Source: a virus (taxonomy: Duplodnaviria; Caudoviricetes). From it: a stretch of DNA of 53,527 nucleotides. A model generated the notes under the pieces. That model was not told the origin of the DNA. It did not search any database and saw nothing but the letters and a program-made list of their open reading frames with translations. Shown here piece after piece: positions 1 to 53,527 of this stretch. Where the stretch lies: positions 1 to 53,527 of IMG/VR virus record IMGVR_UViG_3300042922_000627. The stretch is one strand, 5' to 3'. Numbering within the stretch: the first letter of the stretch is position 1; every line of letters starts with the position of its first letter. The translations under genes and the position numbers were made by a program.

Positions 1-127
1 CTGAAGTGCTGAGCTATTTCACTCATTTTGAGTGTATTAACATGATAATTCTCCATGCCCTTCATCAGTTGGAAATGGTTGTTTTTTACGTCTTTATATG
101 CCGGCGATGCAGTATGATGTTGCTGGA
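1..127. repeat. Terminal overlap identical to 53401-53527 (circular assembly)
   Basis: First 127 nt equal last 127 nt; the endolysin ORF reads in frame across the join. Confidence 0.97.
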
Positions 128-218
128 TTGTTTTAAAGGTCTTTGACCCTTTTAGCCCTTCGATATAACTCCGAAGCTCGCCCCTGCTCATAAGAATGAA
201 CTTTCCTTCTTGTTTCAT
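1..218 (-). CDS. Endolysin, 5' part (N-acetylmuramoyl-L-alanine amidase); continues across the circular junction to 52932
   Basis: ATG at 218 preceded by GGGTGAAGGT; MKQEGKFILMSRGELRSYIEGLKGSKTFKTIQQHHTASP joins in frame with the 52932..53465 ORF (228 aa total); HHT motif of Amidase_2. Confidence 0.88.
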   Translation of the reverse strand, partial: MKQEGKFILMSRGELRSYIEGLKGSKTFKTIQQHHTASPAYKDVKNNHFQLMKGMENYHVNTLKMSEIAQHF

Positions 219-250
219 TTACCTTCACCCTTTCTTATTTTTTTGTAATC

Positions 251-284
251 AAAAAGGATTACCCATTTACTGAGTAATCCTTTC
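251..284 (-). terminator. Intrinsic terminator of the small SOS-box gene
   Basis: AAAGGATTAC...GTAATCCTTT stem followed by a T run on the minus strand. Confidence 0.7.
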
Positions 285-518
285 TTATTTACCTTCCATG
301 AACCACTTGTCTTCTTCCAAAAACAAATATGTTTCCTTGCCATGGATACGGCAAGTATACCTATATCCCTGGCCTCCTACGCTATGACTCGCTGCCTTCC
401 GGACATCCAATACTTTATCTACATCATATTTCCTACCGTCAGGCCAGATTATATAAATCGGATTTATAGATCCGTCCGATACAAATTGGACCATTACATC
501 AACAAAAACTTTCTTCAT
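285..518 (-). CDS. Small conserved protein (77 aa), DUF6504-like family often found beside Y-family polymerases in Firmicutes
   Basis: Likely start MKKVFVDV at 518 with RBS GGAGTGAGG; motif DGSINPIYIIWPDGRKYDVDKVLDVRKAAS...GGQGYRYTC...YLF...KWF. Confidence 0.75.
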   Translation of the reverse strand: MKKVFVDVMVQFVSDGSINPIYIIWPDGRKYDVDKVLDVRKAASHSVGGQGYRYTCRIHGKETYLFLEEDKWFMEGK

Positions 519-531
519 AACAGCCTCACTC

Positions 532-582
532 CGAACATACGTTTGTTTTTTTATTATATGCCAGGATCGCGGTTTGATGCAA
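532..582 (-). promoter_or_regulatory. SigA promoter plus LexA (Cheo)-type box
   Basis: TTGCAT (582-577), 18 nt, TATAAT (558-553); CGAACATACGTTTG at 532-545 between the -10 and the RBS. Confidence 0.72.
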
Positions 583-612
583 TAACAGTTTCTTACATGG
601 GCACAGTTTTTT

Positions 613-1215
613 CTATACTGGCCAAACGATGTCCATCCAGCTATCATCCTCACAGGTCAGTATCTGCGCTTTGAGCTCGTGAAACCTTACCCACTGGCTT
701 TTTAGGTGAACGTCAAAGCCGTCGGAATATAGCTTTTTAAATTGATCTATAGTATATGATTTAGGAAAACCTCCCTTCTCCTTCCACAAAACTGTTGTCT
801 GTAAGCCTGCGTTTATACCTGTCAAGTACGCCGTCAGGTTATCTTGATCTTGCTTTTCAAATCCATAAAATTTCATTTCTCCATCTGCATCGGAGTAAAA
901 CCCTTCGAATATGGCATCGGTACACGCCCGGTCAAGCTGTGTGATCTTAGCTGCTTTTTGTTCCTCTGTTGTTGGCTGAATTTGAGGTTTAATCCCTCCA
1001 GTATCCTTATAGTACTCGTGGTAATCTTGGAATACTTTTTGTTCATTTACAGTACAATCCTGTTCTGGAATAAACATCATTGCAACATCAGGGAGAGTGA
1101 TACGAAATCCTCCTGATATACCTATACCAGGTGCACCTTCTGTATAGTCCATATCCCAGACACTACACAATTCCTCAGAATTATAGATTACTTTGCTATC
1201 CTGTAGGTGTATCAT
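613..1215 (-). CDS. Tail-fibre-associated protein (DUF4376-like C-terminus)
   Basis: Directly after tail fibre; KITQLDRACTDAIFEGF...DQDNL pattern. Confidence 0.65.
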   Translation of the reverse strand: MIHLQDSKVIYNSEELCSVWDMDYTEGAPGIGISGGFRITLPDVAMMFIPEQDCTVNEQKVFQDYHEYYKDTGGIKPQIQPTTEEQKAAKITQLDRACTDAIFEGFYSDADGEMKFYGFEKQDQDNLTAYLTGINAGLQTTVLWKEKGGFPKSYTIDQFKKLYSDGFDVHLKSQWVRFHELKAQILTCEDDSWMDIVWPV

Positions 1216-1217
1216 TT

Positions 1218-4200
1218 CTATATCCTCCCTCTACAATCTAATAATATCCTGCCTGCTACCTGCAGACCATAATTTTTAATATTCGCTATTACTGTAGAAT
1301 CTGTTACAGAGTAATGAAGTATTACATGAGTTTTACTAGCATTAGGTGCCTCAAATTTCATTGCATTCGTACAATCATATACTGAACTTGTACTTCCACA
1401 CAGGAATGTCATGTTTAATACAGTTACCGCATAAACACTAACTCGTTTTGTATTACACGGTACAACAAAACTTATGACGAGTCCATAAGGCCCATTATGC
1501 ACCCAATACGCATTCACCCACCCGAATGCAGCCACTTCATATATACTTGCATCAAGCATTTGATCGAAGAAACTGTCTCTAGGTTGCTTTTCCTCAACAG
1601 CTCTGCTAAGTCCATTTAAGGAATTTATGATACTCTGTCGATAGGATAATGATAAGCTACCAAATGATTGAACATGCATTGTCTTTAGAATCTTATAATC
1701 TGCTGTATATGTGGCCCCAGGATTGATATTTGCCGAACCAGTTGAAGCATATCCAAAATTACCTATCGCTGTGTAAGCAGTTACACCCCATTTTGGATCT
1801 ACAATACCATTCTGTCTTATTTGTATAAATTCCATAGTTGCTGGGTATTTGAAAGCAGAGGGTAATAGGTCAGGATAGGCAGCGCCATTATGGTTATATC
1901 CTATGAAATAACCATCTATACGGAATATAGGATTGGCAACTTCACCTAGCACAATACCAGGCTCAATCCGGATATGATTATCACCCTTGACTAAATCCCA
2001 TATCTCACCATGAATATGTGTATTTACGTCAGATATGGGTTCAGGTTTAACATAGTTTATATAATATGTGAACTTATGCCCTGTATACCCAGGCGCAATA
2101 TTCGCCTTGCAGTAATTGAGATTACGTAAGTCAGTTGTTCCATTATCACATCTTGCCACTACAGCGTTAATAGGTGCAGAAGATGTAGTACTAGGTACAG
2201 TTAATACATTCCCACTCACACCTGTGATCTGAAAAGCCATTGCGAATCCTACTATTGCAATATAATCTCCTGTCTTAAATATACTACCATCTGCGACAGT
2301 CAATGTAGTCTGACCATTTGTGTACGCTACAGATACCGTTGTGGCCGAATTTGGAGGATATTGTGTTAAACTTAGGTCTGATGAAGCTGACCTACCCATC
2401 GCCACAAATAAGGTATACCTACTTTGATCCGTATTTAATGTTTTCCAACCATTCATTATAGCTTTGACCTCATCACCAGTTGGACTAATGGAATCTATAA
2501 AACCACTCTCTGTGTTAGGCATATTAAGATAAAGATATGTGGCATTTAATGCCCATCCATTATCGCTTGCACCGATTGTATCTAATCGTGGCACAATATC
2601 TCCGTTATGTTTGGCAAGTACATTCCTCTTTTCAGAAGTTGTCGTAAATATATCAGGTAAAGCTCCAGTAGGAATAGTAAATGTTTTATAACCAGACGGG
2701 GCACTAATAAATTGCCAATCATAATCCTTACCATATAGTACTCTATATTTACTAAGACGAGTTCCAGAAACTTCCTTATTTTCGATATGGATTTTATCCT
2801 CTCTCTCAAATCTACCTTCCACTACAAATCTTTGTAGATCACACGATTTATATGCAGTTGGAGCTGTCGTACCTTCTATAAGCATTATAGAATCAACGTC
2901 CGCTGCACCTGCCGTACGAAGTTGGAGTACTACACCAATGCTTTCATTATCTCCTGTATTAAAAGTTCCAGGAGTATTTAGCCTGATGGGCGTAAATAGA
3001 TTTGATGCGTATATCGATACAGTGACCTCGGAAGAGATAGTGGTTAGATTTGCACTTATATAGTAGTTGGTATTCTTCTTCACTGGAACCATCTGTATCA
3101 TATTACCAGGGGACGCGCCATTATCAATTCTGAATTTACCATTGACTACTCCAATATATGTATTAGGGATATTGGATGTCCAGTACAACATACCATCTTC
3201 ACAATTACCGTTGATAACCAAATTATGTCGGCGATTCTCAAACATGGGATTCATTAGACAAGCATGATTATCCACATATGGATATTTAGCCATCAGTTCA
3301 GCTAATGGCAGACTAGCATCTTCGGCTGGAATTTCATTAATCATAACGCCATCAATGTTAAATGTGTTACCAATAGCATTAGTTGCGGCAGTTAATCTTA
3401 TATATATTTCAGTAAGACCTACCAACTCTGCATGTAGTACAACACCTATACGTGTAAATGCTGATGCAGAGGCTATTACAGTGTCTCCATGACCACTTAA
3501 TGCCATATCATATGCACCTAATGTAAAATTAATGGCACCACTCATTTTACAGTATGCAGAAAAGAAATAATATTTATTTGGGTCTATCGCTATTTTTTTT
3601 GAATATAAACCAAAGTAACCGCTTGCGGCGGTCGCTGTAGCTTTAATTGAGCTAGACCCGAATACACTCCCAGTACTATCGATAGCCTTAGTAGTATTAA
3701 CACCGATGACCGTATATTTCGAGACATCTTCACAATTACCATCATTACCGAGTAAATTTGTAATTGAAAATCCCTCAAAGTCCAATGTAACCGGGGAAGA
3801 TACTTCGGGTATCTGAACTTTATTGTTCATGCCCCAGCTTAATGTTGGGGATAGCGATACCCCGTTCTTAACTAAAGTGTCCAATTCATCAGCCTTAACT
3901 CCTTGAGCAGCAGTGGCAAAAGCAGAGGCTTCTTTTCCGTCGAGTAGATCAGCATCTAGGCCGCTGCCACTGCCATCGACTGTTTTGATTTTGTCCAACA
4001 CATCTGCTGCAGTGTAATTTGATAAATCTACTTTTAAACTTAATGCATTCTGTTGTGCTGTAGACACTGGCTTATCTGCGTCTGATGTATTATTGACATT
4101 GCTCAACTCAACATCGGATTTATTAAGCGTTACTACACCAGTCTTCCCAGCAACGCTGTTAACTGTGTTGACCTGAGCACCTGCAGCTATGCCATCGAGC

Positions 4201-4925
4201 TTTGATTTGTCGGTAGAGGACATGAACCCGCTAGTCGATGTAGTGGCGGAGCTGTGGACATGATCCCCAGCGGCAACATCATTAGCGCCAGTACCAACAT
4301 TCTTAAACGCTGATGCTCCAAGATCAGCAAACCATTTCATAACTTTACCAAATAGAACTGACAGTTTTTCTCCAGATGATAGGTCCGTCCTTGTTTCAGC
4401 CGGGAGAAATGCTGCTGTCAAATCTGAGCCGTTTCCGTTATTGTCAAGTTTTGCAGTTAGAGCCGTATTCATCATACCGACACTCACCAACGCTGAGGTA
4501 TTTACTATGAGAGTAAATTCTGCTTCGTTAGAAGCATCAATGACTGCGTAAAAGTTCAGGGCAAAATCCGGTATCTCAGAATTAGAAGGAATCGCTATAC
4601 CGGTATTGTCCTGAAGGATAGCGTACAGAGCAGGTGGATTACTTCCGACATGCGCCCATATTCCTATCTGGTTCATTGTGTAGCCGGTTGTCAATCCCTC
4701 GCTGACAATTAAGATATTTACCTTTTTGCCGTTTGTTTCATTAGCCAGACCGACAATGGGAAGAACCTGCTTCTGATTTTTAAGAGCCGTTTGCGCCATG
4801 AGCGAAACCGGTGCCACCGTACCACTTCCTCCAGATGCGTAATCAATTATCAGTTTCGCACCACCAAGTACCTGCTGGTACATGGCAACACCAGCATTTG
4901 TTACTACTGCATTATCCCAAGCCAT
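1218..4925 (-). CDS. Tail fibre / receptor-binding protein, 1235 aa
   Basis: N-terminal baseplate-attachment region; fibre motifs VNSVAGKTGVVTL and DGSGSGLDADLLDG; two CBM-like NL..NGNCED modules; follows gpI. Confidence 0.85.
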   Translation of the reverse strand: MAWDNAVVTNAGVAMYQQVLGGAKLIIDYASGGSGTVAPVSLMAQTALKNQKQVLPIVGLANETNGKKVNILIVSEGLTTGYTMNQIGIWAHVGSNPPALYAILQDNTGIAIPSNSEIPDFALNFYAVIDASNEAEFTLIVNTSALVSVGMMNTALTAKLDNNGNGSDLTAAFLPAETRTDLSSGEKLSVLFGKVMKWFADLGASAFKNVGTGANDVAAGDHVHSSATTSTSGFMSSTDKSKLDGIAAGAQVNTVNSVAGKTGVVTLNKSDVELSNVNNTSDADKPVSTAQQNALSLKVDLSNYTAADVLDKIKTVDGSGSGLDADLLDGKEASAFATAAQGVKADELDTLVKNGVSLSPTLSWGMNNKVQIPEVSSPVTLDFEGFSITNLLGNDGNCEDVSKYTVIGVNTTKAIDSTGSVFGSSSIKATATAASGYFGLYSKKIAIDPNKYYFFSAYCKMSGAINFTLGAYDMALSGHGDTVIASASAFTRIGVVLHAELVGLTEIYIRLTAATNAIGNTFNIDGVMINEIPAEDASLPLAELMAKYPYVDNHACLMNPMFENRRHNLVINGNCEDGMLYWTSNIPNTYIGVVNGKFRIDNGASPGNMIQMVPVKKNTNYYISANLTTISSEVTVSIYASNLFTPIRLNTPGTFNTGDNESIGVVLQLRTAGAADVDSIMLIEGTTAPTAYKSCDLQRFVVEGRFEREDKIHIENKEVSGTRLSKYRVLYGKDYDWQFISAPSGYKTFTIPTGALPDIFTTTSEKRNVLAKHNGDIVPRLDTIGASDNGWALNATYLYLNMPNTESGFIDSISPTGDEVKAIMNGWKTLNTDQSRYTLFVAMGRSASSDLSLTQYPPNSATTVSVAYTNGQTTLTVADGSIFKTGDYIAIVGFAMAFQITGVSGNVLTVPSTTSSAPINAVVARCDNGTTDLRNLNYCKANIAPGYTGHKFTYYINYVKPEPISDVNTHIHGEIWDLVKGDNHIRIEPGIVLGEVANPIFRIDGYFIGYNHNGAAYPDLLPSAFKYPATMEFIQIRQNGIVDPKWGVTAYTAIGNFGYASTGSANINPGATYTADYKILKTMHVQSFGSLSLSYRQSIINSLNGLSRAVEEKQPRDSFFDQMLDASIYEVAAFGWVNAYWVHNGPYGLVISFVVPCNTKRVSVYAVTVLNMTFLCGSTSSVYDCTNAMKFEAPNASKTHVILHYSVTDSTVIANIKNYGLQVAGRILLDCRGRI

Positions 4926-5514
4926 ACATTGCCACCTCCACCGTAAATGCCATTCCCATACCTGCGACAGCAGCAGCTTTATAGTTCCTGCAATATCCAG
5001 CAGGGAAAGCTACATATTCTATGTTGTCGAGATGCGAACGAAGATTTTTATAATATTCCACTCTGTCAAGTACTCTTTTATGCTTTGTTGGGTTTACTCC
5101 TTCATAGGTTGCATCCAATAATAATTTGAAATGATACGGATCCCCTCCATAGGTAAACCATTCTTCAACTTTTGTATCCGGATAAATAGCCGAAATTGCC
5201 TTTTCCACAGCTCCCTTTGTTCCAAGAGTTCTGTGGACATTCCAACTGTCTTTTAATGTTTTTCGTTTTTCTTCTAGGCTATAATTGTAATCCCACCAGT
5301 CAACCTTAAAGTCATAAGCCAATATGTCCAGCAGTTTTTCAGACAGTTCATCAATTCGAGAATAGAGCATCAAGCTTGCTATTTCATCCGGGCGCAACGC
5401 CAATTCGTCAGAAATCGATGAAGCGAGGGCGAGCATATTTTCATCTTTTGCCAGAATCTCTGGAAAAACTCGAAGAAGATTTTCCGATGTTATTCCATAA
5501 TTATTCATTTTCAT
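4912..5514 (-). CDS. P2 gpI-like baseplate/tail protein
   Basis: LLDILAYDFKVDWWD...HRTLGTKGAV...EWF; start at 5514 after GGAGG. Confidence 0.88.
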   Translation of the reverse strand: MKMNNYGITSENLLRVFPEILAKDENMLALASSISDELALRPDEIASLMLYSRIDELSEKLLDILAYDFKVDWWDYNYSLEEKRKTLKDSWNVHRTLGTKGAVEKAISAIYPDTKVEEWFTYGGDPYHFKLLLDATYEGVNPTKHKRVLDRVEYYKNLRSHLDNIEYVAFPAGYCRNYKAAAVAGMGMAFTVEVAMYGLG

Positions 5515-6637
5515 ATCCTCCGTTAGTGATAATAATAGAGTCAATCTGCGCTATCTCGGGAGTAGTGTTGTCAGAACCGTCACTAAGAATCGTAAAAGCA
5601 GGTTCTGTAAGAATAATACGTTTAACTCCTGCCTCTTTAACCAATTGCCGCAACTCGTCAGGATTGATGTCTCGTCCAAGCTTGCCGCATTGCCATTTCA
5701 CATATGCCTGTACTGCTGCATTCACCGCCGATTCGATTTCTGCTGCACTTTTTGAAGCATTATTCGGGATGAAATATGTAAAAATAATATTATAAGGTAC
5801 AACATCCGGATCCTCCACAGTTACGTAATCTGTGAGCGGTCTGACAAAATCATCATTACAGGCAGCAAGCATATCATTTTTTATTTCTGTACTTGCGCCG
5901 GTACCATCATTCATAAGTGCATACAGGTTAACCTTCCCAGGGGAAGGAGTGTTTACGACAACATCCGCTATTTCACCGGATACTTGTTTTGTGAAATAGA
6001 TATAGCCACCTTTCGCTCCAGCGTTACTGTATGCATCCTGGCTGGCTCTCATTAACTCATAAAATTCGTCATCCGTGCTGATATCAGAGCCACCGTCACT
6101 TGAAGTAATATTCTCGCAGTGGTCGTAATAAGCATAAGGTTCAATGATAACGCTTATCTGTCCTGCTGCATATCCGTTTCCAGTTCTTCCGGTGGTCTGG
6201 CACTGGATCTTTACATCGGTATATGTATCACCGGCTTTGACATATGCGTCTGCTGTCGTTTCCCATACAAGCGCTCCCTCAATATCTGTTATCTGTGTTC
6301 CTGATGGTATTAGTATGGAAGTGGACTGTACAGCTGAGATATAAAATCTCACAGTGCAAACTGCAGCTTGAGCCTTCGGGCGTTTTTTGACATAAAATAA
6401 TTCGCCCAAGGCATCAAGGTTTTCACTTTCGGCTCTGCTGGGCAAATTCTGGTTACCTGTGTAATTGTTTAATCCCCGTTCAAGAACCAATACGTCGGCT
6501 ATCCAATTAATAAATAGTTTCTCCGGGCTGGCCGGACGTACTACGCTGCCGGTGATTAGCTCATAAGCGGATATAAGCTTTGTCACCAAGGCATTTGTAT
6601 CTGTACTTATGAATTGATATTCCTTGTTTCTACTCAT
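5501..6637 (-). CDS. Baseplate J/gp47-like protein
   Basis: AESENLDALG, GGSD..TDDEF, SNAGAKGGY, VRPLTD motifs. Confidence 0.92.
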   Translation of the reverse strand: MSRNKEYQFISTDTNALVTKLISAYELITGSVVRPASPEKLFINWIADVLVLERGLNNYTGNQNLPSRAESENLDALGELFYVKKRPKAQAAVCTVRFYISAVQSTSILIPSGTQITDIEGALVWETTADAYVKAGDTYTDVKIQCQTTGRTGNGYAAGQISVIIEPYAYYDHCENITSSDGGSDISTDDEFYELMRASQDAYSNAGAKGGYIYFTKQVSGEIADVVVNTPSPGKVNLYALMNDGTGASTEIKNDMLAACNDDFVRPLTDYVTVEDPDVVPYNIIFTYFIPNNASKSAAEIESAVNAAVQAYVKWQCGKLGRDINPDELRQLVKEAGVKRIILTEPAFTILSDGSDNTTPEIAQIDSIIITNGGYENE

Positions 6638-6950
6638 CGTTTATATCGACCTCCACAGTTGGTATTAATTTTCCCGGAACGCTTTCATCAATTTCAAAAG
6701 TTACACCTACCAGTTCGGCCCGTGGTTCATATTCTGCTATTGCTTCTGTGATTTCAACCATCAGTAAAGCCTTTGCCACGGGTATGGGCTTATCGACAAA
6801 TTGCATTGGTAAACCGAATCCCCGATATAGAGGCACCGTGCCTTGTCTGGTCGAGATAATGATGGCTATATTCTGAATGACCGATGCTATCCTGTCACTC
6901 TCGTTTAACTTTATTCTATTCATATCTTTCGAACTGACCTTAAAGCTCAT
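6630..6950 (-). CDS. Baseplate wedge gpW/gp25 family
   Basis: QNIAIIISTRQGTVPLYRGFG...YEPR. Confidence 0.9.
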   Translation of the reverse strand: MSFKVSSKDMNRIKLNESDRIASVIQNIAIIISTRQGTVPLYRGFGLPMQFVDKPIPVAKALLMVEITEAIAEYEPRAELVGVTFEIDESVPGKLIPTVEVDINDE

Positions 6951-6959
6951 AGTGCCACC

Positions 6960-7358
6960 TCAATTTCTTAGATATTCAAGCAAACTTACAGAAACCGTCG
7001 CAGACGTCAACTTGCCACCTGCACTGAAGGTCTGCATGTTTATCTTATGCTTTTCTATTGTCCACCGGTATTTACCAAAGGTCTTATCTCCGACGATGAA
7101 TGTAAGGGATTTTCCGCTACGCTCATACTTCCAAATCTTCACAAGCTCCGGAAGTGGATCCACGCCCAGGTATTCCGAAAGTACCATATCAAAAGATATA
7201 GTATCAGGTTCAAGTCCAGTAAATTCTGTAAGTGAATTTGTCAGATGCCGATCATGTTTGGCATATCTTGCACTCCCAGACCACACCAAATTATTTATTG
7301 TTTCAAACGCTTCTGAGGAAACCTGAAAAACAATGTCGCCCAGCGCCCCTATCTGCAT
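6960..7358 (-). CDS. P2 gpU-like tail protein
   Basis: IGALGDIVF...EFTGLEPDTISF...LLEY. Confidence 0.88.
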   Translation of the reverse strand: MQIGALGDIVFQVSSEAFETINNLVWSGSARYAKHDRHLTNSLTEFTGLEPDTISFDMVLSEYLGVDPLPELVKIWKYERSGKSLTFIVGDKTFGKYRWTIEKHKINMQTFSAGGKLTSATVSVSLLEYLRN

Positions 7359-7687
7359 TAAATCACCCCCAGTATAAACCCGTCTCCGTTGAAAACAGGA
7401 AGACAGAGAACCAGAACCGTATCATTTACCGCAGGCATCCAGTATGCAACTACAGCATCATGGTCATGTTTACAGTCTACGATGATTTGCTCTCCTTCAG
7501 ATATGGTGTGCAAATGTTTACCTTTGTTTTTAACGTCTACTATTCCCGGATATTGAATTACACTAAGCCATCCAGACATCATATTATCCTTGTCCTGATA
7601 TAAAACCCTGGCTTTCCTATTTGTGATGTTTATGTTTGTGACAGTTCCAATTCTCACGAGATTTTCCAATATATTTTCATAATCCAT
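7358..7687 (-). CDS. Baseplate spike / gpV-like protein (short, OB fold)
   Basis: LVRIGTV...KARV...SGWL...WMPAVNDTVLVL...DGFILG. Confidence 0.8.
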   Translation of the reverse strand: MDYENILENLVRIGTVTNINITNRKARVLYQDKDNMMSGWLSVIQYPGIVDVKNKGKHLHTISEGEQIIVDCKHDHDAVVAYWMPAVNDTVLVLCLPVFNGDGFILGVI

Positions 7688-9000
7688 CAGTATCCCTCCA
7701 ATGTCTTTCGGAGCTGAATCTGTACTGTATAACCTGAACTTCCGATAGAATGCTTTGCCTGTTTAATGATATACTTACCGCTCCATGCTCCCCAGTCTTC
7801 AATCATAATCGTAACCCCTGCCGTCATCTCCGGATTGCCTGGTAAAGTAAATGTAGCTGACTTCTCATATTTGTTTTGCAACCGTAGGCGCTTATATGCC
7901 AGAGTTTTTGCCTCTCCGATACTGTCTACTTTTGCCCATACTTCAAGCTGCTGGTTGTCTTTATTTTTTGCATTATAATCCTCTGTATAAACAATACCTT
8001 CAATCTTTTTCCTGGTAGTCGGATCAACATACCTAACCCGGCAGCTGTCATATTGTTTTCCAGCGGTACCGGTCATAAGCTTATACTTGATGTATGTGCC
8101 ATCACCTCGCTTGATTGTCAGAATATGAGGTTTTGCTTCATACGCTGCTTGATCAAATAGCACAATGATATTATTTGTAACCTTTAGCGATATCCCCGCA
8201 TTATGACAAAGGGTAGACAAAAACTTAATATCACTCATGGCAACCTGTTCAATCCGCTTATAAATCGGGTCGTTCGCTGATTCATAAATACATGACATTC
8301 CGCTATTAGCAGCCATTTGTTTTGCAATACCGGATAAAGTAACCGATTCCCATGCCTTACTTTTTTTCGTCTGCCGGATCTGCGCGATATATGGTAGCGA
8401 TGTACCCTTTATTGTGATTACGGCAGGAGGACCGGAAGTTTCCACACTATCAAGCTCGAACTGGCCGCAGTCAAGAACTTTATCCTTGCCATCACCATTC
8501 CAATTTTCACAGGTAAATACCGACTGAATGCGAAGACCTTTAATGGTCTTTGAGTTTGTCGAATTAGTATTTGCAGACTTACTGCCTCCACTTTGGGTGA
8601 TATAGCTCTCGCTTATATAAGCATCTTTACCGCTGTATTTGATATGCGCCCATCCATTGGATATGGACAAAACCTTGACTTTACTGTCGTAAGCCAGTGA
8701 TCCAACCTTTGCATGGTTCTTACCAGGGCCGCTGCGTACATTCAACCCGCTCCGGGCTGTGACTTTATAGTTTGATGTAGTGGAGGGAGAATCAGCCGCT
8801 GCTTGTATTGCAACATCAAGCCATTTCTCAAGCCAAATACCATCTCTGTCTTGTAAATTAATCTGCAGATCGTCAGCCAGATCTTCCTCATTGTCAGTAT
8901 AGGATAACGATAAAATATATGGCTGGATTGACTTTGTTATATTCACGCCCCCGAAAACTACTTCTGCAGACGTTCTCCTTGCTAAATCCTTATCGCTCAT
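7687..9000 (-). CDS. P2 gpD-like (late control D) baseplate hub with inserted SH3b domain
   Basis: LSLSYTDNEEDLADDLQI N-terminus; SH3b GLNVRSGPG...NGWAHIKYSGKDAYIS; C-terminal GNPEMTAG...GKYII. Confidence 0.88.
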   Translation of the reverse strand: MSDKDLARRTSAEVVFGGVNITKSIQPYILSLSYTDNEEDLADDLQINLQDRDGIWLEKWLDVAIQAAADSPSTTSNYKVTARSGLNVRSGPGKNHAKVGSLAYDSKVKVLSISNGWAHIKYSGKDAYISESYITQSGGSKSANTNSTNSKTIKGLRIQSVFTCENWNGDGKDKVLDCGQFELDSVETSGPPAVITIKGTSLPYIAQIRQTKKSKAWESVTLSGIAKQMAANSGMSCIYESANDPIYKRIEQVAMSDIKFLSTLCHNAGISLKVTNNIIVLFDQAAYEAKPHILTIKRGDGTYIKYKLMTGTAGKQYDSCRVRYVDPTTRKKIEGIVYTEDYNAKNKDNQQLEVWAKVDSIGEAKTLAYKRLRLQNKYEKSATFTLPGNPEMTAGVTIMIEDWGAWSGKYIIKQAKHSIGSSGYTVQIQLRKTLEGY

Positions 9001-9209
9001 CCACTCACCTGCTTCCATGGCGGCAGCGTATCGACGGCTTCCTCTATGATATCCGGCAACAAAAGCATAATACCTGCCGGAAAAATATAGTAGTTAATGT
9101 ATTGATGATTTAGATTTATAAGCTTATCTGTATATGCTGCATCCCCCAACTGGGTAAATGCTATGCTATCCCACATATCACCCTGAACAGTTATATATGT
9201 CTTACTCAT
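8997..9209 (-). CDS. P2 gpX-like tail protein (LysM-like)
   Basis: YITVQGDMWDSIA...LINLN...FPAG...LPPW. Confidence 0.9.
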   Translation of the reverse strand: MSKTYITVQGDMWDSIAFTQLGDAAYTDKLINLNHQYINYYIFPAGIMLLLPDIIEEAVDTLPPWKQVSG

Positions 9210-12200
9210 ACATACGCCCTCCTCGCCGCATCAATACCCGCACTTTCTAATACATCCAGTATGAAGTCCCGTAAATTGTTATCGTGCTCCTGGAGAACCG
9301 ACTTGATCTCGTTCACATTTTCGCCCTTCACTTCGTACTGCGGGGAGTAGTCAAGCGATATACTCACTGCACCACCGTACTGTGCAGAAATAGCATTTGT
9401 GCCACGTGTCATAGATGCTTCTTCGGCAGTTAACACCCTCTCGCCTTTGTGGAGTTCAGCAATGTAACCGTCAAACGGTACATAATCCAGACCTTCTGCG
9501 TGAGAGCCGTGAACTGCATATGGGTTGCCTCCACCCACATTGATTGTAGGAGCTGTTGAAGTACTTCCGGCCAGTGCTTCCATTGCTGCGTCAGCAAGCT
9601 TCTTGTAAGCTGCCTGTACTTCCGGAGTCATGTTTTTTGCACCGTCGATGAATCCCTGTATGGTATTCTTTCCACTCTGTGCCGCTTCATCACCGAGACT
9701 CATCTTACCTATGGTAGTTTCAAGCTCTTTCTGCAGAACATTCATGGACGTTTGGAAATCAGTCTGCAAATCGGTAAGCTTTGCAGCGACCGTTTCCTGT
9801 TCATCCCGGAGTTTCTGCCAGTTTTTAACCATAGCTGCGAGGTCTTTGTCACTGGCCTTTGCCATACCGGCAATAGCATTAACGCTGCCCGCACTGCCAT
9901 CCGCAAAGCTGGCAAGCATATCAGAGAGACCTTTTATGTCGGCACTTCTATTGGTCAAATTTGCAAGGTTATCATTATATTTCTTCCAGTAGTCAATTTG
10001 ACTTCCCATAGCAGAATTTATCTTACTTGAGCTTGTTGCAACTGACGCTGCAACATTATCCCAAAGAGAATATTGTCCTTCCAGACTATCGAGAGCAACT
10101 TTGTATGCTTCATCGTATTTTTTAGCAAGATCAGATACTTTCTCCGTAATGTTGGTAATAGCTTTCTGGACTTCTCCTCCTTTTCCTGCTACTTCCTCGG
10201 AATACCCGGCCATGGCGCTTGTAATCTCTTCAATTTTCTTTTTATTTTCACTATATTGAGCCTGAGCCTCTTTTTCCGTTTCTGTCGCATCATTTACGGC
10301 ACTTTTCGCTTTATTAACAGCGTCAATATATGGCGCATACGCTCTTCCCAAATCGCTCTTACCAACATCGGTTAATTTAGCTCCTTGCTCCTGGATTTTT
10401 GACAGATCCTCTTGAGCTTTCGATAATTCACGTACTCTAGCAGTAGTTTCTTCTTTACTCTCATTCAATAACTTCTGGAGTTTGATTTCATCTTCTTTGA
10501 ACTTCTTAAGCTGGTCTTTGTTTGCTTTATATTTATCTCTGACAATTTCAGCCTCGATGATTTTCTCGAGGGCGTCAGCCGTCATATTAAGAGAATCCTT
10601 GTACTCATCATAATGTAGCCCAAGCTCTGGCACAGCCTCGTTAAGCATTTCAACAATAGTAAGGATCTCTTGCTTTGCAGCAGCAGTTTTTCCTTCTACC
10701 GACATCAGCTCTTCGAGTTTGTTCATAAGGTTTACATTGCTGAGGGATTCTCCCTCAACTCCCTTGATGGTGTCATCATATGCTTCCATCAATTCCTTAT
10801 GGGTGTTGATGACTGCCTCATGCTCTTCAGCCATTTCTTTGGCGGTCCGCTTATTTTCCTCGTATGCTTTAGTAGCGTCATCTAATTTATGCTTTAAGAC
10901 TTGCGCCTCGTATGAAGTTTCGCCCATAGCATCGCTTACTTCTTTGTACTCGGCTTCCGATTCCTTCATTTGACGATATTGCTCACGTGATGTAGCCGTG
11001 AGTTCGGCAAGCTCTTCCTGTTCTGTTTTTGTGGCTTTTGCCAGCAAAAAACTCCCTGCAGTCAATGCAGCCACAGCCAAAGTTACACCCATGATGACGT
11101 TTATTCCCGGAATTGTTGCAGAGAACAATGCAGTCGCTGCACCAGCAATTTTTACTGCTACGGCATAAGCCGTAATCCCTGCAGCAGCTAAACCGATAAT
11201 TCCTGTAAAAGCCGTAACTGCTTGGACGAGCTCAGGATGCTTCTGGATAAACGATGTTATTCCACTAAGAACTTGATTCCCTACTTCATATGATTCCTTC
11301 AAGACAGGCGTATAATTATCTCCTATCGCTATCTTAAGATTGTCATACTCATTCTGCATCATTTTAAGTTGACTTTCAGTCGTTGCATATCGCTTTTCAG
11401 CTTCTACAGTCAGGGCGGTATTATCTTTCCACGCCGCATTTGCTGTTTTAAGTGAATCGCTAAGCATTCCACCAGAAGAAGCAAGCGCTAGGACAGCATT
11501 TGACATTCTGATTTCAGTTATGCCGAGGTCTTCCAAAGTAGCAACAGCTGATCCTCCATCTGCCTCAATACGTCCAAGCCCATCTATGAATTTCCCGAGT
11601 GCTTCAACCGAATTCTTTCCCCATGCGACAGAAAATTCATCTGCACTCATGCCTGCAACTTTTGCAAAATTTTTGAGCCCAGGTGCGCCGGTCTGAACCA
11701 TTACCTCAAAATCCTTTAGTAATTTAGATATGGCACTGCCACCTGCCTCAGCTTCGATACCGAGGGAGGACAGAGCAGCTGATACAGCCATGATTTCTGG
11801 TTCAGAAAGTCCGATAATTGAACCTGTTGATGCCAGCCTTGTTGCCATTGACACAATTTCAGATTCTGTGGATGCAGATTTATTTCCTAATCCAACAATT
11901 GTAGATCCAAGCCGTTCGTAGTCATCTGCGGACATTTTTGTAATATTCGCAAATTTAGCAAGAGCCGTTGAGGCATCCATTGCACTAAGGTTTGTTGCAA
12001 CACCCAGATTTGCCATTACCTCGCTGAAGTCCAGGAGATGGTCTTGGGCAATGCCAAGCTGTCCGGCTGCTTCTGTGATTTCATTTAGCTCCCCGGTGGC
12101 AACTGGGATGTCTCCTGAGAGGTCCTTTATACCTTGAGCCAGCTCCGCAAGCTCCCGTTTTGTCAAATCTGTGGTTTTATCAACCCCGGTAATACCAGAT

Positions 12201-12805
12201 TCAAACTTTATTGATGCATCAGCAGTGCTCATAAAGCCATCATATATCTCTTTAAGAGCGACAGTAATTCCGGCTGCAGCTATAGCCTGATTTATTTCCA
12301 TAAAAGCTGCAGAAGCTTTAGAACCAAAACTACTGGCTTTTTCCGCAACCTCAACCTGTTTCTGTTTAAGTACATCCATTTGGTTGCCGAGCTTTGCATT
12401 TTCTTCTGTAAGAGCATCCGTATTTATACCGGCCGCATGGAGTGCATTTTTCATTTGCCCAAGTTTTTCAGTTTGAGCCTGAATGGAAACATTGGTTTTG
12501 TCTATCTGCTGCTGCTTTGCAAGCAGCTTGTTTGCGAGCGTAGACGAATACTCACCCGTTTCCGAAATTTCCTTCTGGATGTTGTCATATTGTTGCTGCA
12601 GGACTTCAAGTTTCTTCTTTGTACCCTCAATCGCTGACTGCTGTTTCTCATATGCTGTAATCTTAGACTGTACTTTATTAAAAGCATCAATTTCTTTCTG
12701 CATGGAGGCTATCTGGCTCTGCGCTGCCTTGAAAGTACTGTTATAGCCACCATCGAGCTGGGCATTTAATTGGAAGAGCATCTCATATTCTCGAAGTGAT
12801 GCCAT
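9206..12805 (-). CDS. Tape measure protein (TP901-type core), 1199 aa
   Basis: FESGITGVDKT, AAGQLGI, GIEAEAGGSA motifs; coiled-coil; C-terminal HAEGLDYVPFDGYIAELHKGERVLT. Confidence 0.93.
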   Translation of the reverse strand: MASLREYEMLFQLNAQLDGGYNSTFKAAQSQIASMQKEIDAFNKVQSKITAYEKQQSAIEGTKKKLEVLQQQYDNIQKEISETGEYSSTLANKLLAKQQQIDKTNVSIQAQTEKLGQMKNALHAAGINTDALTEENAKLGNQMDVLKQKQVEVAEKASSFGSKASAAFMEINQAIAAAGITVALKEIYDGFMSTADASIKFESGITGVDKTTDLTKRELAELAQGIKDLSGDIPVATGELNEITEAAGQLGIAQDHLLDFSEVMANLGVATNLSAMDASTALAKFANITKMSADDYERLGSTIVGLGNKSASTESEIVSMATRLASTGSIIGLSEPEIMAVSAALSSLGIEAEAGGSAISKLLKDFEVMVQTGAPGLKNFAKVAGMSADEFSVAWGKNSVEALGKFIDGLGRIEADGGSAVATLEDLGITEIRMSNAVLALASSGGMLSDSLKTANAAWKDNTALTVEAEKRYATTESQLKMMQNEYDNLKIAIGDNYTPVLKESYEVGNQVLSGITSFIQKHPELVQAVTAFTGIIGLAAAGITAYAVAVKIAGAATALFSATIPGINVIMGVTLAVAALTAGSFLLAKATKTEQEELAELTATSREQYRQMKESEAEYKEVSDAMGETSYEAQVLKHKLDDATKAYEENKRTAKEMAEEHEAVINTHKELMEAYDDTIKGVEGESLSNVNLMNKLEELMSVEGKTAAAKQEILTIVEMLNEAVPELGLHYDEYKDSLNMTADALEKIIEAEIVRDKYKANKDQLKKFKEDEIKLQKLLNESKEETTARVRELSKAQEDLSKIQEQGAKLTDVGKSDLGRAYAPYIDAVNKAKSAVNDATETEKEAQAQYSENKKKIEEITSAMAGYSEEVAGKGGEVQKAITNITEKVSDLAKKYDEAYKVALDSLEGQYSLWDNVAASVATSSSKINSAMGSQIDYWKKYNDNLANLTNRSADIKGLSDMLASFADGSAGSVNAIAGMAKASDKDLAAMVKNWQKLRDEQETVAAKLTDLQTDFQTSMNVLQKELETTIGKMSLGDEAAQSGKNTIQGFIDGAKNMTPEVQAAYKKLADAAMEALAGSTSTAPTINVGGGNPYAVHGSHAEGLDYVPFDGYIAELHKGERVLTAEEASMTRGTNAISAQYGGAVSISLDYSPQYEVKGENVNEIKSVLQEHDNNLRDFILDVLESAGIDAARRAYV

Positions 12806-12818
12806 AAGAAGCCTCCTA

Positions 12819-13013
12819 TCATTTTTTGTTTTTACGTGACGACTTTATTTCTTCAATAATCTGGTTGCTATCCCGGATCCATTTTAGGAATTCCACAATT
12901 GGGAGTGATAACCAGAATGATACCGGCGTATTGTTAGTCTGCGCCATTATAAGGCATTGCCTTCGGAGCCATTTGCCCCCGTCTCCTACTACAGCTCCGA
13001 TTTCAGTAAAAAA
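12819..13013 (-). CDS. -1 frameshift extension of the tail assembly chaperone (gpE'/gpGT-like)
   Basis: Slippery T TTT TTA at 13013-13007; -1 frame open to TGA at 12819, just before the tape-measure RBS. Confidence 0.8.
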   Translation of the reverse strand, partial: FFTEIGAVVGDGGKWLRRQCLIMAQTNNTPVSFWLSLPIVEFLKWIRDSNQIIEEIKSSRKNKK

Positions 13014-13363
13014 GAACGTGAAGCGCTCCTTATTTTGTTATAGTCCGCAATTGGCATTCTCTTAAAAAAGTCTGCACCTATAGGATCAGTACAAGCTCTT
13101 GCACACATGCGTACAAGGTACTCACCTGAAAAGGTAGGAACAATAACTGGCTTGCCAAGCTGTTGCAACTCATTTTCAATTGCAAGAGCGTCATCCCCGG
13201 TGAGCTTGTCCCAATCAAATGTCACCTGAGTAAAGGTTTTGTCTTCATATTCATATGGCTTGCGAAACAAGTGTGTATAAGAATTTCCGCTATCAGCTGC
13301 CTCTTTTTGGGCTGCAGATAATTCCTTTGTGTCGATAACTCCAGTATTTTTCAAATCGGTCAT
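12989..13363 (-). CDS. Tail assembly chaperone
   Basis: Between tube and tape measure; FDWDKLTGDD...MPIADYNKI; start at 13363 after GAGAGGAG. Confidence 0.85.
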   Translation of the reverse strand: MTDLKNTGVIDTKELSAAQKEAADSGNSYTHLFRKPYEYEDKTFTQVTFDWDKLTGDDALAIENELQQLGKPVIVPTFSGEYLVRMCARACTDPIGADFFKRMPIADYNKIRSASRSFLLKSEL

Positions 13364-13396
13364 GATAAAATCTCCTCTCACTTATATGCAAATATT

Positions 13397-13419
13397 CCCG
13401 GGGCGAAATACACCCCGGG
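13397..13419. terminator. GC-rich hairpin between tube and chaperone genes
   Basis: CCCGGGG-9 nt-CCCCGGG; T run on the plus side only. Confidence 0.5.
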
Positions 13420-13428
13420 TTATTTTTA

Positions 13429-13944
13429 TTATTTACCGAGCGCTTTTCTTACATCTGCAAGGTAGTCCCTGCCATTTACAAAGTGTATGTGGTTAAAGGG
13501 ATCGATTTCTCTCATTCGAACGCCATCGATATAAAACGCCCAGTAACGCACGGCAAATTCCACAGTTGGGGTACCGATACTTGCAGGTGCCAGGGAACCG
13601 CCTGAATATTTCGTTGGAATTCCCACCATTACATGCTTATGGCTCTGAAAGGCAATAGTACCGGATGAGGTGTCCTCAATCTGCACAGAGGCCAGAAGAC
13701 TTATCTTATGTAATCTCGGTTCAGATAGTGCAATGGAATTTTCATTCATTGTACGGAATTCAAGTGTCATCTTCATCACATCAATGTAACCAGCAATTAC
13801 AGCCTCCATGTTTCCGGCTACCCCTACCCCAGTAAAGCCCTGTGTTAAGTAAGTTATATCCGGTAGTGCTACCTTTGCTGTCCCCGAATATTCCACACTG
13901 TCCTCATAAACTGCGTATGCGATAATGCTCTCATCAACATTCAT
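13429..13944 (-). CDS. Major tail tube protein (P2 FII-like)
   Basis: Follows sheath; VALPDI...GVAG...EIDPFN...VNGRDYLADVRKALG. Confidence 0.92.
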   Translation of the reverse strand: MNVDESIIAYAVYEDSVEYSGTAKVALPDITYLTQGFTGVGVAGNMEAVIAGYIDVMKMTLEFRTMNENSIALSEPRLHKISLLASVQIEDTSSGTIAFQSHKHVMVGIPTKYSGGSLAPASIGTPTVEFAVRYWAFYIDGVRMREIDPFNHIHFVNGRDYLADVRKALGK

Positions 13945-13961
13945 ATTTCATATCTCCCTTC

Positions 13962-15389
13962 TTACGAACTGAGTGCCGCTGTTACATAGTCAGCGTCATA
14001 CTCAAGAACAAAATCAATTTCCTGTGCCGGACTGGGCGGAGTTATATAGAGATGGATCTTAATAATACCAGCCATCAGACTTGTGAGTGGATTTTCGTTT
14101 TCCCTGAATTCTGCACGAGCACCGAGCAGATAGCCCGAACCTACAAGACCATTAAGCCAGATGTTGCAAGTGTCCAAAATGGAATCAATTAGCCTACGGT
14201 TCATAGGTTTGTCCAACTTACTCCAGAAAGTCGTTATCAGGGTATTTCCTACCCAATCAAACATCCTTGACACGGGGATAAGATAATCCTTTACATCGAT
14301 GCTGGAAGGATAGCAAGCGGTATAATTACCCCATGCTACAAATCCTCCCATAAAATTGAGGGAGGTCATAATACCGGCAGCATTCAGTATGTTTGCCTGT
14401 GCTAATGTCAGTTTTACTTCTTTTCCAGATTCAGTCACCAAAGAATCGCACTGCATTTTTTTATTTGATGGACTTTCATATGGGCTTCCTCCGTTGCCGA
14501 TGTCTACCTGAGCTATCAGTCCCGCAAGTTGTGTTGAAAAGTGAAACACACGATTACCCAGTTTAAGTAATGGCCAGCATACAATTTGGTCCTCATCTGT
14601 GAAATTATTTTGTGCTTTGCTTGCTGCCACCTTGCTATACTCGTCAGCACCTCCCACTGCAGCTGTGCTAATGTCAATGAGCGCCTTAGCTTTAAACATT
14701 CCATTTATCCCTGCTGCTTTTGTTGCCATGACTGCTGCAACTTCGGAATTCATAGAATAACCCGGTGCACAAATCAGATCCGGCACAATGCCGACCACAG
14801 TCAGACACTTTTCGATGTTCTCCAAACCGGTTGCAACAGCAGTATTATCCACCGAAGCAGGAATAACGGCATTGTATGCAACATTGATTGTATTTTCGGT
14901 ATAATGGCTACTATTTGACAGTAACTCTATTACGAGATTTTCTCCGTCATAATAAGTGCTGTAATCAGTATCCTTTTCGTAGGCACCACCTGTTCCTCCT
15001 GCTGCTTTTATCACCAACGCAGAGTCGTTGATTGCCTCAGTAGGCAGTTTCACCTTGTGATTTATCACCTGCTTGTCTGCTGCCACTACAGCGGATTTCA
15101 TTGTCGAAGTTGCGAGCATATTCACAAAAATAACTGGCTGGCAGCCATAAAGCTTAAAATGCGAATACATAAACTCACAAAGATTGTAGTTACTCCAGTT
15201 ATCAGAGTATCCGAGTTTCTCAACAGCTTCTTCAAAGCTTGTACAAAGCACAGGATCTCCGACCGCAGCTGGGGATTCTACCCGCTGTACCGGAGCTGTA
15301 CCTATAACGAACGGTATACCGACTTTTGCCGTTATAGGGGTACCCACACTTGTTGCCTGCTCGGATACATAAACTCCATGATTAGGCAT
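13962..15389 (-). CDS. Tail sheath protein
   Basis: HGVYVSE...IGTAPV...PYESPSNK...WGN...TPPSPAQEIDF. Confidence 0.95.
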   Translation of the reverse strand: MPNHGVYVSEQATSVGTPITAKVGIPFVIGTAPVQRVESPAAVGDPVLCTSFEEAVEKLGYSDNWSNYNLCEFMYSHFKLYGCQPVIFVNMLATSTMKSAVVAADKQVINHKVKLPTEAINDSALVIKAAGGTGGAYEKDTDYSTYYDGENLVIELLSNSSHYTENTINVAYNAVIPASVDNTAVATGLENIEKCLTVVGIVPDLICAPGYSMNSEVAAVMATKAAGINGMFKAKALIDISTAAVGGADEYSKVAASKAQNNFTDEDQIVCWPLLKLGNRVFHFSTQLAGLIAQVDIGNGGSPYESPSNKKMQCDSLVTESGKEVKLTLAQANILNAAGIMTSLNFMGGFVAWGNYTACYPSSIDVKDYLIPVSRMFDWVGNTLITTFWSKLDKPMNRRLIDSILDTCNIWLNGLVGSGYLLGARAEFRENENPLTSLMAGIIKIHLYITPPSPAQEIDFVLEYDADYVTAALSS

Positions 15390-15403
15390 TTTTCATTTCC
15401 TCC

Positions 15404-15769
15404 TTATTTTGATTTCAGACTGGCTACCAGCTTATTGTAGTTGACATTAAGCAAGTTACCAGCTGTTTTGACTTTTATGCGGTCCTCCGCAAGTGTTCCT
15501 CCTGGAACAATAAGTGTTGCAATCAGCGGATACACATGAACAGCATCAGGAAGAGATGCAACCGCCTCTTCCTTCGTTCCGCTGAAAACCATTCCTGACT
15601 GAATCACTCCACGAACACTCGGACCAATATAAACACAAAAACTGCCGACATTGTCAGCAGTTTTTTCAGACTTTGAACCTATATTCTTTTCATCAGTCAC
15701 TGGTTCTGGGATCTGAACTTCCTCTATAACTTCATCAGTCTCAGAGGATCGATTCTTTTTTACAACCAT
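15404..15769 (-). CDS. Hypothetical virion morphogenesis protein
   Basis: Coupled ORF before sheath; VYIGPS motif. Confidence 0.7.
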   Translation of the reverse strand: MVVKKNRSSETDEVIEEVQIPEPVTDEKNIGSKSEKTADNVGSFCVYIGPSVRGVIQSGMVFSGTKEEAVASLPDAVHVYPLIATLIVPGGTLAEDRIKVKTAGNLLNVNYNKLVASLKSK

Positions 15770-16251
15770 TTAAAGGCCTCCATTCTGACAACAGGTATTT
15801 TCCATGTGGAGATCATCTCACCGCAGTAGTATGGGGCAGTGTCATCAGGATATACCAACGATTCCAGCCCTGCCTCAAGGTCAAGCTGAAATTGCTTCCC
15901 GATGACCACCTGCTTTAACAGCTCTATGCGCAACCGCTCCATTAAGTTTATGAGCATAAGAGCTCCTTCTTCTTCGTTGTCGTTAAATACACAGAATATT
16001 GAACGTATGATTGCCGAGGCAGATATGTTCTGTCCTTGAGGTTGAATATCCTTTCCGGTAATCAGTTGATGAATGATGTATGGAGCTTTTTTTTGTGCCG
16101 AATTGCTATCTTTAAGGCGCATAAGGTAAACATCAGCATTACGGTATGTTTGCTCAATGTCACCTTTTTGTAGTTTAACCGGCATTATAATATCGCCAGT
16201 TGATTCTTTTGTGAAAAGTTTAAATTGTTCTAGCAATGTAATCCGATTCAC
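15760..16251 (-). CDS. Putative tail terminator/completion protein
   Basis: Position between gpZ-like gene and sheath; overlapping stop/start. Confidence 0.65.
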   Translation of the reverse strand: MNRITLLEQFKLFTKESTGDIIMPVKLQKGDIEQTYRNADVYLMRLKDSNSAQKKAPYIIHQLITGKDIQPQGQNISASAIIRSIFCVFNDNEEEGALMLINLMERLRIELLKQVVIGKQFQLDLEAGLESLVYPDDTAPYYCGEMISTWKIPVVRMEAFKWL

Positions 16252-16829
16252 TTTCTACCGCCTCCAATTCCTGCCAATACCCTTGTAATTTCATGCTCAA
16301 TACGTTTTTCATAAGTTTCGCGGATTGTTTCATCCATCATTTTAATAACTTCGTCATTCTGCATCATATGAGCTGCACTGGGTCCAAACTTTTGCTCGAC
16401 TGGGAATCTTGATGTCCCAACACGCTCAAATATGCTTATTGGCCCAAAAATCTTAGCTGCAAAAGCATGTTTAAGCACCGTGGCAGCACCGCCTTTTTTG
16501 ACCTGCGTTTGCACTTCACCACCTCGCGAAAATTTAGTATTGAACGTTAAAAGAGGTATGACATTGCCTGAATAACTAATAGACATTGAAACAACACCAC
16601 CATCTTCACTTGCAATATGCGATTTTATTTTTACTTTTCGCATAAAATCATTTTTATTAATAGCATACTGGCTGGCTGCAAACTCACCAGCCCTTGTTTT
16701 TGCCGTTTCTCCTGCACGTTTCATTGCAGCGGATGTGACTTTCCATATGCCGCCCTGTACTCCGGCCAGGATTTTATTTATCCGGTCAAGGCTGTTGGCG
16801 CCAACCTGATTAACACGAATGTAATTCAC
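16248..16829 (-). CDS. Lambda gpZ-like minor tail protein
   Basis: HAF...IFERVG..RFPV...GPS..M...EHEI pattern. Confidence 0.82.
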   Translation of the reverse strand: MNYIRVNQVGANSLDRINKILAGVQGGIWKVTSAAMKRAGETAKTRAGEFAASQYAINKNDFMRKVKIKSHIASEDGGVVSMSISYSGNVIPLLTFNTKFSRGGEVQTQVKKGGAATVLKHAFAAKIFGPISIFERVGTSRFPVEQKFGPSAAHMMQNDEVIKMMDETIRETYEKRIEHEITRVLAGIGGGRK

Positions 16830-17197
16830 TCGTCAATCGCCTCCAATTCTACCCGTAGCATACCGACTTCGCAGACTGAAGCTGCCACATGGTACTCTCG
16901 GAAAAAGTCCCCGTCATTTATCTTTATCCTTGTGCCTTTTTCCGGCACCACACCGCCAAGGTCGGAGGCAGCGCAATGCATGATAGTGGTCACAAGGTAT
17001 AACCCTTCTACATGGTCGGCCTGGAGCTGACGCCGGTCCTTCTCTTTCAAGCCAGACAATGTGATGGAAATACCTTGATGTTCTTCTCCATCGTATGTCA
17101 TACCATCATAGATTACCGTGTGCAGCTCCGCAAACTCTTCAGTGTTCATAAACACATTCTTGTTGTCTGCTTCGACCATATCTTTAAAACTGCTCAT
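16826..17197 (-). CDS. Head-tail joining protein (gpFII-like)
   Basis: SFKDMVEADNKNVFMNTEEFAELH; position after capsid. Confidence 0.72.
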   Translation of the reverse strand: MSSFKDMVEADNKNVFMNTEEFAELHTVIYDGMTYDGEEHQGISITLSGLKEKDRRQLQADHVEGLYLVTTIMHCAASDLGGVVPEKGTRIKINDGDFFREYHVAASVCEVGMLRVELEAIDE

Positions 17198-17658
17198 AAA
17201 ACTGGATTCTCAGCGGAAAGAGAAGGCGGATCCTCGTCATCGATGACGTCATCATCGGTTTTCTCTTCCTCGTTGTCAAAGAATTCATCCAGGGCAGCTA
17301 CTATATCGTCCTTCGTCATCCCGACCTTGAAAGACAGCCCATATTTTTTCATTAGTTCCTTAAGTTCGTCAGCTTTCATTTCGGAGCTATAGAACGGTTT
17401 TTCACCCGCATTTCCATCCGGAGTATTTTTACCTGTACCTGTTACATTCTCTTCTTTATCAGGAGTTGCAACAGGCGTAGCGGCCTCTTCTATCACATCA
17501 ATATCTAAACAATAAATAGCGACACCTATATCAACTAAGCGTATTGCTTCTATATCATCGACTTCAAAAGGTGGACTTCCGACGTCTTTTGGGTCAATGT
17601 GTTTTGATCCTAGAGTCTTGTGGCCGTACGTACCATTAACAATTTTTATAAGCTGCAT
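17194..17658 (-). CDS. Hypothetical head-associated protein with HeH/LEM-like helices
   Basis: MKADELKELMKKYGLSF...TKDDIVAAL; position of lambda FI. Confidence 0.6.
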   Translation of the reverse strand: MQLIKIVNGTYGHKTLGSKHIDPKDVGSPPFEVDDIEAIRLVDIGVAIYCLDIDVIEEAATPVATPDKEENVTGTGKNTPDGNAGEKPFYSSEMKADELKELMKKYGLSFKVGMTKDDIVAALDEFFDNEEEKTDDDVIDDEDPPSLSAENPVL

Positions 17659-17684
17659 TTGCTTACTCCTTTCCGGTCAACGAC

Positions 17685-18758
17685 CTATTTCACGACATTT
17701 GCCGCATACATCCATGGGGACTTCTGCAAAGGTGCCGCGAGCGGACGAGAACCAAGTCTTAGCTTCCGGATATCATGGTCACGGTCAACAACAAATTTTG
17801 GAACACGCTGCAGCGCGAATGTGTGGTATTGTTCATCCGGCTCAATCTGGCTTATCTGTGCATACATCATATGTCCACATCCAGGGGATGTTACCATTGC
17901 GGATTTGGCAGGAAAGAATCTTTGTGTTGTTCCGGAATCGTCTACATATGTTTCACGGACAGAGAAGATGTCCAGTTCGAATCCGGAGAAGTTCAACCTG
18001 CCGAGCCATGAAACGCCGGGAGTAGTGATTTTCGGTGCAAGATTGCCAAATTCAGCTCTCCTGTTGTCGAGTCTTTTCTGTATTCCTGCATCGGACAGTA
18101 TAAAGTTTGCGGCTGTTGAACCGAGAATGAGGTCGGCAACGGCTAGACCTCTGTCTGCTAATGCTCCACACATAGCTTCGACATCACTCCAGAAGTTACC
18201 GTTGGTATCATCCCACTCGTCGCTGACGGTGTAGATAGCAGGATTACCTCCTGATGTGTCGTAATAGAACACATCATATGTCTGTCCAACGGTCTTATTG
18301 TCTATATATGCCGTCATTGTGCAGCCGTTGTTGATCATTGTCTGGACTGCCATCCATTCCTCTCTGCGAGTAATGCGCCTATCAAGATCAGACAAATCAC
18401 GTATATGCAAAGCCCTTGCGCGTTCAGCCTGCGAAGACCCCGAAAACAATGCCTCACCAAAGCCGCGCTTCTGTAAGTCATCCAGTGTAAGCAAGCGGGA
18501 GGGAAGAATACTAGGTGGCTCAAACTCGTCAACCTCGTAACCACCACGGCCTACAGGAATATCACCAGCACGTGGTACTACAAATGGAGCAAGCCTGCGG
18601 TCACCGTCCTGATATTCTACCAATACCTTATTGGCAGCAAAAATGTCGCCGGTGCCAGTCGGAAAATATCGGTCACGGAAAAAAGTCATTTGCGGAACAA
18701 TTTCCTGCACCATACCAGCCATATAGTAGGTGTCGAATAAATCAATGTTGTTTGGCAT
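17685..18758 (-). CDS. Major capsid protein (lambda gpE family)
   Basis: TFFRDRYF, RRLAPFV, RITRREEWMAVQ, SRPL motifs. Confidence 0.95.
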   Translation of the reverse strand: MPNNIDLFDTYYMAGMVQEIVPQMTFFRDRYFPTGTGDIFAANKVLVEYQDGDRRLAPFVVPRAGDIPVGRGGYEVDEFEPPSILPSRLLTLDDLQKRGFGEALFSGSSQAERARALHIRDLSDLDRRITRREEWMAVQTMINNGCTMTAYIDNKTVGQTYDVFYYDTSGGNPAIYTVSDEWDDTNGNFWSDVEAMCGALADRGLAVADLILGSTAANFILSDAGIQKRLDNRRAEFGNLAPKITTPGVSWLGRLNFSGFELDIFSVRETYVDDSGTTQRFFPAKSAMVTSPGCGHMMYAQISQIEPDEQYHTFALQRVPKFVVDRDHDIRKLRLGSRPLAAPLQKSPWMYAANVVK

Positions 18759-18776
18759 TTCTATATACCTCCTTAT

Positions 18777-19175
18777 TTAAGATAACACCGTACCGAGATA
18801 GATGCCGCGTTCACGCAGCTTGTCTTTGTCTGCCTCGGATAAGGTGTAACCATCTTTTACGGTCAGTGCATCGATATTGAAGCACCCTCCTGTGAATACA
18901 GCTGCATTTACTGCTGCAGTGGTTCCTATCTCGGTGTCATCGCAAAGGATACTGTCAGGAGTAAGCGTCTCATTTGTTATTGCTGTAGTACCGAGAATAA
19001 CGAGCTTTCCATCTCCAGCGGAGCCAGAGGATTTTGCAAATACCGTGCCGCGCGGAAATGTTGCAGTTGCGCCAAGTTGTCTGATGACGCCAGAGTTGAC
19101 ATGAACCGCAGGTGATACGCCGGCAAGCAATTTGTCATACGCTACTTTTCCGACTTTTCTGTTCAAATGTTTCAT
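18777..19175 (-). CDS. Head decoration protein (gpD-like)
   Basis: RGTV...ILCDD...GCFN...LRERGIYL; between protease and capsid. Confidence 0.85.
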   Translation of the reverse strand: MKHLNRKVGKVAYDKLLAGVSPAVHVNSGVIRQLGATATFPRGTVFAKSSGSAGDGKLVILGTTAITNETLTPDSILCDDTEIGTTAAVNAAVFTGGCFNIDALTVKDGYTLSEADKDKLRERGIYLGTVLS

Positions 19176-19177
19176 TT

Positions 19178-20425
19178 TTACTTATCCTCCTTGTTCTGAA
19201 TTTTTTTTGCATCTGCACGACCAGCCGCCATACGCTGTGCGGGTGTGAGAGGCTTATCCTCTTCGATAGTAACAGTAGCAGCCGATACATCGTTAGCGCC
19301 TGAGGCATTTGTGTCTTCCTGCATATTATCCAAGGTTACTTTTCCCTTCTTTGCAGCTTTTTGAGCTGCGCGGAAAGCAAGTTCCTGAGCATTGCAGGCT
19401 GTTTTCCCATACTTAGCTTCTTTTACGGTTTCATCATCGTATAAAGAAGATATTGTATCTATCTCCTCAATGCGCTTGCGTTCTGCTTCGACTGCTGATC
19501 CGTCATCTGTGGATACAGCGGCCTTTGCCTCGGTCATAAGCTGATTTGCCAACTCCGGATTTTCAGCACGGAGCTCTTCAAGATTTTTGGCCATGAGTTT
19601 TCCTCCTTCTTGACCACCGGTTGTAGCCGGTTGAGTTTTATTATTGTCATCCTCTTGCGAGGTTGCGACCGTTTTAATTCCGTCAGGTAACTTAGCGAAT
19701 GACGGCATGTGCATTGGCCGTCCATTTACCATGAGCAGGCGTCCGTCTGCACTTGCCGCAATCTCCGGCTTATCATATGCAGAAGCAAGCATTTCATCGG
19801 CAAAGCCTGCGTCGATGATTTCCTGACCCACAAAGGTAGCCGTCTTAGACATCATCGCGAGCAGTTCCTCTTCCGTCTTGCCCGTTCGTTCCTTATAGAT
19901 TTCCACCTGGGATTTGTCTGTCGGATCAAGCCAGGTTTCTGCTAAAGCTCTCAGCTCGTCCGCATTGTATCCACCAAAAAGAAATCCCCAGCACTTGTGG
20001 ATCATGAACTGGCTCGCTGGATTGACCTGGATGATATCGGCAGCGCAAGTAATGTGAGTACCGCCCGACATGGCAACGCCATCTATCCTCGCGGTCTTCT
20101 TTGCCGCAAGCTCTCGTAGTCGGTTATGGATGGTAACAGATACTTCCGAATCGCCGCCAATGCTGTCAATGCGCATGAGTAGGGTCTTGGCTCCTTCGAT
20201 GGCTTTCAAATCCTCAAGGAATTCATCAAGTATAATGAAGTTTCCCTGCTGAGGCTCACCGGTCCACCAGTCTATGGGCCTTGTCTTCACGATTTCCCCA
20301 TAAAACTGAATCTCGGCATCCAGACCGTCTGTCATCGTCATTGCGTAACAACTGCGCCGGATATTCACCGAAGGAGGTTTCAACAAACCTTTTCGTGCAA
20401 ATATCCCGTTAAAAAACTTAGGCAT
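19178..20425 (-). CDS. ClpP-type head maturation protease with C-terminal scaffold
   Basis: IDSIGGD, IDGVAMSGG, FMIH; scaffold MAKNLEELRAENPEL; start MPKFF at 20425. Confidence 0.9.
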   Translation of the reverse strand: MPKFFNGIFARKGLLKPPSVNIRRSCYAMTMTDGLDAEIQFYGEIVKTRPIDWWTGEPQQGNFIILDEFLEDLKAIEGAKTLLMRIDSIGGDSEVSVTIHNRLRELAAKKTARIDGVAMSGGTHITCAADIIQVNPASQFMIHKCWGFLFGGYNADELRALAETWLDPTDKSQVEIYKERTGKTEEELLAMMSKTATFVGQEIIDAGFADEMLASAYDKPEIAASADGRLLMVNGRPMHMPSFAKLPDGIKTVATSQEDDNNKTQPATTGGQEGGKLMAKNLEELRAENPELANQLMTEAKAAVSTDDGSAVEAERKRIEEIDTISSLYDDETVKEAKYGKTACNAQELAFRAAQKAAKKGKVTLDNMQEDTNASGANDVSAATVTIEEDKPLTPAQRMAAGRADAKKIQNKEDK

Positions 20426-22016
20426 TTGGTTCACTTCCTTTCGTATTTTCGTCACCGAGGACGGCCATATATTTACCGCCTCCGGCATCAAGTAATTTTT
20501 CATTCTCAAGCTTGAGCTGTTCGACATTAGCCTCCCAGTCGCCACCGCCCAGCTCGCGGGTAACATGTTCATGAGTTTTGAATCCACGGTCAACGTTCAT
20601 TATTGCTGCTTTAACTTCTTTACTTGGGTCGATCTGTCCTTGCACTGGCCCGATCCAGCGAGCACCGCACCATGCAGCCCGGATTCTCGGATCGTCAAAA
20701 AAACCTGGAGCCTTTATCCGCCCTCTGGCCACAGCCTCAGCAAGCCATACTTCATATACAGGTTGACAAAAATCGTCAACAAACCATTTCCGACGCATCT
20801 TGAATGCTTCCCACGCATCCATTAGTGCTGCTCTGGCCGCAGAATACGAGCTATTAAATTCTTTTATTAATACATCGTATGGTAGCTCCAAGGCAGCACC
20901 TATAATACGGCATATTGTTTTCACAAAGCTCTCGAAGCCTGTTGTAGGAATATTCGGATTACCGAACTTGATATCTTCTCCGTCTTCAAGGTGGGCGACT
21001 GTGCCAGGTCCCATTTCGTGCTCGTTTTCGCTGTGAGATACTTCGTCTGGCTGCTCACCAGGTATACCCACTACATCGCCGGATCCGGTTTCATTTATTG
21101 GTATATCCGTTGTATCCGTTTTTGTTGTTATCCATGCAGTAAAGAAAGACTGAACCAGTGCTGCCATAAGTTCGCTCTCAGTATATCTCCGCAGTTGCAA
21201 CAACGGTTCTATAACAGGGGCCAAATAAGTAACACCCCGGTACTGATCAGGCCGTTCACTGTCCATGACATGCAATATGTTTGGCAATCCTGTTTTTATT
21301 CCATATGCTTCGACACGAGTCCACCTCGGAGTCTCAACTACAAGCTGATTCGGATATGTATTCCGGATATGATAGGCTACAATCTTGCCGTTCTGGTCTA
21401 CTTCCACACCATCGTGGACAATATTCCCGTTATCCGGATTTTTTCCATCAGTGAATCGAGGGGAAGGTGTCACGGCTGTACCGTATTCCGTTGGTGTGCT
21501 TACCCGGTCTGCTTCGATAAGATGAATGCGTAACGAGTATGGATTTGTAGGCGTCGGGTCATACCTCTTGAAGAGAGGAAATACATCTCCACTCATGAGC
21601 CATGATTTCAATGCTAACTGCTGTAATCCCTCGAAGTTATTTACACCTGTTGCATCGCAATTTTCTTTCTTTTGAGCCCACAAAGTGAATTCCGCTTCCG
21701 TTAATCGCTGCCAAGCTTTAGCAGCTTCCTGAGACAGCCCCAACACATCACGGTTGATAGAGCTTTTCAAAGTGAGTCCAGTACCTACAACCTTTGTCCT
21801 GTTGGTATTTATTGCTGAAGTTGCAACAGGGGATGCCATGTATAACATTCTGCCACGTTGCCGGAGCGTATAGTTATTCCAGTCTATATCCTCAACCGGT
21901 GAGCCACTGACCGCATTAAATCCCTTGAGTGCCCGTCGTATTATACTTGCACCTGCTTCACTATATCCTTTTACCTGCGGCGTACCCATTCGTCGTACAT
22001 AACGTCTATTGCTCAA
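20418..22016 (-). CDS. Portal protein (lambda family)
   Basis: LRQRGRML, LIEADRV, ERPDQYRGV, NSSYSAARA, IDPSKEV; probable TTG start at 22016. Confidence 0.95.
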   Translation of the reverse strand: MSNRRYVRRMGTPQVKGYSEAGASIIRRALKGFNAVSGSPVEDIDWNNYTLRQRGRMLYMASPVATSAINTNRTKVVGTGLTLKSSINRDVLGLSQEAAKAWQRLTEAEFTLWAQKKENCDATGVNNFEGLQQLALKSWLMSGDVFPLFKRYDPTPTNPYSLRIHLIEADRVSTPTEYGTAVTPSPRFTDGKNPDNGNIVHDGVEVDQNGKIVAYHIRNTYPNQLVVETPRWTRVEAYGIKTGLPNILHVMDSERPDQYRGVTYLAPVIEPLLQLRRYTESELMAALVQSFFTAWITTKTDTTDIPINETGSGDVVGIPGEQPDEVSHSENEHEMGPGTVAHLEDGEDIKFGNPNIPTTGFESFVKTICRIIGAALELPYDVLIKEFNSSYSAARAALMDAWEAFKMRRKWFVDDFCQPVYEVWLAEAVARGRIKAPGFFDDPRIRAAWCGARWIGPVQGQIDPSKEVKAAIMNVDRGFKTHEHVTRELGGGDWEANVEQLKLENEKLLDAGGGKYMAVLGDENTKGSEPNA

Positions 22017-22073
22017 TGCTTTTTCGCCTCCTGTCATATAATTTAGCCGGGAGTCCGGACGGACATATACTTG

Positions 22074-22331
22074 TTACCAATCTCTCGGTAATATTCCGAA
22101 AGCCTTTCTCGGTTTTCTCCGTTGCAGCATTGCTGTAAGTTCATCTACCCTGCGCTCCGCTTCTGTAATTTCATTTTTTAATTTATCAATATCAAAACGG
22201 GTGAGCTCTCTGTCATCAATGGTATAACTTTTCACACCGCCATTCACCAAAGCAAGATATGCAGTTCTCAATTTTGTGAGAGCACTTTTCCAGAAGTCAA
22301 GTCTTGCCTGGATTTCAATTTTATCTACCAA
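22074..22331 (-). CDS. gpW-like head completion protein
   Basis: GVKSYTIDDRELTRFDI; between terminase and portal. Confidence 0.8.
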   Translation of the reverse strand: MVDKIEIQARLDFWKSALTKLRTAYLALVNGGVKSYTIDDRELTRFDIDKLKNEITEAERRVDELTAMLQRRKPRKAFGILPRDW

Positions 22332-22344
22332 TGTTTTCACCCCC

Positions 22345-24309
22345 TTACCAATCGTCATAGTATTTCTTCAGAGAATTACCACTTTTCTTTTTTCGTGGCT
22401 TTTGTACCTGGGCCGATGCTGCTTCATTGGATGATGTATTACCAGGTAAAACAGCAGCGACTTTAACGCGAATATCATTTTTCGCTACTTTAAGGCGTTT
22501 ATCTATTGCATCTAGATCCGGTGATAACGCCTTGAATGCAGCAAACGCATAGTTTCGGCAATCAAGAGCTTCGTTACGTTCGTGTCCGGGTATCTTCTCC
22601 CATACCCAGGGTTGTTTCTTCTCAGTATCGTAAACAAGCCGCTCCGATAGTAGCCCTTTAAAATAAGCATCACCGTAATCATCACGCTTGGGAAAGTGGC
22701 TGTACTTAGTTCCCTCAGTCTGCACTCGGAGATTATCCATGATAATCTGTTTTCCCGCATTAACGCCTATATCATATCGCCAGCATGTTCCGATAACCTT
22801 CTTAACTCCGTTTTTGGTTACTACAATTTTCTGCTTTCGTGGTGGCGCAGTGAATGGTGCATCGTGCTTATTGCTTCCGGCGATAGCAAAAACCTTTTTG
22901 CCGATGCGCTTATAGCATTGTTGCCGGACTTCTTGTGTAAAATGGCCGCCCTCATCAGCAAACGTCATTGACAATCTCAAGCCAGATCCGTCAGAAAAAC
23001 GAAAGACATGTTCCAAAACATCGTCCAATCGGGTCCAAGTTTCCGTATCGTCAGGGCGCCCCATTATAATGCCTTTCTTAATTCCCCAATTTTCTCCGAA
23101 ATGCCCAAAACCAACAACCTCATATTCGAGACGGTCATCCTGCGTATCTACGCCACAGGTCAAAACCAGGACACCTTCTGGGAGTTCGGCGCCTTCCGGA
23201 TATTCCTCTCGCCGTGCAAGTAGGCTGTCCTCGTCCTCCAGATCGCCACGATCCTCCCATAGTTCACCGAAGCGTGTGTTATAAACGACCTGTAGTTTCT
23301 TTGAGCTCCCTATTGCATTGAGATATAGTAATATGATTGATTCCCATGAGGCCCAAGGTGAAACAAAAGCATTGAGCCAGAAGGAACGCACACCGTTCTC
23401 ATATGCTGCTGGATTCTCTGCAATCCATTTTCCAGTCTGCCGCTTCATTTCCATTTCGGAAGATATACAGCCGCATCCGGGACATACATAGGAAACGTCT
23501 GTCACCTTGTATGTTTTTTTATTTGCTACGATGATTTCCTCATGCTTATATCTAATTGAAGAGAATGCTATGTTATGATACTCTCCACAATGAGGACATC
23601 GTGAACACCACCGTTCCATTGTTCCTTCGACAAAAGAAGATTCAATAGCACTGGCATTTTTTATTGTCGGGGTAGATACCTCAACAGCCTTTGCGTTGTA
23701 GAATGTTATCTGCCTCGCTCTGGCAAGCTCCCACGGGTCACCTTCTTTTCCTGCCGATGTTGCCCATCGGTCACGCTCGTCACCGAGTATATAGCGGATA
23801 GGTTTTGACGCCAGCGAGTGAGCTTCGGTCGAGCCGCACATTGTCAAAATGCCGCCCGGGTATGTCTTTTGCAATATGGTATTGGCACTGTCCCGGTTCT
23901 TTGGGTCAGCCACCTTTGTCTTGAGTGATTTACAATCCCTTATCATCGGAGCAATTCGGAGCTTAGAGTAATCCTTTGCATCAATGGTGGTCGGGTGGAT
24001 AAACAAAATGCTACCCGGATCTTCATCGATAATGTAACCGATAGTGTTGTTTAATACTTCCGATTTTCCGACCTGTGAAGCAGACGCTACAATTATGCGG
24101 TGCACTTTTGGGTCTGTAAAGGCGTCCATTGGTCCCTGGAGGTAGGGGGTTCTGCTTGTGCGCCATGGCCCAGGTTCAGCACTACTCTCTGGTGAAAGCC
24201 TACGCTTCCTATCAGACCACTCTGAAACAGTCAGGTCTTCAGGGGGTTTCATGCCGGCGATTGCTTTTGATATCGCTGCGTTCAGCCGAAGTTCATCACT
24301 TTTAATCAT
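22345..24309 (-). CDS. Terminase large subunit (GpA family)
   Basis: PGPWRTSRTPY, Walker A SQVGKS, VSTPT, CPHC, GVDTQDDR, RNEALDC; probable start MIKSD at 24309. Confidence 0.96.
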   Translation of the reverse strand: MIKSDELRLNAAISKAIAGMKPPEDLTVSEWSDRKRRLSPESSAEPGPWRTSRTPYLQGPMDAFTDPKVHRIIVASASQVGKSEVLNNTIGYIIDEDPGSILFIHPTTIDAKDYSKLRIAPMIRDCKSLKTKVADPKNRDSANTILQKTYPGGILTMCGSTEAHSLASKPIRYILGDERDRWATSAGKEGDPWELARARQITFYNAKAVEVSTPTIKNASAIESSFVEGTMERWCSRCPHCGEYHNIAFSSIRYKHEEIIVANKKTYKVTDVSYVCPGCGCISSEMEMKRQTGKWIAENPAAYENGVRSFWLNAFVSPWASWESIILLYLNAIGSSKKLQVVYNTRFGELWEDRGDLEDEDSLLARREEYPEGAELPEGVLVLTCGVDTQDDRLEYEVVGFGHFGENWGIKKGIIMGRPDDTETWTRLDDVLEHVFRFSDGSGLRLSMTFADEGGHFTQEVRQQCYKRIGKKVFAIAGSNKHDAPFTAPPRKQKIVVTKNGVKKVIGTCWRYDIGVNAGKQIIMDNLRVQTEGTKYSHFPKRDDYGDAYFKGLLSERLVYDTEKKQPWVWEKIPGHERNEALDCRNYAFAAFKALSPDLDAIDKRLKVAKNDIRVKVAAVLPGNTSSNEAASAQVQKPRKKKSGNSLKKYYDDW

Positions 24310-24844
24310 CGTCAGTATCCGACTTATTTCCAGTGTCCCAACTTCGCCGCTCACGAACGCGCTCATTATATTTCTTAGCGTCGTATTGATAATGCGAAAG
24401 TTCCCCCATGACCTTATGTATTTCCTTACGGATAAACTCAGCCGCCTCTGCAGGAGATGAAATAGCAGCGACATCCACCGCTAGCCTGCCCGGTAACGCC
24501 ATAAGCATACCTCGAATTGTATAAATCAAATCCTCGGTCATGGCCGCAACATCCTCTGAACGGTGCATTTTCCCCTGAAGTTCCTTAGCCTCAAGCACTG
24601 AAACAATTGCTTTAGCCTTTTTAATGCTGACGTCTGCGTCCAGCTTTTCTTTTTCGGCCGCGCTTAGCGCTTTTTCTTTCATGCGGTATTCTATATATTT
24701 TTGAACTGCGTCAGTGAGCAGATATTTGCCTTTGTCACTTTCGATGATTCCGTCTTGTGCGAGCTGCTGTATCCGTCTGCCTGTTACTCCCAAAACAGCA
24801 GCAAGCTCAGTGCCAGATACCTCGGTTTTTGTGGTTATGTCCAT
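24302..24844 (-). CDS. Terminase small subunit (Nu1-like)
   Basis: N-terminal wHTH ELAAVLGVTGRRIQQLAQDG; directly upstream of the large subunit. Confidence 0.9.
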   Translation of the reverse strand: MDITTKTEVSGTELAAVLGVTGRRIQQLAQDGIIESDKGKYLLTDAVQKYIEYRMKEKALSAAEKEKLDADVSIKKAKAIVSVLEAKELQGKMHRSEDVAAMTEDLIYTIRGMLMALPGRLAVDVAAISSPAEAAEFIRKEIHKVMGELSHYQYDAKKYNERVRERRSWDTGNKSDTDDD

Positions 24845-24906
24845 CGAATTCCTCCTTGTGCGTAACGAAATGGTCGAAAAAAAAATTTATTACATACACG
24901 AAATTT

Positions 24907-24953
24907 GGGGTCGACGAGCCCGCATGGTATGCCGACACCCCGTCACAGTACCT
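24907..24953 (-). other. Candidate cos (cosQ/cosN-like) packaging site
   Basis: AGGTACT-23 nt-GCGGGCTCGTCGACCCC upstream of the small terminase, resembling lambda GGGTCCT...GGGCGGCGACCT. Confidence 0.45.
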
Positions 24954-25086
24954 TTTTCTATCGGCAGTCATTTTATGATGCTGTTGCAACTCTCTGTAGT
25001 TTGATTATAGCTCTTTATAGGAGGTCGCCCAGGTACAGACACATCTTATAAGGTTTGTGCCTGCCCTGGACTGAGAGCATGAAGAA

Positions 25087-25611
25087 CTACAGCTTTGTTA
25101 TAAGTTCTGCCTTGCTATATGTCTTAACATCCTTTGTCATGAGTGAGAGGAAATCATCACGAGAGAATTCTGATAGCCTGAATACTTCCTCTGGTCTCAT
25201 ACCTAACTGCTTACCTATTTCATTTACTGATTTACCTTCAGTAAGTAAGCGTTGAACTATTGCTTTCATTGGGCCGAGTAGATGAGTACCACGTGCCCTG
25301 TTGTGTGTGACCGTACCATAAATATCACCAGCTGAATCTGTATGCTTCACTATGACAACGGGTACTTTACCACTAAGCTTTGTTATCAGTGGTTCTTCTC
25401 CTGACACCATCCACCGATGAAAGCCGTCGATGATGGTCATGTCCGGTCGTACCACTATAGGAAGCGTCCAACCGTTGGTGAGTATGGACTGTTTGAGCAG
25501 ATTCAAGTTCTCGCGTGTGACCTTGTTTGGGTTATAGTCATTAGCTTTAAGCCTACTCCTGTCTATCCATTGAAGCGAACCAAGTGGTGCAAATATATCT
25601 ACATCATGCAT
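25087..25611 (-). CDS. ParB/Srx-fold protein, IbrB-like
   Basis: LKANDYNPN, GWTLPIVV, IIDGFHRW, TVTHNRARGTH; start MHDVD overlaps upstream stop. Confidence 0.88.
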   Translation of the reverse strand: MHDVDIFAPLGSLQWIDRSRLKANDYNPNKVTRENLNLLKQSILTNGWTLPIVVRPDMTIIDGFHRWMVSGEEPLITKLSGKVPVVIVKHTDSAGDIYGTVTHNRARGTHLLGPMKAIVQRLLTEGKSVNEIGKQLGMRPEEVFRLSEFSRDDFLSLMTKDVKTYSKAELITKL

Positions 25612-26758
25612 TTGCTTCGCCTCCTTTCCGGAAGCGCTTGGCATATTCTGCATAAGAGCAGTATATATCCTGGTATATAGCGCGTAATGTTCTGAGCTTT
25701 GGATCACCGGCTATAAGTCCCTCATATATTTTGCGATAGTCACGTGGTCTTGCCATGCCATCCATCTCAATGAACAATTTACGGTAGCGTTTGGCCACAG
25801 CCACTTTATGCGGGGTATTGAAATACTCTTCAGGACGCTCAAACAGCATTTCCATGAGTAATGCCCGGTAGTCCTTTATGTCATCACCTTCAAGCTCTTT
25901 CCTCTTTCGGGAAGTGCGCCTGAACATTTCACTGTCCCAATACAATACAGCCAGGTATGCATTCGGCTCTCTGCGTATGACCTTCTCCATGAGTGTCGGT
26001 TCATATTCACCCATATGGACCAAGCTCGGTACCGTATCCACTGAAAAGAACTGTGACACTCGGAGCATATTCCGATTTGTTCCTGATTGGTACATATGCA
26101 GGTAAATGACCGGAATGTCGACCTTTTCATTTTTCAGATACAGCCAAACGTCAGATGTCTTCCAGTCATATATGGGATAAATCATATTTTTGTTGGTGAT
26201 ACCGCCTGCGCCCATATTAAGCGCTGACATATACTGTAAGCGCTGTACTGACTCGGAAGTCCTCACACCCGTTATCATGATTCCATCCATAGTGACTTTC
26301 GGTAGGAAAGTTTGATAACTGTCTACGCGTGGTCGTAGCTTCGGATGATTTAGCAGGGCGAATGGAGGCGGCCGCCTTATCCATATATCCTGCTTTTGTC
26401 TGTCCCAGCATATGAACGACTCATCGCTCGTAAGCTCATTCAGACAATTAAAATGTTTTACCTCAACACACCACCACTGGAATTTGGCGCCGGCGAGTAG
26501 GAATTTCTTTCTCCATACTTTGACGGTTTCTTCAATACAATCGAAGATTGCTTCCTCGTCTATAAAGAGGACTGTCAGGAGAGAGGCATCTATCTCTCCT
26601 GAGTGGATCAGCTTCAGAGTAAGGTCAGCCAGACACAAACTGTCTTTACCTCCGGAGAATGACATATACACCGGTACACCATTTGAAAATACATTTTTTA
26701 GCCTTTTCCTTGCAACGGTTACTACATCCATGTCGGATTGCACACGCTTTATAGCCAT
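25604..26758 (-). CDS. PP-loop PAPS-reductase-family protein, IbrA-like
   Basis: SFSGGKDS PP-loop, FIDEE, GVRTSESVQR, YPIYDW..DVW. Confidence 0.9.
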   Translation of the reverse strand: MAIKRVQSDMDVVTVARKRLKNVFSNGVPVYMSFSGGKDSLCLADLTLKLIHSGEIDASLLTVLFIDEEAIFDCIEETVKVWRKKFLLAGAKFQWWCVEVKHFNCLNELTSDESFICWDRQKQDIWIRRPPPFALLNHPKLRPRVDSYQTFLPKVTMDGIMITGVRTSESVQRLQYMSALNMGAGGITNKNMIYPIYDWKTSDVWLYLKNEKVDIPVIYLHMYQSGTNRNMLRVSQFFSVDTVPSLVHMGEYEPTLMEKVIRREPNAYLAVLYWDSEMFRRTSRKRKELEGDDIKDYRALLMEMLFERPEEYFNTPHKVAVAKRYRKLFIEMDGMARPRDYRKIYEGLIAGDPKLRTLRAIYQDIYCSYAEYAKRFRKGGEANA

Positions 26759-27342
26759 ATCCGCTCACCACATTTCTGGCAGAGGATATACTTGCGCTTC
26801 TCTTCCGCAGGTTCGGAAGGAGGGACATATTGCTCGGCGGTTTGCGCAGCTGCTTCCTCCTGAGCTTCGTATTTATCCCTGGTTTCCTTGATGTCGTTCT
26901 TGCGGCTCTCGTCAATAGTGCCGTATTCCTGCAGTGCTATTCCTGCCTCGTCTGCTTCCATGACGATGGATTTCAATAAATCCTCTTCAAAGCCTGGAAT
27001 ATCAAGGTCGTCTTTTAGCTCCAGGATAAAAGCATCGAACGTAGCCAGGTCATCGACACCCAAGTCGAATACTCTGTTGTCTGCCAACATCAACTTTTTC
27101 TTTCCCGATTCTGTCAGGCCAGATACAATATAGCAATCCGCTTCTGTTCTCCCCAGAGAACTGAGGGCTTCATACAAACCATTGCCGGCCAGTATCACAT
27201 TGTCCTCGTCGATGACGATGGGGCGGATCTGGTCGAACATTTCTATTGATCGTCTGAACTCATGGAGCTGTTTGTCAGTATGCAAACGCACATTACGCTC
27301 CGGCTTTTTGAGATCAGCCAGCTTTTTCTTGATTATCTTCAT
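26749..27342 (-). CDS. ParB N-terminal-domain protein with C-terminal Zn ribbon
   Basis: NVRLH...IRPIVIDEDNVILAGNG...LADNR; CQKCG. Confidence 0.85.
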   Translation of the reverse strand: MKIIKKKLADLKKPERNVRLHTDKQLHEFRRSIEMFDQIRPIVIDEDNVILAGNGLYEALSSLGRTEADCYIVSGLTESGKKKLMLADNRVFDLGVDDLATFDAFILELKDDLDIPGFEEDLLKSIVMEADEAGIALQEYGTIDESRKNDIKETRDKYEAQEEAAAQTAEQYVPPSEPAEEKRKYILCQKCGERIWL

Positions 27343-28715
27343 GCCCTCACCGCCTTTCGGGATGCGAGGACAGCCACTATGCCGCTCATGAGCACAGTGG
27401 TTAAACTTCCGATTGTCTTATACAGAGCAATATTGAATATATTGCCGTAAGCGAATATCGGCAAGCCTAAGCATAATGAAATCAAGACACCAATAAAAAC
27501 GCCCCGAGCAGATAACTTCTTGCCGAGTAATGTCATTACTGTTGGCAAGAGAGTCGATGCCCTGAGCGTACCATAAAACAAAAACAACCATGTTACTGTC
27601 AGGCCTGGTATATTGGAAATCGCTATTGCTACTACCAGCAGCATTAACATAGTAAGCTTTGACTTTTTTATGCTGCTACCAGTCTTGAGGTCCGACGTCA
27701 TGGATGCAGCTGCACATAGATTACTTGATACTGTGGATAGCAATCCAGATAGTATCATAAACAGGAATGGTATAAGAACCCACGCTGGGAAGATGGAAGA
27801 TATAAACTCGAAATTTACCATTCCCACATCAGAGGCTTTGAAGCCTGAGCCTGCTGCTATGAATCCCATCGCTCCCATTGCTATGGGTACGAGGGCAAAT
27901 ATTAACGCTCCAACAAAAAACGCCTTACCTATATGCTCCTTCCTGATTGAAAACACTCGTTGCCAAAAACATTGGTCTCCAAATGGTCCAGATGTCAGTC
28001 CTATCGCTGTAGGTAATCCGAAACCGAGGAATACCGCCAGCCCTGTTTGTGATGTCAACGAGGTCATGTTACCATTGATGGAGCCGAGTCCTTGAATTAG
28101 CGCAGACGCTCCACCATTCATTTTAAGCGCCCAAGGCACAAGTAATATACAACCACCTAAAATGATTATCATTTGCAAGGTGTCAGTTGCAACTGCCGCC
28201 TTAATGCCTGAAAACTGAGAGTATGAATAAGCAATCACAGCGAGCAGCATTGTCATAACCCAGAAGGGAAGTCCTGTTATTAGCGAAAGTATTTTACTCC
28301 CGGCCAGTAGTTGCACCGCTGTAGATAGAATAGCTAATGTCCCAAGCTGGAATGAATAAATGCCCTTCACTTTATTGCTTTGATATTTTTCTCCCATATA
28401 TCCGGATAGAGTAATACCCTGTGGAAATTCATTCCGGATCCGTTTTGCAAATGGGATAAATAACATAAGGCAAAGTACATTCGGTACCAGGAACCAGAAC
28501 ATTCCCGGTATACCATTTTGATATGCCTGCTGTCCTGAAACAAACAGTGCAGGTGCCCATACCCATGTTGCAGCAATACTCATGGCCGAAATCCCAAATG
28601 GAATTTTCCTGTCGGCTACATGGAACCTCTCAGCATTGGCCGTCCATTTAGTGAATATCACGGTCGTTGCTATCATAATAAAAGCATAAATAAATAATAC
28701 AAGAAAACCGTTCAT
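27339..28715 (-). CDS. Sodium:solute symporter (SSS) family membrane protein
   Basis: Many hydrophobic segments; SIAATWVWAPAL, YSQFSGIKAAVATD, DQCFWQRVFS, SGLLST. Confidence 0.88.
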   Translation of the reverse strand: MNGFLVLFIYAFIMIATTVIFTKWTANAERFHVADRKIPFGISAMSIAATWVWAPALFVSGQQAYQNGIPGMFWFLVPNVLCLMLFIPFAKRIRNEFPQGITLSGYMGEKYQSNKVKGIYSFQLGTLAILSTAVQLLAGSKILSLITGLPFWVMTMLLAVIAYSYSQFSGIKAAVATDTLQMIIILGGCILLVPWALKMNGGASALIQGLGSINGNMTSLTSQTGLAVFLGFGLPTAIGLTSGPFGDQCFWQRVFSIRKEHIGKAFFVGALIFALVPIAMGAMGFIAAGSGFKASDVGMVNFEFISSIFPAWVLIPFLFMILSGLLSTVSSNLCAAASMTSDLKTGSSIKKSKLTMLMLLVVAIAISNIPGLTVTWLFLFYGTLRASTLLPTVMTLLGKKLSARGVFIGVLISLCLGLPIFAYGNIFNIALYKTIGSLTTVLMSGIVAVLASRKAVRA

Positions 28716-28719
28716 GTAA

Positions 28720-28825
28720 AAAATCCTCCTTATTTTTTGTTTCCCGCTGCCGGCTGCTGGCGAACAGACACGACCCGGTACTGACTTTGCGTAAAGGAGA
28801 AACGCAGAGCCAAAATCCTCCTTTC
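28720..28825 (-). promoter_or_regulatory. Structured 5' leader of the symporter (duplicated SD, anti-SD hairpin loop, possible 27-aa uORF 28813-28730)
   Basis: AAGGAGGATTTT at 28823-28812 and 28731-28720; hairpin GCTCTGCGT-TTCTCCTTT-ACGCAAAGT between them. Confidence 0.6.
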
Positions 28826-28858
28826 AAATAAAATAGCGACTCCTTTTTAGAAGTCGCT
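28826..28858 (-). terminator. Terminator-like hairpin just downstream of the putative late promoter
   Basis: AGCGACTTCT-AAAA-AGGAGTCGCT followed by ATTTTATTT. Confidence 0.55.
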
Positions 28859-28900
28859 TGCTTATGTGGGATTTTACAGTTTAATGCTATCAAATATCAC

Positions 28901-28948
28901 TCGGGACATCAATACGGGGATTCGGGACATTAGGGGTTATTCGGGACA
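28901..28948 (-). promoter_or_regulatory. Direct repeats, probable late-activator binding sites
   Basis: TCGGGACA at 28901, 28922 and 28941 (about two helical turns apart) upstream of the late operon. Confidence 0.65.
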
Positions 28949-28971
28949 ACTTTTATAATCTTAATTACTAA

Positions 28972-29118
28972 TTATTTTACTGGCTCAACACATGCAGGCT
29001 CAAGATAATGTGCAAATCCATTCTCGTAGCATTCATCGAAATAATTACACTGTGGACAATTCTCAAATTGTACCTTGATAATATTGCCTTTATGCATGAC
29101 TTCTATATTTTGTTCCAC
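28972..29118 (-). CDS. Small Cys-rich protein (48 aa, not in ORF track)
   Basis: GGAGG-6 nt-GTG; MEQNIEVMHKGNIIKVQFENCPQCNYFDECY... Confidence 0.6.
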   Translation of the reverse strand: MEQNIEVMHKGNIIKVQFENCPQCNYFDECYENGFAHYLEPACVEPVK

Positions 29119-29137
29119 ATTATACCTCCTTCAACAC

Positions 29138-29407
29138 TTATTCATTATGCGATACGATTTCTTGAAATTCATCATATTCATAACCGCTACATTCTTCTTT
29201 ACAATCGGCTTCATTATTGACACATCGGTATCTGTATCCTTCATCTTCTGTTTTAACGCTAATAAACCAATTACAACTAAGACATAGATTACGCTTTCCT
29301 CCTATTGTGAATCTTGCTCCGCAATAATCACACTGGCATTTAACTGGTTCACCTACTACAAGTGTTTCTCTCATTGCACCTACACATCTTTCACAGGCCA
29401 AAACCAT
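29138..29407 (-). CDS. Small Cys-rich / Zn-finger protein (start uncertain)
   Basis: CERC, CDYC, CLSC motifs. Confidence 0.6.
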   Translation of the reverse strand: MVLACERCVGAMRETLVVGEPVKCQCDYCGARFTIGGKRNLCLSCNWFISVKTEDEGYRYRCVNNEADCKEECSGYEYDEFQEIVSHNE

Positions 29408-29553
29408 TACCCCCAAAATTACACTATATTCATGATCCGACGTACTTTTCTTATTTTGCGCCCAAAAATGGACATAAAAAACGCACATCGTTTAAATGAA
29501 TGTGCGGTAATAGAATGATTCTTGATATATAAAGATTGCGAACTAAATCAATT

Positions 29554-30348
29554 TCATATTATGTTCATTTTTATTGTTGGCATTTCTTTTTCAATCTTTT
29601 TATTGAAGAATTCATTTTTGTTCTTTAGAACTATAGGAATACAAATAATTACACATATAGTGGTTGCTAAAGCATAAAACAAAACGCCTTCTCTACTTTG
29701 AAGAAGTGTAACAGAACCGACATTAACGCCAAAGTGGAACAATATCATGCATAATAAATTCCCACTGGTTTTCATATATACCCATGCCATAAAAATCGAA
29801 AAACATATTATCAACATTACAAACAGAAAAAAGCCCGATAATCCATAAGTAAATTTGCAGTGCCATATACCCCATAATGAACCAACGACTATTGTACTGT
29901 AAAACATATTATGCTTTTTTGCAAACATAGGTAATAGATAACCTCTCCAGCCGATTTCCTCTGTAATACATCCGAGCATTGCAGTAATAATTGTGATAAC
30001 ATATCCTAACGAAGTATCTTTCCAAATCACAAATTGATTTCCCATCGAAGATATTATCAGTGATGAAATTAAGATTACAGCCACAGGCAAGAATAAGGAT
30101 ACTAACATCCATAACAGAATTTTTTTTGTTTTAACAGAATTCCAATTCATTTTCACCCAAGCAGACCAATTATTTAACATCCCGCAAATGAGAACAAGTC
30201 CGATTGTAGGTGCATATTGTGGTGAAATAAATGCATTGTTTGTAAACATATATGCCGCTCCCAAAATAATTGTTATTAAAAAGGTAATCACAAAATAAAT
30301 AGCTATTATGTATCTTTTAAGAAAAGAGTTCTCGGTTTTTGTCTTCAT
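29554..30348 (-). CDS. CPBP/CAAX (Abi) intramembrane metalloprotease, moron
   Basis: EEIGWRG, WGIWH, HFGVN motifs; AT-rich; own promoter. Confidence 0.92.
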   Translation of the reverse strand: MKTKTENSFLKRYIIAIYFVITFLITIILGAAYMFTNNAFISPQYAPTIGLVLICGMLNNWSAWVKMNWNSVKTKKILLWMLVSLFLPVAVILISSLIISSMGNQFVIWKDTSLGYVITIITAMLGCITEEIGWRGYLLPMFAKKHNMFYSTIVVGSLWGIWHCKFTYGLSGFFLFVMLIICFSIFMAWVYMKTSGNLLCMILFHFGVNVGSVTLLQSREGVLFYALATTICVIICIPIVLKNKNEFFNKKIEKEMPTIKMNII

Positions 30349-30421
30349 AATCTTGCCCCCTGATTAAAACAATTTTTTGTTGCAAACAATACTGATTATA
30401 AAAGGTAACTCATTACAAACA

Positions 30422-30450
30422 ATACTACACTTGGAAAATTTCTATGTCAA
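30422..30450 (-). promoter_or_regulatory. SigA promoter of the CPBP moron
   Basis: TTGACA (30450-30445), 17 nt, TAGTAT (30427-30422). Confidence 0.75.
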
Positions 30451-30522
30451 GTTTCACTCCTTACCGCACTATTCAGTTGTCAAAGATCATGTATTTCCGT
30501 TACTATCTATTCATATCTCGAA

Positions 30523-31110
30523 CTACTTGTTTACCTGAAATATCCACAAATAGCTGTGATTCTTTCTGGCATGCTTTTGCTCATATACCGGTTTTGGTCT
30601 TTTTGTATTTATCAGAATGAACAAATCTTCTGCATACATTCCAAGTTCTTTCTCAGCAATATTTTTTATTTCTTCGTGTGTCCAATACTGCTTACCACCG
30701 TAAATTTCATCTTGGCACTTACATAAAATATAGCCTTTACTCCTGATTGCTCTTTTTAATTCGCATAGTCCATCCCTGTACATTTGGACAATATCATTAT
30801 GAGTTGTAAACCTGGTAGTATTGTAGCAGTGTTGCATACCTTTCAGCTCAAGCCTTGCATATGGAGGGTCAATCGCTCCGTGGTCAAAAGAATTATCCTT
30901 GTGCGGCAGCTGTCTAAAATCTATGCCCATTTTTATGTCGGTACCAACAATTTCATATTTGCTTTTATCAATGTCTTTCCAAAAAACTCCCCTGCCATAT
31001 GTAACATCTGCTATTCTGCTACCCTTTTCAAAATATAGGTTAACAGCATTTTTTATTAACCCTGAATTGCATCCGTGATGCACTGTATAAATAATCTTTT
31101 CTTCTTCCAA
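30523..31110 (-). CDS. Amino (N6-A/N4-C) DNA methyltransferase-like protein
   Basis: ADVTYGRGVFW SAM-binding motif followed by DPPY; probable TTG start at 31110 after GGAGG. Confidence 0.78.
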   Translation of the reverse strand: MEEEKIIYTVHHGCNSGLIKNAVNLYFEKGSRIADVTYGRGVFWKDIDKSKYEIVGTDIKMGIDFRQLPHKDNSFDHGAIDPPYARLELKGMQHCYNTTRFTTHNDIVQMYRDGLCELKRAIRSKGYILCKCQDEIYGGKQYWTHEEIKNIAEKELGMYAEDLFILINTKRPKPVYEQKHARKNHSYLWIFQVNK

Positions 31111-31163
31111 ACTTTTCACCTCCTGGTTGGTGCGCAATAGACTTATGATCCGACGCATCTTTC

Positions 31164-31328
31164 TTATAAAGCGTCGGTTTCCTGTTTTATCATTTCTACA
31201 TTGGGTTCATAAGCACTAAACCCGTTATAACATTCATTTGCCTGTTTGCACCCGTAAAAGCTGTCATCTTTGTGCCTACAAGTATTACAGCAATGATATA
31301 ATTTTTCTTGAGCCATTTTTTCAGTCAT
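31164..31328 (-). CDS. Small Cys-rich protein (54 aa, not in ORF track)
   Basis: MTEKMAQEKLYHCCNTCRHKDDSFYGCKQANECYNG...; RBS GGAAGG. Confidence 0.55.
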   Translation of the reverse strand: MTEKMAQEKLYHCCNTCRHKDDSFYGCKQANECYNGFSAYEPNVEMIKQETDAL

Positions 31329-31371
31329 CCTTCCTGCGGGGGATTTAACGCCCTCGCTCGGTTTTTATTCA

Positions 31372-31806
31372 TTATGCGAAACATTTTTCCTGTTTATCTT
31401 TTATATTCTTTCGGAACTGTTCCATCTGTTCTGGTGTATACGCTTTTTTCTTTTCGTCTTGTCCGTCATCTATGAATACCAGTGGTAGTGGCTGCCACGC
31501 AATAACCTCGTAACGGTAATTACATGCATCATGCCACGTTGGGATTCCGTTGCCGTCCCATGCAAAGTATAGTATACAGGGCATTTTTGCCCCCTTAACA
31601 GTAACTAGATATGGCTTACTTTGTATTGTCGGATTTGGCTCCGGCAACCGCTCATTACATGGAATCCAATCGAATGTAGTATACTGATTTTCTTCATTAT
31701 CTTTTTGAGCATAACCACAAGTTTTATCCCTGTAGCCTGTAGAAAAGCACTCTCCAGCAATTTTATAGCAACAATTATTTTCCGATAAACATTTCTTATT
31801 TTTCAT
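31372..31806 (-). CDS. DUF551-like protein
   Basis: WIPCNERLPE...YLVT...VIAWQPLP. Confidence 0.82.
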   Translation of the reverse strand: MKNKKCLSENNCCYKIAGECFSTGYRDKTCGYAQKDNEENQYTTFDWIPCNERLPEPNPTIQSKPYLVTVKGAKMPCILYFAWDGNGIPTWHDACNYRYEVIAWQPLPLVFIDDGQDEKKKAYTPEQMEQFRKNIKDKQEKCFA

Positions 31807-31842
31807 TGATTTACACCTCGCTTCCTTCGCATTAGACTTATT

Positions 31843-32256
31843 TTATTTTTCAAACTGCTTACCTGCCCTCAAAAACCTGTAACAAACCTTTTTTATACTT
31901 TCTGCGGTGTTGTTACCACCCATTTCTTCAGCCACCTGGCTCCATGGTTTGAGGTCTACAAACCTCAGATACATAATAAGCCTTATTTGATAGTCGTGAA
32001 TACTATCTATATATTGCTGTATTTTCATTTGTTCTTCAAAGAGGCGCTTCTGTTCCTCAACAATCTGCTGCTGCATGTCCACAATGAGCGGGATAATCTC
32101 TCCAATAGGGTTCTTTGTCCCAGTCTTACGCGGCATATCTGTCAATATCTGCACTCCAGACTGTAGCCTTTCCTCCAGGTCAACCAAACGCTGAGTGTCC
32201 CGGTCAATCAGCTTTTGTATGTAGTACAGTTTAGATAATTCTTTTAAGTCCACCAC
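31843..32256 (-). CDS. RinA/ArpU-like late transcriptional activator
   Basis: C-terminal sigma-4-like HTH RLIMYLRFVDLKPWSQVAEEMG; end of early region. Confidence 0.8.
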   Translation of the reverse strand: MVDLKELSKLYYIQKLIDRDTQRLVDLEERLQSGVQILTDMPRKTGTKNPIGEIIPLIVDMQQQIVEEQKRLFEEQMKIQQYIDSIHDYQIRLIMYLRFVDLKPWSQVAEEMGGNNTAESIKKVCYRFLRAGKQFEK

Positions 32257-32279
32257 AACGCCCCCTTTTAAGTATTACT

Positions 32280-32438
32280 CTATTCTTTTCTTTTGCATTT
32301 ACTGAAACAGTTTTCTTTCTGTCGCTTGCTTCCAGTATAGTATTTGCAAAATCCGTCCTCGCCCTTCCGAAATCCTGGACATATATCTCCGACTTTCAAC
32401 AGCTTATTTTCCAATGACTTAGGTTTTCTACCTTTCAT
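32280..32438 (-). CDS. Small Cys-rich hypothetical protein
   Basis: Probable start MKGRK overlapping upstream stop (ATGA). Confidence 0.55.
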   Translation of the reverse strand: MKGRKPKSLENKLLKVGDICPGFRKGEDGFCKYYTGSKRQKENCFSKCKRKE

Positions 32439-32695
32439 GATGGCCTCCTTTTTCTTTTGAAACGTGCTGCATGGTGACAAGTACTGAAATGTGAAATATA
32501 GCCGAAACCAGTTACTTTATTTAGATCACCTTCAAATTCACAGCTGATTACCTTTCCATTCGGTGTAACTACCTTACCTGCTGATTTTTCCTTGGCCCAG
32601 TATGGAACGAGAGAGGGGTCACATGGCATACTCTTTCCGTTTGACGTTTGTATAAAAACTATGTATTCTCCGCACCCTCTGCATTTTGGTGACAT
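32435..32695 (-). CDS. Zn-binding hypothetical phage protein
   Basis: CRGCG...GKSMPCD...GYISHFSTC. Confidence 0.75.
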   Translation of the reverse strand: MSPKCRGCGEYIVFIQTSNGKSMPCDPSLVPYWAKEKSAGKVVTPNGKVISCEFEGDLNKVTGFGYISHFSTCHHAARFKRKRRPS

Positions 32696-32818
32696 ATAAT
32701 ACCTCCTCGCTGATCGTCCTCTATTTGGGATAGCAGAATGGGCGGCTCATTCCAATTAGTCCCTTATGAATATTCAGTTTTAATCTCACCGCTGCCGCCG
32801 AGCAGTGGAGCTTTATTT

Positions 32819-33301
32819 TCATCTGAGCCAGTTCCACAGTCCTTGTTTACCCTTCACCGATATAGGCTCCGGCAGTATTGTCATATTCGCAAATTCCCAT
32901 GCGAAACGACCTTTTCTCCAATCGCCAAAGATTTGTTCTTGTCGGGATATATATTCCACCTTGTCAAAATCATAGGCAGTATTCGGGCATTTCACGATAT
33001 GAAGTCCATTGTCCAAAGTGTTATACATCCGATAACAGCCGATAAGCTCAGCAGTAGCGATAACGCATCCATAAGGAAGGGTATCAAAGCTGTATATGTC
33101 TGAAAAATCTAAAGCTTCTGCAAACAAGTAAAGCTCTCTGTCAGGATATGTGCCTGTGTTGAACGGCTTTATCGCAGTATGAATTGCTATTGGGCCTCGG
33201 TAAGATATTTCCCAACTGCGAGTCTCATATTTCTTTGCTCTGCAGGCTAGAAGGGAAGCCCATGGCTGCCATACAGTTACTGCTTTCATTGAATCAACCA
33301 C
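32819..33301 (-). CDS. ASCH domain protein
   Basis: MKAVTVWQPWASL...KKYETRSW...RGPIAIH...KGKQGLW. Confidence 0.9.
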   Translation of the reverse strand: MVDSMKAVTVWQPWASLLACRAKKYETRSWEISYRGPIAIHTAIKPFNTGTYPDRELYLFAEALDFSDIYSFDTLPYGCVIATAELIGCYRMYNTLDNGLHIVKCPNTAYDFDKVEYISRQEQIFGDWRKGRFAWEFANMTILPEPISVKGKQGLWNWLR

Positions 33302-33316
33302 GATTTTTCCTCTCCT

Positions 33317-33595
33317 CTAAATATAAGAACCTACTATAACAGAATCATCTGAGGCTACCGGTGGTACTAATATCATGTGGACAGGTATCATTTTCTTTAT
33401 CTCAGCTAATGAATCCGAAAGTACTACCATTCTGGTAGGTTTATTTTTAATATTCCATAGCCGTGCAACATATTTGCCAGGGTAATCCTTTGGACTGTTA
33501 TAGACTACGATTATAGGCGGGTTCGCTATCGGTGCTAAATTGACGTCTATAAATGTTTCAAGGATTATATCCCCGCTACTGTCATATATATTCAC
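33317..33595 (-). CDS. Hypothetical protein
   Basis: VYNSPKDYPGKYVARLW conserved-looking motif; coupled ORF. Confidence 0.7.
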   Translation of the reverse strand: MNIYDSSGDIILETFIDVNLAPIANPPIIVVYNSPKDYPGKYVARLWNIKNKPTRMVVLSDSLAEIKKMIPVHMILVPPVASDDSVIVGSYI

Positions 33596-33927
33596 TTTAA
33601 TACCTCCTCAGCGCGGCGATTCCACCGCTTGATAGTTTCTCCTTTGCTGTGATCATGCCAGGCTGTGCAGTCATTCTGGAATTTCGTCTGACAGCAAGGG
33701 CAGGAGATTTCTACAACATAGCTGTTCTCAGTTATAAGAGGATGTTCATTACCGCAGAATGGGCAAGGCTTAAGTTTTGTGTACTCTTCGTAATTAGTAC
33801 ATATTCCCCCGTCCCAAAACGCACAGTCATTATAACAGTTCCAATTATTAACCCCTCTGCCAATATGGCAATTCAATCTTTTCTGTTTATTTGCACTTGT
33901 TTCATCAATGACATCTGTCTTAATCAT
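33592..33927 (-). CDS. Lar-family restriction alleviation-like protein
   Basis: LKPCPFCG...CPCC...WNRRA; probable start MIKTD. Confidence 0.75.
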   Translation of the reverse strand: MIKTDVIDETSANKQKRLNCHIGRGVNNWNCYNDCAFWDGGICTNYEEYTKLKPCPFCGNEHPLITENSYVVEISCPCCQTKFQNDCTAWHDHSKGETIKRWNRRAEEVLK

Positions 33928-35099
33928 ACAAACTCCTGTTCCTGAGTTCCGACCATCACACCGGCTCTCTGCAAAATTCGCCATTTCTTTTGGTGCTGCT
34001 TTTTTCTAGCCGACCGGCAACGTTTACATAACCGATCAGATTCTCTTTCGAAGAATGTGGCTCCGCAACGGACACAGTATTGAGGCTTTATTCTCTCAAA
34101 GTCAATGCAGTTATCACAATCTTCTTGTCCTGCGGTACATCCCCGTATATCATGCCACTTCATGCACATATGCCGTTGCCAGTATGGCTCATATCCGAGT
34201 TGATTTCTGCGGATCAGCAGCAGCTCCATAAGCTTGGTCAAATCCTTCTTGACTGGAACACGCCGCCTAGCTTCAAATGTTGTCAGTTCCGGTTTTCCAG
34301 TTCCCCATGCACCATCACCTAACATAGAGCGTACTTTATCAGCGTTTTCAGTGCGGTAGAAGTCGAATACCCGCCCTCGGATTGCCTTTTCCGATTTTTC
34401 AAGGACTTCTCCAATTGCTCCATAGCTGTAACCGGCGCGAATCATATCTGCAAGGATTTGGAAATGCTTTTCTTCCCACGATTTATGATTATCCGCTTTG
34501 ACAGGGCGTTCTTTGAGTTTAAGGTCACATATCCTGCGCTGTATTGCGCCGGCCGATCTCCCCAGTATCTGCGACAGTTCTAAATATCCATATTTGAATT
34601 GTTTTAAGTAATCTTTCAGTCGGGCATCTTCCTGGGGACTCCATGGATCCTTTCGATAGTTAGCATTGCATGCGAAATCCTGACGTCGCTGTTCGATCAC
34701 CCAATCTGGCTCTTTACCCAGGATTAACGGTTCCATTTTTGAAAAATCCAGAAAACCTTTATTTTTCTCAGCCCATTTCCAAAACTCGTCTATGTAAACA
34801 ACCCGCCAGGTACATTGGCTATTGCGCTTATTGTGGACGGGAAGCCCTCTGTTTTCAACCCAGCTTTTCATCTTGTATGAGTAACTGGTATCGGAACCTG
34901 TTACCACTTGGATGAGCTGATTAAGGGTGACGTACTCTCCGCTATCAAGGAAGGGCGGGAGACCCAGGCGCTGCACTCGTATCAATATTGCACTTTTTGT
35001 ACGGTTAAGCTGTTTGCACAGGCCTGGTACCGATATATACCCCCAATTATCTGAGAGGTAAGCTTCGTCTTCTTTTGTCCACTTACGCCCCATACCCAT
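33924..35099 (-). CDS. Putative DNA-binding protein with three Myb/HTH-like repeats and C-terminal Cys clusters
   Basis: WTKEDEAYL, WSPQEDARL, WEEKHFQIL repeats; CVRCG...CKRC. Confidence 0.65.
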   Translation of the reverse strand: MGMGRKWTKEDEAYLSDNWGYISVPGLCKQLNRTKSAILIRVQRLGLPPFLDSGEYVTLNQLIQVVTGSDTSYSYKMKSWVENRGLPVHNKRNSQCTWRVVYIDEFWKWAEKNKGFLDFSKMEPLILGKEPDWVIEQRRQDFACNANYRKDPWSPQEDARLKDYLKQFKYGYLELSQILGRSAGAIQRRICDLKLKERPVKADNHKSWEEKHFQILADMIRAGYSYGAIGEVLEKSEKAIRGRVFDFYRTENADKVRSMLGDGAWGTGKPELTTFEARRRVPVKKDLTKLMELLLIRRNQLGYEPYWQRHMCMKWHDIRGCTAGQEDCDNCIDFERIKPQYCVRCGATFFERESDRLCKRCRSARKKQHQKKWRILQRAGVMVGTQEQEFV

Positions 35100-36449
35100 T
35101 TACTTCTCAGCCTCGCTATTCTCAAACAGTTCATGTGTACCGTTCATCAGGGCTTTTTCCTCGTCTGACATTTCATAGCCGAGTTCTTCAAGCAGGGCAT
35201 AAATCTCATCAAGGACCTCATTTTCAACCTTCTGTGCGTTCCAGTTGTAATAGCTTTCAGTCTCTGAGTCATTTGCCAAGTAGGTAACAAGGAATAAATG
35301 CCTCTCAGGCTGTGCTGAAATTCTGTCATAAATAGAAGTTTCAAATGCATCTTCTTCATCATCGTTTCCATCCTCGGGCTGTGTGATGTCAAGCAACTCT
35401 GCTAAATCATCTATATCTACGTTGGGGTAGTCAAATATTGTTTTTATGGATTGCTTTATAATGGAGCCGATATTCTTTTTGCATTTAGTATTCGATATAT
35501 CTTTTGCAAATTTAAGCCTGAGCTGATAGGCTCTCTTTGTAACTTCTTTCAGAGCCACTTTCAGCTCCTCAGTTTTCTTGCGTTTCTCTTCAGTTGCTGT
35601 ATCTACCACTCTCGGCTGGCCTTTCTTATAGAGAGTATAGTAGTTAACGTAACTTTTGTTGCCGGGCGAGGTATAAAAATATTCTACTGTATCGGCATCT
35701 TCGGGTTTTTTGACTTGATTGCCTTGTGATGGATAATAAGTTGTTATGTATTCAAAACCATTGATATTGTCTATTTCAGTTGCAAATTCTTTTAAACTTG
35801 CTTCTATCAATGACTTATTTGCATTACACTTTTCATTTTCAATAGCCTGCTGTAATTCCCATTTAAAATTGGAAGTACCTATTTTTTCAAGTACTTTATT
35901 CCTCAAAGCGACATCCTGGATTCTTTCCAGTTCAATGAAATCCAATAGCGTAGCTCCACGGTCTACAGCTTCCTTAACCTTTTTGTTGTTCAGTTTTGTA
36001 ATATTCAATCTACGTCTTACAGTGGTTTCTGAAAACCCTGTTCTTGCTGAAATATCAGTGATTGAATCCCCAAGTTCAAGCAGCATCTGAAATCCTTGGG
36101 CCTGCTCCCAAACTGTGAGATCATTACGTTGCATGTTTTCCATAAGCATTGTTTCTTGCTGAGTCTTTTCATCCATATCAGACAAAACACAGGGAAGTTC
36201 TGTAAGACCAGCAAGCTTTGCAGCACCTAATCGACGATTGCCGATGACCACATAATATCCCATTTCCTCCTGTGCCTTTGGGTCGTCTGCTCCGACACCC
36301 GTAATAATGCTGAACCAAGGAACAACAGTCAGGTTCTGGAATATTCCATTGACCTTAATGCTTTCTGCAAGTTCTGTCAGGTCGCCAAGGTCCCTTCTTG
36401 GATTTTTAGGGTGATTATGTAATTTGCTTATCTCAATATTTTGAATCAT
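35100..36449 (-). CDS. ParB/RepB/Spo0J family protein, 449 aa
   Basis: HPKNPR, LAESIKVNGIFQNLTV, IGNRRLGA, ENMQRNDL, HTH. Confidence 0.92.
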   Translation of the reverse strand: MIQNIEISKLHNHPKNPRRDLGDLTELAESIKVNGIFQNLTVVPWFSIITGVGADDPKAQEEMGYYVVIGNRRLGAAKLAGLTELPCVLSDMDEKTQQETMLMENMQRNDLTVWEQAQGFQMLLELGDSITDISARTGFSETTVRRRLNITKLNNKKVKEAVDRGATLLDFIELERIQDVALRNKVLEKIGTSNFKWELQQAIENEKCNANKSLIEASLKEFATEIDNINGFEYITTYYPSQGNQVKKPEDADTVEYFYTSPGNKSYVNYYTLYKKGQPRVVDTATEEKRKKTEELKVALKEVTKRAYQLRLKFAKDISNTKCKKNIGSIIKQSIKTIFDYPNVDIDDLAELLDITQPEDGNDDEEDAFETSIYDRISAQPERHLFLVTYLANDSETESYYNWNAQKVENEVLDEIYALLEELGYEMSDEEKALMNGTHELFENSEAEK

Positions 36450-36469
36450 AGTGGTTTTGCTCCTTTCGA

Positions 36470-37327
36470 TTAGAACAATGTCAATTGTTCATATTTGCCT
36501 TTCTTCAGGCTATTCTTATTTTTGGGTGATTCACTCACAATTTCAGGTATTTCATTCACTGTTTTTGCCGTTTCGTTCACACTTTCTGTTATTTTAAACA
36601 GTTCTTTGATAGTACGCCGCCAATGCCAGATATCAAGAAAGTAGAAAGGGGTGTACCAGACATTTTGCTCGGACAGTGATTGGGTCGGGGGAGTGGTAAG
36701 AGTATTTCCGACGATGATGTACCCGGGACAACCTAATAGGCTGAGCTGAATATAACACATCATAGCGGCGGTGAAGTCGATGTCTTGGGCTACAAATAGG
36801 ATATGCTGCTGATAGTTTATGCCTTGGCGTTTAGCTTCGTTGGCAAAAGCGATAAGGAGAGCTCCAGCGCCACAGCAGCAGTCATTGACTGATATGTAAC
36901 CTTTCTTACTGAGTTCGGCTTCAAGATTACCGGTGCTTATCATCGACATTGCTTTGCATACATCGTAAGGTGTAAAGAATTGACCGTTGCGGTCGTTTCC
37001 AAGCTCCAGCCTCATGTACAGCTCGCCAAGCAAGTCCTGTTCCTGATTTTCCTCCAAGGCATTTATGACTTCAGCGAGCATTGAGGAAAACTGCTCTAAT
37101 TCGACAGACGTGTATTTTTTAGAGATATCGGAATAGAGCTTTTCTCGTTCCTCACGCCGTTCAACATCTGCCATCGAAAGTGTGCAGGCTGCCATTGTCA
37201 CAAAGTCAGACCAGATTATCCATCTGTTGTGTTTCCCGGAGTGAGTTAATCCATCAAAGGTTTTAACTATAGCTTTCTGATGGCCATTTTGTAAACGTGG
37301 AGGGTTTGACATTCTATTCACCGCCAT
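36470..37327 (-). CDS. N-6 DNA methylase-like protein lacking the NPPY motif
   Basis: GQFFTP, DCCCGAGALL, QDID, GNTL present; no (N/D)PP(Y/F). Confidence 0.75.
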   Translation of the reverse strand: MAVNRMSNPPRLQNGHQKAIVKTFDGLTHSGKHNRWIIWSDFVTMAACTLSMADVERREEREKLYSDISKKYTSVELEQFSSMLAEVINALEENQEQDLLGELYMRLELGNDRNGQFFTPYDVCKAMSMISTGNLEAELSKKGYISVNDCCCGAGALLIAFANEAKRQGINYQQHILFVAQDIDFTAAMMCYIQLSLLGCPGYIIVGNTLTTPPTQSLSEQNVWYTPFYFLDIWHWRRTIKELFKITESVNETAKTVNEIPEIVSESPKNKNSLKKGKYEQLTLF

Positions 37328-37679
37328 TTCTTTCTTGTCCAGATTTAAACTCCTTCCACTTTCTCCTTTCAGCTACTTTATTTAAAGCACTTTGAGCATC
37401 ATCAAACCTCATGTGATATTGCGTGTTCAAAATACTTTCCCTGAATTCCTTGTAGTCCTCTCCCGGCTTACGTCTGACTATTTTAAAAGTATCATTAGCG
37501 GAAATGGGGCACATTACTTTGTATGTGCATCCCCGGTTGTCGATGTAGGCCTTTACAAACCGACATTGGGTATCTGCAGGGTGCAATGTTCCTTTTATAC
37601 CAGGACATACTGTCTGTGGTGGAAACTTTATATTCGGACACATGCAGCACCGCATTTTTAAATATTCAGGCATTCTCAT
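37314..37679 (-). CDS. Hypothetical protein
   Basis: ORF with GGAGG RBS in early operon. Confidence 0.65.
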   Translation of the reverse strand: MRMPEYLKMRCCMCPNIKFPPQTVCPGIKGTLHPADTQCRFVKAYIDNRGCTYKVMCPISANDTFKIVRRKPGEDYKEFRESILNTQYHMRFDDAQSALNKVAERRKWKEFKSGQERNGGE

Positions 37680-37821
37680 TACCTCCAACTTCTTTATGAA
37701 TTAGAGTGGGGATGGAGGGCGATTTTCTCGCCCTCACCCAGCCTCGAATCCACGGCGATATATCCTTTGCAAATCCTCTTCCATCTGCAGCTTATCCATT
37801 CGCTTTATGGCCTTGTAGTCC

Positions 37822-38358
37822 TCACGCTTCATCATCAGAATCATCACCGCCTTCGTCATCATCATCATTCTCAAGGCCATAATCGTCGTCAGTGACGTCG
37901 GTGTCATCAGTATTCTCAAGCGGTTCTGGATTGCCAACGTCCTCAGCCTCCAGGTCGTCATCATAGCCTGATGAATCATCCTCACTGGCTTTTGGCAGCT
38001 TTTCTCCAGTCAGGAGGCTTTTTTCAATTACCTCCCGGTTAAAGAACTGCAGCCACATAGCGTGCATATTCTTATACAGGTTTTTGATTTTGCTGAAAAG
38101 CACATCGCTGATAGCAAACGACTCGGAAATTTTGTAAGTGAGTACACCGTCCTTATACGCAAATACCATGGCTGCATCTGGACTGGATTGTTCCTTTTCC
38201 TCACTTTCCAGCAAACTCATTTGTTCAAGTCCATTGACCGGGCGAATGGTGAGGGTAATGGGATAACTGTCGTTTTTGAACCGGAATACCAGCTCATTCT
38301 CGTCACATACTCCCTGAAGCTTTTTCTTGTAAGCTTCGTACTTTGCAATTTCACTCAT
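37822..38358 (-). CDS. Hypothetical protein with very acidic C-terminal tail
   Basis: Strong RBS GAAAGGAG; D/E-rich last ~45 aa. Confidence 0.75.
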   Translation of the reverse strand: MSEIAKYEAYKKKLQGVCDENELVFRFKNDSYPITLTIRPVNGLEQMSLLESEEKEQSSPDAAMVFAYKDGVLTYKISESFAISDVLFSKIKNLYKNMHAMWLQFFNREVIEKSLLTGEKLPKASEDDSSGYDDDLEAEDVGNPEPLENTDDTDVTDDDYGLENDDDDEGGDDSDDEA

Positions 38359-38863
38359 TTTCCTTGCTCCTTTCGATTTTTATATATTTTGTTTCAATGA
38401 ATGTGAGGCCTATTGCGTAGGCAGCCCATATGTCATCTTTGAAACCGTGAAACCAGTCTGGATTTTTCAGAGTACCTCTGCCACATTTGAAATCATGCTT
38501 TGCAAATCGGTCTATAAGTGCTCTGCGGATATTTGGATCTCCAGCTTTACTGTCATGGCAGATATGCATTTTTTCTTCCATGCGGTAAATGAGCTGGGGC
38601 TTGGCGTATGTCTTGCGCCTGAATACTTCATAAAACCTACCAATCCAGAAAACTGTGTCCAGTACATCTTTGCCGATTAGATTTCCGTAGCTCTGCATCA
38701 TTTCGATAGCCGTGCGGTCATCCTCTTCAAACTTCATGGCTCGAATTTCCTTGCGGAGTTCTTCGTTCTTGAGAATTCCAAATGCTAATGGTCTCAGGGT
38801 ATCAGCATCGATTATGCAATATGCGCTTTTTGTATTGCCCGGGTCTATAGCTATAACTCTCAT
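38351..38863 (-). CDS. RuvC-like Holliday junction resolvase
   Basis: MRVIAIDPG, AIE, DDIWAAYAIG. Confidence 0.82.
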   Translation of the reverse strand: MRVIAIDPGNTKSAYCIIDADTLRPLAFGILKNEELRKEIRAMKFEEDDRTAIEMMQSYGNLIGKDVLDTVFWIGRFYEVFRRKTYAKPQLIYRMEEKMHICHDSKAGDPNIRRALIDRFAKHDFKCGRGTLKNPDWFHGFKDDIWAAYAIGLTFIETKYIKIERSKENE

Positions 38864-39042
38864 TTCATGTATCCTCCTGCGTAAGCGCCACCGCCGAACA
38901 TTACCAGGCCGATGGCCGAATGGATTATACTCTGAGTAAACGCTATGTTGTTATTTTCCATGGCTCCGACCGTTCCTAAAACTAACATGAAGCCCATGAA
39001 GCTTATTACTCCACAAATCCTTTGAAAAGTCTTTTTCTTCAT
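38860..39042 (-). CDS. Small two-TM membrane protein
   Basis: Two hydrophobic segments; GGAGG RBS. Confidence 0.7.
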   Translation of the reverse strand: MKKKTFQRICGVISFMGFMLVLGTVGAMENNNIAFTQSIIHSAIGLVMFGGGAYAGGYMK

Positions 39043-39052
39043 TGGTGACCTC

Positions 39053-40009
39053 CTATTTCTGCCGCCAGCTCGGACCAGTCAATACAATTCCTCTGCACAT
39101 TTCCATGAGGCGGTCAATAGTTGCCTCGGCTGTTATGCTGTCCTTTGTTGAATGCGGTGTCATCCTCCCGATCAAAGCCTTGTCGTCATAATTGGTGGTG
39201 ACGATTGTTGGCATATAAGACTCATACCGACCGTTGATAATGTTATAGATTGTCGATACTGCCCATTCGGTGGGAGGCTCTTTGCCCATATCATCTATGA
39301 CCAGGAGCGGAACTTTTTTGTAGAGATTGAGTACATCGCTTTCCTCGATGTCGCCACGGTCAAAAGTCCTTTTGATACGCGACAGCAAATCAATCATTGT
39401 CATACATATTACCGGTGTGCCTTTATGAATAAGCTGATTAGCTATCGCTGCCGCAAGATGTGTTTTACCTGTGCCAGCAGGTCCGGCGATAAATAATCCG
39501 TTTCGACCTGGCTCTTTCTTTTTTCTCGGCAGCATTTCATCGAATGTGTCTGCGTAGTATTTTGCTTTTTCAGCAGCGGCTTGATTGTCTTTTGTGATTT
39601 CGAAGGTTTTGAATGTACGGCGTAAAAATCGTTCGCTCATGCCTGACTCGCCGATTTTTTTGCGGATTTTCTCCTTTAACAAACGATCATTCTCAGCCTT
39701 TTTCTCGGCCTCCTCGGAAGCCTTTTTCTCGGCTGTTTGCTTTTCGTGTGCTGCAATAGCTTCCGAGCAGGTGCATTTTTCTAGGCCTGTGGGAATCCAA
39801 AATATCTTTTTTCCTACGGCAAATCCTTTGGTATATCTGGGGTTTCCGCAGTATTCACAGGCGACCGGCTTAGGCGGGTTGAATTTTTCAGCCCTTGGGT
39901 CATTACTCAAGATGAAATCTTCACCCTTAGCCAGCTTCACATTATTCTTTAAATCCTGTGAGATGGAAGGATCCATTGTCCGACCCATTATTTTGCCTAT
40001 TGCCTCCAT
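39053..40009 (-). CDS. DnaC/IstB-like helicase loader ATPase
   Basis: CEYC...CTC Zn site; GPAGTGKTHLA; LLVIDDMGKE; TTN; DRL. Confidence 0.92.
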   Translation of the reverse strand: MEAIGKIMGRTMDPSISQDLKNNVKLAKGEDFILSNDPRAEKFNPPKPVACEYCGNPRYTKGFAVGKKIFWIPTGLEKCTCSEAIAAHEKQTAEKKASEEAEKKAENDRLLKEKIRKKIGESGMSERFLRRTFKTFEITKDNQAAAEKAKYYADTFDEMLPRKKKEPGRNGLFIAGPAGTGKTHLAAAIANQLIHKGTPVICMTMIDLLSRIKRTFDRGDIEESDVLNLYKKVPLLVIDDMGKEPPTEWAVSTIYNIINGRYESYMPTIVTTNYDDKALIGRMTPHSTKDSITAEATIDRLMEMCRGIVLTGPSWRQK

Positions 40010-40748
40010 TTGTCTGCACCCCCTCCAATTCATCATCCCAGCGCCCTTGATTAAGCCAAGTTGCTGGGTTTGGTATATACTGACCATCATCTTTCAGCCA
40101 TTGTTTTGACTTTTTGGCGGCTTCTACTGCCGATATGATTTTGGCGAACCGCTTCGATGATGGCTTTATCTTATTCCAAGATTTGAGTGCCGCGCCCCTG
40201 CCGACCTTTTTCGGATAAGCATTCCAAAATTCATTAAATCGTTGAATTTGAAGATTTTCCTTTTCACTTTCAATATCATTTTCAATATCATCTTCAATTT
40301 CATTTTCATATTCAGTATTTTGCTCCGATTTTGCTAAGTCTTTTGCTATATCATTTGCTCCGATTTTGCTTTTTTTACTACCACTGCAAGAAGCCGCTAA
40401 CGCTCTTTTTTCGCTCAATTCGCCATCCTTAACCATTCGTTTTTGAAATAGAGTGTCACCTTCGATTATCATTACACATTCTTCAATCAATTCCGTCAGA
40501 GCAGACTCTATTTCTTCATTTGTAAAAGGCAAAAGCTTGGTCAATTTGTAAGCAAAATTTTTGATTTTGCTCTCATTTTGCTTATCTTTTTGCTTTAGCA
40601 AAAGTTTTCCGTACTTATCCGACTTATGTAAAATGCACATTATTTTGATATAGACTCCCTGCGTTGCCGCACAACATGCGTTCAGCTTTTCGTCAGTCAA
40701 ATAGTCCTGAACATACAGAGGTAAGTACGGCTGGTCTCTAAGTGCCAT
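39942..40748 (-). CDS. Replication initiator (DUF1376-like N-terminus)
   Basis: PYLPLYVQDYL; FNEFWNAYPKK...YIPNPATWLNQGRWDDE; upstream of loader. Confidence 0.88.
   Translation of the reverse strand: MALRDQPYLPLYVQDYLTDEKLNACCAATQGVYIKIMCILHKSDKYGKLLLKQKDKQNESKIKNFAYKLTKLLPFTNEEIESALTELIEECVMIIEGDTLFQKRMVKDGELSEKRALAASCSGSKKSKIGANDIAKDLAKSEQNTEYENEIEDDIENDIESEKENLQIQRFNEFWNAYPKKVGRGAALKSWNKIKPSSKRFAKIISAVEAAKKSKQWLKDDGQYIPNPATWLNQGRWDDELEGVQTNGGNRQNNGSDNGSFHLTGFKE
40262..40372. repeat. Iteron-like repeats in the initiator gene (probable origin)
   Basis: TTTGCTCCGATTTTGCT at 40319 and 40354, more TTTTGCT copies, adjacent AT-rich TTCAATATCA repeats. Confidence 0.7.
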
Positions 40749-40807
40749 TGTTTTCATCACCAACTTTCTAAGGGATTAGCTGCCCAGGTGAATGAGCAGC
40801 CTTTTCA

Positions 40808-41242
40808 TCAAAACGGTAATTCGTCATCGTCGGATCCATCCAGTTCGGAGTATTCTCCAAGACTGCTTGAACTGCTTTCAGTATCACGATATGCCTGTTT
40901 GCTGCCGTCATCCTTCTTACTATCACCGAAGTAAACATTGTCGGCATTTATTTCAGCTACCTTCCGTAGATTGTCGTTCTTATCCGTGTAAGAGCGGATT
41001 TGCAGCCTACCATGAACCACTGCCATACGACCTTTTGTGAAATACTTGGAAACGTACTCTGCGGTTTTGCCCCAGGTCACGATGTCAATAAAATCCGTTT
41101 CTTTCTCACTGTCTTGTGATGTTCGGTCACGTTCACATGCAATCGTGAATGAGGCTACAGGCACATCTTTTTTCGTATATCGGAGCTCAGGGTCGCGTGT
41201 AAGGCGACCCATGACAACAATGTGATTAAGCAATGCCATCAC
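40808..41242 (-). CDS. ssb: Single-stranded DNA-binding protein
   Basis: GRLTRDPELRYT...KGRMAVVHGRLQ...DDELPF. Confidence 0.97.
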   Translation of the reverse strand: MMALLNHIVVMGRLTRDPELRYTKKDVPVASFTIACERDRTSQDSEKETDFIDIVTWGKTAEYVSKYFTKGRMAVVHGRLQIRSYTDKNDNLRKVAEINADNVYFGDSKKDDGSKQAYRDTESSSSSLGEYSELDGSDDDELPF

Positions 41243-41247
41243 TCCTT

Positions 41248-41490
41248 TCAGTCAAGTGTACCCTCTGATTTCTTATCAGGCTTAGGTCCGAATAGGATAG
41301 AAAGAGCATCACCCATGTTGTACGATTCCTTTGTGAAATAAACTCTGCTGACTATAGCAAGCTGTTCCTCTTTCTTCACCAATTCAGTGAATCTCTCGAG
41401 ACTGACAGTAACGTGTTCGTGGTCAATACAGATTTCCAACGTTCCAAGACCTTTCTTGTGTTCTTCCTGATTATTTCCTGTGTTTTCCAT
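41248..41490 (-). CDS. Hypothetical protein
   Basis: GAGAGGAG RBS; VTVSLERFTELV motif. Confidence 0.7.
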   Translation of the reverse strand: MENTGNNQEEHKKGLGTLEICIDHEHVTVSLERFTELVKKEEQLAIVSRVYFTKESYNMGDALSILFGPKPDKKSEGTLD

Positions 41491-41551
41491 GCTATGTAGC
41501 TCCTCTCAATTTAAATAACTCTTTTGCGGTTGTGGCGAAACGCAAGTCTCA

Positions 41552-41848
41552 TTATTCCATCCCTAAATAGTTCCGGCCAAACTCCCGGATAAATCGCTCT
41601 GTGTCCCAGGACTGCTCTCGCATGATCTTTTCCTGAGCCCATTGTTGGATTTTTAACCTAGTTGATGCGTTTTGGTGAGCTGATTCAGAACCGAATATGT
41701 GGCAGCGGTTATGACATAAGCGGACTGTCAGGCCATACTTATCAGATTTCTTTCTGCGTGACCCTCCAAAAGCGTGGTGTGTATCCAATGGGTCAGCGGT
41801 TCCGTTTCGGCCACATAAAAAGCAATGATTGTCTGTTGCAACTCCCAC
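41552..41848 (-). CDS. HNH-like Zn-binding protein
   Basis: CFLCG...HHAFGG.RR..S..YGL.V.LC...H...FG.NY. Confidence 0.78.
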   Translation of the reverse strand: MGVATDNHCFLCGRNGTADPLDTHHAFGGSRRKKSDKYGLTVRLCHNRCHIFGSESAHQNASTRLKIQQWAQEKIMREQSWDTERFIREFGRNYLGME

Positions 41849-42372
41849 TATATGCCACCTCCGTTTCCAAGAAATCTATTAAGCTCGTCAGGTGACATCG
41901 TTTCGATACCGAGCGATTCTGCCTCCTGAATGAGCTGGTCAATCAACAGACTCATTTGCTTGGTGTCGTAGGTGGAGGAGCCGTAGTACAGGATGACGTT
42001 TGTACAGCCAAGAATTTTACTGGGTAATGTTTCTGTTTGCCATCCGGTACCACGGCATTCCCAACCGTCCCGGAGCTTTCGGACGGCTTCATCTTTCACG
42101 CAGACCGTCTCAGATACGCCGCCTATACTCCGTATTGCATCCTTATAAACCACGGCTTTGTCGATGGACATTGCAGCTGCAATCTTGTCAATCAGCACCC
42201 ATGCATAAGCATTTGCGTCCAGAGAGCGTTTTTTTCGGAACTTTTTGATTTCAATATCAATATCTGAATCCTTTAGCTCGTCGAAGGTTTCCCTGAAATC
42301 TTTGCGAACGATCACGGTTATGTGCTGCTCACCGTTTCTGCCGAATGTCAAATCTTTAAGCCGTCCTATCAT
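41848..42372 (-). CDS. NinB-like recombination protein
   Basis: KRSLDANAYAW...GSSTYDTKQMSLLID...LGIET. Confidence 0.78.
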   Translation of the reverse strand: MIGRLKDLTFGRNGEQHITVIVRKDFRETFDELKDSDIDIEIKKFRKKRSLDANAYAWVLIDKIAAAMSIDKAVVYKDAIRSIGGVSETVCVKDEAVRKLRDGWECRGTGWQTETLPSKILGCTNVILYYGSSTYDTKQMSLLIDQLIQEAESLGIETMSPDELNRFLGNGGGI

Positions 42373-42980
42373 AGTGCCACCCATTTCTCAGCAAATGTCT
42401 CTATTAGTCCCTGACGTTTGAGGAATTTGAGGAAGTCCTCAATCACCGGGATAATACTCGGAGTTTCCTCACGACTGTACCCTTCAGGCCACACATTGGT
42501 ACCATTGCTGACAAGGTACATAAATTCTTTGGCTTCCGGCACAAGCTCAAAGTATGTAGGGTGCTGGGTACTGTCGAGGTACTTGCCAATTTCATAGCTG
42601 CCAGAAAACTTTATGTCGAAGATTATCCCGGCTTTTAGAGCGTCCAATCTGCCATGAAGCAGAATAGGGACTCCTGAGACTTCGATTTCACGCCTTGCCT
42701 TAAACTGTAGTACACCGTTCTTGATTATCCTGGAGACAGAAGTTGCCGCTTCGTACCAGCCATGTGACGGATCACCGCAACCGCTCATAATATCCGTAAC
42801 CAAATTCTCAAAGTCGATACCTTTCTGCATAGCTTCGTTGGTCGGTGTTGGTTCTCTTCTCAGAGTTGCAACAAATTCTGCATAGGAATCTCTTTCACTT
42901 GTAGCATCCTCATAAGGGTTTTCCTGCATGGCGTACATCCACGAGGAAAGGAGCGAGTGTGTAATAAGGTATCTGTCCAT
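42369..42980 (-). CDS. PD-(D/E)XK nuclease-like protein
   Basis: GIDFE...HGRLD...FDIK...STQHPTY; follows Sak4. Confidence 0.75.
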   Translation of the reverse strand: MDRYLITHSLLSSWMYAMQENPYEDATSERDSYAEFVATLRREPTPTNEAMQKGIDFENLVTDIMSGCGDPSHGWYEAATSVSRIIKNGVLQFKARREIEVSGVPILLHGRLDALKAGIIFDIKFSGSYEIGKYLDSTQHPTYFELVPEAKEFMYLVSNGTNVWPEGYSREETPSIIPVIEDFLKFLKRQGLIETFAEKWVAL

Positions 42981-43933
42981 TATCTAGCCTCCTTGTCCTC
43001 CAGCGCCGGTACATATTTTTTCTTTGCCTGATCAAATATCAGCTTCAACTCAGCCATCTTAGCTTTGAAATCAGCGCCGATTTCTTTCTCTGATGTGAGA
43101 GCGTGCTTGATAGCTTTGATTTTCGGCATTGCTGCATTAGCGGTTTTTGCATCTATGACTGTTTCTGAAATAGCTGCATATTCGGCCATTGCTGCATCGT
43201 AAGCAGCTAGTTCCTGTGCCCCATCCTCGACTTCCTTCGCAGCGAGAGTATTGTATTGTTTGAACAACTTTGTAAGGAAGTCGTTTGCATTGGTAGGAGT
43301 GAGTTCAGGCACTTTGATGACACCTTTAATTCCCCTGGTTCCTTTGGCAAAATATTTCTCGCAGTTGGAAAATCCGATTGTGCGTTCGTTACCAAATATT
43401 TCAACAAAGCCGCCAAGGTCCATAGGTTCCCAAACATTGTTTTTTGTCTGACCTTCAACCTTAATACGGAGGCGGGTGTTGTCGCCATCCTTCTCCTCGA
43501 TGGCGTGGAATATAACAATGATGTGCTTTTTTAACTCATAGAAGCAGTAATCCATGAGCCGGACAAACTCTCTACCGACTGCACCATACCCCTGTAGGGA
43601 CAAGCTGCCGTCCCGTTTACCATTCTTGATATCCTTCTTCATAGCCCAAAGTCCCATTAGTGAAATGAGCTTCCCACCTGTATCAAACACAAGACTATCA
43701 AAGTCCTTTGTGTTTTCAGGTGTGAGGTCTTCAAGAATTTCATCGTAAGTCTGTGGCTGGATATAGGGTTTGCGATACCTAGGTTCAATACGGTCGATAC
43801 CAAAATCGACGTCGATATGAAGTGGATTTGGTGCAGAGAGCGCTAGAGTGGATTTGCCGATACCAGGATAACCGGCTATAAGGATACGGATTTTCTTTTT
43901 GCCCTCGGAAATTTCATTTGGATTTCTAATCAT
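42980..43933 (-). CDS. Sak4-like (AAA_24) recombinase ATPase
   Basis: GYPGIGKSTLA, DVDFG, FDT, GYG, FH motifs. Confidence 0.88.
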   Translation of the reverse strand: MIRNPNEISEGKKKIRILIAGYPGIGKSTLALSAPNPLHIDVDFGIDRIEPRYRKPYIQPQTYDEILEDLTPENTKDFDSLVFDTGGKLISLMGLWAMKKDIKNGKRDGSLSLQGYGAVGREFVRLMDYCFYELKKHIIVIFHAIEEKDGDNTRLRIKVEGQTKNNVWEPMDLGGFVEIFGNERTIGFSNCEKYFAKGTRGIKGVIKVPELTPTNANDFLTKLFKQYNTLAAKEVEDGAQELAAYDAAMAEYAAISETVIDAKTANAAMPKIKAIKHALTSEKEIGADFKAKMAELKLIFDQAKKKYVPALEDKEAR

Positions 43934-44388
43934 GTGGTTTTGCTCCTTTCGGTTATTGAATTATTTGTAGAGGCGGTTTTACGCCTGATGTACTGCCGTA
44001 CTCTGTGGGTGAGCCATGCTTGCATTGTGTCAAAGCCCTCGGCCTTAACAAATTCTTTCAGCGCCTTATACTCGTCATCTTCAAGACGACAGGATATCCG
44101 GCAGGTGAGGCGGTGACCATCGTTCTTATCCTTAGTCGCCTTTGAGCTGTCATCCTGGGGAGTCTGAATAGCTGATTTATCTTCCGACAGCTTATCAGGG
44201 GCGAATTTCATCAACAGCGCATTCATTGCGTCATTTCTAAGCTGAATACCGTACTCATTCCCACGCTCACATTTACTTTGCATGGTTTTGTCGTACTTAG
44301 GGTATAGCTTCTGGACAACAGACACTATCTCTTTGGCAGGGAGTTGGCGGCTTGTCCGTAGTTCTCTCAAATCAGCGTCCATCTGCAT
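43930..44388 (-). CDS. Hypothetical protein (possible HTH plus RHH DNA binder)
   Basis: YDKTMQSKCE motif; C-terminal RISCRLEDDEY..L. Confidence 0.7.
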   Translation of the reverse strand: MQMDADLRELRTSRQLPAKEIVSVVQKLYPKYDKTMQSKCERGNEYGIQLRNDAMNALLMKFAPDKLSEDKSAIQTPQDDSSKATKDKNDGHRLTCRISCRLEDDEYKALKEFVKAEGFDTMQAWLTHRVRQYIRRKTASTNNSITERSKTT

Positions 44389-44551
44389 GGCCCCCTTGCT
44401 TGACAGCTCTTTTGGGAGCTGATAGACTTAATGTAGTGGTTTTGCTTGGAGGCTGTTCCCGTTGCTGCGGGGCAGCCTCTTTCTTAGCACAATCGCAAGT
44501 CTCGTTAGGATCTAAGTTCGCACCACAATAGATACAAGTCCTATAAATCAT
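44372..44551 (-). CDS. Small Zn-ribbon protein (59 aa, not in ORF track)
   Basis: MIYRTCIYCGANLDPNETCDC; RBS GGAGG. Confidence 0.75.
   Translation of the reverse strand: MIYRTCIYCGANLDPNETCDCAKKEAAPQQREQPPSKTTTLSLSAPKRAVKQGGHADGR
44400..44428 (+). promoter_or_regulatory. Antisense SigA promoter
   Basis: TTGACA (44400-44405), 17 nt, TAGACT (44423-44428); palindrome CAGCTC-6 nt-GAGCTG across the spacer. Confidence 0.75.
44434..44486 (+). ncRNA. Candidate ~50-nt antisense/trans-acting sRNA
   Basis: Promoter above; 5' leader TAGTGGTTTTGCT; terminator GAGGCTGTTCC...GGGGCAGCCTC-TTTCTT. Confidence 0.62.
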
Positions 44552-44553
44552 GT

Positions 44554-44859
44554 CTATATTCCTCCCGTTGTGTCATCCTTTAGTCCAAAGTAGTCAAGCC
44601 AGAACTGTTCTTTCCTTTCGGCACATGGCCTATCCTCTTGGTAATTAACCATATGTTCTAGGACCTCTTTGCCACATTGAGGGCAATATGCTTGATTAAG
44701 TAGAGGCACCAGGATTATGCCATCGTCAAAACTAAAATGAGTATTACAATTGTCACACCGTGGCATCAGGTTCTTTGAATAATTAATAAGTTCAGCACAT
44801 GTAATGTTTAGCCAGCCTATTCCGTTCTCTTTTCTCAAAAATTCAGCCATATCAATCAC
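44554..44859 (-). CDS. Hypothetical Zn-finger protein
   Basis: CDNC...LNQAYCPQC. Confidence 0.7.
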   Translation of the reverse strand: MIDMAEFLRKENGIGWLNITCAELINYSKNLMPRCDNCNTHFSFDDGIILVPLLNQAYCPQCGKEVLEHMVNYQEDRPCAERKEQFWLDYFGLKDDTTGGI

Positions 44860-45912
44860 CTACACTTTCGTGAGCTGCCGCCATAATGCCGGTGCCATAG
44901 TGGCAATCCGGAATCCGGTGGCTTCAAGCTCGGTAGCTCGGTCATAGCTGGTTACATCCTGACTGTGACGGGTAACGGCGTTAGCTAGGCCGTAGAGGGA
45001 GAGATCGCCTCCTGATATCAAGTGGCCTAAAATGCCTTCGCTTTCATTTTGGGTTATGCTGTATTCTTTTGATGTGAGTTCAACCACCTTCGGAACGAAA
45101 GGAGGATCGATTTTTGCTTGGGTGCTTTCCCTGAGACGTTCAACTATTTGGGAAAAACGTGCCTGGTCTACGGCTGCATTAACAGCGTCCTCAACCTTCA
45201 TTAGAAATGCACGGTCATCAGCCTCAATAGTTTCATCACGAAAGATATTGAAATTGTCATCACTCTCGTTGGAACGTCCAACATGATACTTCCTGACTGC
45301 GCCATCCTCAGCAATCATGCCATTTGTGCAGACTAATCTGAATATAAGAGGTTTGATTGCAACACTACCGTGGCCAACCTCTGAATTAGATATAACAATG
45401 CCTGCTTGTACAATATCACCTTTGGTAACCTCGGCAGTAATGCGAGGATTGACGACTTTAATGTACATGCGACTATCGGTCAGCTCGCAGCTTTCCACAT
45501 TAGCACCGTCCATATTGCCTATAATCGGTAAAACTGTTTGAGCGACCTCGAAATTGTCAATCCTACGGTAACGGTCACTCAAGAATGCTCTTGCTGTACC
45601 ATCGAGAGTGCGAAGCATGCGTCGTGTGTTAGGCTCCTTATCAAACCAACTGTTGACGTTGCTTGACAGGAGAGAAGGATTCTCACTCCTCATGCGGTCA
45701 TAATACTGCGCAGGTATTTTTAGGTGCTGGCCGAATTGCCTGTGAGCTATGTCGTTAATACCGAATATGTCCCGGTCACCAGCATTCAATTTGAAGCCGG
45801 ATTCGTCTGCATCCATACGCAGCGAGCCAGTGTCGACAATTAGGTCTCGTTTCGCCTTTGCCTGGCGGTCGAGCTCAATAGCCATTTCTTGCAATGTTCT
45901 TCCTGTTTTCAT
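44860..45912 (-). CDS. DUF932-family protein
   Basis: RAFLSDRYRRIDN, ISNSEVG.G, RLVCTNG, H.G; start MKTG at 45912 after GAAAGGAG. Confidence 0.85.
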   Translation of the reverse strand: MKTGRTLQEMAIELDRQAKAKRDLIVDTGSLRMDADESGFKLNAGDRDIFGINDIAHRQFGQHLKIPAQYYDRMRSENPSLLSSNVNSWFDKEPNTRRMLRTLDGTARAFLSDRYRRIDNFEVAQTVLPIIGNMDGANVESCELTDSRMYIKVVNPRITAEVTKGDIVQAGIVISNSEVGHGSVAIKPLIFRLVCTNGMIAEDGAVRKYHVGRSNESDDNFNIFRDETIEADDRAFLMKVEDAVNAAVDQARFSQIVERLRESTQAKIDPPFVPKVVELTSKEYSITQNESEGILGHLISGGDLSLYGLANAVTRHSQDVTSYDRATELEATGFRIATMAPALWRQLTKV

Positions 45913-46133
45913 GTGTTTGCTCCTTTCAGTGCAGCTCTCTTGGCTGCAATTCTTGCGTCCAGTATTTCTTTGCCTCCCGGCTGCCGGAGGAAGTCTTTGA
46001 CACAATCCAGTACCGTTGCGGCGAGGTCATCGCTCACATGCTTCGGGATAGCCGAAAAATCAATCTGAATGTTGTTGGTCAGCTCGCCCTCATCAGGAGG
46101 ACAGTAATTAGCCGCTCGCCGTGCTCTTTCCAT
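45909..46133 (-). CDS. Small early protein downstream of cro
   Basis: GAAAGGAG RBS; stop overlaps the next start. Confidence 0.7.
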   Translation of the reverse strand: MERARRAANYCPPDEGELTNNIQIDFSAIPKHVSDDLAATVLDCVKDFLRQPGGKEILDARIAAKRAALKGANT

Positions 46134-46156
46134 AATAATCACTCCTTTCAAAATTA

Positions 46157-46519
46157 GGCGCATATATGCGACTATTGAACCAAAAAAATTTCTATTGCCT
46201 CTTCTTTGGTCAGAACTAGGGCATCGCATATTTTGTGCATATCTCCGATACGGAGCTTTCCATCTTTAAGCCTACGATAGAAGGTGCTTCTATCTATGCC
46301 TATTTCATCGGCAACAGCCTCTTTTGTGGTCTCACGTTCTACGATTTTCCCATTTAATTTGTTGGTATCCATGTGATACATTACTTTACCCCCTTTGATG
46401 ATATTTGCAGGTATTTGTCGCATAAATGCTACTTTGTGTTTTAAGAATACTCTTTGTCGATGCCATTGTCAATAAAAAAGTCGCATAAATGAACATCTTT
46501 TTTGTTGCAATATTGCGAC
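46157..46519. promoter_or_regulatory. Four 16-bp repressor operators and divergent promoters
   Basis: GTCGCA-W4-TGCGAC variants at 46157, 46417, 46480, 46504; leftward TTGACA(46472)-17-TATTCT; rightward TTGCAA(46505)-17-TATACT with TGn extension. Confidence 0.85.
46172..46381 (-). CDS. Cro-like HTH protein
   Basis: KLNGKIVE...VADEIGIDRSTFYRRL...IF; divergent from repressor. Confidence 0.88.
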   Translation of the reverse strand: MYHMDTNKLNGKIVERETTKEAVADEIGIDRSTFYRRLKDGKLRIGDMHKICDALVLTKEEAIEIFLVQ

Positions 46520-46552
46520 ACTAATGTTATACTAAGTGGCGGAGGTGTTATC

Positions 46553-46894
46553 ATGACTACTGGAGAGCGTATTCGTGCTCGTAGGAAAGAAATCAACGTT
46601 TCGCCCGACGAGCTAGCTGATAAAATTGGAGTATCACGGTCAACCATATTTAGATGGGAGAATGGATTTATTGAGAAAATGCCAGTAGATAAGCTGGTAC
46701 CGATTGCTAGAGTATTACAAACTACCGTAGGTTACCTAATGGGATGGGAAGACGAGGAACAAACACCCGCCTCCGGCGCCGAAGACGGGTATGAAAGTGA
46801 AGCTAAACGTTTTTTTGAAGCTCTTCCTGAGAATCGTAAACTTGAGGCTTTAAATTATCTTCGGTATCTTGCAGCGAATCCAGACAAGCAATGA
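46553..46894 (+). CDS. CI-like XRE repressor without S24 peptidase domain
   Basis: GERIRARRKE...LADKIGVSRSTIFRWENG...YLMGW; GGAGG RBS. Confidence 0.92.
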   Translation: MTTGERIRARRKEINVSPDELADKIGVSRSTIFRWENGFIEKMPVDKLVPIARVLQTTVGYLMGWEDEEQTPASGAEDGYESEAKRFFEALPENRKLEALNYLRYLAANPDKQ

Positions 46895-46964
46895 ATTTCT
46901 GCTTTTCATCTTGCGTAAGTTGGCAAAAGAGCCCTCTTATATCCATCCATGTCAGTGTAACCAT
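46803..46964 (-). CDS. 53-aa protein antisense to the repressor 3' end; candidate antirepressor
   Basis: RBS AAAAGGAG; TATAAT at 47016-47011; hydrophobic pattern matches the repressor C-terminus. Confidence 0.62.
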   Translation of the reverse strand: MVTLTWMDIRGLFCQLTQDEKQKFIACLDSLQDTEDNLKPQVYDSQEELQKNV

Positions 46965-47137
46965 ATGTAACAACTCCTTTTGTTGTGAGATACCTGTCGA
47001 CATTATGTTAATTATAACGGATTCCGTTATTTTAAAAAAGAGTAAAACTGGCTAAATTTGTTAGTATTGATTAAGAATAGGTTTTTTATATATTGTATGG
47101 CATTAAACAATATGAGTATGGTCAGGAGGAGATATTC

Positions 47138-47593
47138 ATGGCCGAGGTTAACATCACATTACATTGTATGAATGGATTTACGTTATTCACAAAAGGCGAA
47201 AATCTAATTGTTACAACGAAGCGTGCAGAAGAAATATTTCCAATATCTAAAATTCAATCTTTTATTCTCAAAGAACCGAGGACACTAAGCCCTGGAAGCA
47301 TATTATTCCGCACAGCTCAATCATCATCGGCAGGTATTAATATAGGCTTTGGAATAGGTGTAGCTCTTGGAGCAGAAAAGACATTTTTCTTTCAAAAGTC
47401 AGATTTTGAGACTGCAAAGAACCTGCGTGATTATATTTCCGATTATGGCAAAAAGTCTTCCGGAGAAGTGACAAATGGTAAAACAGTTGTATCTGTAGTT
47501 GATGAAATTCGTGGACTAAGGGACTTGCTTGATGAAGGAATACTCACTCAGGATGAATTCGATGCAAAGAAAAAACAACTTTTAAGCTTGTAA
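47138..47593 (+). CDS. SHOCT-domain protein
   Basis: VDEIRGLRDLLDEGILTQDEFDAKKKQLL; AGGAGG RBS. Confidence 0.85.
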   Translation: MAEVNITLHCMNGFTLFTKGENLIVTTKRAEEIFPISKIQSFILKEPRTLSPGSILFRTAQSSSAGINIGFGIGVALGAEKTFFFQKSDFETAKNLRDYISDYGKKSSGEVTNGKTVVSVVDEIRGLRDLLDEGILTQDEFDAKKKQLLSL

Positions 47594-47772
47594 GAGAGTG
47601 ACACCAATGATAGAAATCATTTAAATTACTCTTCTTACACAAAAGACACAGAAATAATCAGTGGAATCATTTACAATTGTCCATTGTACTTATATTAACT
47701 TTACAAGGGCTACTTGTTTCTGCAAAATAATTGCATGTTTATATGACAAGCAACATTATGATGAGAGGAGTG

Positions 47773-49398
47773 ATGCCGGTGGCCAGAAAAGCTATGTTTG
47801 ATAGAAAGACGTCTGCGATTGCCGTCATCTATGCCCGGTATAGTAGCCATTCGCAAAAGGATGTCAGTATAGAGCAGCAAGTTGAGGAATGCCAGGCATA
47901 TGCTGACGTAAACAATATGAAGGTCATTGCTGTTTATGCCGACCGTCATCTTACGGGAAAAACGGATAAGCGTCCGGATTTTCAAAGAATGATGAGGCAT
48001 GCGGAAAAGAAACAGTTTCAGGTTATTATATCGTATAAATCAAACCGTATGGCTCGTAACATGCTTCAGGCTTTACAATATGAAGAAAAATTATCTAAGT
48101 TTGAAATCAGAGTCGTTTATGCAAAAGAGGAGTTTGGCGATAATGCTGCAGGTAGGTTTGCCCTTCGTACCATGATGAACGTTAACCAGTTCTATAGTGA
48201 GAATATGGCTGAGGATGTCATGAGGGGAATGCTCGACAATGCGGAAAATTGCCTCATTACGAACGGCTGTCTGCCCCTAGGTTATAAAAAGGGGGATGAT
48301 GGAAGGTATGCTATTGATGAGCCTGCAGCTGAAATAGTCAGGGAGATATTTACCCAAGTAGCATGCGGAGAGCCATTTATGGATATTGCTTCTGACTTGA
48401 ATACTCGCAATATTAAAACTAGCAAAGGAAATGTATGGAACAAAAACAGCTTTCATTCAATTCTGACCAACGAGCGTTATACAGGAGTTTATATATACGA
48501 TGAAGTACGAGTTGATGGAGGTGTCCCTCAGATCATCGACAAGGAGCTATTTTTCAGAGTGCAGGAGGTATTGAAAATGAAAAAGAACCCTCAAGGCCGT
48601 CACCGAATAAATGGCGATTACTTGCTCACTGGCAAGCTATATTGTGGCCATTGCAAAAGTCATATTGTTGGCGTATCAGGCACAGGCAAATCTGGCAATC
48701 TTCATCATTATTATGCATGTATGGGTAAGCGCCTTGGAAAGGTATGTAAGAAGTCACCGGTACGTCGTGATTGGATAGAACAGGAGGTCGCTAAAGCCAT
48801 CAAACAGTATATAATCCGTGATGATGTACTTAACTGGATAGCCGATACTGTAACTGAATACGGTAGGAAGAATAAGGATAACTCTCAGACCTCTTTGTTG
48901 GAAAACCAACTTGCCGAGAATAAAAAGGCTACAAAGAATTTGCTTTCTGCTATAGAACAAGGAATTGTAACGGAAACGACCAAAAGCAGACTTCTGGAGC
49001 TTGAAGCCGAGCAATCCAAAATCATAGGCCTTCTTGCAATCGAAAAATCAGAAATTCCAGAGATAAAAAGAGAGCATATTGTGGCTTGGTTGGAAAGTTT
49101 CAAGGATGGAGATATTGAGGATAAAAAGTTTCAGTCAAAGTTATTTGACACATTCCTCACTGCTGTTTATATTTACGATAATGATTTACGGATAGTATTC
49201 AATTTTACTGGAAAGAAAAATACAATTGAAATTCCATTAAAGGCGGAAATTATTGATAATATTAAGATTTCGGGTACGGCTGATAGTTCGTATAAATTCT
49301 CCTATGGGTCACCAAAAGAGAGCCATACGAACACAGCGGCAACCATTTATATGGTAAGCAATGTGTTCGTTTTGGTTTCACCACTAATTAGAAAATGA
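47773..49398 (+). CDS. Large serine recombinase (integrase)
   Basis: YARYSS, RPDFQRM, GY, Zn ribbon YLLTGKLYCGHC...YYAC...C, coiled coil. Confidence 0.96.
   Translation: MPVARKAMFDRKTSAIAVIYARYSSHSQKDVSIEQQVEECQAYADVNNMKVIAVYADRHLTGKTDKRPDFQRMMRHAEKKQFQVIISYKSNRMARNMLQALQYEEKLSKFEIRVVYAKEEFGDNAAGRFALRTMMNVNQFYSENMAEDVMRGMLDNAENCLITNGCLPLGYKKGDDGRYAIDEPAAEIVREIFTQVACGEPFMDIASDLNTRNIKTSKGNVWNKNSFHSILTNERYTGVYIYDEVRVDGGVPQIIDKELFFRVQEVLKMKKNPQGRHRINGDYLLTGKLYCGHCKSHIVGVSGTGKSGNLHHYYACMGKRLGKVCKKSPVRRDWIEQEVAKAIKQYIIRDDVLNWIADTVTEYGRKNKDNSQTSLLENQLAENKKATKNLLSAIEQGIVTETTKSRLLELEAEQSKIIGLLAIEKSEIPEIKREHIVAWLESFKDGDIEDKKFQSKLFDTFLTAVYIYDNDLRIVFNFTGKKNTIEIPLKAEIIDNIKISGTADSSYKFSYGSPKESHTNTAATIYMVSNVFVLVSPLIRK
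49286..49332. other. Candidate attP inside the integrase 3' end
   Basis: GTTCGTAT...ATACGAAC inverted arms spanning 47 bp around GGGTCACCA. Confidence 0.6.
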
Positions 49399-49401
49399 AA
49401 A

Positions 49402-49449
49402 TAGAGGTTACCTTAATGATTGAATAGTTTTAGGGTAGCCTCTTTTTTT
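49402..49449 (+). terminator. Integrase terminator
   Basis: AGAGGTTACC...GGTAGCCTCT followed by T run. Confidence 0.75.
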
Positions 49450-49539
49450 AATCATGTTATAACTAAATGTGTTATTTTATAACAAAATCCAGTCGAAATC
49501 CTTAGTTGCTGTTAGAATTTAACGCAAAGGGGATGGCTT

Positions 49540-49788
49540 ATGATTAGGATTTTACTGTCCACAAGGCTTGGCGAGCGTAGGTGGACTCAAGCGGATCTGG
49601 CAAGGAAAACAGGCATACGACCCTCGACAATCAGTGATATATACAATGAGATGGTGGAACGGATCAATCTGGAGCACCTCGACCTGATATGTGATGCTCT
49701 GGGATGTGATATCAATGATATAATCGTTCGGATACCGAATAAAAAATCAAAAACAGATTCGTATAACAATAACAAGAAAAAGGAGTAG
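49540..49788 (+). CDS. Cro/C1-type HTH protein
   Basis: TQADLARKTGIRPSTIS...LDLICDALGC. Confidence 0.9.
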   Translation: MIRILLSTRLGERRWTQADLARKTGIRPSTISDIYNEMVERINLEHLDLICDALGCDINDIIVRIPNKKSKTDSYNNNKKKE

Positions 49789-49802
49789 CCTACTCTAACA
49801 GG

Positions 49803-49835
49803 AAAAAAGCCCGAGTTTTACCCGGGTCTTTTTTT
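49803..49835. terminator. Bidirectional terminator
   Basis: A6-GCCCGAG-TTTTA-CCCGGGTC-T7. Confidence 0.7.
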
Positions 49836-50012
49836 ATATAAAAATTAAAGGTCCCTCTCTCCCGGAAGACCGAGAAAGAGGGATCTTATATAAAAGTAAA
49901 TAATATTAATTATAACATTCCTGTCTCGTGACGCTTTTAGAAAATAATCAGCCATAACTGACACTCCTAGTATTTTCTATTGTAATTATTATACTAAAGC
50001 CATAAAATAAAA

Positions 50013-50026
50013 TAAACATATGTTCG
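50013..50026 (+). promoter_or_regulatory. LexA (Cheo)-type box
   Basis: TAAACATATGTTCG between TATACT (49990-49995) and RBS AAGGAG. Confidence 0.68.
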
Positions 50027-50046
50027 ATTTTTAAGGAGTGAAATTT

Positions 50047-50346
50047 ATGCCATTTGGCCATGAGCAGAAGGAATGGGCTGAAAGAAAAGAGCATGACATA
50101 TACGAACAGAAGACTCAATTCAATGAGTTTATTACTGTTAAAGCTATGATGCGAAAAGATGGAAATGTTATTCCTACTACTTTTACATGGGAAGATCAAG
50201 AGATTAAAATTGAAAAGGTATTAAAGGTCCAACAAGGATCCTCTCTTAAGGAAACTGGTATTGCTGGAACACGATTTTTATGTCAGGCTATGAACAGACG
50301 GTTTTACTTATACTATACCGGAAGGCAATGGTATATAGATTTGTAA
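50047..50346 (+). CDS. Small protein paralogous to 285..518 (DUF6504-like)
   Basis: DGNVIPTTFTWED..IKIEKVLKV...G.AGTRFLC...YLY...WY. Confidence 0.75.
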   Translation: MPFGHEQKEWAERKEHDIYEQKTQFNEFITVKAMMRKDGNVIPTTFTWEDQEIKIEKVLKVQQGSSLKETGIAGTRFLCQAMNRRFYLYYTGRQWYIDL

Positions 50347-50462
50347 GTCGTGACTCAAGCAGATTGCGATCATAAAAAATCTGCATACTCTTGTAAATGT
50401 GCAGCTATTGCAACACGGTCGAGTAAATCTGCTAGTACTCTAATAGCTAACCCGTTTTGAAT

Positions 50463-50957
50463 TTATCGATTACCTCTTGTTTTATTATAGCCTTTGTTGT
50501 ACGAGTTATATACTGTGATTGTGTTTCGCTCTAAATCATTTAATGAATCAAACCCACTATTTTCTAATGCAATCATTTTAATGGTAAAATCATCGCCATA
50601 TTTGTAATCCGCATAAACATCCCCATTGCCCTTACCTGTAAAATGGTTGTTAACTCGATTCAGTACTTGCTGTCCTTGCCCAACATAATACAAATTTTTC
50701 GTCTCATTTAAGAGAATGTAGACACCTGCGAAATTATACTTGGAAGCATATTGGGGGCTACCTTTTCCGCCAAAACTCTTAGTCCTCATTCCAAAAAATT
50801 CTTCAGGTGTCATCTCTAAAGTGTTATTAGCTAACCGGGTAACTTGACTCCGAATTTTCTCTTTCTGATATACTTGAAAGATGAAAATACATATGATTAT
50901 TAAGATTAACAATGCAAAAATATATATAAAATTCTCTGGGTTTACCATATTTTTCAT
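50463..50957 (-). CDS. GIY-YIG domain protein with N-terminal membrane anchor
   Basis: AGVYIL...YYVGQ...R..NH...LE...GYN; hydrophobic N-terminus. Confidence 0.85.
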   Translation of the reverse strand: MKNMVNPENFIYIFALLILIIICIFIFQVYQKEKIRSQVTRLANNTLEMTPEEFFGMRTKSFGGKGSPQYASKYNFAGVYILLNETKNLYYVGQGQQVLNRVNNHFTGKGNGDVYADYKYGDDFTIKMIALENSGFDSLNDLERNTITVYNSYNKGYNKTRGNR

Positions 50958-51134
50958 CCCCCAATCAATTATCCATTTTGTTTATTTCCAATATATACAA
51001 ACAATTCTATCATATTAAAGAGCAATTGTTAACGGCGCAAGCAAATTCCGGCAATTTGTATAAGAGTATAATGTATGTTTTTTTCGCGATATGTATTATA
51101 ATTATGGTAAAAATATGTAAATACTGGAGGTTTT

Positions 51135-52409
51135 ATGGAGTATTTAGATTTAAATTTTAATGATCATGATTTTCTCAATAGAAAAACATTTGTTACTAAC
51201 ATTATGAGAGTAATAGAAGGGTGGAATCCTAAAAGTCAAGAAAATAAATCCATAGTTTTTTCTCTCGATTCTTCATGGGGATCAGGAAAAAGTTATCTAC
51301 TAAATATGTGGAGAAATTGGATACTAACTGATTATGAAAATAAAAATTATGCGGTAGCGTACTATAATGCCTGGGAGAATGATGATTTTAATAGTTCATT
51401 TACTCCTCTTGTTTATTCATTACAAGACATAAAAATTAATGACTCTAATGAAACAGTTTTCAAAAACTTTGAAGAGAGATCCAAAGCATTTCTTAAATCA
51501 TGTGCAATCGCATTGGTAAAAGATGGTATAAAAAAAGTTTTTGGTGATGAAACAGCAAATCTAATTGACAAAGGCATTGATGCAGCTTCTCAAAAGAAAG
51601 TGGAAGATTATTTTGATAGTTTTAGATCGTTTAATGATCAGAAAGAAAAGTTTACTGAAGCATTAAGAAATTTAATCCCTGAGGATGGGAAACTTATAAT
51701 TTTTATAGATGAGTTAGATAGATGCCGACCGACATTCGCTGTAGAAACTTTAGAAGTCATTAAACATTATTTCAATATTGAAAATATAGTGTTTGTTATG
51801 GCTATCGATTTAGTTCAATTATCACATTCAATATCAACTTTATATGGAAATGATATGGATTCATCTGGTTATCTACGGAGATTTTTTGATTTTAATATTA
51901 ATATTCCATCTGCGGATATAAGAGAATACACTCTTAATTTATTATCATCTTATTCTTTAAACCATTCTAATGATTTTATAGATATGGTAATAAATTTATA
52001 TGATAAATTAGGTTTGTCGCTTAGAGACGTTAATAAAATAACAAATAATTTGTCAGTTTTTCTTCTATATTATAAAGAAGTAATCGCTAAAATTGAATAT
52101 ACGCGCTTAATCCCAATAATAGAAATGTATCTATATTTTATGATTCTTAAGTATAAATATCCTACAATATACAGAACTATACTTAACACTGAATTTTTGT
52201 TTTATAATAATACTCCAAAATATGGAAGTGTGATAGAAAAGAAATATATTGTATCACCTAATATACAAAATTTTATGAAGGAATTAGAAAACGGTAATGC
52301 ATTAAGGATTGATGGTGTCCTTATAAAAAAATATGGATTTGAGCATGAAAACACTGTAGACGTGTCTTTTTCACAGCATATAGAAAGAACTATAGAAATG
52401 TTCAGTTAA
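51135..52409 (+). CDS. KAP-family P-loop NTPase
   Basis: SWGSGKS, YNAWEND, IFIDELDRCRP, YLRRFFD; very AT-rich. Confidence 0.92.
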   Translation: MEYLDLNFNDHDFLNRKTFVTNIMRVIEGWNPKSQENKSIVFSLDSSWGSGKSYLLNMWRNWILTDYENKNYAVAYYNAWENDDFNSSFTPLVYSLQDIKINDSNETVFKNFEERSKAFLKSCAIALVKDGIKKVFGDETANLIDKGIDAASQKKVEDYFDSFRSFNDQKEKFTEALRNLIPEDGKLIIFIDELDRCRPTFAVETLEVIKHYFNIENIVFVMAIDLVQLSHSISTLYGNDMDSSGYLRRFFDFNINIPSADIREYTLNLLSSYSLNHSNDFIDMVINLYDKLGLSLRDVNKITNNLSVFLLYYKEVIAKIEYTRLIPIIEMYLYFMILKYKYPTIYRTILNTEFLFYNNTPKYGSVIEKKYIVSPNIQNFMKELENGNALRIDGVLIKKYGFEHENTVDVSFSQHIERTIEMFS

Positions 52410-52427
52410 ATATATATTGTTATAAAA

Positions 52428-52455
52428 TGCCCTCAAGGATCTCATCCCTGAGGGC
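52428..52455. terminator. Hairpin between convergent KAP and holin genes
   Basis: GCCCTCAAGGAT-CTC-ATCCCTGAGGGC. Confidence 0.65.
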
Positions 52456-52462
52456 TATATTA

Positions 52463-52930
52463 TCATTTACCTTCTGTTATTTTTTCTCCTGCAGCATCAA
52501 CGGTACCTTTAAATAATGCAATAGCCTTTTTTAGAAATCCAGGTACAGGAGCTCCCATCTTGCCTGCATTTTCAATTATGCTGCCAAGCTCTGTTAATAT
52601 GTACCACACCACGACTACAGGACATAGCAATACCGTGTACTCAAAAGGTAGTTTTATGCTTGGTAGATTATTTATAATCGAACCTATAACGCCGTCAAGT
52701 ATAGCCGCAACTAGCACTACAACAATACAACCTGCTTTATGCCAAATTCCTTCCCTTCCCCTTTTTGAGCTCCATTCTCCGTTTTTAACAGCAGCAGCTG
52801 ATCCAGATACCCAATCACCGACAAGGCATGATATAAATATTACGACAAGCCACCCGAACCACCCCAACATTGCAGATATAGCCACAAAAATGCCTGTCAC
52901 AACCGCTTTAAATGCATTTATATTTTCCAT
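52463..52930 (-). CDS. Phage holin (holin_4-like)
   Basis: DWVSG...WSSKRGREGIWHK...ELGSIIENAGKMGAPVP. Confidence 0.92.
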   Translation of the reverse strand: MENINAFKAVVTGIFVAISAMLGWFGWLVVIFISCLVGDWVSGSAAAVKNGEWSSKRGREGIWHKAGCIVVVLVAAILDGVIGSIINNLPSIKLPFEYTVLLCPVVVVWYILTELGSIIENAGKMGAPVPGFLKKAIALFKGTVDAAGEKITEGK

Positions 52931-52931
52931 G

Positions 52932-53527
52932 TTACTTTCCTCCATAACTTTTTGCTATTTTTATAATCAGAGCTTTAAAGGCTGGGTCTATGTCCTTCCT
53001 TTTCAGCCAGTATGAGTAGCTTGAATCTATTTTTTCAACAACGATCTGAAGGGCCATTTCAAATGTCAACGGCTCTTGCATTGCAGCTTTTATCAAAGGT
53101 ATAAAGTTCTGCTCTGCAGCTGCCTTTGAATTTCCCCCGAAATACTTTGTTCCCGGGCAAGATTTATTTTGTACCCAGCAATGGTATATAAGCGTTGAAG
53201 TGGACGGAGTTATATTGAATTTTTTACAAAGCAGAGCATTAAGCAATATAATGCTTTGCTTTTGCTCCTCTGTCATATTGTCAGAATCGAAGTTGCCCAC
53301 ATTTTCAATTGTAATGGAGTTTCTGTTCTGATCTCCGAGGAATCCGCCTCCGTCTTTGGAAAGCGGCCGGCCAACACATATGGCTCCATCAGGAAATGTA
53401 CTGAAGTGCTGAGCTATTTCACTCATTTTGAGTGTATTAACATGATAATTCTCCATGCCCTTCATCAGTTGGAAATGGTTGTTTTTTACGTCTTTATATG
53501 CCGGCGATGCAGTATGATGTTGCTGGA
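52932..53527 (-). CDS. Endolysin, 3' part (amidase_2)
   Basis: IAQHF..FPDG.I..GR, SITIENVGNFD, YH...KSCPG. Confidence 0.88.
   Translation of the reverse strand, partial: QQHHTASPAYKDVKNNHFQLMKGMENYHVNTLKMSEIAQHFSTFPDGAICVGRPLSKDGGGFLGDQNRNSITIENVGNFDSDNMTEEQKQSIILLNALLCKKFNITPSTSTLIYHCWVQNKSCPGTKYFGGNSKAAAEQNFIPLIKAAMQEPLTFEMALQIVVEKIDSSYSYWLKRKDIDPAFKALIIKIAKSYGGK
53401..53527. repeat. Terminal overlap copy of 1-127
   Basis: Exact duplicate of the window start. Confidence 0.97.

Follow-up and report, generated by a model that had tools for sequence, protein, structure and literature searches.

The symporter gene at the head of the late operon in this phage DNA is preceded by a structured leader in which an anti-Shine-Dalgarno (anti-SD) sequence co-varies with the Shine-Dalgarno (SD) sequence of the gene itself, and in which a second SD lies exposed further upstream. 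The leader belongs to a family that is new and widespread, and of a mechanistic kind that is already known. Its carriers are prophages of Clostridia from the human and animal gut (Oscillospiraceae, Lachnospiraceae and others), where it stands at the head of the late operon. Comparison of its relatives reveals the anatomy of the element, its conservation, the covariation of its helices and the co-variation of the anti-SD with the SD. On these observations we build a tentative explanation that is roughly as likely to be wrong as right, namely that a pseudoknot or hairpin masking the SD throttles translation of the transporter, and that the exposed upstream super-SD docks a 30S subunit, either as a standby site or as a stabiliser resembling STAB-SD. 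A masked SD together with a stronger, exposed orphan SD is a design that was not found described in the literature searched.

The window, by which we mean the whole 53,527-nt stretch of viral DNA that was analysed, is a prophage or phage, and over the symporter its sequence is identical to a MAG contig. The first cistron of the operon, on the minus strand like every gene that follows it here, encodes a 458-aa symporter of the SSS family (27339..28715; Pfam PF00474, E 2e-18). This protein falls in phrog_20720, a family of function unknown, and its best solved relatives are the DUR3 urea symporters (E 4e-17). It is followed, in order, by a ParB-like protein (26749-27342), whose start overlaps the symporter stop (ATGA), a PAPS-reductase-like protein (25604-26758), a second ParB-like protein (25087-25707), a likely small terminase (24302-24844) and the large terminase (22345-24474). 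The small terminase was read from its translation and the gene order, a Pfam search returning no family for it, and the name of the large terminase comes from translation and gene order alone. The ORF after the large terminase was read as a portal protein, likewise from translation and gene order. A search of the phage GenBank collection with the symporter protein matched one unannotated record, and a blastn search of that collection with the leader returned no match. From its placement, the leader probably controls entry to an auxiliary cassette, made up of the transporter, the two ParB-like proteins and the PAPS-reductase-like protein, that lies immediately before the terminase genes.

On the minus strand the leader runs from a sigmaA-like promoter through a conserved box, an intrinsic terminator, the orphan SD, a hairpin (P1) and a second structured domain (P3/P2) to the true SD of the symporter. 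The 12-mer AAGGAGGATTTT occurs at 28823-28812 and again at 28731-28720, and these are its sole two copies in the 53.5 kb; dinucleotide shuffles held 0.03 copies on average and none of 100 reached two. The first-pass annotation had reported this pair of identical blocks with a hairpin between them, and both its coordinates and its sequences were confirmed. The upstream copy belongs to the orphan SD, or pseudo-SD, GAAAGGAGGA (28816..28825), and the downstream copy contains the true SD, AAGGAGGA (28724..28731), which stands at a 9-nt spacing from the ATG (28715-28713). Between the two, P1 (28783..28811) pairs GGCU-C-UGCGU with ACGCA-A-AGUC, with a 1x1 C/A mismatch and one G-U pair, around a 9-nt loop that is the anti-SD, UUCUCCUUU (28801-28793). 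Its energy is -10.5 kcal/mol (z = -4.73), and none of 200 shuffles folded as well. This loop was said to pair with either SD, and it can indeed form nine contiguous pairs with the upstream copy and eight with the downstream one. Next comes the P3/P2 domain (28742..28780), in which helix P3 joins UACCG (28780-28776) to CGGGA (28746-28742) and helix P2 joins CUGU (28767-28764) to GCAG (28757-28754) around the loop UCGCCA (28763-28758). The folding energy of the whole leader is not unusual (z -1.47, and +0.52 and -0.32 for sub-stretches), so the case for function rests on conservation and covariation among its relatives.

Relatives of the symporter were found in viral contigs (145, of which 80 were fetched, at 59-88% identity) and in species-representative genomes (100, mostly of Oscillospiraceae and Lachnospiraceae, of which 80 were fetched, at 57-100% identity). 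A pattern scan for the box and the upstream SD showed that the same full leader also stands before a 333-aa membrane protein, which is unrelated to the symporter by BLASTP (E 0.18) and has no Pfam family. At two further loci (L100 and L152) the leader precedes a 20-21-aa remnant ORF, the stop of which overlaps the start of the PAPS-reductase gene. All loci together gave 222 leaders, 158 of them distinct in their last 150 nt; these come from Clostridia phages and stand before an SSS symporter in 118 cases and before the 333-aa membrane protein in 40. The orphan SD is present in 129 of the 158, the anti-SD in 147 and both in 123. Prophages in the genomes of Anaerotruncus colihominis (L238) and Agathobaculum desmolans (L235), two hosts that can be cultivated and are not pathogenic, have this leader as well.

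The leaders fall into several classes. In the long class, to which the window belongs, the anti-SD is the P1 loop. In a middle class it lies outside P1, and its duplex with the SD encloses a small YCGCCA hairpin; in a Lachnospiraceae class the anti-SD CUCCUCCAA is combined with the SD UUGGAGGA; and in a short class anti-SD, A-rich loop and SD come straight after the T-run of the terminator. Common to all classes are the arrangement of promoter, box and terminator (box and terminator were recognised, by rough criteria, in 110 of the 154 distinct leaders with enough upstream sequence) and the pairing of anti-SD with SD, and most leaders also have the upstream SD. The SD hairpins of the short class are perfect 8-bp helices that lack, by eye, the mismatches typical of RNA thermometers, and a thermometer was set aside.

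Covariation was assessed in the window's class in several ways. RNAalifold applied to 25 leaders recovered the terminator, P1 and the long-range helix P3, with 23 pairs in all, 17 of which had compensatory changes, the terminator helix among those so supported. The P2 hairpin emerged from a stem search carried out sequence by sequence, which found covarying stems beneath a near-invariant YCGCCA loop. Since MAFFT alignments misplaced P2, a covariance model built from 23 leaders was used for realignment; it gave 49 matches in 100 loci and 59 in 83 loci, each ending at about the predicted start codon of a transporter. In the 52 distinct realigned sequences, 86.0% of cells were paired, versus 69.7% in shuffles and 29-47% with the partners slid, a percentage that is somewhat inflated by the fitting of the alignment to the model structure. 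Changes on both sides were seen at 19 of the 20 pairs, and the covariation score was 0.425 versus 0.181. The first-pass annotation had put forward covariation in homologous leaders as a check on the hairpin, and the outcome was in its favour. By helix, 91.8% of cells were paired in P1 (8 of 9 pairs changed on both sides), 88% in P3 (compensatory changes at all 5 pairs) and 70.7% in P2. The top mutual-information pairs all fell within P1, P3 and P2, and mutual information gave no extra helix beyond these three. The P1 loop contains CUCC in all 52 distinct sequences and is 8-12 nt long, with one exception of 30 nt. Together with the covarying stem, this establishes the loop as a genuine anti-SD in a real, conserved cis-regulatory leader. 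The conserved covarying structure holds in the long class only. Possible partners of the P2 loop in the terminator arm, in the spacer between SD and start and in the region after P3 were inspected by eye and rejected, being complementary in some lineages with no covariation.

A loop complementary to two SDs invites a three-way switch, in which it would pair with the upstream SD in an ON state and with the downstream SD in an OFF state, and such toggling had been proposed for the window. In all 52 distinct leaders of the long class the P1 loop can form at least six contiguous pairs with the upstream SD, and at least six with the true SD; on energy alone it pairs about equally with either (mean -9.1 versus -8.9 kcal/mol), and the order of transcription would favour the upstream partner. 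The comparison of cognate with non-cognate duplexes speaks against the switch. For each leader, windows for the upstream SD, the anti-SD and the true SD were anchored, and duplex energies within leaders were compared with those between leaders; an unanchored search for the best duplex was dropped, as pairings of T-runs with A-runs and of the terminator dominated it. Cognate duplexes of anti-SD and true SD had an energy of -12.0 kcal/mol versus -10.8 kcal/mol for non-cognate ones, and none of 2000 permutations was as low. By subset, the figure was 22 of 2000 permutations in the long class, 7 of 2000 there with tighter windows, and 0 of 2000 in the other classes. Duplexes of the upstream SD with the anti-SD had no cognate advantage and were slightly worse than non-cognate ones in every subset.

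Ensemble folds of the 123 leaders with all three elements agree, giving a mean probability of only 0.03 for pairing between anti-SD and orphan SD; pairing between anti-SD and true SD reached 0.72-0.81 in the 56 leaders where fewer than 40 nt separate the two. In the 63 leaders of the long class the latter value is 0.24, a figure from nested folds by tools that cannot model a pseudoknot, and for the same reason the anti-SD stays in the P1 loop there, unpaired at 0.60. P1 stays the minimum-energy fold of the window even when the upstream SD is included. By general pseudoknot geometry, only the downstream pairing should be sterically compatible with an intact P1, since the connecting loop to the upstream SD would be 0-1 nt and too short to span the helix. 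We therefore consider toggling very unlikely and take the true SD to be the partner of the anti-SD. In the long class the cores of anti-SD and SD are invariant and the register of the SD shifts, so that column-wise covariation counts are uninformative for this pairing.

PreQ1-II riboswitches sequester the downstream SD by pairing it with a hairpin loop or a strand of a pseudoknot, and carry a hairpin embedded in the long pseudoknot loop. An intact P1 with its loop paired to the downstream SD would be an H-type pseudoknot, so the analogy with preQ1-II drawn in the first-pass annotation is apt as a description of the mode of working; no preQ1 model of Rfam matched. The likeness to preQ1-II and to SD-sequestering pseudoknot riboswitches (compare PMC11625349, PMC4604430) extends to the predicted pairing of loop and SD before a transporter, the embedded hairpin and what would be translational control. 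The leader differs from preQ1-II in having no Rfam match, in that P3/P2 is missing from its other classes, and in the extra, exposed SD upstream.

The analogy raises the possibility that P1 and P3/P2, with the YCGCCA loop, form the aptamer of an undescribed riboswitch class in gut Clostridia phages. It would sense a compound imported by the symporter or the 333-aa transporter, or a precursor of the ParB/PAPS-reductase pathway, on behalf of a DNA-modification cassette, and its ligand would stabilise or release the loop:SD pseudoknot; if so, the ligand would name both the transporter substrate and the modification chemistry. The structure has much that a riboswitch would have: about 90 nt of several helices with strong covariation, nucleotides that are unpaired and invariant in the YCGCCA loop and in CCGGG and GCAGCGG stretches, an expression platform resembling an SD-sequestering pseudoknot, and a place before two unrelated transporter families. 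It is also new to Rfam, as the word "unrecognised" in the first-pass annotation had it: at gathering score no covariance model, those for preQ1-I/II/III and Na+/Li+ included, matched the whole window or 10 related loci, and at E values up to 10 the region 28600-29150 gave STnc240 alone, a chance hit (19.5 bits versus the 55 needed, E = 3). The main texts of the literature searched held no description of the leader or of a leader to a symporter/ParB/PAPS-reductase cassette.

The distribution of the parts nevertheless makes a riboswitch unlikely in our judgement. Orthologous symporters at 57-88% identity have leaders of the short and Lachnospiraceae types that lack P3/P2 and keep the pairing of anti-SD and SD, some consisting of little besides anti-SD, A-rich loop and SD; across classes it is thus the expression platform that is conserved and not the candidate aptamer, the reverse of the usual pattern. 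The domain itself is essentially a single long hairpin capped by a conserved loop, a form more typical of protein sites and loop-loop contacts. Moreover, of 151 genomes sampled from one host order, the covariance model matched just one, the query genome itself, and that match lies directly upstream of a homologue of the window's symporter, so that no copy of the leader was found there outside this context.

A static throttle does not account for the conservation of P3/P2 and the YCGCCA loop, which suggests a specific binding partner. That partner might be a phage protein, such as one of the two ParB-like proteins, the PAPS-reductase-like protein or the late regulator, binding the P2 hairpin as a translational operator that would set the translation of symporter and cassette, possibly in autoregulation. 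An apical loop of 6-7 nt that is near-invariant on a covarying stem would suit such a site, and the element always accompanies the same cassette, including the deletion variants L100 and L152, where it stands before the PAPS-reductase gene. Pfam and phrog family searches identified no RNA-binding domain among the cassette proteins, however, and there are classes of leader that have no P2, so that we rate a protein operator as rather improbable too. Masking of the true SD, which is shared by the classes with and without P2, remains at the centre of the explanation we prefer.

The second component of that explanation is the orphan SD, which was counted as present where its duplex with the 16S tail reached -12 kcal/mol or better. 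By this threshold 29 of the 158 leaders, the short class among them, have none, so it is not indispensable. Where both SDs could be compared, the orphan SD forms the stronger duplex with the 16S tail in 119 of 123 leaders (mean -15.5 kcal/mol, versus -11.7 kcal/mol for the true SD), and its anchored consensus is GGAAAGGAGG. In two host genomes with related prophages the 3' end of 16S reads ...CACCTCCTTTCTA, which confirms that the tail motif used is valid for those hosts. In the window the orphan SD is perfectly complementary to the 16S 3' tail over 9-10 nt and has no usable start codon. In most leaders it lies within about 3 nt of the end of the terminator T-run, which is at most 25 nt upstream in 111 of 123, and the ensemble folds of the 123 leaders predict it to be unpaired at a mean of 0.55.

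The first-pass annotation had pointed to a 27-codon ORF opened by the TTG at 28813. That ORF exists, and its TAA (28732-28730) overlaps the SD block of the symporter; a role as leader peptide, acting by attenuation or by termination and reinitiation at the stop inside the SD, found no support among the relatives. The TTG follows GGAGGA by just 3 nt. Across the 129 leaders with an orphan SD, an ATG, GTG or TTG lies 4-10 nt after it in 26; 28, the window included, have one only at 0-3 nt, 66 have none, and in 9 no SD core was found. L100 has an ATG 5 nt after the upstream SD. The predicted peptides are not conserved and differ in frame, length and stop position, several ORFs running into the downstream gene out of frame. 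We hold control by a leader peptide to be extremely improbable.

The origin of the orphan SD can be traced in relatives that have no transporter. At two loci (L132 and L370) the promoter, box and terminator recur, and GGAAAGGAGG comes after them with a 7-nt gap to the ATG of an HNH endonuclease gene; in 17 distinct relatives of their regulator group a hairpin, a T-run, an SD and the HNH start follow the regulator gene, by eye. Behind the HNH gene of L132 and L370 are ORFs, one of them DNA-methylase-like, that were read, unsearched, as packaging genes. Judged by its place in the sequence, the upstream SD of the window is homologous in position to the SD serving the first late gene of these relatives. 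A transporter cassette that stands behind it with its own masked SD would leave the upstream SD with no gene to serve.

It might follow that the upstream SD is a mere relic of the insertion of the cassette behind the SD of the first gene, and that the leader is a static mask in which this SD has no role. Its homology with a real SD and its absence from the 29 leaders below threshold would both fit. A relic should decay, however, and the persistence of the consensus counts against one: GGAAAGGAGG has been kept across diverse leaders, with symporters as distant as about 57% identity, and is the stronger of the two SDs in nearly all of them, while the spacers vary. A relic thus seems quite unlikely, and a docking role for the orphan SD is the reading we pursue.

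On the read-through RNA, the symporter SD at 28731-28724 would be masked by the anti-SD. In the window's class, with the anti-SD in the P1 loop, we infer that this takes the form of an H-type pseudoknot of which the P3/P2 domain would be the long connecting loop; in the other classes the equivalent pairing of anti-SD and SD would be a plain hairpin. Masking would keep translation low for a membrane protein whose late mRNA is heavily transcribed. The orphan SD, predicted to be single-stranded, would meanwhile bind a 30S subunit that does not initiate, with two possible consequences for translation or stability. The docked 30S might shield a long mRNA at its 5' end, where translation is poor, in the manner of a STAB-SD, and it might also cover or open P1 and thereby free the true SD, in the manner of a standby site. 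The footprint of a 30S subunit downstream of an SD is large enough to reach the anti-SD. The gap between orphan SD and anti-SD is kept within narrow limits (median 15 nt), that from anti-SD to true SD ranges from 2 to 130 nt, and since the anti-SD lies no more than about 27 nt downstream of the orphan SD (at most 27 nt in 119 of 123), a docked 30S could unmask the true SD.

Both roles have precedents. The STAB-SD of Bacillus thuringiensis cry3A is an SD-like site in the 5' UTR for which the cited account proposes that it retains a 30S subunit and keeps RNase J1 from degrading the mRNA in the 5'-3' direction (PMC4113751). The orphan SD has the sequence features of such a site, being SD-like, located in a 5' UTR, complementary to 16S rRNA and devoid of a usable start in most leaders. 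The likeness, as far as that account goes, is of a consensus SD in a Firmicutes 5' UTR about 100 nt upstream of the real start that pairs with 16S rRNA and does not initiate (PMC4113751); the differences are that the leader adds an anti-SD masking the true SD and a promoter-proximal terminator, and that its hosts are Clostridia and not Bacillus. The standby site of the E. coli tisB mRNA is described, in the portions of the reports drawn on here, as single-stranded and about 100 nt upstream of a sequestered RBS (PMC7708055, PMC6690012). With tisB and the standby of the MS2 coat cistron, on what the cited sources relate, the leader would share an accessible upstream site and a sequestered RBS, both predicted, and a 5' structural element (PMC7708055, PMC6690012, PMC5934652). 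It differs from tisB, whose site depends on S1 and has no SD in the descriptions cited, in that the candidate docking site is a perfect SD. The leader offers a clean system for ideas about STAB-SDs and standby sites outside Bacillus and E. coli.

Upstream of these elements the window has a predicted sigmaA-type promoter (28884..28912) with a -35 of TTGATG (28912-28907), a 17-nt spacer and a TG-extended -10 of TAGCAT (28889-28884); a generic promoter scan chose slightly different hexamers (GTGATA-18-TAAAAT). Of the 110 relatives that have both box and terminator, 75 carry a -10-like hexamer whose end lies 6-7 nt before the box, 63 carry an extended TG and 61 a -35 matching at 4 or more of its 6 positions. 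The box itself, GTAAAATCCCACAT (28864..28877), lies 6 nt beyond the -10, at roughly +1, and holds a -10-like TAAAAT at +2 to +7. Its positions 10 and 11 were left free by the search pattern and are nonetheless T in 103 and A in 95 of the 110. The intrinsic terminator (28825..28858) comprises a stem-loop at 28858-28835 with 10 pairs, 5 of them G-C, and a T-run at 28834-28825 with the tail ATTTTATTTG. As it lies downstream of promoter and box, the terminator is inside the transcribed leader. Transcription would start at about the G of the box (28877), and polymerase would then have to pass the terminator, presumably under the control of a late regulator of the Ltr type.

This arrangement recalls the PR' region of phage lambda, where antitermination by Q goes with a strong promoter, a -10-like element at the very start of the transcribed region and an intrinsic terminator close by. 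The leader shares with lambdoid PR'/Q systems the promoter, the early -10-like element and the nearby terminator ahead of late genes, a Q-type layout in full. It differs from them in that no Q-family protein was detected in the few ORFs of the window that were scanned, and we infer antitermination and pausing from the layout. The candidate regulator is a 137-aa protein on the minus strand (31843..32256), matched by phrog_36, a family of transcriptional regulators (E 1.7e-11), and weakly by sigma70-ECF and DUF1492; it resembles sigma-70 region 4 and DUF1492 proteins of the Ltr type. In many relatives the gene of its homologue immediately precedes the leader; in the window the candidate gene is some 3 kb away. 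The candidate resembles the Ltr superfamily of late regulators in Gram-positive phages, which control terS operons according to the sections of the study cited (PMC3753634). The leader has in common with such systems, as that study presents them, a small sigma region 4/DUF1492-like protein encoded upstream (PMC3753634), and differs in the terminator downstream of the predicted promoter. The layout of promoter, box and terminator suggests that Ltr-type late regulators may act by antitermination, which would revise the published model. Candidate binding sites for the late regulator of the window are three direct repeats of TGTCCCGA on the minus strand (28948-28941, 28929-28922 and 28908-28901), the last of which overlaps the -35. 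One relative (L002) has two copies of TGTCCCGA, and another group of regulators has, by eye, a repeated motif of its own at the equivalent place.

On the minus strand of the window, the late promoter is followed by a conserved box, an intrinsic terminator and then the Shine-Dalgarno (SD) sequence of the first late gene, with the promoter-box-terminator stretch lying at 28825-28948. The box sits no more than about 20 nt past the promoter and, in the window, contains a −10-like TAAAAT at +2 to +7. A comparable layout occurs in loci carrying a related group of regulators (L370-L387), where inspection by eye showed a promoter, a hairpin, a T-run and an SD preceding an HNH gene. This arrangement resembles lambdoid PR′/Q control, and this likeness suggests, by analogy, that Ltr-type regulators (sigma region 4/DUF1492-like) may act by antitermination, beyond activation alone.

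Three direct repeats of TGTCCCGA occupy 28901-28948 in the window at intervals of 19 and 21 nt, the last copy overlapping the −35 element of the late promoter. TTGGCAC-type repeats are found at the equivalent place in phages with a different regulator subgroup, and both sets are likely candidates for regulator binding sites. Directly upstream of the promoter, on the same strand, are two small cysteine-rich ORFs (28972-29100 and 29138-29488) without family matches, the 116-aa product being without a Pfam family. Farther upstream, a membrane protease resembling CPBP/Rce1 is encoded at 29554-30348, and a gene similar to DNA methylases lies at 30523-31158. Together, these four genes look like a moron block located between the regulator gene and the late promoter.

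Between the late promoter and genes read as terminase is a cassette encoding a transporter, a ParB-like protein, a PAPS-reductase-like protein and a second ParB-like protein (25087-28715 in the window; also in the related loci L099, L316 and L312). Its transporter slot varies by phage: some carry an SSS symporter, others a 333-aa membrane protein unrelated to it and without a Pfam family, and L312 a 168-aa ORF. A symporter homologue with 59% identity is encoded on a Clostridioides difficile chromosome (L270); by the criteria used for the leaders, no orphan SD was found upstream of it.

Deletion variants of the cassette were seen in three loci. In L100 (8053-9333) and L152 (3403-3465), the leader's SD serves just a 20-21-aa remnant ORF that overlaps the PAPS-reductase start. 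L100 also has an ATG 5 nt past the upstream SD, whose frame spans the entire leader and continues into the PAPS-reductase gene. L313 has a truncated leader that runs into the reductase gene.

Within the leader, a search for a consistently complementary partner of the P2 apical loop, YCGCCA (28758-28763 in the window), found none. The loop is near-constant in about 50 diverse leaders from the window and its relatives, and is also present in two further leader classes.

What the first reader, a model, noticed from the sequence alone, without database searches (positions are those of the whole stretch)
44400..44486. Antisense ~50-nt sRNA whose 5' end matches translation-initiation regions of distant early genes
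Seen: a near-consensus promoter (TTGACA-17-TAGACT) fires against the early operon into a GC-rich terminator, leaving a short unpaired 5' segment TAGTGGTTTTGCT (44434-44446). The same plus-strand string occurs at 36449-36461 (13/13), so it is complementary to GAAAGGAGCAAAACCACTATG at the start of the 449-aa ParB gene. It also occurs at 43934-43944 (11/11), at the SD-start spacer of Sak4. A weaker copy (GTGTTTGCT) lies at the DUF932 start (45913-45921). Inference: one phage sRNA silences several lytic genes in trans through a shared RBS spacer, a second immunity layer analogous to P1 c4 or P22 sar RNAs but multi-target.
Basis: partly seen in the sequence, partly recalled or inferred. Interest (0 to 1): 0.82.

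Follow-up and report, generated by a model that had tools for sequence, protein, structure and literature searches.

The report
Conserved antisense small RNA in prophages
A tiny RNA gene of about 50 bases, pointing against the early genes of a gut-bacterium phage, is conserved in many related phages and so is almost certainly real, but whether it also switches off distant genes, as first proposed, remains unproven.

Summary
TTGACA-17-TAGACT with an extended -10 TG lies at 44400-44428. It is followed by a 14-nt unpaired tail, a -24.5 kcal/mol hairpin and a U-run. The 13-mer recurs exactly at the ParB start, and 11 nt of it recur at the Sak4-like start.

Relatives show the gene is real. The same promoter-tail-hairpin-U-run unit is present in 20 of 20 viral loci and 50 of 64 metagenome loci that were fetched only through the neighbouring 152-aa protein. 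Promoter spacing is fixed at 17, TG is kept in 49 of 50 distinct elements, and the stem shows compensatory changes. The overlapping sense ORF reads the element in two different frames, so selection acts on the nucleotides. Rfam has no match.

The trans, multi-target reading is not established:
- In the window the ParB and Sak4 sites are clear outliers (-19.9 and -19.1 kcal/mol; next best -13.7).
- Only 3 of 18 relatives reach p<0.05 against shuffled tails, and none does against random same-strand k-mers.
- The candidate target genes are not homologous between lineages.
- Across the family, the tail diverges as fast as the promoter spacer.

Best reading: a new family of cis-antisense phage sRNA, working like lambda OOP or P22 sar. 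Trans targets may exist in this lineage. No RNA data could be obtained.

The parts
44400..44405 (+). -35 box of the sRNA promoter (TTGACA)
   Evidence: The fifth letter C and sixth letter T/A/G were not imposed by the search regex, yet give TTGACT 32, TTGACA 17 and TTGACG 1 among 50 distinct elements.
44406..44422 (+). 17-nt spacer ending in the extended -10 TG (44420-44421). It holds a 6-bp inverted repeat (44404-44421).
   Evidence: Spacing is 17 in every element found. TG is present in 49 of 50 distinct elements although no search required it. Inverted-repeat arms of 5 bp or more occur in 22% of 45 distinct spacers against 4.6% of shuffles, but not in L143.
44423..44428 (+). -10 box (TAGACT)
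   Evidence: It varies among relatives as TAnnnT, with 12 variants including TAAACT, TACAAT and TATCCT. TA...T was imposed by the regex; the fixed spacing from an independently conserved -35 and TG was not.
44429..44434 (+). Discriminator; the predicted start is at A44435
   Evidence: Position -1 is T in 20 of 25 distinct discriminators. Position +1 is A or G in 22 of 22 distinct 14-nt tails. The start site is inferred, not measured.
44435..44448 (+). Single-stranded 5' tail of the sRNA (the 'seed'), 14 nt
   Evidence: Unpaired in the minimum-energy fold. Family consensus is R-G-n-U-n-n-U-U-U-U-G-n-n-n, with 30 distinct tails. It is 14/14 identical in L143.
44449..44479 (+). Terminator hairpin: outer stem of 7-9 bp, inner stem CCCGU/GCGGG, 4-nt loop
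   Evidence: Among 27 distinct hairpins, stem positions 1, 2, 4, 6 and 12 carry two or more Watson-Crick pair types. The inner stem is nearly invariant.
44480..44485 (+). U-run after the hairpin (TTTCTT)
   Evidence: Relatives have TTTTTCT, TTTTTTT and similar.
44372..44551 (-). 59-aa zinc-finger ORF of the early operon whose 3' two-thirds is the cis target (fully complementary to the sRNA)
   Evidence: In relatives the upstream ORF reads through the element in either of two frames and stops 13-36 nt past the -35 box.
43930..44388 (-). 152-aa gene immediately downstream on the sense strand. Its SD (44391-44397) abuts the -35 box. It is a probable DNA-binding regulator.
   Evidence: A homologue sits in this position in 18 of 22 genomes examined. 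No Pfam, PHROG or NCBIfam family matches. The AF2 model has pLDDT 81. The best Foldseek hits are XRE/Cro-type HTH domains, but only at E >= 0.29.
36449..36461 (+). Candidate trans site 1: complement of the SD-start spacer of the ParB-like gene (35100-36449, -)
   Evidence: 13/13 match. Duplex energy -19.9 kcal/mol, the best of 173 candidate initiation regions.
43934..43944 (+). Candidate trans site 2: complement of the SD-start spacer of the Sak4-like gene (42980-43933, -)
   Evidence: 11/11 match. Duplex energy -19.1 kcal/mol, second best. It shares an 18-nt block with the ParB site, the longest shared by any pair of 68 initiation regions.

Best explanation
44400-44485 is a real gene for a ~50-nt non-coding RNA. 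It is transcribed against the early lytic operon from its own strong extended -10 promoter and ended by its own terminator. It belongs to a previously uncurated family found in prophages of gut Clostridia (Lachnospiraceae, Oscillospiraceae, Flavonifractor, Eubacterium). The family sits at the junction between the early regulatory genes and the recombination/replication genes, usually just upstream of a 152-aa HTH-type gene. The function shared by the family is most likely cis-antisense control. The RNA is perfectly complementary to about 50 nt of early mRNA and could act in three ways: pairing starts at the free 5' tail or the complementary 4-nt loops; the duplex is cut or blocks ribosomes that read through from the upstream ORF; RNA polymerase at the convergent promoter also interferes with transcription. 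Any of these would lower expression across the junction, as lambda OOP does for cII and P22 sar does for ant. No copy of the repeated motif of the cI/cro intergenic region (presumed repressor operators) lies in the promoter, so the RNA is probably also made in lysogens. Shown: conservation and co-variation of every part of the gene, and selection at nucleotide level. Inferred: the transcript itself, its 5' end, the cis mechanism and its direction of effect.
For: The element is present in 20 of 20 viral loci and 50 of 64 metagenome loci that were retrieved only by homology to the neighbouring protein (42-74% aa identity). Promoter spacing is always 17. TG is kept in 49 of 50 distinct elements, and -1 Y / +1 R is conserved. 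All 26 distinct RNA variants fold as tail plus hairpin (-14.1 to -29.6 kcal/mol) plus U-run. Compensatory pair changes occur at five stem positions. The conserved nucleotides are translated in two different frames in different lineages, so the constraint is not on the protein. The position in the operon is conserved: a 152-aa homologue lies downstream in 18 of 22 genomes. The element persists when the upstream gene (G002, G006, G016a) or the downstream gene (G010, G016a, G016b, G017) differs. Outside the family-wide motif, the tail diverges as fast as the spacer and discriminator, as expected if complementarity is automatic, that is, cis. No similarity to the repeated motif of the cI/cro intergenic region was found. 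OOP, sar and aQ precedents are taken from passages of the review PMC12197685.
Against: No transcript was observed. The RNA does not overlap the ribosome-binding site of the 152-aa gene (about 36 nt away), so simple RBS occlusion in cis is excluded and the cis mechanism must be indirect. A cis-only model does not explain three things: the family-wide tail motif (RGnUnnUUUUG); the near-invariant inner hairpin and loop; and the tail being 14/14 identical in L143 while the discriminator (1 of 6 identical) and the spacer (9 of 17 identical) diverged. The two outlier initiation-region matches in the window are also left to chance or common descent.
Confidence: 0.5

Rival explanations
1. One reading: the sRNA acts in trans through its 5' tail on the SD-start spacers of several distant early genes (ParB-like, Sak4-like, perhaps DUF932), as an extra RNA layer of immunity. 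This could coexist with cis action.
For: In the window the ParB and Sak4 initiation regions give -19.9 and -19.1 kcal/mol against -13.7 for the third best of 173. None of 120 random same-strand 14-mers, none of 60 shuffled tails (energy) and none of 300 shuffled tails (ungapped pairing) reached the observed value. The two sites share an 18-nt block, the longest of any pair of initiation regions. L143 keeps both the tail and the Sak4 block. In G010 a different tail pairs with two initiation regions that share their own block, in front of a DUF3102 gene and a 194-aa gene; p ~0.017 against shuffles. Fisher combination over 19 lineages gives p = 0.0065, or 0.044 without the window. The layout (5' tail, U-rich stretch, hairpin, U-tail) resembles the Hfq-binding module of trans sRNAs; that resemblance is recalled, not tested here.
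Against: Only 3 of 18 relatives reach p<0.05 against shuffles (G010, G016b, G005). None of 18 does against random same-strand k-mers (p 0.26-0.98). The longest exact matches in cognate relatives (8-10 nt) are no longer than non-cognate ones (up to 12 nt). The window's own tail finds 12 nt in the unrelated genome G003. Candidate targets are not homologous across lineages: ParB and Sak4; DUF3102 and an unknown; phrog_6777; ERF. Tail divergence tracks spacer divergence. The DUF932 site is not in the top 10. The Sak4 region of L143 is so similar overall that its conservation says little.
Confidence: 0.28
2. The conserved thing is a DNA-level device. A strong convergent promoter interferes with or blocks early-operon transcription at the module junction, or it marks an origin or recombination joint. 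The short RNA is a by-product kept short by the terminator.
For: The promoter elements are the most strictly conserved parts after the inner hairpin. The element lies at a mosaic junction with different genes on either side in some lineages. The -35 box abuts the SD of the downstream gene.
Against: The hairpin keeps its fold through compensatory changes. The inner stem and loop are conserved far beyond what a terminator needs. This points to a function of the RNA, or of a structured nucleic acid, and not of the promoter alone.
Confidence: 0.12
3. Chance: a promoter-like and a terminator-like string inside a coding region, with no transcript of any consequence.
For: Consensus scans find such sites at near-chance frequency: 8 against 5.6 expected for promoters and 3 against 3.3 for terminators in 3.5 kb.
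Against: The complete unit is conserved at fixed geometry in 20 of 20 and 50 of 64 independently retrieved loci, with co-variation and across two reading frames.
Confidence: 0.03

Closest known systems
Lambda OOP RNA (and lambda aQ RNA)
   Same: A short RNA from its own promoter, with its own terminator, encoded antisense inside the early region of a temperate phage. OOP overlaps the 3' end of an upstream regulatory gene and lowers its expression through RNase III (PMC12197685, passages seen). Here too the RNA overlaps the 3' part of an upstream ORF and not a ribosome-binding site.
   Different: No sequence relationship. The host is a Gram-positive Clostridium-type bacterium. The RNA is about 50 nt, against 77 nt for OOP (OOP length recalled). 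The overlapped gene is a zinc-finger ORF or whatever ORF lies upstream. Effect and nuclease dependence are untested.
P22 sar RNA
   Same: A small antisense RNA within a phage regulatory operon that tunes expression of the next gene (passages).
   Different: By recall, sar covers the ant ribosome-binding site. This RNA ends about 36 nt short of the SD of the 152-aa gene.
P1/P7 c4 RNA (Rfam has a C4 family, by recall)
   Same: A phage RNA that blocks translation by pairing around a ribosome-binding site at a distance from its own gene. Its specificity determines immunity (passages).
   Different: By recall, c4 is processed from the same transcript as its target and pairs through loops. This RNA would pair through a 5' tail with two or more unlinked genes. 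No Rfam family matched the region at E<=10 apart from one spurious lncRNA hit.
Type I toxin-antitoxin antisense RNAs of Clostridioides difficile prophages
   Same: A small antisense RNA opposite a small ORF in a Clostridia prophage (PMC7699646; only the listing and start of the abstract were seen).
   Different: The overlapped 59-aa ORF is a hydrophilic zinc-finger protein, not a hydrophobic toxin. The element persists where that ORF is replaced.

Membership tests
Phage cis-encoded antisense sRNA (OOP/sar/aQ kind) | Own promoter on the strand opposite to an operon | tested here: met
   TTGACW-17-TGnTAnnnT is conserved at fixed geometry in relatives retrieved by protein homology.
Phage cis-encoded antisense sRNA (OOP/sar/aQ kind) | Own intrinsic terminator giving a short discrete RNA | tested here: met
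   Hairpin plus U-run in all 26 distinct variants, with compensatory changes. This is a prediction only.
Phage cis-encoded antisense sRNA (OOP/sar/aQ kind) | The transcript exists and lowers expression of the overlapped or adjacent genes | not testable with these tools
   No RNA run was listed.
   13/13 and 11/11 matches; -19.9 and -19.1 kcal/mol, outliers among 173 regions.
   3 of 18 relatives at p<0.05 against shuffles; 0 of 18 against random k-mers. Targets are not homologous. In L143 both sides are unchanged.
Rfam families (all 4227, by recall including C4) | Covariance-model match | tested here: not met
   Only one hit at E<=10, a eukaryotic lncRNA model at E = 4.8.
Type I toxin-antitoxin | Small hydrophobic toxin ORF opposite the RNA | tested here: not met
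   The 59-aa ORF is hydrophilic with a CxxC...CxC motif. The ORF is replaced in G002, G006 and G016a while the element stays.
CRISPR-repeat mimic (solitary repeat or RNA anti-CRISPR) | The hairpin equals a CRISPR repeat of the host, which would occur in arrays | tested here: not met
   In 5 host genomes the degenerate hairpin core occurs only at the prophage elements plus scattered single hits at the level of the reversed-pattern control; no arrays. Other hosts were not examined.

The most novel reading that the evidence does not exclude
The family is a minimal, re-targetable phage sRNA with a constant scaffold (U-rich stretch, conserved hairpin, U-tail) and a fast-evolving 5' tail. In some lineages the tail has been captured from, or matched to, a ribosome-binding block shared by several early genes: ParB and Sak4 in this phage, DUF3102 and a 194-aa gene in G010. 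One 50-nt RNA made in the lysogen would then silence several lytic genes in trans. It might also silence those of superinfecting relatives. That would be a multi-target RNA layer of immunity not described for Gram-positive phages.
Probability: 0.25. Interest if true: 0.8.

Novelty: new member of a known kind. Interest (0 to 1): 0.55.

Why it matters
Phage-encoded regulatory RNAs are known almost only from phages of enterobacteria. The 2025 review I consulted does not contain the word 'Gram-positive'. This element is a compact sRNA gene, deeply conserved and easy to recognise, in prophages of major human-gut Clostridia. It is embedded in coding sequence that is read in two different frames. It gives a concrete handle on how these poorly studied temperate phages control their early genes. 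Family members sit in cultured isolates: Flavonifractor porci P01024, Flavonifractor sp. An100 and Oscillospiraceae bacterium 44-5. Those strains are directly testable.

Tried and rejected
- RNA evidence: no RNA holder was listed for 42000-48000.
- The INPHARED phage search found only two short partial matches.
- The exact 17-mer hairpin scan also returned unrelated loci without the promoter-tail-hairpin unit. Some of these look like terminase genes by my reading of the DNA, not checked by a family search. G011 and G012 were dropped for this reason.
- The degenerate pattern scan of genomes gave 30 loci. About half were unrelated (Cytobacillus, Pseudomonas, spirochaetes and others) and were dropped after inspection.
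- RNAalifold on a MAFFT alignment recovered only the inner stem, because the 3' arm is misaligned by 1-nt length differences. I replaced it with per-sequence folds. No covariance model was built.
- A reciprocal scan for the 18-nt ribosome-binding block in viral contigs found one unrelated locus.
- The MAG that holds an identical copy of the element (G026) has exact 13-mer copies only at the two phage sites. One-mismatch hits number 9, against 6 for the reversed control.
- No similarity between the sRNA promoter and the cI/cro intergenic region.
- The CRISPR-repeat idea was rejected. The type I toxin-antitoxin idea was rejected.
- The profile search of the 152-aa family against PDB sequences found nothing. 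Foldseek gave only weak HTH hits.
- Three literature searches listed no paper whose title or abstract start describes such an element. Only listings and abstract starts were seen, plus passages of PMC12197685. Supplements were not consulted.

Full report
SETTING. The window is a 53.5-kb virus record. Its early lytic operon runs on the - strand, starting from a cro-like gene (46172-46423) that faces a CI-like repressor gene (46502-46894, + strand). Going down the operon, the genes are:
- a 106-aa ORF;
- a DUF932 gene;
- a 101-aa zinc-ribbon ORF;
- a 59-aa zinc-finger ORF (44372-44551);
- a 152-aa gene (43930-44388);
- an AAA_24/Sak4-like gene (42980-43933);
- about 8 kb further on, an N6-methylase gene and a ParB_N gene (35100-36449).
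The finding lies entirely inside the 59-aa ORF, on the opposite strand.

OBSERVATION.
- The promoter is TTGACA-17-TAGACT, with TG at the extended -10 position.
- The RNA 44435-44486 folds into 13 free nucleotides plus a hairpin of -24.5 kcal/mol. The z-score is -4.0, and 0 of 200 shuffles fold as well.
- The 13-mer recurs exactly at 36449-36461. Eleven nucleotides of it recur at 43934-43944.
- Both copies lie in the spacer between the SD and the start codon, of the ParB-like gene and the Sak4-like gene respectively.
- These two initiation regions share 18 identical nucleotides. That is the longest block shared by any pair of 68 crude gene starts.
- A consensus scan by itself is no evidence. 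It finds promoter-like sites at close to the chance rate.

THE ELEMENT IS A CONSERVED GENE.
I fetched relatives through the neighbouring 152-aa protein only. This gave 20 viral loci (42-61% aa identity) and 64 metagenome loci.
- Upstream of the protein match, 20 of 20 and 50 of 64 loci carry the same unit on the antisense strand.
- The unit is: TTGACW, exactly 17 nt, TAnnnT, a 6-nt discriminator, a tail of mostly 14 nt, a hairpin and a U-run.
- The 14 metagenome loci that failed my regex are mostly short or cut contigs, or visible variants.
- Features that no search imposed are conserved all the same. TG is present in 49 of 50 distinct elements. T is at -1 in 20 of 25 discriminators. A purine is at +1 in 22 of 22 fourteen-nt tails.
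- The -10 box varies the way real -10 boxes do, with 12 variants of TAnnnT.
- All 26 distinct RNA variants fold as free tail plus hairpin (-14.1 to -29.6 kcal/mol) plus U-run.
- Among 27 distinct hairpins, stem positions 1, 2, 4, 6 and 12 show two or more Watson-Crick pair types. The inner stem and the GC core of the loop hardly change.
- The conserved nucleotides are read by the sense ORF in two different frames in different lineages. One frame gives ...EAAPQQREQPP..., the other ...EAAPAATGT.... The constraint is therefore on the nucleic acid, not on the protein.
- Pattern scans added prophages in MAGs and isolates of Lachnospiraceae, Oscillospiraceae, Flavonifractor and Eubacterium.
- A 53,499-bp contig of a Eubacterium sp. 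MAG carries an element identical to the window's.
- Rfam has no matching family.
- Three literature searches listed no paper whose title or abstract start describes such an element.

CONTEXT.
- A 152-aa homologue starts about 20 nt beyond the -35 box in 18 of 22 genomes. G010, G016a, G016b and G017 have other genes there.
- The upstream ORF also varies. It is usually the zinc-finger ORF, sometimes the C-terminus of the zinc-ribbon gene, sometimes something else.
- The element is therefore an autonomous unit at a mosaic junction, in front of the recombination/replication genes.
- In most of the genomes examined the upstream ORF runs through the element and stops 13-36 nt past the -35 box, close to the next start codon. 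This would fit translational coupling; that is an inference.
- The 152-aa protein has no family assignment. Its model (pLDDT 81) gives only weak matches to XRE/Cro-type HTH domains (E >= 0.29).
- The sRNA promoter shares nothing with the repeated motif of the cI/cro intergenic region, so it is probably constitutive.

TEST OF THE TRANS MODEL. I obtained whole or large parts of 21 related phage or prophage sequences. I scored each tail against candidate initiation regions on the operon strand.
In the window:
- ParB and Sak4 give -19.9 and -19.1 kcal/mol. The third best of 173 regions gives -13.7.
- None of 120 random same-strand 14-mers reached the observed value. Nor did any of 60 shuffled tails or any of 300 shuffled tails scored by ungapped pairing.
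- The DUF932 site is not in the top 10.
In the 18 relatives:
- Against random same-strand k-mers, p ranges from 0.26 to 0.98. None is significant.
- Against shuffled tails, three reach p<0.05 by ungapped pairing: G010 at 0.017, G016b at 0.033 and G005 at 0.037. The other 15 are at 0.166 or above.
- Fisher combination gives p = 0.044 without the window and 0.0065 with it. The energy-based test on 9 relatives gave 0.030. Shuffling destroys U-runs, which may flatter natural tails.
- Longest exact cognate matches are 8-10 nt, no better than non-cognate ones. The window's own tail finds 12 nt in G003.
- G010 is the one parallel to the window. Its different tail pairs with two initiation regions that share their own block, in front of a DUF3102 gene and a 194-aa gene.
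- The candidate targets are unrelated genes in different lineages.
Family-wide pattern:
- Tail identity falls in step with spacer and discriminator identity.
- The tail keeps a family-wide motif, R-G-n-U-n-n-U-U-U-U-G.
The closest relative, L143 (74% aa identity), is the exception:
- Its tail is 14/14 identical, while only 1 of 6 discriminator positions and 9 of 17 spacer positions are the same.
- Its Sak4 block is also unchanged. That whole region is very similar, however, and its ParB region is not on the contig.
Overall verdict on the trans model: a real statistical oddity in this lineage, no consistent co-variation elsewhere, and the question stays open.

MECHANISM. The property common to all members is antisense complementarity to about 50 nt of early mRNA at a fixed place in the operon. 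I therefore take cis-antisense control as the family's function (confidence 0.5 for gene plus cis mechanism).
- It is closest in logic to lambda OOP, which overlaps the 3' end of cII and acts through RNase III, and to P22 sar (PMC12197685, passages seen).
- The RNA stops about 36 nt short of the next SD, so the effect must come through cleavage or decay, through stalled read-through ribosomes, or through convergent transcription.
- A cis-only model leaves three things unexplained: the tail motif, the over-conserved inner hairpin, and the tail conservation between L143 and the window.
- These point to a partner that reads sequence. The partner could be a protein (Hfq is active in C. difficile according to a preprint of which I saw only the listing). 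It could also be RNA targets in trans.

REJECTED ALTERNATIVES.
- A type I toxin-antitoxin pair: the overlapped ORF is hydrophilic and can be replaced.
- A CRISPR-repeat mimic: no arrays of the hairpin core in 5 host genomes.
- A sense-strand terminator: no U-run follows the hairpin on that strand.
- Chance: excluded by the conservation described above.

NOVELTY. This is a new, uncurated family of a known kind, the phage-encoded antisense regulatory RNA, in a host group where none is characterised as far as my searches show. If the trans reading proved true, it would be a new variant: a minimal multi-target RNA.

Noticed in passing
window 36449-36475, 43934-43955, 38358-38380, 45913-45930 (- strand starts): Four early genes share the ribosome-binding block GAAAGGAGCAA: ParB-like, Sak4-like, a 178-aa gene and DUF932. 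ParB and Sak4 share 18 nt. ParB and the 178-aa gene share 15 nt. The reason for the shared block (duplication, recombination or common regulation) is not explained.
   Followed up: partly
window 45910-46005 (-): The DUF932 gene probably starts at the ATG at 45912, which has a strong SD and gives 350 aa. The listed longest ORF instead starts at the TTG at 46005 and gives 381 aa.
   Followed up: partly
window 44404-44421: The promoter spacer holds a 6-bp inverted repeat. Arms of 5 bp or more are enriched among relatives (22% of 45 spacers against 4.6% of shuffles) and differ in sequence between lineages. The closest relative, L143, lacks one. It could be an operator or a hairpin in the sense mRNA.
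   Followed up: partly
window 46400-46520: The cI/cro intergenic region carries a repeated 12-nt motif (two direct copies, with a related inverted copy near 46505-46520). These are probably the repressor operators. None occurs at the sRNA promoter.
   Followed up: no
window 44372-44551 and relatives (G001-G024): The small zinc-finger ORF (CxxC...CxC) runs on through the whole sRNA element in whichever frame is open. It ends 13-36 nt past the -35 box, overlapping the start of the next gene. This suggests translational coupling across the element.
   Followed up: partly
G016:C2:154399-154475 and G016:C3:97726-97803: One Lachnospiraceae MAG carries two prophages, each with its own copy of the element. 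The hairpins are the same but the tails differ.
   Followed up: no
L031, L033, L041, L048, G012: The 17-nt hairpin core also occurs by coincidence inside an unrelated phage gene that looks like a terminase (my reading of the DNA; not checked by a family search). This gives false positives in exact-word scans.
   Followed up: yes
L121 (Eubacterium sp. MAG contig, 53,499 bp): This contig carries an element identical to the window's and is almost the same length as the window. It is probably the same phage, and so a clue to the host.
   Followed up: partly

What the first reader, a model, noticed from the sequence alone, without database searches (positions are those of the whole stretch)
46803..47016. 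Antisense micro-protein resembling the repressor's C-terminal domain (SinI-like antirepressor candidate)
Seen: the repressor has no S24 autocleavage domain and I see no ImmA-type protease gene. A 53-aa ORF with a strong RBS and an upstream TATAAT converges on and overlaps the repressor's last 92 bp. Its core IRGLFCQLTQDEKQKFIACLDSL aligns without gaps to the repressor tail AKRFFEALPENRKLEALNYLRYL (F-x2-L-x4-K-x2-hh-x2-L-x2-L). Known: Bacillus SinI inactivates SinR by mimicking its C-terminal oligomerisation helices. Inference: induction works by heterodimer poisoning, possibly helped by antisense transcription.
Basis: partly seen in the sequence, partly recalled or inferred. Interest (0 to 1): 0.72.

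Follow-up and report, generated by a model that had tools for sequence, protein, structure and literature searches.

The report
Mirror-copy micro-gene facing a phage repressor
A real 53-residue gene overlaps the end of a phage repressor gene on the opposite strand and encodes a free copy of the repressor's own two-helix tail, so it most likely switches the repressor off by pairing with it.

Summary
The 53-aa ORF (46803..46964, minus strand) overlaps the last 92 bp of a 113-aa XRE repressor. It recurs at the same place and length in 9 of 10 distinct related loci, although the neighbouring genes differ. It keeps a start codon, a Shine-Dalgarno site and a -10 box. A palindrome sits at the presumed transcription start. 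A minus-strand-specific hairpin lies inside the repressor's linker codons. Its private codons show coding-type substitution (pN/pS 0.47; no stops). A profile search found 37 unnamed small relatives.

The protein is predicted as two helices. That register is the exact mirror register about base 46871, where DNA dyad symmetry is highest of 720 centres. The gene therefore looks like an inverted partial duplication of the repressor's tail.

Co-folding gives only weak support (0.45 against 0.00 for controls). The closest known systems are AimX-AimC and SinI-SinR. It matches no Pfam SinI model and has no arbitrium genes. The trigger is unknown and is not a canonical LexA box.

Verdict: new variant of a known kind.

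The parts
46553..46894 (+). XRE-type phage repressor, 113 aa. It has an HTH domain (residues 3-63), a flexible linker (about 64-78) and two C-terminal helices (79-90 and 93-108).
   Evidence: Pfam HTH_3 5.6e-12, with no peptidase domain. AlphaFold2 model has pLDDT 77.7. The PDB profile search hits P22 C2, 434-type repressors and SinR (1b0n_A, E 1.6e-4, covering residues 3-108).
46803..46964 (-). Micro-gene of 53 aa plus a TAG stop. Residues 1-23 are private sequence. Residues 24-53 are antisense to repressor codons 84-113 and its stop.
   Evidence: Searches show the same 53-aa frame in 9 of 10 distinct related loci. One search gives pN/pS 0.47 and 0 stops. One search found 37 small relatives.
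46857..46949 (-). Predicted helix pair of the micro-protein (helices 6-14 and 18-36). The tail 39-53 is predicted disordered.
   Evidence: AlphaFold2 on a 7-row alignment gives mean pLDDT 75.3, and 89-96 for residues 1-30.
46805..46937 (.). Dyad-symmetric stretch centred on base 46871. The left arm encodes repressor 85-106 on the plus strand. The right arm encodes micro 10-31 on the minus strand.
   Evidence: 242 of 594 complementary matches over 9 loci, the highest of 720 centres (mean 153, sd 19); the centre ranks 1st to 12th of 720 in each locus, and it is the only positive protein register.
46974..46979 (-). Shine-Dalgarno AAGGAG, 9 nt before the ATG.
   Evidence: A purine-rich site (AAGGAG, GGAGG, AAGGGG or AGGGAG) lies about 7-10 nt before the start in all 9 loci.
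46995..47002 (.). Palindrome TGTCGACA between the -10 box and the ribosome-binding site. It is a presumptive operator at the transcription start.
   Evidence: CTG(N4)CAG-type or CTATCGATAG palindromes sit at the same spot in 8 of 9 close loci and in the distant locus L111. It is unlike the repressor/cro operators and unlike the hosts' LexA boxes.
47011..47016 (-). -10 box TATAAT of the micro-gene promoter. There is no good -35.
   Evidence: A -10-like hexamer sits at the same distance in all 9 loci, with a TGn extension in 7 of 9 (read by eye). The consensus scan did not list it, because that scan needs a -35.
46763..46792 (-). G+C-rich hairpin (13 pairs) 11 nt after the micro-gene stop, inside the repressor's linker codons. 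It is the likely terminator of the micro-gene transcript.
   Evidence: One search lists it as terminator-like. In some searches it is kept in 7 of 7 loci, with 95.2% of cells paired, 6 of 12 pairs showing compensatory change, and 0 of 500 shuffles reaching the score. The consensus energy is -20.0 kcal/mol on the minus strand and -13.0 on the plus strand.
46172..46381 (-). Cro-like 69-aa HTH gene, divergent from the repressor. It heads the early, replication and structural genes.
   Evidence: Pfam HTH_26 1.1e-6. The same gene is present in L002, L142, L145, L146 and L111.
46417..46519 (.). Three 16-bp operator-like sites of the form GTYGCA-N4-TG(C/A)NAC, at 46417-46432, 46480-46495 and 46504-46519, between the repressor and cro-like genes.
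   Evidence: Read by eye. Like sites occur in all related loci. No statistical test was done.

Best explanation
The window is a complete temperate phage genome. Its lysogeny switch has three parts: a cro-like gene, a short XRE repressor, and a 53-aa gene that converges on the repressor and shares its last 92 bp on the opposite strand.

The micro-gene arose as an inverted (mirror) duplication of the repressor's C-terminal coding region. It encodes a free-standing copy of the repressor's two-helix tail without a DNA-binding domain.

Proposed mechanism:
1. In the lysogen the micro-gene is kept silent. Its -10-only promoter carries a palindromic site at the transcription start.
2. An as yet unknown regulator releases that promoter.
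3. The micro-protein then pairs one-to-one with the repressor's tail, taking the place of a second repressor subunit.
4. The repressor can no longer oligomerise on its three operators.
5. The cro-like and lytic genes turn on.
6. Convergent transcription into the repressor's 3' end may add a smaller effect.

Shown here: the gene, its signals, its conservation, the predicted helix pair, and the in-register homology with mirror symmetry.
Inferred: oligomerisation of the repressor through its tail, binding of the micro-protein, the direction of the effect, and the trigger.
For: (1) It is a real gene.
- A 53-aa frame sits at the identical position in 9 of 10 distinct related loci: window, L002/L003, L005, L055, L056, L057/L142, L062, L145 and L146.
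- The start codon is 7 ATG and 2 GTG. A ribosome-binding site and a -10 box are kept in all.
- The divergent neighbour differs between loci: SHOCT protein, lipoprotein-like protein, DnaQ-like exonuclease or tyrosine integrase.
- In the private codons 2-23, pairwise difference at codon positions 1/2/3 is 0.52/0.39/0.64. pN/pS is 0.47, against 0.63-1.37 in the other five frames. Stops number 0, against 3-10 (7 loci).
- A minus-strand-specific hairpin lies 11 nt after the stop and shows covariation.
- A profile search gave 39 cluster representatives at E <= 1e-3. Of these, 37 are 37-118-aa proteins with the same consensus.

(2) It copies the repressor's tail.
- hhalign gives E 1.3e-4, and 0 of 300 shuffles reach the score.
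- Both parts are predicted as helix-turn-helix pairs whose turns align: micro helices 6-14 and 18-36, repressor helices 79-90 and 93-108.
- The family consensus YLRSL faces the repressor's YLRYL.
- The register equals the mirror register about base 46871. DNA dyad symmetry is highest there of 720 centres, and it is the only positive protein register.
- The distant locus L111 repeats the pattern. LSPEEL occurs in both proteins, with a mirror centre 24.5 nt before the repressor stop, and the same promoter palindrome is present.

(3) Binding.
- Co-fold verdict was weak support. Scores were 0.45, 0.45 and 0.42, against a best control of 0.00.
- The partner's pLDDT was at least 61, and the runs agreed in at least 85% of contacts.
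- The mark was reached by 116 of 157 solved complexes and 2 of 215 mismatched pairs.
- At 0.60 or under it was reached by only 18 of those 157 solved complexes, and by both of the 2 mismatches that passed.

(4) Precedent.
- AimX (29-80 aa) is convergent on aimC and sometimes overlaps it. It binds the C-terminal oligomerisation domain of the short XRE repressor AimC and blocks DNA binding (preprint 10.1101/2025.11.23.689978, sections 5, 7, 9 and 10).
- The repressor profile also aligns with SinR over its whole length.

(5) No alternative induction route was seen. No S24 or ImmA-type gene was found.
Against: - hhalign probability is only 53%, on alignments of low diversity. The shuffle control destroys helical periodicity, so it is a lenient null.
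- The co-fold is weak. By the tool's own calibration, a pass at this level is more often wrong than right unless the guess was already likely.
- No interface was returned, so contact with the tail rather than the HTH domain is not shown.
- The C-terminal domain alone finds no SinR, SinI or AimC chain in the PDB.
- The 9 loci are related to each other, so counts and z-scores overstate independence.
- pS is saturated (0.90), and only 22 private codons were tested.
- No RNA data exist.
- One relative, L064, lacks the gene.
- The family is rare. It was found in 1 of 400 sampled genomes of the class, and that one was the seed genome.
- The input signal is unknown.
Confidence: 0.55

Rival explanations
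1. The transcript, not the peptide, is the effector. Convergent transcription from the micro-gene promoter collides with repressor transcription, or gives an antisense RNA covering about 130 nt of the repressor's 3' end. This lowers repressor synthesis. The ORF is secondary.
For: There is a 92-bp ORF overlap, and the conserved minus-strand hairpin lies inside the repressor's coding region. The promoter and palindrome are conserved.
Against: The private codons show protein-level constraint and no stops in 7 of 7 loci. The start codon and ribosome-binding site are conserved in 9 of 9. In phage phi106, the recoded and start-to-stop alleles showed little antisense effect (preprint section 7).
Confidence: 0.12
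2. The micro-protein binds the repressor's tail but helps it rather than poisons it. It could act as a stabiliser, as a co-repressor, or as a partner that changes operator choice, as SlrR does with SinR (recalled).
For: The evidence is the same homology and weak co-fold. Nothing computed here gives the sign of the effect.
Against: The micro-protein has no DNA-binding domain and only one copy of the pairing module. A one-to-one complex would therefore cap the repressor's interface. The studied analogues AimX and SinI are both inhibitors.
Confidence: 0.12
3. It is a small protein with an unrelated job, for example a recombination directionality factor or an exclusion or host-directed factor. Its likeness to the repressor tail is only a relic of its birth by duplication.
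For: It has no family assignment. It lies near the integrase end of the lysogeny module. Its residues 32-53 evolve under the repressor's constraint, not its own.
Against: It travels with the repressor, not with the integrase. The integrase type differs or is not adjacent in other loci. The residues that are conserved are those of the helix pair that matches the repressor tail.
Confidence: 0.12
4. It is not a gene. The open frame and its likeness to the tail are by-products of a palindromic DNA element, such as a bidirectional terminator or a recombination site, at the end of the repressor gene.
For: Dyad symmetry exists at the DNA level. Gene callers rarely predict the ORF, and a word-based search found nothing.
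Against: The arms are only 41% complementary, too weak for a hairpin. Variation is highest at the third codon position, and pN/pS is 0.47 in this frame only. The start codon, ribosome-binding site, -10 box and a separate terminator hairpin are conserved. AlphaFold2 confidence is 89-96 for residues 1-30.
Confidence: 0.05

Closest known systems
AimX-AimC-AimL module of arbitrium phages of Bacillus (bioRxiv 10.1101/2025.11.23.689978; abstract, sections 5, 7, 9 and 10 and discussion passages read)
   Same: - A short XRE repressor (80-140 aa) without an autocleavage domain, built as HTH, linker and helical C-terminal oligomerisation domain.
- A divergent cro-like gene.
- A 29-80-aa helical protein encoded convergently, sometimes overlapping the repressor's 3' end.
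[quoted passage not shown]
- A regulatory site lies just upstream of the small ORF.
   Different: - There is no aimR or aimP here. The micro-gene has its own promoter and is divergent from a variable neighbour.
- The site at the promoter is a CTG(N4)CAG-type palindrome, not a LexA or AimR site.
- The hosts are Clostridia, not Bacillus.
- Here the small protein is demonstrably a mirror-image paralogue of the repressor tail. The preprint sections I read make no such claim for AimX.
- Sequence homology to AimX or AimC was not tested, because no such sequences were at hand.
SinI-SinR of Bacillus subtilis (recalled; also summarised in the discussion of the same preprint; PDB 1b0n found)
   Same: - An XRE-type repressor with a two-helix C-terminal multimerisation domain.
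- A small protein homologous to that domain, which forms a heterodimer and prevents DNA binding.
- The repressor profile aligns with SinR over residues 3-108 (E 1.6e-4).
   Different: - SinI-SinR is a chromosomal developmental switch, not a phage switch.
- sinI lies upstream of sinR in the same orientation (recalled). Here the genes converge and overlap.
- There is no match to the Pfam SinI model.
- The C-terminal domain alone does not find SinR or SinI.
Transcription factor-small ORF induction modules and Qtip of Vibrio phages (PMC10432266 and bioRxiv 10.1101/2019.12.16.877910; search listing and abstract starts only)
   Same: A small phage protein inactivates the phage repressor independently of RecA-mediated cleavage.
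   Different: Those small ORFs are paired with an adjacent dedicated transcription factor. They are not described as copies of the repressor's own domain. No conserved adjacent factor exists here.
Pfam DUF2281 (PF10047)
   Same: The repressor tail gives weak hits to positions 6-27 of this model in 7 of 7 sequences (best E 0.0029).
   Different: All hits are below the curated cut-off (17 against 26.5 bits). None of 43 micro-proteins hits it.

Membership tests
SinI/SinR (Pfam SinI domain) | Match to the Pfam SinI domain model in the small protein and in the repressor's C-terminus | tested here: not met
   No SinI hit at E <= 0.1 for the micro-protein or the repressor. None in 7 repressor tails at E <= 1. 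None in 43 micro-proteins at E <= 1.
SinI/SinR (Pfam SinI domain) | The small protein is homologous to the repressor's own two-helix C-terminal domain | tested here: met
   hhalign E 1.3e-4, with 0 of 300 shuffles reaching the score. The helix pairs align. The mirror register is unique.
SinI/SinR (Pfam SinI domain) | A one-to-one heterodimer that prevents repressor multimerisation and DNA binding | tested here: inconclusive
   The co-fold gives weak support, 0.45 against controls at 0.00, with no interface reported. Biochemistry is needed.
AimX-AimC-AimL extended arbitrium module | A short XRE repressor without an autocleavage domain, plus a divergent cro-like gene | tested here: met
   for the window. 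for relatives.
AimX-AimC-AimL extended arbitrium module | A small ORF convergent on, and possibly overlapping, the repressor's 3' end | tested here: met
   The overlap is 92 bp in the window and in every other locus that has the gene.
AimX-AimC-AimL extended arbitrium module | aimR and aimP lie upstream of the small ORF in the same orientation | tested here: not met
   The 173 bp upstream of the micro-gene lead to a divergent SHOCT-domain gene. No receptor-like ORF is annotated among the 63 ORFs scanned. The neighbours differ in other loci.
AimX-AimC-AimL extended arbitrium module | Sequence homology to described AimX or AimC proteins | not tested
   No AimX or AimC sequence was available from a tool. 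PDB chain 9iaq_A (142 aa, HTH cro/C1-type) matched the HTH part only, and its identity was not established.
LexA-controlled antirepressors (Tum, Gifsy type; recalled) | A LexA box in the antirepressor promoter | tested here: not met
   The lexA genes of 2 of the 3 genomes that carry related prophages have GAAC-N4-GTTY boxes upstream; the third has only a near-match seen by eye. The window has 3 such sites, at chance level, and none near the micro-gene. The promoter palindrome is of a different type.
Pfam DUF2281 | Score over the curated cut-off | tested here: not met
   Best score was 17.2 bits against a cut-off of 26.5.

The most novel reading that the evidence does not exclude
A phage made its own antirepressor by folding the end of its repressor gene back on itself. 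An inverted duplication centred seven codons before the repressor's stop created a mirror gene on the opposite strand. That gene encodes a free copy of the repressor's pairing domain.

The two genes now share 92 bp. The micro-gene's terminator is written into the repressor's linker codons. The two copies appear to change together, since the lineage-specific motifs YLR(Y/S)L and LSPEEL are shared within a locus.

This would be a compact, general route by which any oligomeric regulator can give rise to a matched inhibitor. It would also be a clear case of gene birth by palindromic duplication with dual coding.
Probability: 0.45. Interest if true: 0.8.

Novelty: new variant of a known kind. Interest (0 to 1): 0.66.

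Why it matters
Most prophages of gut and soil Clostridia have short repressors with no self-cleaving domain, and how they are induced is largely unknown. This module offers a concrete, testable answer: a 53-aa subunit mimic.

It extends the recently described AimX-type mechanism beyond Bacillus and beyond arbitrium signalling. It defines an unnamed protein family that gene callers mostly miss because it overlaps another gene.

The mirror-duplication origin shows how a matched inhibitor of an oligomeric regulator can arise in one step. It also shows how two proteins and an RNA hairpin can be encoded in the same 200 bp.

The conserved palindrome at the promoter marks an unidentified induction input.

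Tried and rejected
Searches that found nothing useful:
- Word-based protein search with the single micro-protein found nothing. The full profile search later found the family.
- blastn of the module against phage records gave 1 record, covering 73 nt of the HTH part only.
- Foldseek of the micro-protein model against the PDB gave nothing at E <= 0.001.
- The PDB sequence profile of the micro family gave nothing better than E 0.78.
- The PDB sequence profile of the repressor tail gave nothing better than E 0.45.
- The ESM Atlas gave no usable hit.
- Pfam and PHROGs gave no family for the micro-protein.
- Earlier findings of this scan: nothing by place or by sequence.
- Ten family members looked up in their clusters are all unnamed, from metagenome assemblies, with 1-5 members per cluster.

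Ideas tested and rejected:
- LexA control was rejected.
- Control by the repressor's own operators at the micro-gene promoter was rejected. The palindrome does not resemble the GTYGCA-N4-TGCRAC sites and shares no 7-mers of note with them.
- A link to the LexA-box gene at 50047..50346 was rejected. It gave 0 matches in 5 related phage records.

Limits of the family:
- The larger group of repressor relatives at 37-38% identity (tail LNEEGQxKAxxYVEDL) has no homologous antisense ORF. This was judged by eye.
- Two large repeat proteins among the profile hits (P0006, P0037) were set aside as repeats of a similar helix motif, not relatives.
- Sampling 400 genomes of the class found the gene only in the seed genome.

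One search had wrong coordinates. One search used an alignment too diverse to search with.

Full report
CONTEXT

The window is a whole virus record of 53,527 bp with direct terminal repeats, rated 100% complete. PHROGs names tail, baseplate, sheath, head, portal and terminase genes. It also names replication and recombination genes, a large serine integrase (47731..49398) and lysis genes. The genome is therefore a temperate contractile-tailed phage. The same sequence is filed in a metagenome-assembled genome labelled Eubacterium sp. (L054).

The lysogeny switch lies at 46172-47016. It holds:
- a cro-like HTH gene (46172..46381, minus strand);
- three operator-like 16-mers;
- a 113-aa XRE repressor (46553..46894, plus strand), whose only Pfam hits over cut-off are HTH families;

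THE OBSERVATION

The 53-aa ORF 46803..46964 (minus strand) overlaps the repressor's last 92 bp. AAGGAG lies 9 nt before its ATG, and TATAAT lies at 47016..47011. No S24 or ImmA-type gene appeared among the 63 ORFs scanned with PHROGs, nor among the 17 and 8 scanned with Pfam.

IS IT A GENE?

I searched for relatives of the repressor in viral contigs, genome contigs and metagenome contigs. I searched for relatives of the micro-protein in viral contigs.

Ten distinct loci carry a close repressor (56-79% identity) and enough downstream sequence to judge.
- Nine have a 53-aa antisense frame at exactly the same place: window, L002/L003, L005/L063, L055, L056, L057/L142, L062, L145 and L146.
- The tenth, L064, has a shorter repressor. 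It lies 110 nt from a tRNA-Leu gene and has no such frame.
- L001 ends at the repressor stop and cannot be judged.

Features shared by the nine loci:
- All nine have a start codon (7 ATG, 2 GTG), a purine-rich ribosome-binding site and a -10-like hexamer at the same spacing.
- Seven of nine have a TGn extension of the -10 box (read by eye).
- The gene on the far side differs between loci: SHOCT protein, lipoprotein-like protein, exonuclease or tyrosine integrase. The micro-gene therefore travels with the repressor.

Coding signature (7 loci):
- In the 22 private codons that do not overlap the repressor, pairwise difference at codon positions 1/2/3 is 0.52/0.39/0.64.
- pN/pS is 0.47, against 0.63-1.37 in the five other frames.
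- Stops number 0, against 3-10.
- In codons 32-53 the variable position is the micro-gene's second base, which is the repressor's wobble base. That tail therefore drifts under the repressor's constraint, and AlphaFold2 predicts it disordered.

A terminator-like hairpin sits on the minus strand 11 nt after the stop, inside the repressor's linker codons.
- It is kept in 7 of 7 loci.
- 95.2% of cells are paired, and 6 of 12 pairs have compensatory changes.
- 0 of 500 shuffles reach the score.
- Its G-U pairs make it weaker on the plus strand, at -13.0 against -20.0 kcal/mol.

A profile of the seven proteins found 39 cluster representatives at E <= 1e-3 among 1.84 billion proteins. Of these, 37 are small proteins with the consensus M..L.W.DIRGLF..LS..EK..FI.YLRSLQD.EDNS.P. 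All ten that I looked up are unnamed. No Pfam or PHROG family fits.

LIKENESS TO THE REPRESSOR'S TAIL

Probability is 53%, E 1.3e-4.
- 0 of 300 column shuffles reach the score of 26.2 (maximum 22.3). The reversed alignment scores 7.2.
- AlphaFold2 predicts helices 6-14 and 18-36 in the micro-protein (pLDDT 89-96 over residues 1-30). In the repressor it predicts helices 79-90 and 93-108 after a low-confidence linker. The turns coincide in that register.

This register is the mirror register about base 46871. Repressor codon 107+k on the plus strand reflects onto micro codon 32+k on the minus strand.
- A scan of 720 possible dyad centres over nine loci puts this centre first. It has 242 of 594 complementary matches, against a mean of 153 and sd of 19.
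- In single loci the centre ranks 1st to 12th of 720.
- It is the only gapless protein register with a positive summed score.

I read this as birth of the micro-gene by inverted duplication of the repressor's 3' end. The loci are related to each other, so these figures overstate independence.

A distant locus, L111 (repressor 44% identical, with a different tail), repeats the design.
- It has a 43-aa convergent ORF.
- It has the same promoter palindrome, ACTGCCGGCAG.
- LSPEEL occurs in both proteins, with a mirror centre 24.5 nt before the repressor stop.

BINDING

The co-fold of repressor and micro-protein alignments gave weak support.
- Scores were 0.45, 0.45 and 0.42, and the best of three controls scored 0.00.
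- The partner's pLDDT was at least 61, and the runs agreed in at least 85% of contacts.
- The mark was reached by 116 of 157 solved complexes and 2 of 215 mismatched pairs.
- At 0.60 or under it was reached by only 18 of the 157 solved complexes and by both mismatches that passed.
- No interface was reported.

REGULATION

A short palindrome lies between the -10 box and the ribosome-binding site, in 8 of 9 close loci and in L111.
- The forms seen are TGTCGACA, CTGTCGACAG, CTGCYGGCAG, CTGTCGGCAG and ACTATCGATAGT.
- Symmetry is kept through paired changes.
- It differs from the repressor/cro operators.
- It differs from the GAAC-N4-GTTY boxes found upstream of lexA in two of the three genomes that carry related prophages. 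The third has only a near-match by eye.
- The window has no such LexA box near the micro-gene.
The regulator is unknown.

COMPARISON WITH KNOWN SYSTEMS

The closest known system is the AimX-AimC-AimL module. I read the preprint's abstract, sections 5, 7, 9 and 10, and its discussion passages.
- Shared features are the short XRE repressor, the cro-like partner, and the convergent small ORF that sometimes overlaps the repressor.
- Its heterodimer blocks oligomerisation and DNA binding, and the authors liken it to SinI-SinR.
- Here there is no aimR or aimP, the host group differs, and the small protein is a mirror paralogue of the tail.
- The repressor profile aligns with SinR over residues 3-108 (E 1.6e-4).
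- Neither the tail alone nor the micro family finds SinR or SinI, and the Pfam SinI model is not matched.
- Four literature searches returned no paper describing this family or a mirror-duplicated antirepressor. Subscription journals are not covered.

VERDICT

- The gene is real (about 0.9).
- Its homology to the tail is likely (about 0.75).
- The antirepressor mechanism is the best reading (about 0.55) but is inferred.
- It is a new variant of a known kind.

Noticed in passing
window 50014-50025 and 50047-50346 (+): A canonical Firmicutes-type LexA box (GAACATATGTTT on the minus strand) lies just upstream of a 99-aa ORF that has a good ribosome-binding site. The ORF gives a weak, sub-threshold DUF6504 hit. 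It may be an SOS-controlled accessory gene. It is absent from 5 related phage records, so it is not part of the module.
   Followed up: partly
window 49540-49788 (+): A second XRE-type regulator (82 aa, HTH_26 5.1e-20) lies just after the integrase. It is followed by a G+C-rich hairpin with a T run near 49800-49835.
   Followed up: no
window 50463-52409: A GIY-YIG domain ORF (minus strand) and a KAP-family P-loop NTPase (plus strand, 3e-33) lie between the integrase and the lysis genes. They may be defence-type cargo.
   Followed up: no
window 25604-30348 (-): There is unusual cargo in the middle of the phage genome. It comprises a PAPS-reductase-like gene, two ParB-like genes, a sodium:solute symporter family protein (PF00474, 2.1e-18; also phrog_20720, 2.3e-180) and a CAAX-protease-like membrane protein.
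   Followed up: no
window 47018-47030: A 13-bp palindrome, AACGGAATCCGTT, abuts the -10 box of the micro-gene promoter at the place of a -35 element. It was not seen in the other loci.
   Followed up: no
window 46417-46519: Three 16-bp sites of the form GTYGCA-N4-TG(C/A)NAC lie between the repressor and cro-like genes. The third overlaps the predicted repressor promoter (46505-46533). Like sites are present in all related loci, including L111.
   Followed up: partly
L064 949-1238: The one close repressor relative without the micro-gene ends three residues after YLRYL, which is near the dyad centre of the others. It lies 110 nt from a tRNA-Leu gene. It is either a state before the duplication or a deletion at a prophage end.
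   Followed up: partly
L111 2784-2930; L066 354-506: More distant repressors (44% and 39% identical) also have convergent overlapping micro-ORFs of 43 aa. L111 shares the promoter palindrome and a mirror-placed LSPEEL motif. L066 has a -10 box and a ribosome-binding site but no palindrome.
   Followed up: partly
P0006 (1487 aa) and P0037 (467 aa): Two large proteins carry tandem repeats that resemble the micro-protein's helix pair. P0006 repeats (S/A)AEREEFI(K/Q)YLPSLW. P0037 repeats VTWPDFRALFAQLEP next to EF-hand-like DKNGDG loops. They are probably analogous helix motifs rather than relatives.
   Followed up: no
window 46763-46792 / repressor residues 71-80: The repressor's flexible linker varies in amino-acid sequence between loci, but its codons keep a strand-specific RNA hairpin. 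The linker's DNA therefore appears to be selected for the opposite strand's transcript.
   Followed up: yes
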